Counted from the stretch's first letter, positions 1-30,112 are shown. The stretch is DNA of 30,112 bases from Capsulimonadales bacterium (GCA_033762295.1 JANRLW010000010.1:1-30112); one strand, 5' to 3'. Made by a program: numbers and translations. Notes: generated by a model not told the origin, from the sequence alone.

Positions 1-258
1 GGCGTGACCGGGGCAGTCAACGTGCGCGTAGTGGCGCTTCTCCGTCTCGTACTCCACGTGCGCCGTGTTGATCGTGATGCCGCGCTCCTTCTCTTCCGGA
101 GCGGCGTCGATGGCGTCGTAGGCCTTGAACTGCGCCTTGCCCTGCTTGGACAGAACGTAGGTGATGGCAGCCGTCAGCGAGGTTTTGCCGTGGTCGACGT
201 GACCGATCGTGCCGATGTTGACGTGAGGCTTGCTGCGCTCAAAACGGGCCTTTGCCAT
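1..258 (-). CDS. tuf: Elongation factor Tu, N-terminal 86 codons (runs off the window edge)
   Basis: Not in the ORF track. Manual translation from ATG at 258 gives [33 protein letters not shown]...[32 protein letters not shown], with the G1 (GHVDHGKT), RGITI and DCPG motifs. SD AGGAG at 266-270. Confidence 0.99.
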
Positions 259-364
259 AATCAATCTCCTGACCGGCGGCAGCGCTCGCTGCCGCTGGCG
301 GTCCTTCTGTTTGAGCGTTCCACCGCTGGCGGAACGCCGCCCGAAACGGGCACGACGTGAGAAA

Positions 365-394
365 GGCGCAACGCCGTATCAGGTTCGTTGCGCC
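365..394 (-). terminator. Stem-loop just 3' of tRNA-Thr (weak terminator or processing hairpin)
   Basis: 9-bp inverted repeat GGCGCAACG (365-373) / CGTTGCGCC (386-394), followed on the minus strand by TTTCTC. Confidence 0.45.
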
Positions 395-401
395 GCAAGT
401 C

Positions 402-473
402 AGCCCACGATGGGAATCGGACCCATGACCTCTTCTTTACCAAAGAAGTGCTCTGCCACTGAGCTACGTGGGC
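402..473 (-). tRNA. trnT: tRNA-Thr(GGT), CCA not encoded
   Basis: Minus strand reads GCCCACGTAGCTCAGTGGCAGAGCACTTCTTTGGTAAAGAAGAGGTCATGGGTCCGATTCCCATCGTGGGCT. It has a 7-bp acceptor stem, a D arm, anticodon arm CTTCT-TTGGTAA-AGAAG and T arm ATGGG-TCCGATT-CCCAT. The position upstream of tuf is the classic one. Confidence 0.97.
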
Positions 474-537
474 GGAAAGCCGGCGAATTTCCGGCGAGCA
501 AACGGCATTCCACACGGATGGTGAAAGGCCGACACAA

Positions 538-566
538 AGTATACTACGATTTCCCTTCGGTCGCAA
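538..566 (-). promoter_or_regulatory. sigma70-type promoter for tRNA-Thr/tuf
   Basis: TTGCGA (566-561), 17-nt spacer, TATACT (543-538). Confidence 0.7.
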
Positions 567-702
567 GCATATGGAATCCCGCGTAGCCCGGCGGTTCGGA
601 TTTGGGTTCGCCGTTTTCCGATTAACCCCTTGCCATTTTGTCTTCCACAGGGAATATTAAAGTCGAATTCCATTAAGAACCGTACCTCAGTGAGGAGTTC
701 CG

Positions 703-2328
703 ATGAAGCGATTATCCCGACGGCAGGTTGTTTGGTTTGGTTTACTCAATGTACTTTCGGGTGCGTCCGCGTATCCGCAAACGCCCTCGAAACCCGTTCA
801 TGTCCTTACTTTTCATAACGATAATCAGCGCCTGGGATGGAACCGAATGGAAACGTTACTGAAACCCGGTAACGTACGTCCTGCTTCGTTTGGAAAGCTC
901 TGGCAGACGCCTCTCGACGGCTTCGTCAACGGTCAGCCTCTTTACGTTTCCGGTTTGAAAATTAACGAAAAACGTTATAACGTCGTCATCGCCGCCACCG
1001 ACACAAACAGCATCTACGCGCTGGATAGCGAAACAGGAAAGATCCTCTGGGAAAGAAAATCGGTCGTTCCTCCCGTTACCGGTGGGCAATTCAACGGTGC
1101 CTGGAATAGCCGGGAGTTTCATGGCATCCTTTCCACTCCCGTCATCGATCTGCCGAACCACACGCTTTACACATGTCTGCCTCACGCCAGAGGATTGAAA
1201 CAAGTATACGAGTTTTGGGCGATCGACATTCGAAACGGTTCCGTCAAACCGGGATTTCCGGTCGAGGTTAAGGCGCGTGACGGAAAGGCGGTATTCAAGG
1301 CAGGGCAATGTATGCAACGCGGAGCATTGACCCTGGAGGAGGGTTGGGTTTATGCGCCTTTTGGCGGACGTGGCGATGTGCCTCCCTGGAGAGGTTGGAT
1401 CATCGGAATCAATACCCGTCAACCGTCGGCTCCTCAACGCGCCTTCTGTGGGTCGCCCGTCTCCGATGGTGCGGGAATCTGGAGCGGGGGCGGAATTTCG
1501 GTTTCACCGAACGGTGACCTCTTCGCAGTTACGGGAAATGGCGATTATGACTTCGATAAAGGCGGAAACAATCTCGGACAGAGCGTGATTCGATTGCGCA
1601 ACTCTTCCGATAAACTTGCCTTTTCACGAACGAAACGTGATATCTACACGCCGCGTAATTTTCGTTTCCTCGATGAACAGGATGAGGACCTTGGCGGCGC
1701 TACCGCTCTGATCCTTCCCCCACTTCAAAACTCTTCCACCCCCAATCTTCTGTTTACGGGCGGAAAGGATGGTTGCGCTTACCTGCTGAATAGGGATGAT
1801 CTGGGGGGCATCGGTGGCGAACTGCAACGTACACGGCTTTTCAGCCAGGAGGATGCCCCATATCATGAGGGCATTCGCGCCACACCCGCCTATTTCGATT
1901 CCGGAAGTAACGGTCGTTTCCTGTACGTGTCCGGTGACCAGCCCGGCCCGGACAATAACTTAGGTTTGATGGCCGTGCGGTTGACGACCGAAGGTGTCGG
2001 TGGACCCGCACGCTTCCAAAAACAATGGAGCCACAATCGTTACATGGAACGACCGGGGGCCCCGGTCGTTTCGTCAAACGGGCAATGGGACGGAATCGTC
2101 TGGGTGACCGAACTTGGGCCGGACGAGGACGAATCGCAGGGGTCGATACAGGCCTTCGATGCTCTGACCGGCGAAATGATATACCATTCCGACCAGGATA
2201 CGATCCGGGATCGGATCGGCGGAACGCGAAAATTCGTCAGCCCGACCGTGGCCAACGGACGAGTTTTTGTCGGCATTCGGGGGATCGCCTGCTTTGGCAT
2301 CAACGTACCTGAGAAGGGGAACGAATAA
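703..2328 (+). CDS. Secreted PQQ-like beta-propeller repeat protein, probable Tat signal
   Basis: N-terminal SRRQVVWFGLL...ASA signal. VLTFHNDNQRLGWN..ETLLKPGNV...FGKLW..PLDG.V.GQPLYV start, repeated ALDSETGKILW / AFDALTG blades, and C-terminal KFVSPTVANGRVFVG typical of this family. SD GAGGAG. Confidence 0.85.
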   Translation: MKRLSRRQVVWFGLLNVLSGASAYPQTPSKPVHVLTFHNDNQRLGWNRMETLLKPGNVRPASFGKLWQTPLDGFVNGQPLYVSGLKINEKRYNVVIAATDTNSIYALDSETGKILWERKSVVPPVTGGQFNGAWNSREFHGILSTPVIDLPNHTLYTCLPHARGLKQVYEFWAIDIRNGSVKPGFPVEVKARDGKAVFKAGQCMQRGALTLEEGWVYAPFGGRGDVPPWRGWIIGINTRQPSAPQRAFCGSPVSDGAGIWSGGGISVSPNGDLFAVTGNGDYDFDKGGNNLGQSVIRLRNSSDKLAFSRTKRDIYTPRNFRFLDEQDEDLGGATALILPPLQNSSTPNLLFTGGKDGCAYLLNRDDLGGIGGELQRTRLFSQEDAPYHEGIRATPAYFDSGSNGRFLYVSGDQPGPDNNLGLMAVRLTTEGVGGPARFQKQWSHNRYMERPGAPVVSSNGQWDGIVWVTELGPDEDESQGSIQAFDALTGEMIYHSDQDTIRDRIGGTRKFVSPTVANGRVFVGIRGIACFGINVPEKGNE

Positions 2329-3426
2329 ATGATGAGGCTTTTAGCCGGTTTTGCCTCTCTGTTTCTGTTGGCATCTCCGGCCAATACCGAAGATCCTCCG
2401 GAACGGATCCAGGGAACCGTCCTATCGGTACGAGGCAACATACTTCATGTTCGACCGTCGTTACGGCCAAAATTGGCGCGCATATTAGTCAATCCCAAAA
2501 CCGAGATCGTCGGAAATCGCCGAACGGATCGCAACTTTCTCAAACCGGGGATGCGGGTTCGATGCGGTGGGATGGTCAATGAATCGGGTGGAATCAACGT
2601 GTTCTTTGTTGCCGCCGCACGGACTCCTATTGGCGACCTGAAAGCAACGTTCCGGGGTATTGAGAAACAAAACGGCGGTTGGGCGATTGCCGGCGGTACA
2701 CTAAAGTCCATCGAACCGTTTGTTTTCACTGATGACGATGGCAAGGAAATCCGGGCAAACCTTGACCGCGCCCGTTTCTTTTTGGACGTTTTTCCCATGG
2801 AAAAGGCGGGGCTGCTAATCGGTACGCGGCTGATGGCCACGGGCAAATTCGCGCCGGACGGGGTCCTTCAGGCCGACATCATCTCTCCGCAACAGGATCA
2901 ATCGGCTGCCGGTTCGATGTACGGTGAAATCGTTCGGGTGGAGGGACGACGAATTCAGGTCCGCCCCCGGTATACTCAGGATACCATTACCGTCGTCCGA
3001 AAGGCGGATTGCATCCTTCAAAAGGAGGTTCGTCTCGACCCGGACGGCTTCAAAGTGGGCGATCCGGTCACATTCTGGGGACATTATGTCCGAAGACCGG
3101 GTTCGGAACGACCGTTGCTCGGAGCCCTGGCCTTGCTCGTTGGAAACGGACGCTATCCGACCTCCTCCGATCCGGAGTCGGCAGGCGTCTTCCTCTCCGG
3201 TCGTCTTTCGTCACTGGAACCGGTCGTCCTTTTGTCACCGTCCGGGCAAAAAACGGAAATCATCGTGCCCGCACAGATTGCAATCGCCCGGCTGGACCGG
3301 GTTTCCGAGGCTGAACTTACCGTCGGTACGCCTGTAATGATGGTTCTTTCGTCAGGTAAGGACGATACCTTCGAGGCATCACACATAATTGTTGACGCGT
3401 CGCCATGGGTCGGCTATGGTGGCTAA
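2329..3426 (+). CDS. Secreted protein with four OB-fold-like (DUF5666-like) repeats
   Basis: Signal peptide. Repeats GTVLSVRGNILHVRP / GEIVRVEGRRIQVRP and GGTLKSIEP / SGRLSSLEP, each ending in an LKPGMRV / LLIGTRL / FKVGDPV / LTVGTPV motif. Directly abuts the upstream stop codon. Confidence 0.65.
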   Translation: MMRLLAGFASLFLLASPANTEDPPERIQGTVLSVRGNILHVRPSLRPKLARILVNPKTEIVGNRRTDRNFLKPGMRVRCGGMVNESGGINVFFVAAARTPIGDLKATFRGIEKQNGGWAIAGGTLKSIEPFVFTDDDGKEIRANLDRARFFLDVFPMEKAGLLIGTRLMATGKFAPDGVLQADIISPQQDQSAAGSMYGEIVRVEGRRIQVRPRYTQDTITVVRKADCILQKEVRLDPDGFKVGDPVTFWGHYVRRPGSERPLLGALALLVGNGRYPTSSDPESAGVFLSGRLSSLEPVVLLSPSGQKTEIIVPAQIAIARLDRVSEAELTVGTPVMMVLSSGKDDTFEASHIIVDASPWVGYGG

Positions 3427-3488
3427 GTAACAAAACAGTCCGTTTTCGCGACGGTTAGGTTATCCGAATCCGGAAAGGCAAGTCTCCG

Positions 3489-4232
3489 ATGGTATCCGAA
3501 CGATCCGCCAGAGCGGCATTCACTCTGATCGAACTACTCGTCGTCATTGCCATAATCGCCCTTCTGGCGGCAATCCTCTTTCCCGTATTTGCTCAGGCAA
3601 GGGAAAAAGGCCGTCAGGCAACCTGTCAAAGTAATCTTCGGCAGATTGGCCTTGCGATCCTTATGTATAAAGCCGATTACGATGAAAGGTACGTTCCGAA
3701 ATACAATTGCTTGATCTGGGATACGAATTATCCTGACCATTGCGCCTCGCCGGTTCGGATCGGAGAAACGATTTCTCCTCCCATGACCGAGTGGCTTCCA
3801 CCCGCAGCCGCTCCGCCTGACACCGATTACCTTCTCCGCCCCTATATCAAAAACGACGATGTCCGTCGTTGCCCATCCAGATACCAGGGACCGCCTCTTA
3901 GTCCCGGTGAGCAACCGGCACAAGGCCGATATACAATCACCGGATGGGATTCGTTTTTTGGCGATGGGAGGCCGGAAACGGGTCCCCAGGGTCAGCCAGA
4001 CAGTGCCGTTCCTCGTCCGGCAGAAACCCTGATCGTCTGGGAACATATCAATAACGCGAGCGAATGTCAGATCGGGCAACAGGGAAGTTCAGGAACCCAA
4101 CTTACCCCGGCAGAAAAACACTGGGAAACCAATCATTCGGGTGGTCTCAATGCACTCTGGTGCGATGGGCATGTCAAATGGCTTCGGGTGTCACAATTCC
4201 GTCGTTCGTGGTTCACAATTCAAGAAGATTGA
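3489..4232 (+). CDS. Prepilin-type N-terminal cleavage/methylation domain protein (DUF1559 family, H-X9-DG motif)
   Basis: [53 protein letters not shown] at the N-terminus; C-terminal [15 protein letters not shown]. Confidence 0.93.
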
Positions 4233-4243
4233 ACCACACACTC

Positions 4244-5170
4244 GTGAAGCCGTCGGAACCCGCCGTCGAAACCGTCGGCCTCTCGAAAGTTTATGGCCGC
4301 AATGCGGTTCCTGCCGTAAATCATCTCGATCTGGATGTTCCGTTCGGTTCCATCTTCGGGCTGATCGGCCCCAATGGTGCAGGAAAAACGACGACGATCG
4401 GTATGCTTCTCGGACTGGTACGCCCCAGTTCGGGAAGCGGAAAAGTGCTGGGACGTCCGCTCGGGGACAGAAGTGCGCGACGGCAAATCGGTTACCTTCC
4501 CGAGCGTCTCCGCCTACCTGAATATCTCACCGCCACGGAGTTTCTCGATTTCTACGGACGTCTTTACGGGATTTCCGTAAAGGACCGTCAGGCGAGAAGT
4601 CAACGCCTCCTGGGTCAGGTCGGCCTTGCTAAGGTCGCGCATCGGCAAATCCGAACCTTTTCGTTGGGAATGCAGCAGCGTCTCGGTATCGCCCAAGCAC
4701 TGCTTCCGGAACCCGACTTGCTTGTGCTGGACGAACCGACGTCGGCCCTCGACCCGGGTGGACGACAAATGGTTCGGGACCTTCTTCTCGAACTCAGGGA
4801 ATGCGGTATCACTGCTCTTTACAACTCTCACATCCTTTCCGAAGTCCTGGAAGTATGTGATCGGTTTGCCATCCTTCGTAACGGCACCCTCGTTACGCAG
4901 GGGACCCTGGACGAAATCATCCAGCGTGGCGAACAGGTTTTAATCCGCTTTCGTTTGATGGAACCGACATATATTGCGATTTGCGAGCGGTTCGGACCTA
5001 CGAATCCGAATTTGCAACGCTCCGAATTAACCGTCACACTGGAAGCGGAAACCGATATTCCCCTGGTCGTCTCCGCGTTGGTAGCGCATAATGCCGCCCT
5101 TCAGGCCGTCATCCCTCTCCGTGAACGTCCGGAGGACGCCCTGATGCGTCTATTGAACCCTCATCATTGA
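4244..5170 (+). CDS. ABC transporter ATP-binding protein (DrrA/PilH-like); start GTG 4244 or TTG 4229
   Basis: Walker A GPNGAGKTT, signature FSLGMQQR, Walker B LLVLDEPT, H-loop NSH. The ORF-track start at 4064 overlaps the upstream gene and is rejected. Confidence 0.92.
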   Translation: MKPSEPAVETVGLSKVYGRNAVPAVNHLDLDVPFGSIFGLIGPNGAGKTTTIGMLLGLVRPSSGSGKVLGRPLGDRSARRQIGYLPERLRLPEYLTATEFLDFYGRLYGISVKDRQARSQRLLGQVGLAKVAHRQIRTFSLGMQQRLGIAQALLPEPDLLVLDEPTSALDPGGRQMVRDLLLELRECGITALYNSHILSEVLEVCDRFAILRNGTLVTQGTLDEIIQRGEQVLIRFRLMEPTYIAICERFGPTNPNLQRSELTVTLEAETDIPLVVSALVAHNAALQAVIPLRERPEDALMRLLNPHH

Positions 5171-5172
5171 CG

Positions 5173-5200
5173 GGAACTTTGTATTCGAAAAGTTGTCGTT
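5173..5200 (+). promoter_or_regulatory. Possible ECF-sigma-type promoter upstream of map
   Basis: GGAACTT, 16 nt, TCGTT. Resembles the RpoE-type GAACTT-N16-TCnnA but lacks the final A. Confidence 0.25.
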
Positions 5201-5251
5201 GATGGAATGACGTTTCCGGCGTTTTCCCGTATGCCGGAACCGGTCCTTACC

Positions 5252-6112
5252 ATGAATACCATAACCCGCTACCGCCTAAAAACGCCCGGAGAGATCGACG
5301 CGATGCGTCAGGCAGGCATCGCTGTTGCGACTGCATTGCGCACCATGCGTGATGCGATTGTCGCCGGAGAAACGACCACCCTGTTCCTCGATGAAATTGC
5401 TGGCGAGGTATTAAAACAATTTAATGCCAAACCGGCCCTTCGAGGGTACAAACCGTCCTTTAGCAACGTACCCTATCTGCATAACACGTGTATATCCCTT
5501 AATCATGAAGTTATTCACGGGGTTCCGAGCGCGTCGCGAATTATCCGTGAAGGGGACCTGATCAGCCTCGATATGACGGGTTCGGTGGATGGGTGGTGTG
5601 CCGATTCCACCATCACTGTCCCGGTCGGCGTCACCTCGGAGAAGGCACGCCGCCTTTCGCAAATCACGCGCGAGGCGATGTATAAGGGGATCGAACAGGC
5701 GAGAATCGGTCGGACTATCGGCGACATCGGCTATGCCATCCAACGGCATGTCGAACGAAACGGAATGAGTGTCGTACGTGACATGGTCGGTCACGGAATT
5801 GGCGAAGCCCCGCATGAACCGGGGTTGGACGTACCGAACTTTGGCCGTCCCCGGCGTGGTATTCCATTACAGGTCGGAATGACTTTCGCCATCGAACCGA
5901 TGGTTACACTTGGTAAAGGCGACGTCGAGCATGCCTCGTTCGATCCATGGACCATTGTTAGCAAGGATGGTTCTCTGGCGGCCCACTGGGAACATACAAT
6001 CGCAGTAACCAGAGAGGGACCGGTTATTCTTACCTCTCCAATAAAGGAAGAACGCGACACACGGGCTGGGGTATCGATCGAGGAGGATACGAATGTTTCC
6101 GGCACGCATTGA
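5252..6112 (+). CDS. map: Methionine aminopeptidase type I (M24A)
   Basis: LKTPGEIDAMRQAG, CISLNHEVIHGVP, and metal ligands in ISLD, ADS, GHGIG..PHE, IEPM and AHWEHT. Start placed at ATG 5252; ATGs at 5207 and 5231 are alternatives. Confidence 0.93.
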   Translation: MNTITRYRLKTPGEIDAMRQAGIAVATALRTMRDAIVAGETTTLFLDEIAGEVLKQFNAKPALRGYKPSFSNVPYLHNTCISLNHEVIHGVPSASRIIREGDLISLDMTGSVDGWCADSTITVPVGVTSEKARRLSQITREAMYKGIEQARIGRTIGDIGYAIQRHVERNGMSVVRDMVGHGIGEAPHEPGLDVPNFGRPRRGIPLQVGMTFAIEPMVTLGKGDVEHASFDPWTIVSKDGSLAAHWEHTIAVTREGPVILTSPIKEERDTRAGVSIEEDTNVSGTH

Positions 6113-7205
6113 AAAGGTTCAGGAAGAACTGCGGAACCGGGGATGGGCGGCGGTTGCGATTATGCCTGGCGCCAACCTGCGGTACCTCACCGGGCTGTCG
6201 TTTTATGCCTCGAAACGGCTGACATTTGCTGTCGTTCCCGTAGAAGGCGAAATCGCCACTCTCCTGCCGGAAATGGAACGGGCCCGCGCAGAGAACGAGC
6301 AGCGAATTCCTTTACGATACTACCCGTACGCGCACGACGAAACCCCGGACAGAGCATTACGTTCCCTGGTGGAAGATTATTCTCTGGAACGTGCTCCCAT
6401 CGCCGTCGAACCGTACGCGTTTCGGATGTTCGAAGCCTGGACCTTCGAAAAAGCCATCGGTTCAAATCGGTTTGAAGATGCCGATCGCATCCTGACCCCT
6501 CTCCGCGCCAGAAAAGACTCCGATGAGATTGCGGCGATGCGTACGGCGGTAAAAATGATCGAATACTCGCTATCCGAAACGATCCGCTTTATCCGGCCGG
6601 GTCAAACCGAACGAGAAATCGCCGCTTTCTGGTTGCAATCTCTTCTGGATCAGGGCAGCGAAGGCCCCTCATTCCCATTGACGGTAGGTTCCGGCCCCAA
6701 TGGCTCCTTTCCGCATCATGAAAACAGCGATCGCCGGATCGCCAACGGGGACCTGATCGTTCTGGACGGCGGAGCGCTTTTTCAAGGGTATGCGTCCGAC
6801 ATTACTCGCACCGTCGCCGTCGGGGAACCGACATCGGAAATGCGTGAGGTCTACTCCCTGGTTCAACGAGCGAACGCTGCCGGTCGGGCGCGCGCAACCG
6901 TCGGAGCGACCGGACACGAAATCGACACGGCGGCGAGAACCGTCATCGACAGCGGCGGCTATGGTCCGCAGTTCCTGCATCGCACCGGGCATGGCCTTGG
7001 CCTGGAAATCCATGAACCGCCGTTTATTGCGGTAAACGAAACCATGCCCCTGTCCGTAGGAGCCACTTTTACAATCGAACCGGGGATTTATATCAAGGGC
7101 CGTTTCGGCGTCAGGATCGAGGATATGGTTACTCTGACAGGAGACGGAGCCGAAACTCTGACGACCCTCGACCGCGAACTGCTGGTTATCAAAACCGATC
7201 AATAA
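6093..7205 (+). CDS. Xaa-Pro peptidase family protein (M24B, creatinase N-domain plus peptidase domain)
   Basis: NLRYLTG, R..KDSDEI, SFP..VGSGPN...PHH, LDGG...GYASDITRT, HRTGHGLGLEIHE, TIEPGIY, GVRIED. SD GAGGAGG. Overlaps map by 20 nt. Confidence 0.95.
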   Translation: MFPARIEKVQEELRNRGWAAVAIMPGANLRYLTGLSFYASKRLTFAVVPVEGEIATLLPEMERARAENEQRIPLRYYPYAHDETPDRALRSLVEDYSLERAPIAVEPYAFRMFEAWTFEKAIGSNRFEDADRILTPLRARKDSDEIAAMRTAVKMIEYSLSETIRFIRPGQTEREIAAFWLQSLLDQGSEGPSFPLTVGSGPNGSFPHHENSDRRIANGDLIVLDGGALFQGYASDITRTVAVGEPTSEMREVYSLVQRANAAGRARATVGATGHEIDTAARTVIDSGGYGPQFLHRTGHGLGLEIHEPPFIAVNETMPLSVGATFTIEPGIYIKGRFGVRIEDMVTLTGDGAETLTTLDRELLVIKTDQ

Positions 7206-7978
7206 CGGGTTTCGCTCTGCAGAATTGCCAGCACTTCAGAATGTAAAACGCCGTTCGTGCCGATGCCGTCCGGATTCCATATGGTCGGTATTCCATGCCA
7301 ATCCGTAAATTGACCACCCGCCTCCCGCAAAATAGGGATCATCGGACCGACGTCCCAGGCGGACAACGCCGGGTCCAGCATGATTTCGGCGCGTCCTGTC
7401 GCCACTAGCGCATACCCGAAGGCATCGCCCCAGGTGCGCTGTTGGCGGGTAACCTTCGTTAACTTCGCAAAGGCGTCGGAGCGTTCCTGGCAACGAACGA
7501 TCGAGGAAGTAACAACCAGGGCATCGGCGAGGCGGTCCACGGACGATACGCGGCAAGGGCGACCGTTCCAGGTACAGCCCAGACCGTCCGCCGCCGCAAC
7601 CATATCGTCGAGCGCAGGCAAGTAGATCACCCCTGCGGACGGCAAGCCCTTCACCTCACACCCGATCAGGACTCCGTAAAGAGGAACACCGGCAACGAAC
7701 GCCTTGGTACCGTCGATCGGATCGATGATCCACCGGTAGTCCGCATCACCCACCGTCTCCCCCTCTTCCTCACCGACGATGGCATGTGTGGGAAAATATT
7801 GCGCGATCTTTTCCCGAATCAGGCGTTCCGCCTCACGATCCGCAATCGTCACCGGGGTCGAATCGGACTTTCGATCCACGGTGACGCCCGTATTAAAGTA
7901 AGCCAGTGTCCGTTTCCCGGCCACAAATGCCGCTTCGATCGCCACATCCAGAATGTCCCGTAACGTCGGGGTTGCCAT
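7199..7978 (-). CDS. hisN: Inositol monophosphatase family protein, HisN-like histidinol-phosphatase
   Basis: KSDSTPVTIADREAE, GEE, WIIDPIDGTKAFVAGVPLYG.LI, WGDAFGYALVATG, WDVGP. The substrate assignment is inferred from subfamily motifs. Confidence 0.75.
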   Translation of the reverse strand: MATPTLRDILDVAIEAAFVAGKRTLAYFNTGVTVDRKSDSTPVTIADREAERLIREKIAQYFPTHAIVGEEEGETVGDADYRWIIDPIDGTKAFVAGVPLYGVLIGCEVKGLPSAGVIYLPALDDMVAAADGLGCTWNGRPCRVSSVDRLADALVVTSSIVRCQERSDAFAKLTKVTRQQRTWGDAFGYALVATGRAEIMLDPALSAWDVGPMIPILREAGGQFTDWHGIPTIWNPDGIGTNGVLHSEVLAILQSETRY

Positions 7979-8002
7979 CGTTTCCGCCTTGTCCTCCGCC
8001 GG

Positions 8003-8212
8003 TTATTCCGACCGTTCCTTCATGACAAACCGTTCCCACCATCGGCGGGACGGATTCTCAACAAAATCGCCGCTTTGGGGCTTGTCCGCTTCCACAAAAC
8101 GCTGTGCCAGGCGGCCGCCCGGTACGATTCTCGCGCCGGTTTCCACGGCATCTTTGCTCGCTTTCCGCAAAAACTCACGGCGCGTCACCTGCTTTTCGTT
8201 ATCCGTTGCCAT
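8003..8212 (-). CDS. Small hypothetical protein (69 aa) with a twin-arginine-like motif
   Basis: Strong SD AAAGGAG 7 nt before ATG. Fills the gap between the HIT and HisN genes. Contains TRREFLRK. Confidence 0.65.
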   Translation of the reverse strand: MATDNEKQVTRREFLRKASKDAVETGARIVPGGRLAQRFVEADKPQSGDFVENPSRRWWERFVMKERSE

Positions 8213-8224
8213 CGTTTTCTCCTT

Positions 8225-8569
8225 TCAACCCGGAGGCCACCCCATCGATCGTCCACCCAGAACGTGTGCATGCAAATAAGGAACGGATTGTCCTGCGTCC
8301 TCACCCGCATTCAAAATGACGCGGCATCCCGACTCCTGCAAGTTCAATTGTCGGGCCACCTCCGCACAACCGAGAAGAATCGCTCCCGCCAGTTCACGAT
8401 CCTCTTCGGAAAGGTCCAGAATGTTTCTTACCGGTTTCTTCGGAATTACCAGAACGTGAACCGGCGCCTGAGGCGCAATGTCGCGAAAGGCGATGACGAA
8501 TTCATCCTCATACACCGCTTCGACATCGATATCCTTCCGGGCAATCCTGGCGAAAATACTATCGATCAT
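8225..8569 (-). CDS. Histidine triad (HIT) nucleotide-binding protein
   Basis: MIDSIFARI...VYEDEFVIAFRDIAPQAPVHVLVIPK...GQSVPYLHAHVLGGRSMGWPPG. Start ATG 8569 with SD GGAGG; the ORF-track start at 8728 is too long. Confidence 0.95.
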   Translation of the reverse strand: MIDSIFARIARKDIDVEAVYEDEFVIAFRDIAPQAPVHVLVIPKKPVRNILDLSEEDRELAGAILLGCAEVARQLNLQESGCRVILNAGEDAGQSVPYLHAHVLGGRSMGWPPG

Positions 8570-8600
8570 GGTCGTCCCCCTCCGAAGAGGATCACCTCCT

Positions 8601-8609
8601 ATTGTAACA
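8601..8609 (-). promoter_or_regulatory. Extended -10 promoter (TGnTACAAT) for the HIT operon
   Basis: Minus strand TGTTACAAT at 8609-8601; no clear -35. Confidence 0.55.
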
Positions 8610-8684
8610 CGTCCGTCCGCCGTTTCCTTCGCCGTAACGGACGATCGCGCACCGGCACGTGACGGTACGTCCGGGGGAAAACGG

Positions 8685-9179
8685 CTATTTAACTTTGCCC
8701 GGTACCATCGGTTCGATTTTTTCCTCAATACCCTTGCGCAGTTCCATCAGGCGCACGGCATAGGCCTGCAGACTCCGATCCTCTTCGGTATTCGGTTCCC
8801 ATCCGTGAACAGGCACCGGGTTCCCCGTTTCATCCACCGCCACAAATACAATGACACAGTGGGTGGTCTGCCGGTATTCGCCGCTCCTCGGATCGGCGCT
8901 CGAAACGTTGACCGCAATATGCATACTGGTCCGACCGGTATAGATCAACTGCGCCCGGACCTCGACGATATGACCGATGTGGATCGGCTGAAAAAAACGA
9001 ATCCCGCCGACGTAGACCGTCACACAGTAACGCCCGCTCCAGAGGGAGGCACAGGCATACCCCGCCTGGTCGATCCACTTCATGACCGCGCCGCCATGGA
9101 CTTTACCGCCGAAATTGATATCGGTCGGCTCCGCCAGAAAGCGCATGACGACTTCGCGCCGTTCCGTTAATTCCGCCAT
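8685..9179 (-). CDS. Acyl-CoA thioesterase (hot-dog fold, YciA-like)
   Basis: PTDINFGGKVHGGAVMKWIDQAGY, VTVYVGGIRF..PI.IG, TGRTSM, FVAVDETG.P. SD GGAGG. Confidence 0.93.
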   Translation of the reverse strand: MAELTERREVVMRFLAEPTDINFGGKVHGGAVMKWIDQAGYACASLWSGRYCVTVYVGGIRFFQPIHIGHIVEVRAQLIYTGRTSMHIAVNVSSADPRSGEYRQTTHCVIVFVAVDETGNPVPVHGWEPNTEEDRSLQAYAVRLMELRKGIEEKIEPMVPGKVK

Positions 9180-9190
9180 CGATCCTCCGT

Positions 9191-10513
9191 TTATATCAAT
9201 GACCGAGCCTTAACCTCCAGATACCGGGCGACAAGATCGCCCGAGAGGCTCTCCGGCTCCGCATCCACCACCAGAACTCCACGCTTTCGGAGGAGTTGGA
9301 GGGCACGTTCCCGGTCGGCAAGGACCTCTGACGCGACCGCCTTCTCATAAACCTGAGAAACCGCACCCGGTCGCTGTTTCGCCCGCTGCGACATAAGCGG
9401 GTCAGCGACCGTCACACAGACCACCGGGTGCATCGAAGCCAGTTGCGTAATCTCCGTCAGCAACATCGCCGAGGATTCCGGGTCCGCCAGGTCCGTAAAC
9501 AGAACCGCCAGACTGCGTTTACGCCACCGCGCGGACAGAAAGCGAAACGCCTGACGGTAATCCGATTCGACCGGCATCGCCTGGGCCGCGTACAGAGCCT
9601 GGATGATTTCCTGTGCCGCCGCTCTCCCACGCCTCGGAGGCACCCAGGCTTTGGGTTCGTCGGCAAAGGTGAGAAGACCGATTCTGTCCTCCGCGCTCGC
9701 CACAACATGGGACAGCATCAACGCGGCATTTACCACATGGTCCAACTTCTGCGTTTGTGCGATCTCCTGACGCATCAGGCGTCCCAGATCGATCAGAAGC
9801 AGGATATCCTGCGATCGTTCCGCCTCGAAAGTTCGCGAGATTACCTTCCCACGCCGAGCCGTCGCCTTCCAATCAATCGTACGAAACTCATCGTCCGGCG
9901 TATACTCGCGCAATGCCGAAAATTCACGACCGCCGCCCGTGATCCGAACCCGGCGGACTCCCTGGCGTGTCAAATGGGACTTCCGCAACAGCAGTTCGTA
10001 TTCCCCCACCGCATGCAGGTTAGGATATACCGATACCCGCTGCGTCGCGGGTAATCTTCCCTGCCGGTAGATCAACTTCCAGGGCGACAGAAGACGGATA
10101 TGAACATCCCCGAACGAAAAGTCTCCCCGTGACCGCGGACGAAGGACGTAGCGAAGGTCGATCCGCTGAAACGGGGAAAGCCGTACCGTCCACTGGCGAG
10201 GCGTCTCCTCATTCAACGCGAAGACCGGCGGCGGTTCATCCCGAACGATCAAGGTTTGCTGGCGATCCGTTTGATTCCGTAGACGCAAAGTCACTGCGTT
10301 GTCCGTCGCGACGGACAGAGCATCCTCGGTGATTCGCTCGGCGGAAAACGCCGAATCCGGACTCGGGCAGTTCAGGTAATCCGGAATCAACGCTGACAGT
10401 AATATCAGGTTCCAGATCAGGCCGACGACCGCAAACAGGGGAATCCACGCACTGACGACCATGAACGCCGCCGAAATCGCAAAGAGGATCAGGAAACGAT
10501 TTGTGAATACCAT
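9191..10513 (-). CDS. DUF58 domain (vWA-like) membrane-anchored protein
   Basis: Two N-terminal TM helices, RG.F.FG, VYPNL, GGGREFSALREYTPDDEFRTIDWKATARRG, LLIDLGRLM, DRIGLLTF, VLFTDL. Confidence 0.92.
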   Translation of the reverse strand: MVFTNRFLILFAISAAFMVVSAWIPLFAVVGLIWNLILLSALIPDYLNCPSPDSAFSAERITEDALSVATDNAVTLRLRNQTDRQQTLIVRDEPPPVFALNEETPRQWTVRLSPFQRIDLRYVLRPRSRGDFSFGDVHIRLLSPWKLIYRQGRLPATQRVSVYPNLHAVGEYELLLRKSHLTRQGVRRVRITGGGREFSALREYTPDDEFRTIDWKATARRGKVISRTFEAERSQDILLLIDLGRLMRQEIAQTQKLDHVVNAALMLSHVVASAEDRIGLLTFADEPKAWVPPRRGRAAAQEIIQALYAAQAMPVESDYRQAFRFLSARWRKRSLAVLFTDLADPESSAMLLTEITQLASMHPVVCVTVADPLMSQRAKQRPGAVSQVYEKAVASEVLADRERALQLLRKRGVLVVDAEPESLSGDLVARYLEVKARSLI

Positions 10514-10516
10514 GCC

Positions 10517-11362
10517 TTACTCCCCAGGGATCAGGAACGTCAGGCCGTCGTAGGCGAGTTCCATGCCGGCGGGCAGGTTCCTCATCGTCGTCTCATAGTC
10601 AAAATGGTGCGAAAGGTGGTTGAAATAGGCACGCTCCGCACGAACGGCGGTCACGATGTCCATCGCCTGCTGCAGACCGAAATGGGTGGGATGCGGATCG
10701 GGTCGGACCGCGTCCAGAATCAACGTATCCAGGTCCGAAAGGTTCCCCATCGTCTCCTCCGGAATCGCCGAGACATCCGTCACATAGGCAAAGCGTGCGC
10801 CGAATTTGTAGGCCGTCACAGGTACCGTGCCGTGCCAGACCGACAGAGGCCGTATCGAAACCCCGCCGATCTCGAACGACTCCCCCGGTGTTATCTCGAT
10901 CAGGTCCAGTTGAGGCTTTCCGCCCCCTTCCTGTGTCTGTGTAAAACAATAAGCGAAAACCGTTCGAAGATGGTTCAGAACGTCAGGTGTTCCATAAACC
11001 GGAATCCGTGACCGGTTGACAAAATTAAACTGTCGTAGGTCATCCATTCCAAAGATATGGTCGGCGTGGGCGTGGGTGATGAGAACGGCGTCCACACGGT
11101 CGATACTCGCTCGAAGGGCCTGAGTCCGTAAATCCGGCGAGGTATCGACCAGAATATTCGTTGACGTTCCGTCCCGGCGCAGGGACCGTACCAGAATGGA
11201 AGGACGCAATCGTTTATTGAACGGGTCGGACGATCGGCAAACGGAACAGTCGCACCCGATTACCGGCACTCCCGTCGACGTCCCCGCCCCGAGTACCGTT
11301 ACCTCCAGCGCATCGGGCGACAACGGGGTTCGCGAGTGATAATGAGCGTTCGCCGATGGCAT
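10517..11362 (-). CDS. MBL-fold metallo-hydrolase (PhnP/LipB-like phosphodiesterase)
   Basis: LGAGTSTGVPVIGCDCSVC.S....NKRLRPS, VDTSPDLRTQ, THAHADHIFGMDDLR, YVTD, HPTHF, HLSH, LAYDGL. Start ATG 11362. Confidence 0.93.
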   Translation of the reverse strand: MPSANAHYHSRTPLSPDALEVTVLGAGTSTGVPVIGCDCSVCRSSDPFNKRLRPSILVRSLRRDGTSTNILVDTSPDLRTQALRASIDRVDAVLITHAHADHIFGMDDLRQFNFVNRSRIPVYGTPDVLNHLRTVFAYCFTQTQEGGGKPQLDLIEITPGESFEIGGVSIRPLSVWHGTVPVTAYKFGARFAYVTDVSAIPEETMGNLSDLDTLILDAVRPDPHPTHFGLQQAMDIVTAVRAERAYFNHLSHHFDYETTMRNLPAGMELAYDGLTFLIPGE

Positions 11363-11368
11363 ATCGAA

Positions 11369-11398
11369 ATTATAGGCGTTCCCCGCGAACCCTGTCAA
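11369..11398 (-). promoter_or_regulatory. Consensus sigma70 promoter giving a probable leaderless transcript
   Basis: TTGACA (11398-11393), 18 nt, TATAAT (11374-11369), then 6 nt and the ATG at 11362. Confidence 0.8.
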
Positions 11399-11413
11399 AG
11401 CGATTTTCCCCGA

Positions 11414-12616
11414 TCATTCCTGCGGTATCGCGAACAATGCGACATTTCCCTTTTTATTATCCCAGCGGATCGCGAGGCGGCCTTCCATCGCCGCCCGAAG
11501 GTCATTGCCCAGAATGGCGCCTCGCCATCCGGAAAACAATTCCGTCGGCCATTTCCCCTCGCATTTTCGGTTCGCCGCCAGAAACCGGAGATCATCACCG
11601 GACGCCAGCAGAGAAGGAGGAAGATTCTCCTGCACCGCTTTGACGCGGACGACCGCAGACAGCAGTTCGACAAGGACCGCGCCAGCCTCGTCCAAACCAA
11701 GCGGTGCGTCCGGTTGGGGGCGCAATTCAGGCGGTAACGCAAGCCCGCGCAGGACGCAGCCGACCAGCGCTTCCGCCGCCTTTTCCCCCAGATTCTGCGG
11801 CGCGGATCGCAGAGCCAGAACCTCGGAGGCCGTTTGCGGGACCCGGCGGGCGACCTCAATCAGAAAATCGTCCTTGACCACGCTTCGGCGCGGCTTGTCC
11901 CGCCGACGGGCTTCCAGGTCGCGCCAGATCGCCAACTCCCGGAGAACCGCCAGACCCCGCCCGTCCAGAACGTTCTTTCCGCCGACGCGTTCGTATAACG
12001 TTTCCTGCGCCGGCGTTTCGGCGGCTTGCGTTACCATTCGCTGCATCAGTTCGGCAGCCCATTCCGTACGTCCCCGTCTGTCCAGAAGCGAGGCGAGTTT
12101 CGTCTGCAAGGCATGAAGATAGCGAACATCGTTCTCGGCATAATCCCGCATCGCAGGCGTCAACGGGCGACGAGACCAGTCGGCAAAGCCCTCGTCCTTC
12201 GAGAGTTTCACCCCGAGTACCGATTGCACCAGAGGACCATACCCGGTCTGAAGACTGTACCCGGCGAAGGCGGCGGCAATCTGTGTGTCATAGACATTTT
12301 GCGGAGGCTGGCCGAGCCGGTGTGCGAGGATTTCCATATCCTGTCCGCCCGCGTGAACGATCTTGACGACGGACGGATCGCGAAGGATGTCCCCAAGTGG
12401 CCCCAGATCGAACCGGTCCACCGCCGGAACGTCGATCAAGGCGATAAGACGTCCGCCGTCCGCTGAAACCTGAATAATCTCCAGGACCGGATGATACGTA
12501 CGTTCTCGAATAAACTCGGTATCGAGGGCGAGACGGCTGTCATTCGCCAGTGCATTCCGAAACTCCAGGCAGACGGACTCAAGGGAGGAGCGGTCTGAAA
12601 CGTAACGGGCTGAAAT
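11414..12616 (-). CDS. rnd: Ribonuclease D (DEDDy exonuclease plus HRDC), probable ATT start
   Basis: The frame is open upstream of the ORF-track TTG (12439) and encodes ISARYVSDRSSLESVC...LALDTEFIRERTYHPVLEIIQV (ExoI). Downstream are KIVHAGGQDMEI, YDTQIAA, DWSRRPLT...YAENDV and the HRDC motif WRD..AR..DKP. SD GAGGA lies 7 nt before ATT 12616. Confidence 0.93.
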   Translation of the reverse strand: MSARYVSDRSSLESVCLEFRNALANDSRLALDTEFIRERTYHPVLEIIQVSADGGRLIALIDVPAVDRFDLGPLGDILRDPSVVKIVHAGGQDMEILAHRLGQPPQNVYDTQIAAAFAGYSLQTGYGPLVQSVLGVKLSKDEGFADWSRRPLTPAMRDYAENDVRYLHALQTKLASLLDRRGRTEWAAELMQRMVTQAAETPAQETLYERVGGKNVLDGRGLAVLRELAIWRDLEARRRDKPRRSVVKDDFLIEVARRVPQTASEVLALRSAPQNLGEKAAEALVGCVLRGLALPPELRPQPDAPLGLDEAGAVLVELLSAVVRVKAVQENLPPSLLASGDDLRFLAANRKCEGKWPTELFSGWRGAILGNDLRAAMEGRLAIRWDNKKGNVALFAIPQE

Positions 12617-12638
12617 CTTCGTATCCTCTGAATGCGAA

Positions 12639-12678
12639 ATAGCCTGCGGCGGACAATGCGGCAGGCTATCCTATTGTA
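12639..12678 (-). promoter_or_regulatory. -10 element (TACAAT) and 5'-leader hairpin of rnd
   Basis: TACAAT at 12678-12673, then a 9-bp inverted repeat ATAGCCTGC / GCAGGCTAT (12639-12669). Confidence 0.5.
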
Positions 12679-12735
12679 CCCGGGTTGTACCGTCGTTTCG
12701 TCCGTGCGGATACACGACTTAGTCGCCGATATTTC

Positions 12736-13038
12736 TCACGGGCACCGCTCAAAACCCTTTTCCGAATCCGGTTCACGAAGCCAGGGCGCCTCGTTTTCCA
12801 GTTCGCGAACGAGTGCCCGAAACCGCTCGCGCTTCGCGTCCCAGTTTTCCTCCGGAAAGGTCCAGCCCATCCCTTTCTCCCCGGCATAATCCCGAACGAA
12901 ATGGCCGGGATCCATCGTCAAACTGCTCGCAATGGCCATTCCTGACGTGGAACTGCCAGGATTCCCGACGCAAAGCGCCGCCGCCGACACCAGGGAAAAC
13001 ATACCGATCAACACACCCATCTTCGAGGACGATTTCAT
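12736..13038 (-). CDS. Small hypothetical protein (100 aa) with signal peptide or N-terminal TM helix
   Basis: MKSSSKMGVLIGMFSLVSAAALCVG...; purine-rich SD-like GGAAAGGAAGGG upstream; co-oriented with neighbours. No recognisable domain. Confidence 0.55.
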   Translation of the reverse strand: MKSSSKMGVLIGMFSLVSAAALCVGNPGSSTSGMAIASSLTMDPGHFVRDYAGEKGMGWTFPEENWDAKRERFRALVRELENEAPWLREPDSEKGFERCP

Positions 13039-13233
13039 CGCCGTTGTCCCTTCCTTTCCGAACCCAGACATCCGACGCCGGGTTACTCCCGGCTCCGATC
13101 GGTCGTTCGGTCGCCACGACGGAAGTGAAAACGGATAGTTCGTACACGGTTCCTTCCGCCGGAACGCCGATACACCTTCGGATAGGAAAATGATCGGATG
13201 AAACGGTAGAAGAAAGGAGGGTTAATTTGTTCA

Positions 13234-13259
13234 CCTTTGGCGAAGGTACCGGCCAAAGG
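13234..13259 (-). terminator. Hairpin downstream of the LacI gene
   Basis: CCTTTGGC (13234-13241) / GCCAAAGG (13252-13259), 5 nt after the stop codon. No U-tract. Confidence 0.4.
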
Positions 13260-13264
13260 ACAGA

Positions 13265-14314
13265 TTAAAGAAGACGGTCCGGCCTCCGGGTGCCGCAGGA
13301 GGCGCGAATCACCAGTTCGGTCGGAAGAATACGATGTTCATAGGGATTGACGTCCCCCGCAATCCGCTCCAGTAAACGTTTCGCCGCCTGTCGGCCGAGT
13401 TCACGCATTGGCAGGGTCATGGTCGTCAAGGGCGGTTGAAGGAAATCCGCTGTGAAGGTGCCACCGAAGGAAATCACCGCGATCGATTCGGGAACCGGAC
13501 GACCGGCGTCATGCAGCGCCCGGAGTACTCCCATCGCCGTGTTGTCCGTCGCCGCCAGTACCGCCGACACCGCCTGACCGCGTTCCGTATTCAGCAATTC
13601 CTGCGCGGCCACCAAACCTTCCTGCGAACGTTCCGGGCACGGTTTCGTCTCGAACGGTATCGGAGTCAATCCCGCGTCCCCCAGTGCCCTATGGTAGCCA
13701 TCCAGTCGTTCGCGTTGCGCCGTATTCATTCGATGGGGAGCATAAATATAAGCTATATGCCGATGTCCCAGCTGAATCAGGTGATTGGTCGCCTCAAAGG
13801 CGGCAGAAACGTTATCGGCGGAGATAATATCCGCCTCGATTCCCGGAACAAAGCGGTCAACAAAGACAAACGGAATCTGCCGTTCCCGAAGATCCTGATA
13901 GAGAGGCAGAATCCGTTCGCGTTCCTCGATCGAATCGCTGTCCGACGGGGCAATCAGGAATCCGTCCACCCTCTTGGCATTTAGCGAAGCGATTTGCACT
14001 TCCTCGCGACGCTCGACATCCGGCGCATAATCGAGAAGAAGGTGGTAATCATGAGCCGCCAGTACCGATTGCGCTCCGGCAAGAACCTCGCCCCAGAAAG
14101 TGGTCGCATACCCGACCACCGCGCCGATCGTAAACGACCGTCCCGAACGCAAACCTCGCGCCAGGAAATTCTTTTGATATCCCAACTCCTGTGCAATGTC
14201 GAGTATTCGCTGACGCGTTTCCGGGCGGATCCGGGGATCGTTATTCATCGCCAGCGAAACAGTCGACACATCGACACCCGCCTGTTTCGCCACATCCTTC
14301 ATTGTGGTCGCCAT
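13265..14314 (-). CDS. LacI-family transcriptional regulator
   Basis: TTMKDVAKQAGVDVSTVSLAMN...TRQRI...AQELGY..N..ARGLR (HTH and hinge), PFVFVDR, DN, HLIQLGHRHIA, PPLTT, PTELVIRASC. Confidence 0.96.
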   Translation of the reverse strand: MATTMKDVAKQAGVDVSTVSLAMNNDPRIRPETRQRILDIAQELGYQKNFLARGLRSGRSFTIGAVVGYATTFWGEVLAGAQSVLAAHDYHLLLDYAPDVERREEVQIASLNAKRVDGFLIAPSDSDSIEERERILPLYQDLRERQIPFVFVDRFVPGIEADIISADNVSAAFEATNHLIQLGHRHIAYIYAPHRMNTAQRERLDGYHRALGDAGLTPIPFETKPCPERSQEGLVAAQELLNTERGQAVSAVLAATDNTAMGVLRALHDAGRPVPESIAVISFGGTFTADFLQPPLTTMTLPMRELGRQAAKRLLERIAGDVNPYEHRILPTELVIRASCGTRRPDRLL

Positions 14315-14399
14315 GAACGAAAGTTCACTCCTGCCAAAAACGACTTCGTGAGTCACGAAAGCGCAAATTGCGGAGCTTGCCTTTCGAACTCTTTGTCCT

Positions 14400-14428
14400 A
14401 ATGTAATGCCAGTTTACCCCTACGTCAA
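14400..14428 (-). promoter_or_regulatory. sigma70 promoter of the LacI regulator
   Basis: TTGACG (14428-14423), 17 nt, TACATT (14405-14400). Confidence 0.7.
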
Positions 14429-14506
14429 GCCGTTCAATCGTTCACCGAAGCAAATTTCCAAACCGATCGCCGCCGACATGAGCCGTCAGGACCGGATTCC
14501 GTCCCC

Positions 14507-15724
14507 TCACTCCCCTTCGTCCCCTTGAAAGGCGTCGACCGACAGAGAAACGGCAGAGGGCGATTCCTGCTTCAAAAGCCGAATCTCGTCCCGGAAAACG
14601 GAAAACCCTTTGTCACCGTCGTGAAAGGCATCCTCAGGTTCGGTTGGATCATCCCAGACCATGGTCACTTCGGTTCCCGATGCGGCCCAACGATCCACAC
14701 AGAAATATCTCCAGGGAGGAGTCGAAAAGATCGGCTGAACCGCAAGTTTTCCCGCCTCTCTCCGGATTCCGAGGTGGTTCGCTAACAGTCGCTCCGCCCA
14801 GAGGCAAACCGGCCTTCCGTCCGCACCCGGCAATGAACCCAACCCGTCGACCGGCTCACCGACCGGGATAAATGGCCGATCGAAATGCCCTTCCACAAAC
14901 TGACTGCGGCAGTACTCCTCCCAGAGCGCCGAGATGGTGGCGTCGCTCTCGGCTCCCGGTTCCAATGCATCGATCCGCCGCGCCAGTTCCTCGCATCCGG
15001 AACGGTCGAGGTCGATCCCGTTACGCCGTACCAGTTGCCAGCGGTGGTACCATAATCGCTGAAACCACGGATCGGAACAGTCGAAATTCGGTACGAACGC
15101 ATCGAACCACCGCTGTGTCTCCTCCTGCTGCCGCCGTATCGGATCGCTGCCGTACCGCCGTTGCATCACCCTCTGCCGGGCCTCATCCTCCGTCCTTCCA
15201 AGGGCGATCGCGAAAATCAAGGTCCGCACCGTAAACGGATTCAGACGAAACCGCAGGTCGTCGCCGGGAGGCCCCTCGCGATACGTCACCCACGTCTCGC
15301 TGCCCGTTTCGATCCGCTCCCCGTTGGACAGGCCGAACCGGGCGTCAACTCGCACGGAAATCGGCAGATCACGTGCGTTGCGCAACGACAATACGCTTAC
15401 CGCGGTCCCGTCCTCCGCGATGAATTTGTCTTCCGTCACCTGCAAACCACTCACCGGATCGGCCGCATTCAGCGTCAGATGCGACGGGCGATCGATCCCG
15501 TCCGATGGCAGAACCGTCTCGCCATCCCCGAAAAGCCGTAACCGAAGCGGGCCGAGTTCCGTAGCGTAGACGTCCCCGACCGCAAAGAGACCGCCGGGAA
15601 ATCCCCAATCATCGATCGCTTCCGCCCGGAACGGCGGGCAGGAGGCCAGAAGCGGACCCCCCATTTGAAACGGACGACGCAAAAGATCGTCAACACGGTA
15701 ATGGCGAGGATCAAGTAGAGGCAT
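14507..15724 (-). CDS. Glycoside-hydrolase-related protein (MGH1/GH63-like flanks, catalytic barrel apparently missing)
   Basis: WFDAFVPNFDCSDPWFQRLWYHRW and LGIRREAGKLAVQPI...WRYFCVD......VTMVWD resemble the segments that flank the barrel in MGH1-like hydrolases. Start ATG 15724. Confidence 0.6.
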   Translation of the reverse strand: MPLLDPRHYRVDDLLRRPFQMGGPLLASCPPFRAEAIDDWGFPGGLFAVGDVYATELGPLRLRLFGDGETVLPSDGIDRPSHLTLNAADPVSGLQVTEDKFIAEDGTAVSVLSLRNARDLPISVRVDARFGLSNGERIETGSETWVTYREGPPGDDLRFRLNPFTVRTLIFAIALGRTEDEARQRVMQRRYGSDPIRRQQEETQRWFDAFVPNFDCSDPWFQRLWYHRWQLVRRNGIDLDRSGCEELARRIDALEPGAESDATISALWEEYCRSQFVEGHFDRPFIPVGEPVDGLGSLPGADGRPVCLWAERLLANHLGIRREAGKLAVQPIFSTPPWRYFCVDRWAASGTEVTMVWDDPTEPEDAFHDGDKGFSVFRDEIRLLKQESPSAVSLSVDAFQGDEGE

Positions 15725-15763
15725 GGGAGGCAAAATCTCCACCCGGAGAACGAGGATGCCGGT

Positions 15764-15792
15764 AGTGTAGCATGCCGAACCCGACAAGTCAA
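15764..15792 (-). promoter_or_regulatory. sigma70 promoter with extended -10 for the GH-like gene
   Basis: TTGACT (15792-15787), 17 nt ending in TGC, TACACT (15769-15764). Confidence 0.7.
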
Positions 15793-15796
15793 TCCG

Positions 15797-17452
15797 TCAG
15801 TCCGATGGTTCGAACGCGTGCCAGCATCGCGCCGCGACCAGCAACGCCGCCGTCGCCCCGATCAAGTTGACCGCCGTAATCGCCACCGCCAGAACCAGTA
15901 CCGGAACGCCCAGAAGAAAGAGGACGATTCCGACGGACAGGGCGGGAATCAGGGCGGCCAACGAAATCCCCAGACTCACAACCCCGCTGACCGCATTCTG
16001 AGCCGGATCGGTCGGATTCGGATAGACGAGCACGAAGATCGCCTGCACCAGGAACAGTAACGCGGCCAAGGACGGCAGGATCAGCGCGGCTGCCTGCAGC
16101 AAAGGACCGCGCCAGACCCCCGCCACCCAGACCGCCCCCAGAGAGATCCAACCCAGCACCGTCAATTGCAACAACGGCAACAGCAATTCGGCCCCGAGCA
16201 GTCGGATCGGCGAAATCGGCAACGATTTGGAAAGGTCGGCACGCCGAACGACATCGCGAAGCGTCATCAGAAAAATTCCCGGCATCTGAATCCCGTAAAG
16301 CAATGTCCAGCCAAGAACGTTCAGACCGTTTTCGCGGCCGAACATTCCCCCGAGCAACGCCGGAAAGGCCGCCGGAATCAACAGTTGCAGCCAGTTTCTC
16401 AACGGGATTCGAGTCGCCGCGACCAGATCCTTCCAGAGAATGGCCCGAGCGCCACCGCCAAAATGAGGAAAACTTCGCCCTCTGGCCAGCTGGCCCTCCT
16501 TCGCCATCGTCGAAAGCACCGAACCGACATCCCCGTTTCGAACGGCCTCCTTGACCTGAGCCTTCCGTACCGCAATCTCCATGGAGGATTCGTAAAAATC
16601 CCTCTCCCGACCGAATAACGCAATAAAGGAAACCCCGCAAAAAATGAGAAGTCCGACGAAACGCCATCCGTCCCCGCCTTCCGGACCCTCAAACGGTATT
16701 TGAAACAGGTCCGCGGCCCAGGCATCCGGAGTGAGGCGGGTCCACGGCACCGCACCGTCGAGGCTTTGAGACAGATCCCGGGACCGTCGTACCAGATCCG
16801 ATGCCGATCCTCCCCGAACCATCACCCATACCATCATCCCGGTGAAACAGGCCGTCAGACCATACCGCCATCGACGCCGACGGCGATCACGATCGACGGT
16901 ATCGTCCGGCGTCACCGTCGAACGAAGCAAGAGCAACTGGGTGAAATTGGCGATCATCACCAGGAAGAGCCATGCCCCGATCATTCCGGGCAGAAACAGA
17001 ACCCAGTGGACCGCCACGTCCGCGAAATACCCTCCGGCGAAAGTGATCGGCAGGTAGATGGCCGGAACCGTCAGACTCGCATAACGCCCCGTCATCTTCC
17101 AGAGCAGAACGAAACGTCGGGGAAGCGGCGCCGTGAACAGAAAATCAATGTCGCTTCGATCGAAAAACGCCGCGCCTTCGCCCAGAGAGGCGATCAAACC
17201 CGTAAATACCGACAGCAGGAGCAGGCAGCGCATCGTCAGCAGGAATGCCGCCGGACGCCCCATCAGCAGATCGTTCGAGGAGAAAACCGGCGCGGTACCC
17301 GCCGCGCCCCGCTCGGCCAAAAAAAATAAGACGAATTGTACGCAAACGCCCGCCGTCAGCAGGAGACCGGGGACGGCGACCCGCGGGTTCCGCAGTCCGC
17401 GCCGCACCGCGTTGCCGATTCGGCAGTGCCATAGAAAGACCAGGGCATTCAT
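15797..17452 (-). CDS. ABC exporter permease (putative ABC exporter family, multi-pass)
   Basis: About 12 hydrophobic segments, F..SDIDFLFTAPL.RR.VLL motif, GARAILWKDL. 4-nt ATGA overlap with the ATPase gene. Confidence 0.85.
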   Translation of the reverse strand: MNALVFLWHCRIGNAVRRGLRNPRVAVPGLLLTAGVCVQFVLFFLAERGAAGTAPVFSSNDLLMGRPAAFLLTMRCLLLLSVFTGLIASLGEGAAFFDRSDIDFLFTAPLPRRFVLLWKMTGRYASLTVPAIYLPITFAGGYFADVAVHWVLFLPGMIGAWLFLVMIANFTQLLLLRSTVTPDDTVDRDRRRRRWRYGLTACFTGMMVWVMVRGGSASDLVRRSRDLSQSLDGAVPWTRLTPDAWAADLFQIPFEGPEGGDGWRFVGLLIFCGVSFIALFGRERDFYESSMEIAVRKAQVKEAVRNGDVGSVLSTMAKEGQLARGRSFPHFGGGARAILWKDLVAATRIPLRNWLQLLIPAAFPALLGGMFGRENGLNVLGWTLLYGIQMPGIFLMTLRDVVRRADLSKSLPISPIRLLGAELLLPLLQLTVLGWISLGAVWVAGVWRGPLLQAAALILPSLAALLFLVQAIFVLVYPNPTDPAQNAVSGVVSLGISLAALIPALSVGIVLFLLGVPVLVLAVAITAVNLIGATAALLVAARCWHAFEPSD

Positions 17453-18207
17453 TGCGGATTCGCTTTCCCGGACTCGTCCGTCAACGAGAGGAAAACCTCC
17501 TCCAGCGTCGCGTCGTCCCCTCCGGTTCCACCATAACCCGCCCGATTCCGAAGATCCTGTACCGTTCCCTCCGCGATCAAATGCCCCTGACGCAGAATCA
17601 GGATTCGATCACAGAGGTTCTGCGCCGTATCCAGCATATGGGTCGATACCAGTACCGCCGCTCCGTCCTTTCGCGCCGCCTCAACGATGCTGCCCCGCAA
17701 TTCCCGCGCCCCGCGCGGGTCCAGACCGATCAGGGGTTCATCAAAAAGAAAGACCCTGGCGCGATGCAGAAACGCACAGGCGATCGTCAGCTTTTGCCGC
17801 ATGCCTTTGGAAAGGGTACCCACCAGTTCGTCGCGCTTCTCCTGCAAATCGAAACGGGTCAACAGTTCGTCCGCCCGCCGATCAAACTCCTCATTGGTAT
17901 CGTAGGCCAGAGCGATGAACCGTAGGTGCTCCCGTACGGTCAGCGTTTCGTAGGGGTTGGGCTGTTCCGGGACAAAGGCCAGAAGACGCTTCGCCTCCCG
18001 TTCGTCCCGCGACAGGTCGTGCGGTCCGACCAGCACTCGACCGGAGGTCGGACGGATGATGCCGGCGATACACCGTAACGTGGTCGTTTTCCCGGCCCCG
18101 TTCGGGCCGAGCAAGCCGACGATCTCACCACCGCCTACGGAAAAGGATAACTCCGATAACGCGGTAAAGGTACGGTAACGTTTGGTCAGGTTTTCGACAA
18201 TCAACAC
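17449..18207 (-). CDS. ABC transporter ATP-binding protein
   Basis: GPNGAGKTT, LSKGMRQK, FLFDEPLIGLDP, STH. Confidence 0.95.
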   Translation of the reverse strand: MLIVENLTKRYRTFTALSELSFSVGGGEIVGLLGPNGAGKTTTLRCIAGIIRPTSGRVLVGPHDLSRDEREAKRLLAFVPEQPNPYETLTVREHLRFIALAYDTNEEFDRRADELLTRFDLQEKRDELVGTLSKGMRQKLTIACAFLHRARVFLFDEPLIGLDPRGARELRGSIVEAARKDGAAVLVSTHMLDTAQNLCDRILILRQGHLIAEGTVQDLRNRAGYGGTGGDDATLEEVFLSLTDESGKANPQ

Positions 18208-18274
18208 GGCTGCGTGGTTTCCATCGGAAAAGGACGATACCGTTCCGCTGGCAAGGTTCGTGCCGTCGGTTCGA

Positions 18275-19075
18275 TCAGTCGGCGAGAAGTGCGCGGGTAG
18301 CCGACACCATATCCGCCGACCGCATCAGCGCCTCCCCGACCAGCACGGCGGACGCCCCCGCCGACCGCATCCGGAGAACGTCGGACGAAGTGAAGATGCC
18401 GGATTCCGCAACGGCGAGCGTGCCCTGCGGGAAGTGCGCGGCGAGCGTCTCGAAGGTTTCCGGACGCACCTCGAAGGTGCGTAAATCGCGATTGTTCACC
18501 CCGATCATCGTCGCACCCGACTCCAGGGCCAAATCCAGCTCCTTGCGGTCGTGAACCTCCGTCAGAACATCCATCCCCAGCGATTCCGATACCTGACGCA
18601 TCTCCGCCAGTCGCGCGGGCGACGGAATCGCGGCGACAATCAGCAGAATCGCATCGGCCCCCAGAAGACGCGATTCGTAGACCTGGGCGGTATCGATCAG
18701 GAAATCCTTCCGCAGTAGGGGCAACGCCACCGCTTCCCGAACGGACGCCAGATACTCCGAACGTCCCTGGAAAAAATCATGGTCGGTCAGCACCGAAAGG
18801 CAGGTGGCCCCTCCGGCCTCGTAAGCGCGCGCAATCTCCGCCGGATCGAAGTCCGCCCGGATCACGCCCTTGCTGGGAGACGCCTTCTTTACCTCGGCAA
18901 TCAGACCGGTCTTTCCGACACTGGCCCGCGCCTCCAGCGCCCGCCGAAAACCGCGGGTCGGTGGCAGACCGACGCAGGCATCGATCAGATCGCTGATCCG
19001 CCGGTAACGTCCGCGGAGTTCGGCGATCTCCTGAACCTTCGTTTCGAGGATTCGGTCGAGGACGGTTCCGGTCAC
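18275..19075 (-). CDS. trpC: Indole-3-glycerol phosphate synthase
   Basis: VLDRILETK, LIAEVKKASPSKG, LSVLTD..FFQG, LRKDF, GADAILLI, EVH, IGVNNRDL, VAESGI, LVGEALM. GTG start at 19075 overlaps the trpD stop (GTGA). Confidence 0.97.
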   Translation of the reverse strand: MTGTVLDRILETKVQEIAELRGRYRRISDLIDACVGLPPTRGFRRALEARASVGKTGLIAEVKKASPSKGVIRADFDPAEIARAYEAGGATCLSVLTDHDFFQGRSEYLASVREAVALPLLRKDFLIDTAQVYESRLLGADAILLIVAAIPSPARLAEMRQVSESLGMDVLTEVHDRKELDLALESGATMIGVNNRDLRTFEVRPETFETLAAHFPQGTLAVAESGIFTSSDVLRMRSAGASAVLVGEALMRSADMVSATRALLAD

Positions 19076-20097
19076 GATTGAACCTCCCGTGCGAAGGCGA
19101 CCAGTTCGTCCACCTTTCGTCGGGCGGCACCGCTGTCGAGACAATCCGCCGCGACCGTGACCCCCTCCCGTAACGTCGCCGAGACACCGCCGACGACGAG
19201 CGCCGCCGCCGCGTTGGCGAGAACGATGTCCCGACGAGGACCGCGATCCTTCCCTTCGAGGATGTCCAGCAGGATGCGCGCCCCGTCCCGGGCATCGCAA
19301 CCGCCGGTCACCTCCTCCGGTTTCGCCGGAGTCAGTCCCAGATCCTCAGGCCCGACAAGATACGTCGTGACCCGGCCATCGCGCCCCTCGGCGATGATCG
19401 TCTCCTCCCACGTCGAGATTTCGTCCAGCCCCCGCATCCCATGGACGACCAGAACATGCTCCGCGCCCAGTCGCATCAACGCCTCCGCGAGCGGTCGACA
19501 GAGCGAACTGTCATAGACACCGATCACCTGACGGGTCGCCCCGGCCGGGTTCGTCAGAGGGCCAAGGGTGTTGAATACCGTGCGTATTCCGAGTTCACTG
19601 CGAACCGGTGCCGCATGGCGCATCGCCGGATGGTAGCTCCGCGCAAAAAGAAAACCGATCCCGACCGTGTCGATACATCGGGCGACCACCTCCGGCCCGA
19701 CCGTGAGATGGACGCCGAGGGCTTCGAGAACGTCCGCCGAGCCGCAGATCGATGTCGCCGCCCGATTACCATGCTTTGCCACCACCACACCCGCCGCGGC
19801 CGCAACGAAGGCTGCCGTCGTCGAGATGTTGAAGGTTTTCATCACCGCCCCGCCCGTCCCGCAGGTGTCCACCAGCGGTCGACGGGTCACCTCCACACGT
19901 ACCGCCTTCTCACGCATCGCCCGCGCAAGGCCGGTGATTTCGGCGACCGTTTCACCTTTCATTCGCAACGCCACCAGAAAGGCCGCAATCTGGGAAGGAG
20001 TCGCCGTTCCCTCCATGATTGACGCCATGGCTGCGCCGGCTTCCTCTTCGGTCAGCGAATCGCCGTCCGTCAGTTTTTTAATGGCTTGCTGAATCAC
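19072..20097 (-). CDS. trpD: Anthranilate phosphoribosyltransferase
   Basis: QIAAFLVALRMKGET, VDTCGTGG...TFNIST, AKHGNRA....GSADVLEALG, RTVFNTLGPLTNP, GLDE. GTG start at 20097 with SD GGAG. Confidence 0.97.
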   Translation of the reverse strand: MIQQAIKKLTDGDSLTEEEAGAAMASIMEGTATPSQIAAFLVALRMKGETVAEITGLARAMREKAVRVEVTRRPLVDTCGTGGAVMKTFNISTTAAFVAAAAGVVVAKHGNRAATSICGSADVLEALGVHLTVGPEVVARCIDTVGIGFLFARSYHPAMRHAAPVRSELGIRTVFNTLGPLTNPAGATRQVIGVYDSSLCRPLAEALMRLGAEHVLVVHGMRGLDEISTWEETIIAEGRDGRVTTYLVGPEDLGLTPAKPEEVTGGCDARDGARILLDILEGKDRGPRRDIVLANAAAALVVGGVSATLREGVTVAADCLDSGAARRKVDELVAFAREVQS

Positions 20098-20178
20098 GAT
20101 GCCCGCTCCCCGGTGATATTCCCATGGCAAACATATCACATCGGGACACCGAAAAGCACGTTCCCCTGACCACAGCCC

Positions 20179-21147
20179 TTATTTGACCCAGATTTTCAAC
20201 CCCTCATGGTTCCAGTAATGGTTGGCGGCCCAGTCCTTTGAAAAAACGCCGGCCTGTATCCGGAATCCGCCTTTCCGGTCGGGCTTCCACGTAAATTCGT
20301 ACTCCCGCCGCTCTCCCGGTTTCAAACTCTGACCCACCTTGAATTCCTGAGCGATCTTGGCCGATCGGTCGTCGTGAACCTCATAGTTCACAATTCCATC
20401 CTTTAAGCCACCCTTGCGGCAAACAATCGTCACCTTGATCTTGGTCGCTTTCCCGATACGGGTCGCTTCCGGCGCCTTGATGACGCAGGAAAACACCGGT
20501 TCGGAGGATTCCTTACTCTGTTCCTCCGTCTCCTTTTGCTCCGTTTCCGCTCCCCAGATGCCCCGGCGGAGCGTCTTCGCCTGTGCCTGGGCGTCACGCA
20601 GAAGGTCGCTCGATACCGTTGTCTTCGCGTACCCGAGGCGGACCAGCTGCTCATTGATCAAACTCTTCCCCAGATACACCTTGACCGGGAGGACTCCCCC
20701 CTCCGCCGGCGCATCGACAGGCTGGACGAAGACCCGCCGTCCGGCGACCGCCCGGTTCAGGTACTGGGTGACATTCTCCCCTTCGGCAACGTCTCCGCGC
20801 GGGAACTCAATACCCCAGAACCGGAGGCGGATCAGAGTCTGGTCACGCAGGCCCGCCACGGTGAAGCGCTCCGGGTCGGCGCGAACGACCTGTGCCGAAA
20901 ACGTCGGCGGGGGCGTCGGTTCCGCCGTTCGTACCGGCGGCGGCGCAAGAGGCGGGAATGCCCCCCCGCCGATCAGCGTCTCCGATCCGTTCAACACCTG
21001 CGGCGTGACCTCGGCGCGCAAGGTCCGCAGTTGCCGGGACGACGTATCGCCGCGCAGCTGCGAGACCAGCATTACGATCACCGAAATCCCGAGCATCACC
21101 AGCAACGATGCCAGGGCCGCTTTCGTCTGTGTTTTTCCAATACGCAT
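20179..21147 (-). CDS. Membrane-anchored thermonuclease (SNase)-like protein with C-terminal Ig-like domain
   Basis: N-terminal TM helix and Pro-rich linker. SNase-like IRLRFWGIEFP, VYLGKSLINEQLVRLGYA and AQAQAKTLRRGIWG. C-terminal beta-sandwich (YEFTWKP...GGFRIQAGVFS.DW....YWN). SD GGAGG. Confidence 0.8.
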   Translation of the reverse strand: MRIGKTQTKAALASLLVMLGISVIVMLVSQLRGDTSSRQLRTLRAEVTPQVLNGSETLIGGGAFPPLAPPPVRTAEPTPPPTFSAQVVRADPERFTVAGLRDQTLIRLRFWGIEFPRGDVAEGENVTQYLNRAVAGRRVFVQPVDAPAEGGVLPVKVYLGKSLINEQLVRLGYAKTTVSSDLLRDAQAQAKTLRRGIWGAETEQKETEEQSKESSEPVFSCVIKAPEATRIGKATKIKVTIVCRKGGLKDGIVNYEVHDDRSAKIAQEFKVGQSLKPGERREYEFTWKPDRKGGFRIQAGVFSKDWAANHYWNHEGLKIWVK

Positions 21148-21383
21148 GATGACGTCGTCCTCCGTCTCCCGAAAAATCCCTCAGCCGTCCACGACAGGTG
21201 GAACGGCAACCGTCAAATTTACTAAAACAGTATACTGTAAATTTTACCAGCATACAATAACCTGTATAGCTAACCTGACAATTCTGAGACGAACCCCAAT
21301 AAACATATTGTCGATGGCTTGTCTCCGCGCGAAGTCGGGTATTCTTTCCGGAAAATTGCATTCGATCGAAGGGATCTCCCGTC

Positions 21384-22052
21384 ATGTTTGCCACGGATAA
21401 CGAACTTTTTTCCTGGGCGTCGGAAAACCTCTACTCGGCGGTGATCAGCGACCTGCTCGACGACGCGGGTTTACGTCACCAGGCGATGCATCATCGTCTC
21501 CGTCCGCTGGACCCGGACAACTGCCGAATGGTGGGCCGGGCCAGGACGATCCGATGGATGGAAGCGGATTATGTCGAAACCGATGACCCGTACGGCATGG
21601 AAATCGAAGCGATCGACTCACTGCAACCCGGCGACATCGTCGTCCACTCGACCGATTTCGCCGAAAGCAATGCGCCCTGGGGCGAGTTGATGAGCACCGC
21701 CGCCAAAATGAGAGGGGCGGTCGGATGTATCTGCGACAGCCAGATCCGCGACTGCCTGCGCATCAAGGAACTCGGGTTTCCCATTTTCTTTCGGGGAATT
21801 CGACCGCTCGATAGCATGGGACGAGGCAGGGTGATGGCCTATGATGTCCCGGTGCGCTGCGGCGATGTCCTGGTCCGTCCCGGCGAACTCGTCTTTACCG
21901 ATTTCGACGGCATTGTGGTCGTTCCGCGCGAAGTGGAAACCGATGTCCTGCGCCTCGCCGCCGACAAGGCGGGCCGGGAGAACCTGTCACGCAATGAGTT
22001 GCTTCAGGGCCACCGTTTGCGCGACGTGTTCAACCGATACGGAGCGCTTTGA
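21384..22052 (+). CDS. RraA family / HMG-CHA aldolase-like protein
   Basis: LYSAVISDLLD, MVGRART, IDSLQPGDIVV, APWGELMSTAA..RGAVG..CD..IRD, V.PGELVFTDFDGIVVVP. Confidence 0.92.
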   Translation: MFATDNELFSWASENLYSAVISDLLDDAGLRHQAMHHRLRPLDPDNCRMVGRARTIRWMEADYVETDDPYGMEIEAIDSLQPGDIVVHSTDFAESNAPWGELMSTAAKMRGAVGCICDSQIRDCLRIKELGFPIFFRGIRPLDSMGRGRVMAYDVPVRCGDVLVRPGELVFTDFDGIVVVPREVETDVLRLAADKAGRENLSRNELLQGHRLRDVFNRYGAL

Positions 22053-22072
22053 ACCATGTTACGAAACCGCTT

Positions 22073-22106
22073 TTGCCGTCCGAAAGGACGGCAATTCGCT
22101 CTTTTT
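22073..22106 (+). terminator. Rho-independent terminator after the RraA-family gene
   Basis: Perfect 9-bp stem TTGCCGTCC-GAAA-GGACGGCAA (22073-22094) followed by TTCGCTCTTTTT. Confidence 0.75.
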
Positions 22107-22120
22107 CGGCGCAATCTCGC

Positions 22121-22149
22121 TTGACACGACTTCCGTTTCCCACTATAAT
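22121..22149 (+). promoter_or_regulatory. Perfect consensus sigma70 promoter
   Basis: TTGACA (22121-22126), 17 nt, TATAAT (22144-22149). Confidence 0.9.
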
Positions 22150-22160
22150 TCGCCCGAATC

Positions 22161-22186
22161 GGCGAAACGATTTCAACCGGTTTAAC
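22161..22186. promoter_or_regulatory. Two overlapping LacI-type operator candidates
   Basis: GGCGAAACGATTTCAA (22161-22176) and TTTCAACCGGTTTAAC (22171-22186). Both fit AAnCGnTT, are 10 bp apart and lie just downstream of the predicted +1. Confidence 0.6.
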
Positions 22187-22208
22187 TCAGTTCGATGGCG
22201 GGAGTTTG

Positions 22209-22412
22209 ATGGTAACGCGGCCGACCCTTTCGGATTTCGCCTGGCATCTCGGTATGCCGAAAAAGACCGTTTCGCTTGCGCGAAAATCGTGTCACCCGAC
22301 CGTCGATCGAACCCGCCCCCCCTGCCTGATCCGACGGAAGAACGGCGGCCAATCGAAACGCTCTGCCATAGGTCCGCGGTTGCCCCCGGTGACTAAGGAG
22401 GCTACACCCTGA
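22209..22412 (+). pseudogene. Decayed or truncated LacI-family regulator (HTH only)
   Basis: MVTRPTLSDFAWHLGMPKKTVSLA matches the LacI HTH pattern PTLxDxAxxLGxxKxTVSxA. SD GGGAG precedes it. No hinge or sugar-binding domain follows. Confidence 0.7.
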
Positions 22413-22469
22413 ACGGAGCCCGAAACGGGTTGCCCATCCGTTTCAATAAATCTCAATGAGCAACGACGA

Positions 22470-23498
22470 ATGACTAACAAACTATCTCCGACGGACGCCC
22501 TGCAACGTCTCGGCGATTACCTATTGAAGGTACAAACCGGCGATGGCGCTCTCCCCATCCGTTCCGGCACTTCCGGCACGGTACCGGAGGTGGTGCCGCA
22601 GATCGGAAACCACGCGATCTTCGGGCTTGTGGATGCCTTCCGCGCCACCGAGGACCGACGGTTCCTGCAGGCGATCCGCCAATGGATCGAATGGCGGGAC
22701 CGCCCACGAAATGCCGACCGTTCGATTTCCACTCTCACGAAGACGACCGATTCCGAAGGTACGGTCGGTGCGAAGGAGTTCGTCGCCGAAGCCTCCTACA
22801 TCGAACTCCTTCACTTGCTGACCACTCTGCCCCTTGGCGAGGGCGACCGGAAATGGCTGCAAACCCGCCTGCCGTTTGCCCGACGATCGATCGAAGCGGC
22901 CCTCCGACAACAGCAAAAAAATGGACTCGTTTCGACCGGAGCAGGTGCTGAAGCCACTCAATTGATCGATAATGTGATCGTTTTACGTGGTCTTCTCGCA
23001 GGAACGCGGTACTTCCAGACCGGCGTCGGAAAGGAACGGGGAATGGCCGTTCGCTGTACGACCGAAGCGGTCCGACTTTCCACTGCCATCAGCACCGAAC
23101 TCTGGGACCCGATTTCGGAATGCTACCGCTCTTCTTTGCGTCAGGACAACCGGCACGACACCGATTTCGAAACCCGTTATCCCGATCTCGTCGCGAACCT
23201 GCTCGCCATCGGCTGGCTGCCGCGAACGACCGTCTTCCGCAGACGTGCCAAACCGCTGTACGAAAGGATCGTCGCTCGGCTGGCCGACTCGTCCGCCATG
23301 GGTCTGCCGCGCTCACTCAGTACGGAGCAGGATCTCGATCGACTGGTATGGTGGGGATTCGCAGCCGAAGGGCAGGGCGATACGGACCGCATTCTCCACG
23401 TGCGAACCCAACTCGCCCGGATGGACCCGGTAGCCCTCGAAATCTCCCATCCTTCGTTGATCGGACTTGCCTGCCGCCTCATCGGCCCCCTGGCGTAA
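22470..23498 (+). CDS. Hypothetical alpha/alpha-toroid (six-hairpin glycosidase-like) protein
   Basis: DYLLKVQTGDGAL, AIFGLVDAFRATEDRRFLQA, QQKNGL, ISTELWDPISECY and YPD motifs are typical of helical-barrel proteins. No good SD at this ATG. Confidence 0.55.
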   Translation: MTNKLSPTDALQRLGDYLLKVQTGDGALPIRSGTSGTVPEVVPQIGNHAIFGLVDAFRATEDRRFLQAIRQWIEWRDRPRNADRSISTLTKTTDSEGTVGAKEFVAEASYIELLHLLTTLPLGEGDRKWLQTRLPFARRSIEAALRQQQKNGLVSTGAGAEATQLIDNVIVLRGLLAGTRYFQTGVGKERGMAVRCTTEAVRLSTAISTELWDPISECYRSSLRQDNRHDTDFETRYPDLVANLLAIGWLPRTTVFRRRAKPLYERIVARLADSSAMGLPRSLSTEQDLDRLVWWGFAAEGQGDTDRILHVRTQLARMDPVALEISHPSLIGLACRLIGPLA

Positions 23499-23511
23499 CT
23501 CGTCGTCCCCG

Positions 23512-24897
23512 TTACGCCTTGGGTTGCGGAGTTCCGGCCAATTCCTCGACAAAGTACGCGGTATGCCGGGCTCCCAGGATCAGGTCGGAGATGCGCAGAT
23601 TTTCGTTCGGGGCATGAACCCGACTGCCCGGATAGCCGCATCCGCACGTCACGAACGGCTGGCGCAGCCCGGAAACGAACGACCAGACCGGGCCGGAACC
23701 GCCGACCATCGGAATGACGGACGGTTCCTTGCCGTATACCGCCCGGGCCGTTTCCGCGCATAACCGAACATACGGATGCTCCGGGTCGACACGTCCCGGA
23801 CGCTGCCCGCCGAGATACCGGATTTCAACGTCCGGGAATCCGTGCGCGTCGAGGTGAACGCGCAGGGTTCGATGAACGACCTCCGGGTCCTGATCGGGAA
23901 CCAGACGGAAATCGATTTTCGCGCTGGCTTCCGCCGGTAGCACCGTCTTCGTCCCTTCGCCCTGGTAACCCGCCGTCAGTCCGCAGATCGTGCAGGTCGG
24001 TTCGAAGACCGCGCGCCGCTGATACTCGATGCCCGTGGCGCCGCCCAGAAACTCCTGAAGCCCGAACTCACGTCGCATATAGTCCTCGGTCGACGGCAGT
24101 GCCGCCAGTAACGCTCGATCCTTTTCCGACGCCGGGAACACCGAATCATAATGGCCGGGCAACAGAATCCTTTCGTCGGCATCCTTCAACGTGTTCAGCG
24201 CCCAGACCAATCGCCACGCCGCATTCGGCAACAGAGAACCGCCGACCCCGCTATGGGCATCGTAGGCGATGGTGCGAACGGCCAGTTCGAAGTAGGCGAT
24301 GCCCCGCAGCCCGCAAATGATCTCCGGCGTGCCGCGATCATCCACCCCGCCAAACTCCCAGACACAGACGTCGGCGGCAACCAGACTACTGTGTTCCGCG
24401 AGCCATGCCGGAAAGTGAACGGAGGCCACCTCCTCCTCGCCTTCGATCACGAACTTCACGTTCACCGGCAACGTCCCCCCGTTCGCGACCCGCAAGGCGT
24501 CGAGCGCCATCAGTCGGCAGACGATATGCCCCTTGTCGTCGCTGACCCCGCGCCCGAATACAAAGTCACCGTCGCGCCGCATCACCCAGGGATCGGAATC
24601 CCAGAGCTCGAGCGGTTCCGCCGGCTGGACATCATAATGGTTATAAAAAAGTACCGTCGGAGCGTCCACGCCCGCCGAACGATCCTCGGCATACACCACG
24701 GGGGGTCCGCCATCGGTCGGAACGAGGTAAGCTTGAAGGCCGTGGCGTCGCAATATCTCCGCCGTTTTTTCCGCTCCGGCAACCATCGGAGCGTCTTTTC
24801 TCGCCGCCACGCTCGGAATCGCCACCAGTTCCGCCAGCTCGATGAGCGCCGCTTCCGTCGCCGTCGTTATCGCCTCGTCCAATCGATCCTTGCCCAT
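23512..24897 (-). CDS. M20/M25/M40 family metallopeptidase (dipeptidase-like)
   Basis: LVAIPSV, VLFYNHYDVQP, FGRGVSDDKG, IEGEEE, GLRG, DAHSG, KIDFRLVPDQ, HAPNEN. Confidence 0.95.
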   Translation of the reverse strand: MGKDRLDEAITTATEAALIELAELVAIPSVAARKDAPMVAGAEKTAEILRRHGLQAYLVPTDGGPPVVYAEDRSAGVDAPTVLFYNHYDVQPAEPLELWDSDPWVMRRDGDFVFGRGVSDDKGHIVCRLMALDALRVANGGTLPVNVKFVIEGEEEVASVHFPAWLAEHSSLVAADVCVWEFGGVDDRGTPEIICGLRGIAYFELAVRTIAYDAHSGVGGSLLPNAAWRLVWALNTLKDADERILLPGHYDSVFPASEKDRALLAALPSTEDYMRREFGLQEFLGGATGIEYQRRAVFEPTCTICGLTAGYQGEGTKTVLPAEASAKIDFRLVPDQDPEVVHRTLRVHLDAHGFPDVEIRYLGGQRPGRVDPEHPYVRLCAETARAVYGKEPSVIPMVGGSGPVWSFVSGLRQPFVTCGCGYPGSRVHAPNENLRISDLILGARHTAYFVEELAGTPQPKA

Positions 24898-24924
24898 TAT
24901 TGCTCCCTCGGTTCGTACCGTGAT

Positions 24925-26322
24925 TCACGGTTTTGCGGCGGCTTTCCACCAGTCCGCAGTGTATTGACGTCCCGTGCGTTCCTCAAACTTCTTCCGCAGG
25001 TCGGGACGACGTTCCAGATGAATCCGGATTGCCAGTTCGATCTGGGCCGCCAGTTCCTTCAGCGACTGCTCCGGCGTCATCAGACGGTTCTCCACCTTTT
25101 CCACATGCTCGGTCGTCCACCGCGCGACCAGCGCCGGGTCGATAAACGGACTGTTGTCGAGGGGACGGGCATTTTTCAGTGCATCCACGAACGGCTGATG
25201 GAACGCCGGATCAGGAACGCTTTCATTGACCATTGATGCCCCGGTCGCGGCAAGGCGAAAGTCCGGCGGGTTCGCGTCGCCGTCCTGCACGATGATCCGG
25301 CTGTATTCCGGACTGGCAAGGTACTGAAGGAAGGTCAGCGCCTCTCTCCATCGGGGACTCTTGGCGTTGATACCCGCCGCCCGGGTATCCGTCACACCGG
25401 CGGATGGACGCGTCCCGACCCGCGGCAACAGGACCGCACCCAGATTGCCTTTGAGATTCGGAAAGTTCGGCACCTGGACGATATACCAGCGACCGATCAC
25501 GATCATCGCCGCCTTACCGGTCGAAAACCAGTTGATCCCGCCCGACCCCCAGCCGCCCTGAGATGCCATCGCCGCCGATTCCGCCGGCGTCGGTATGACT
25601 TTATGGACGTACATCATATCGTGGTACAGCGTCAGCGCGGCAATCGACTCCGGCGAATCGTGCCGACTCATCAGTCCATCCTCCGAGAACAGCCGCCCCC
25701 CGTGACCGATCAACATATCCTCGAAAAATCCCCGGCTGTTCCAGTTGGCGATCGGCATATGCTTCTCACCGCTTTTGGACGGAGTGGTTTGGATACGTTT
25801 ACTGATCGCGATCAGGTCGTCGTAGGTCCAATCGTCGGTCGGATACGGAATCCCGTGGTCGTCGAGAATCGCCTTGTTGTAAATGATACAGTTCGCCCAG
25901 ACATTGCAGGGGAACCGGTACTGCTTTCCATCCACCATCAGGGCCGGAGCCAGCGCCGGGTACGTTCTCGCCGGAGAAAACCCCATCTCTTTCGCATACG
26001 GGGTCAGGTCGAGGAGCACACCGCTCTGTACCAGGGAGTTGAGGTTTGCCTGATCGTAAACGTCGATGATATCCGGACCGGTGCCGGTGGTGCACTGAAC
26101 GATCAGCTTGGTCTGATCGCCGCCGAGACCGGGATCGACCAGGACCTGCTTTCCCGGAAACATGGCCGCATAGGCCGCCGTCTGCACCTTCCGCGCCGGA
26201 TTATCGTCCGTCGCCCAGCGCATCCGGACGATCCCATCGCGTTTCGGCCGCTCACGGGTCGTCTCCGCGACCGTATAAAGTGCGACGAAGAGAAGAAAGC
26301 AGAGAAGGAAAAGGCGGCGCAT
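24925..26322 (-). CDS. Carbohydrate ABC transporter substrate-binding protein
   Basis: N-terminal hydrophobic anchor without an obvious lipobox, GTGPDII, LLDLTPY, DGKQY..P, IYNK.ILD..GIPYPTDDWTYDD, FSTGKAAM...GRW. Confidence 0.92.
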   Translation of the reverse strand: MRRLFLLCFLLFVALYTVAETTRERPKRDGIVRMRWATDDNPARKVQTAAYAAMFPGKQVLVDPGLGGDQTKLIVQCTTGTGPDIIDVYDQANLNSLVQSGVLLDLTPYAKEMGFSPARTYPALAPALMVDGKQYRFPCNVWANCIIYNKAILDDHGIPYPTDDWTYDDLIAISKRIQTTPSKSGEKHMPIANWNSRGFFEDMLIGHGGRLFSEDGLMSRHDSPESIAALTLYHDMMYVHKVIPTPAESAAMASQGGWGSGGINWFSTGKAAMIVIGRWYIVQVPNFPNLKGNLGAVLLPRVGTRPSAGVTDTRAAGINAKSPRWREALTFLQYLASPEYSRIIVQDGDANPPDFRLAATGASMVNESVPDPAFHQPFVDALKNARPLDNSPFIDPALVARWTTEHVEKVENRLMTPEQSLKELAAQIELAIRIHLERRPDLRKKFEERTGRQYTADWWKAAAKP

Positions 26323-26325
26323 CGG

Positions 26326-27177
26326 CTATCCTTTCACCCCGCCGACCTGAAGCCCCTGAACCAGGAACCTCTGGAAACAGAGGAAGATGACGATCAGCGG
26401 CACGATGTTCATCACCGTGGCGGCCATGATTAACTCGGTCTGGCGACCGTAGGTGCTGTCCAGAGCGAGCATCCCGACCGACAGCGGATAGAGTTCGGAC
26501 TGGTTCAGCATGACCAGCGGCCAGAAAAAGGACTGGTAACTCCCCAGGAACGTAATGATCGTCAGGGCAATCAACCCCGGTCTTGCCAGAGGCAGCACGA
26601 CATCCCAGAAGACCTGCGTGTGGGTCGCCCCATCGATGGTGGCCGCCTCGTCCAGTGTCGGTGAGATCGACAGCATGAACTGGCGCAAAAGAAAGGTTCC
26701 GAACGCGCTGAAGGCCGCCGGGAGAATCAATCCGTGATAGGTATTCAGAAACCCGAGCCAGACCATGATTTGAAAGTTCGGGATCATCAATACCGCGCCT
26801 GGCACCATCATCGTCGCAATATACAGCAGAAAGACGGTGTCACGCCCCTTCCATCGCATCCGGGCGAACGCGTAGGCGGCCATCGCACTCGTCAACACCT
26901 GCAAAAACGTAATTCCGACCGCCATGAAAACCGAATTGAAGTACCACCGACCGAACTTGAGGTCCAGTGTCTTCCCGGTGACCGGGTCGGGTTCCAGATT
27001 CAGCACGATCGGATAGTTTCGGGTGGTCGGCTGATGGGGGACGATGTGGACCTGCTCGACCTCCGCCCGGGGCTTGAACGACGCGCTGACCATCCAGACA
27101 AACGGCAGTGAGATCGCTAAACCGAGGAGCGTGAGCAGCGCGAAACGCACCCACCGGAAACCGTGCGCGCCTCTCAT
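26326..27177 (-). CDS. Carbohydrate ABC transporter permease (MalG-like)
   Basis: LPFVWMVSASFK, YFNS, AAYAFAR, FLLRQF, EAA loop LDEAATIDGA, PLARP. Confidence 0.95.
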   Translation of the reverse strand: MRGAHGFRWVRFALLTLLGLAISLPFVWMVSASFKPRAEVEQVHIVPHQPTTRNYPIVLNLEPDPVTGKTLDLKFGRWYFNSVFMAVGITFLQVLTSAMAAYAFARMRWKGRDTVFLLYIATMMVPGAVLMIPNFQIMVWLGFLNTYHGLILPAAFSAFGTFLLRQFMLSISPTLDEAATIDGATHTQVFWDVVLPLARPGLIALTIITFLGSYQSFFWPLVMLNQSELYPLSVGMLALDSTYGRQTELIMAATVMNIVPLIVIFLCFQRFLVQGLQVGGVKG

Positions 27178-28604
27178 CCGTCCACCTCCAATCCCTTCCC
27201 GAACTTCCAGTTCAGCGCGGTTGCGACGAAAACCACGGCAAACAGAACCCAGGAAATGGCCGCCGCATAGCCAAGGTCCAGGTCCTGGAACGCCTTGTTA
27301 TAGATATAGAAGCTCAGAGTGGTGGTCGAACCGGCCGGCCCGCCGTTGGTCATGACGCGAGCCTGTTCGAACCCGCCCTGCAGACCGCCGATAATCGCCA
27401 TGATCGTGATAAAAAACGTCGTCGGTGCCAGTTGCGGCCAGGTCACGTGCCGGAACCGCGCCCAGGTCCCCGCGCCGTCCACCTCCGCCGCATCGAGCAG
27501 CTCCTTCGGAACGTTCGACAGTCCGGCAAGGTACAAAAGCATGTTCGTTCCGCCGATGCCGGTCCAGACGCCCATCAGGATCAGCGCAGGCTTGGCCCAT
27601 TCGATGCTCCCGAGCCATTGCGGCGGGTCGATTTTCAAACCGAACAGCGAAAAGACCGCCATCAACCCGACATTGATCGGTCCCGTCTGCGGATTGTAGA
27701 GCGCCTTCCACAGAATCATCAGCGCGACGCCGGCCGTGAAGGTCGGCAGGTAGAAAAGCGTACGGAACGCCACCACATTGGCGGCGATGCCCAGGGCGGC
27801 GATCCCCCATAAAAGCCCGGCCACCAGCCCGATATCGGCCATGCCCGCGCTCAGGAAGACGCCCAGTGTCACCACCCCACCGATCAGGCAGATGGCCGCG
27901 CCGATCTGACGCGAACGACCGGACCCGACCGGGAGTTCCTCGTTCAAAAGCAGGGCGAGAAGCAGCGATCCGGCAATCGAAAACGGAATCCCCACCATCA
28001 GGTAGGCGGTGTTATAGGCGTACTGCCAGAACCGGACATCGCGCGGTTCGTATGTCGACCACATCGCCGATTGGAGCGACGCGACGCCCGCCGCGCCCCC
28101 GACGAGGAGAATCGAAGGGACCAAGCCCCAGCCCGTCTCGAAAAGCGGTTCCTCCCGGCGCAGGATGGCGATGCTCCCTGCCAACAGCACCGCGCCGAGC
28201 AGAAACACCCCCTGCCCGCCCCCGCCGGCAACCCCGCCGTACAAAAGGGCCACACTGAGCGGAAAAAGCAGCAGACCCCCGGCGCGAGTTCCCCGCCAGG
28301 AGGCCATATTCGACCAGAGAGCGGCGACGAATCCCCCGGCAATCGCTCCCACCGCCAGCGTGTACCCCCAGGAGACGGTGGGGTTGCCTTCGGCGAGCGG
28401 ACGGACCCCGAGCAGGTCGGAAAAGTTCCGCAATCCCAGGTAGGCAAACGGGACCGCCGGTTTGGGTGTCCAGTTGGTAAACGCCATCCAGAAGGAAAAC
28501 AGGACCGGAAAGAGGGTAAAACCCAGAAATCCGACAATATTCGGAAGCAGGAAGGCCAGCGGCGTCCATCCGGCGGACGTCGACCGTCGACGTTGGTTCT
28601 CCAT
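27174..28604 (-). CDS. Carbohydrate ABC transporter permease (MalF/UgpA-like) with extra membrane insertions
   Basis: FLLPN..GFL.FTLFP, YLGLRNF, NTAY, FRTLFYLP, G.IN, P.WLG, YLAGL..VP.ELLDAAEVDGA..W.RF.HVTWPQL.PTTFF, MTNGGP. 476 aa long. Confidence 0.93.
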   Translation of the reverse strand: MENQRRRSTSAGWTPLAFLLPNIVGFLGFTLFPVLFSFWMAFTNWTPKPAVPFAYLGLRNFSDLLGVRPLAEGNPTVSWGYTLAVGAIAGGFVAALWSNMASWRGTRAGGLLLFPLSVALLYGGVAGGGGQGVFLLGAVLLAGSIAILRREEPLFETGWGLVPSILLVGGAAGVASLQSAMWSTYEPRDVRFWQYAYNTAYLMVGIPFSIAGSLLLALLLNEELPVGSGRSRQIGAAICLIGGVVTLGVFLSAGMADIGLVAGLLWGIAALGIAANVVAFRTLFYLPTFTAGVALMILWKALYNPQTGPINVGLMAVFSLFGLKIDPPQWLGSIEWAKPALILMGVWTGIGGTNMLLYLAGLSNVPKELLDAAEVDGAGTWARFRHVTWPQLAPTTFFITIMAIIGGLQGGFEQARVMTNGGPAGSTTTLSFYIYNKAFQDLDLGYAAAISWVLFAVVFVATALNWKFGKGLEVDG

Positions 28605-28709
28605 TGAAACGTCACCTGTTCAGCGCAGAATTGCCTCAGCCCCAGTGTATCGCATTTCCGTCGTAACCGGCCCGGCCTCCCGCCTGTTTCATCCGTGATC
28701 GCGCAGGCG

Positions 28710-29762
28710 TTACGCGTACAGCGCCGGAACGAGGTGCTCCCGCAGTATTTGCTCGGTCGGACTGAAGGAAAAGTCGTTGTAGCGGCCCGCCAGTATCGTG
28801 ACCGCGGCGTTCCGCGTCGGCAGGAGAAAAATCCGTTGTTCGCCGTTGCCGATCGCTCGCGGCACCACCACCGTTTCTCCCGAGGGAGTCTCCGCCTGAC
28901 CGTACCACCACTGATAACCGTAACCGCTCGTTCCCGCCTCATCAAAGGCAAACTGCCGTTGCGTTGAGGCGGCAACCCAGTCGGCCGGCACGACCGTTTT
29001 CCCTTCCCATTCCCCTCCGTGGAGATAAAGGGACGCAAACCGGGCCAGGTCATGCGCACTCAGACGCAATCCCGAGGCGGCGGCGGGCATCCCGTCGATA
29101 TCCCCGAGCCACTCATACTCCGAAATCCCCAGCGGACCGAACAGCACCTTTTCCGCATAATCCGACAGCGCGATGCCCGTCCCTCGCTGCAGAATCGCCG
29201 CCAGAACCTGGGTCAGGCCTCCGTTATAACGAAAGCCAACGCCGGGATCGGCAACGATCGGACGGCTCAGGACGTAACGTAGCGGCTCCGGCGAAAACGT
29301 CATCGCGATTTCGTCGTTCGCCGGGTCGGAGTAGGGAACTTCCTCATTCCAGTCGAGACCGGCGGTCATCGATAGTGCATGCCGTAATCGGATTCGGAGT
29401 CGTTCGTCCGTTCGAAGATCCGCATACTCCGGAAAGGCGTCGATCAGGGGCATATCAAGAGACGGAATCGCGCCCGAGTTCAGCGCGACGCCTACCAGAG
29501 CGGAAACGACGCTCTTGGTGATGGAACGCAGATCATGGCGGACATCGGGTCCGAAATCGACCATTCCGAGCGGGTCTCCCCACTTTTCGTCCACGCCGGA
29601 AAGGTAGGTTTCGTAGATCAGCCGGTGGTCCTTTTCGATCAACAGGGCATGAATCCGCCAGTCGGGAGTTTGACGAATCACTTCCGTCATCCGCTCCAGC
29701 CGTGCGCTATCGACCCCCACCGCCTCGGGCGACGCCTTTTGCCATTCACCTGCGTTTCCCAT
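28710..29762 (-). CDS. Serine hydrolase, beta-lactamase class C / NylB-like, cytoplasmic
   Basis: SxxK motif (RSITKS), LSMTAGL.W.E, F.YNGG, LFGPLGI, GYGYQWW, GNGEQ. No signal peptide. SD GGAG. Confidence 0.9.
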   Translation of the reverse strand: MGNAGEWQKASPEAVGVDSARLERMTEVIRQTPDWRIHALLIEKDHRLIYETYLSGVDEKWGDPLGMVDFGPDVRHDLRSITKSVVSALVGVALNSGAIPSLDMPLIDAFPEYADLRTDERLRIRLRHALSMTAGLDWNEEVPYSDPANDEIAMTFSPEPLRYVLSRPIVADPGVGFRYNGGLTQVLAAILQRGTGIALSDYAEKVLFGPLGISEYEWLGDIDGMPAAASGLRLSAHDLARFASLYLHGGEWEGKTVVPADWVAASTQRQFAFDEAGTSGYGYQWWYGQAETPSGETVVVPRAIGNGEQRIFLLPTRNAAVTILAGRYNDFSFSPTEQILREHLVPALYA

Positions 29763-29808
29763 GTTTCTCCCCCTTGTCCGTAGAAGCGGATTATTCGTTA
29801 TCGATTGT

Positions 29809-30111
29809 TCACTCAGGAAGCGCGCCCCCGGCCCACTCCTTCCGAATATCCGTCATGCATTCCCAGTGGTACCGTTCATGGTCAACGTGACTCAGTCGGA
29901 AAAAGATGGCGTAGCGAATGTTCGGAGAGATGTTTCCCGCGATTCCATGGCCGATTTGATAGTGGACCAGCGCCGCATCCCCGGCCATGCCCGTGAACTG
30001 CTCCGGTTCCGGCAGGTCGATCGGGGGCATTCCGTTCAGAAGCGATTGCGGCCCGTGCTCCCGGAAATACGCTTCGTAGAGTCTATGCGTCCCCGGCCAG
30101 TACGTGAAGTT
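29809..30111 (-). CDS. PhyH-like (phytanoyl-CoA dioxygenase family) Fe/2OG dioxygenase, 3' part
   Basis: The frame is open to the window edge: NFTYWPGTH...AGDAALVHYQIGHGIAGNISPNIRYAIFFR, matching the PGSH, GD, distal His and 2OG-binding Arg pattern. Confidence 0.8.
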   Translation of the reverse strand, partial: NFTYWPGTHRLYEAYFREHGPQSLLNGMPPIDLPEPEQFTGMAGDAALVHYQIGHGIAGNISPNIRYAIFFRLSHVDHERYHWECMTDIRKEWAGGALPE

Positions 30112-30112
30112 C

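Follow-up and report, generated by a model that had tools for sequence, protein, structure and literature searches.

Structure of the rnd Locus

The window, i.e., the whole stretch of 30,112 nt from a Capsulimonadales bacterium, an uncultured member of the Armatimonadota, that was analysed here (GCA_033762295.1, JANRLW010000010.1:1-30112), carries on its minus strand a gene for ribonuclease D (rnd) together with a short leader and a co-oriented upstream ORF. The features relevant to the start of rnd are as follows:

11414-12616, minus strand: rnd (RNase D) coding sequence as read from the ATT start, 400 aa, with the stop codon TGA at 11416-11414
12437..12439, minus strand: TTG, the first canonical start of the frame, located 3' of ExoI; its 341-aa product lacks the catalytic DxE
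12512..12523, minus strand: ExoI motif DTEF, within LALDTEF, with the catalytic Asp and Glu; its E. coli RNase D counterpart is LDTEF
12614..12616, minus strand: proposed AUU start codon, 31 codons 5' of the ExoI Asp
12624..12628, minus strand: Shine-Dalgarno (SD) sequence GAGGA, by sequence reading, with a 7-nt spacer to ATT
12631..12640, minus strand: U-rich tract 3' of the hairpin, AUUUCGCAUU on the RNA, by sequence reading
12639..12669, minus strand: leader hairpin of 9 bp (ATAGCCTGC/GCAGGCTAT), a C.C mismatch, 2 more bp and a 7-nt loop
12662..12664, minus strand: CTG within the hairpin 5' arm, start of the 416-aa call P0001, rejected here as a start
12671..12673, minus strand: in-frame TAG that closes the rnd frame upstream, by sequence reading
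12673..12678, minus strand: -10-like hexamer TACAAT, by sequence reading
12736..13071, minus strand: co-oriented upstream ORF of 111 aa with no Pfam match

The rnd gene requires a non-canonical start. Its frame holds no ATG, GTG or TTG from the TAG at 12673-12671 to the TTG at 12439, and the DTEF motif lies inside that stretch; an ORF listing with canonical starts accordingly returns 11414..12439 only (341 aa). The absence of canonical codons before TTG 12439 and the upstream position of the ExoI motif had been claimed in an earlier note on this DNA, and both hold on the minus strand, as do all the coordinates it gave. The near-cognate codons found in frame between the TAG and the Asp are CTG 12664, ATT 12640, ATT 12616 and, nearer to the ExoI Asp, two CTG codons at distances of 15 and 9 codons from it (CTG -15 and CTG -9). 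Reading of the sequence agrees with the proposal that ATT 12616, with GAGGA at a spacing of 7 nt, opens a 400-aa protein.

The Predicted RNase D Protein

Judged by its sequence, rnd encodes an intact RNase D composed of a DEDDy exonuclease domain and an HRDC domain. Counted from ATT, the 3'-5' exonuclease profile PF01612 covers residues 5-178 (E 5.3e-32, profile positions 3-172 of 173), and PF00570 (HRDC) covers residues 222-285 (E 1.8e-12), 3' of the nuclease domain. The rnd profile TIGR01388 extends over residues 7-375 (profile positions 3-359 of 363, E 2e-85), its 287 bits narrowly missing the equivalog cut-off of 298.95 bits in a host phylum that is distant; NF008089, with 194 bits against a cut-off of 516, is not reached. 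The Pfam and TIGR profiles thus start at residues 5-7, and residues 22-367 of E. coli RNase D (1yt3) align with residues 26-374 of the query, the N-terminus from ATT being four residues longer than that of the E. coli protein. This bears out the expectation that translation from ATT gives an N-terminus fitting the usual RNase D start.

The catalytic motifs are all present: LDTEF (ExoI, DxE), HAGGQDMEI (ExoII, D) and YAENDVRYL (ExoIII, Yx3D) line up with LDTEF, HAGSEDLEV and YAAADVWYL in the E. coli enzyme. Relatives of the protein are labelled ribonuclease D in the databases, and the gene is present as a single copy in the 5.16-Mb, 132-contig genome.

Conservation of the Start Region in a Metagenome Relative

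The check proposed in the earlier note, a nucleotide-level alignment of orthologs, is provided by L031, a metagenome relative on a 1597-nt contig with 76% amino-acid identity over residues 1-329; both ATT and SD are conserved in it. The two rnd genes share 68.5% of their nucleotides and, with identity at no more than 44 of 145 fourfold sites (30%), their silent sites are saturated. The contrast between 76% amino-acid and 30% fourfold identity reveals purifying selection on rnd. In the leader, identities number 54 over the 68 alignment columns that span the -10 box through ATT, compared with 24 over the 62 columns preceding them. The L031 leader reads gggTAAAATac-GATAGCCTGCCGC-atcgctt-GCGGCAGGCTAT-tttgtataggc-AGAGGATAC-aacg-ATT. 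Its ATT (611-613) stands at the position of the window ATT and is preceded by GAGGA (599-603), where CAGAGGATAC is identical to the window and the spacer measures 7 nt in both. The hairpin arms are conserved, with a stem free of mismatches in L031 (-26.9 kcal/mol, z -7.8), and the U-rich tract there is UAUUUUGUAU. Since the leader is conserved against saturated silent sites, this alignment shows ATT, SD and hairpin as elements held by selection. At the DNA level, the full leader is shared by one relative only, L031.

L031 also has an in-frame TAG at 593-595, six codons 5' of ATT, and a second one inside the hairpin, while its first canonical start, ATG 782, lies 3' of DTEF. Read-through of the window TAG from the in-frame GTG 12715 was considered and rejected, as L031 has several in-frame stops upstream.

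Downstream of ATT, the conserved residues are encoded by differing synonymous codons in the window and L031 (Ser TCA/TCC, Tyr TAC/TAT, Ser TCC/AGT, Glu GAG/GAA, Cys TGC/TGT), and 44 of the first 60 residues are identical. The synonymous changes at conserved residues imply that the stretch downstream of ATT is translated. Taken together, the two loci support initiation at ATT 12616, no other reading being consistent with the window and with the L031 sequence (76% identity) alike.

Leader Hairpin and Upstream Signals

The 9-bp hairpin that the earlier note had placed at 12639-12669, between TACAAT and the SD, was confirmed. Folded alone it reaches -19.2 kcal/mol (z -4.8), and none of 200 shuffled sequences was equally stable; within its 101-nt context the signal is unremarkable (z -1.8, 11 of 200 shuffles equally stable). 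An Rfam search of the leader returned no family, giving one chance match elsewhere (E 0.93). A repeat element was rejected, the hairpin pattern occurring once in the genome. Also rejected was a conserved short out-of-frame uORF opened by a TTG in the hairpin loop of both the window and L031: its frame relative to rnd is not the same in the two, nor are its peptides related. As the arms show no compensatory changes between the window and L031 (the one difference breaks a pair in the window), an RNA structure and a DNA palindrome are not separable here. We propose that the hairpin together with the U-rich tract represents a conserved 5'-leader element.

The reading of TACAAT as a -10 box stands in part: the hexamer is present, and no -35 match was found upstream of it in the window. 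The corresponding region of L031 has ATGACA-16-TAAAAT, a 10/12 promoter match that ends 3 nt before the hairpin, in which case the hairpin would sit at the 5' end of the mRNA. In another relative, L032, the box is TACAAT, as in the window.

We consider it doubtful, though compatible with an AUU start, that the hairpin is only an intrinsic terminator of the upstream ORF with no role in rnd translation. This ORF has a syntenic counterpart of 119 aa in L031 (27% identity, E 2e-8); in the window, the hairpin lies 67 nt past the upstream stop codon and is followed by a U-rich run, the terminator scan calls the L031 hairpin terminator-like, and the equivalent E. coli hairpin with its U8 lies directly 3' of fadD. 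However, the window hairpin, with 4 T in 8, is not called by the same rule (GC-rich stem, then at least 5 T in 8), and a conserved -10-like box separates the hairpin from the upstream stop in the window, L031 and L032, the L031 promoter matching at 10/12 positions. Moreover, the U-tract of the E. coli leader was reportedly found by Zhang and Deutscher in 1992 to be needed for rnd translation. The proposed leader element may combine both roles, a point to which we return below.

Choice among the Near-Cognate Codons and the Existing Gene Calls

In the protein collection the window gene appears as P0001, 416 aa, which begins MPHCPPQ and so corresponds to CTG 12664 read as Met. A start at this codon, which has AGGA 4 nt upstream, is in our opinion very improbable. 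The CTG is situated inside the 5' arm of the hairpin, 9-11 nt past the -10-like box, and the 16 extra residues would be hairpin and SD read as protein, which no profile covers. The corresponding CTG of L031 is not in the rnd frame, and two TAG codons in frame stand between it and ATT. Equally improbable are the other in-frame near-cognate codons. ATT 12640 lies in the 3' arm of the hairpin without an SD, and its position in L031 is cut off by TAG 593-595. CTG -15 is CAG in L031. CTG -9 is CTG in L031 too, but it encodes a conserved Leu that is CTG or TTG in many distant relatives, and the stretch before it keeps its residues while its codons change synonymously, which marks it as translated. 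Translation of the stretch downstream of ATT argues against both downstream CTG codons, and a start at either would drop matching profile positions. The L031 data, that is, its ATT, its TAG 593-595 and its frame, thus speak against CTG 12664, ATT 12640 and a sequencing error alike. Least probable is the reading in which an assembly or sequencing error turned ATG into ATT, or in which rnd is a pseudogene in decay whose expression, if there is any, begins at TTG 12439. The draft state of the genome (132 contigs) could be cited in its favour. Against it, an independent contig of another organism has ATT at the same place despite saturated silent sites, the 400 codons are open with no internal stop, the excess of amino-acid over fourfold identity includes the first 60 codons, and the residues of ExoI, ExoII and ExoIII match up with their E. 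coli RNase D counterparts.

Therefore, rnd most likely begins, as far as comparative sequence analysis can indicate, at a rare and weak AUU located behind a conserved hairpin and SD.

The calls for related proteins show similar difficulties at the N-terminus. P0003 (69% identity) begins ...IEDTTITSRYIAD; in its N-terminus, MQQAIFLIEDTTITSRYIAD, the residues EDT correspond to GAGGATAC, the SD. This is consistent with a hairpin arm, SD and Ile codon having been read through in P0003, which is known as a protein only. P0022 (60% identity) begins MASRYI, and its called start aligns with the window ATT. The ExoI regular expression failed in 24 of the 120 best clusters; two of these (P0101 and P0113) carry a variant of the motif, which leaves 22 of the 120 called without ExoI, i.e., without the catalytic DxE. 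Six more of the 120 begin just 16-20 residues before the Asp.

We infer that P0077 (354 aa) is a truncated call of the gene at L010, one of the related loci described below; it is the sole truncated call linked to DNA examined here. Other truncated calls could be fragments or frameshifts. The earlier note had predicted that gene callers would truncate the protein. This proved wrong for the window gene, which was called 16 residues too long from the CTG inside the hairpin, and right for relatives such as P0077. To our knowledge, standard gene callers do not consider AUU starts. Annotation, structure prediction and expression of these proteins all depend on correct starts.

Genome-wide statistics were less informative. 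Counting SD motifs before each codon gave a modest ratio of 1.53 for ATG and placed ATT outside the top 20; the test is crude, too crude for detecting rare AUU starts. A GC3-based scan for coding-like extensions 5' of first canonical starts yielded 88 noisy candidates, with rnd not among them. The 3' end of 16S rRNA is absent from the assembly: a short-motif search gave no match, and the Rfam SSU hit covers model positions 9-725 on contig C71.

Loss of Canonical rnd Starts among Relatives

The family is represented in the collection by 32 species genomes, 30 of them with an rnd match at E <= 1e-60, the closest showing 65% identity. After pooling and de-duplication, 183 unique loci had the N-terminal region and the motif, and in 174 of these the upstream in-frame stop was inside the locus. 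ATG, GTG and TTG are all missing between that stop and the ExoI Asp in 4 of the 174 loci, namely the window locus (L001), L031, L032 and L010. All four belong to the 32 loci with at least 50% identity; none was found among the 142 more distant loci, two of which have their only canonical start at most 20 codons before the Asp. Most relatives possess ATG or GTG about 27-35 codons before the Asp, the range into which the window ATT (31 codons) falls.

In the tree (31 rows, the partial L022, L023 and L118 being left out), L002 groups with the pair of L001 and L031 (support 99/98 and 100/97), while L032, the pair of L010 and L015, and the genus g2 are placed in a separate clade (support 99/96). 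Because start-less loci occur in separate clades, the canonical start was lost in at least two of them. ATT or ATC candidates are present at the start region in L032, L015 and L010. L032 has TACAAT, a 5-bp hairpin and then ATT; in L015, ATT is at -32 and the sole canonical start is GTG at -41; in L010, ATC is at -34 behind AAAGGAAA, with no canonical start in 99 codons. L002 carries AAGGAG-ttt-GTG-ATT, its SD being 3 nt from GTG and 6 nt from ATT.

A leader common to the whole family was rejected. The leaders are heterogeneous, and the hairpin architecture was observed in L001, L031, L002 and L032 only; L005 and L007, for instance, show TATAGT or TATATT (the latter in L007) 9 nt before ATG.

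Probable AUH Starts of infC in the Same Lineage

Another gene of the lineage provides a parallel. In genome G000, infC is located on contig C26 with ATA at 17633-17635, and in this genome and five relatives an AGGAGG-like SD is followed, after 6 nt, by ATA (five genomes) or ATC (G003). Amino-acid conservation (INxRDPRGFDRNRD...) starts at this ATA/ATC codon, and the later ATG is replaced by TTA in one genome. Since an SD and ATA/ATC stand at the onset of infC conservation, SD-preceded AUH starts appear to be used in this family. The pattern matches infC with an AUH start elsewhere, as described in PMC2830850.

A Model for Weak Initiation of rnd

AUU starts are very rare. We suppose that at position 12616 the initiator tRNA reads AUU as fMet, the ribosome being positioned there by the GAGGA located 7 nt upstream, in a leader in which a -10-like box comes first, then the GC-rich hairpin and the U-rich tract, and finally the SD with AUU. 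Such a start would presumably keep the synthesis of RNase D low: its output may be a few percent of that of AUG, given that near-cognate starts in E. coli reporters yield 1-2% of the AUG level according to the Hecht preprint (10.1101/063800). As IF3 discriminates against AUU as a start, rnd would probably be sensitive to this factor. The hairpin may make the mRNA more stable at its 5' end or promote the loading of ribosomes, on the pattern of E. coli rnd; it could simultaneously terminate transcription of the upstream gene. We assign a probability of about 0.8 to this account as a whole, i.e., to an AUU start at 12616 with the GAGGA SD, a weak start keeping RNase D low, and a conserved hairpin leader.

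One can ask why RNase D should be kept scarce. According to PMC3561954, the enzyme can degrade through the CCA end of tRNA, and it is plausible that this activity is the reason for low rnd expression. That two distant phyla combine a weak start with a comparable leader suggests that selection has repeatedly favoured a scarcity of RNase D.

A broader scenario is speculative, and we regard it as unlikely in its entirety: canonical rnd starts would have been abandoned more than once, rnd and infC would share an “SD plus AUH” design, the level of IF3 would set the output of RNase D in a small IF3-governed circuit linking the fidelity of initiation to the trimming of tRNA 3' ends, and the hairpin plus U-tract would have arisen by convergence as a counterpart of the translational enhancer of E. 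coli rnd.

Comparison with Known Systems

This kind of feature is already known from infC, pcnB, ebpA and Deinococcus dnaA; what is new is rnd as a member of the group, in parallel to E. coli rnd. Our literature search of a limited library found no report of an AUU-initiated rnd.

Two E. coli genes, infC (IF3) and pcnB (poly(A) polymerase I), are given as confirmed cases of AUU initiation in the Hecht preprint (10.1101/063800). According to this preprint and PMC3561954, AUU limits in each of them the synthesis of a protein whose target is the translation or RNA machinery, as it would in the window rnd; in these genes, as in rnd, AUU alone gives the proper N-terminus. The gene itself is different, being rnd in the present case, and pcnB is described, in PMC3561954, with a poor ribosome-binding site, whereas the SD of the window rnd is good.

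Deinococcus offers dnaA (ATC), rpsL (CTG) and infC (ATA), which are likewise conserved housekeeping genes with mis-annotated AUH or CUG starts; according to PMC2830850, these starts are known from N-terminal peptides, in contrast to the rnd start proposed here from comparative sequence only. In Enterococcus faecalis ebpA, a rare ATT start attenuates expression and the annotated start is a downstream ATG; this is a Firmicute pilus gene unrelated to RNA processing (PMC4447247).

The closest parallel is E. coli rnd itself. Reading of the K-12 locus verified the statement of the earlier note that this gene has a UUG start behind a stem-loop: the fadD stop is followed by a hairpin GACGCCGG-ttaat-CCGGCGTC (-14.9 kcal/mol, z -5.5), T8, AAGAG and the annotated TTG start. 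From 5' to 3', the E. coli and the window leader both have an upstream gene in the same orientation, then a hairpin rich in GC, a stretch rich in U, an SD and finally a weak start codon, which in the window is the proposed AUU. They differ in that E. coli has UUG and an uninterrupted U8, whereas the window has AUU and an interrupted U-tract (7 U in 11), and their sequences are unrelated. U-rich regions are reported to enhance the translation of rnd mRNA (PMC5934652). Because relatives within the family such as L007 lack a leader of the window type, the likeness between the two leaders is convergent rather than inherited.

infC start codons in the family

In G000, the genome that contains the window, infC lies outside the window and appears to start at ATA (G000:C26:17633-17635), 6 nt after AGGAGG. 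Among five relatives of the same family (infC loci L202-L206), the candidate start read from the sequence likewise appears to be ATA in four genomes, and ATC in the remaining one, G003. The amino-acid conservation of infC in G000 and these relatives begins at the ATA/ATC codon. The later ATG is not conserved, with TTA in its place in L204.

As for the pairing of the two genes within one genome, ATC is the candidate start of both rnd (L010) and infC (L202) in G003; in G000 the candidates are ATT for rnd and ATA for infC.

The 16S rRNA gene of G000 was assembled in its 5' part alone, at a contig end (G000:C71:1-691), matching model positions 9-725 in three pieces.

Genes flanking rnd

The following features flank rnd in the window:
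11360-11398, minus strand, perfect sigma-70 consensus TTGACA-18-TATAAT (12/12)
11362, minus strand, ATG just 6 nt past the -10 box of this promoter match
12736-13071, minus strand, 111-aa ORF upstream of rnd, with a hydrophobic stretch at the N-terminus

The gene downstream of rnd encodes an MBL-fold hydrolase (PF12706, E 3e-40), and the mRNA from which it is translated is probably leaderless. No Pfam match was found for the 111-aa ORF; the metagenome locus L031 carries a syntenic counterpart of it, an ORF of 119 aa (27% identity, E 2e-8).

Leaders of rnd in relatives

At L022 (G007:C37:42424-43666), the rnd match is split into two pieces that overlap, and one TGA lies inside, which indicates that the gene is frameshifted or broken or that the assembly is wrong here. 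The leader of this rnd locus contains a hairpin of very high stability, with -49.8 kcal/mol over 70 nt.

In two rnd loci of genus g3 (L005 and L007), TATAGT or TATATT is located 9 nt upstream of the rnd ATG (spacer ggacgaag[c]/ggacgaaag-ATG), which suggests that the rnd mRNAs of this genus may be leaderless or near-leaderless. Their GGA(T)ACGAAG stretch is similar to the spacer between the Shine-Dalgarno sequence and ATT of rnd in the window.
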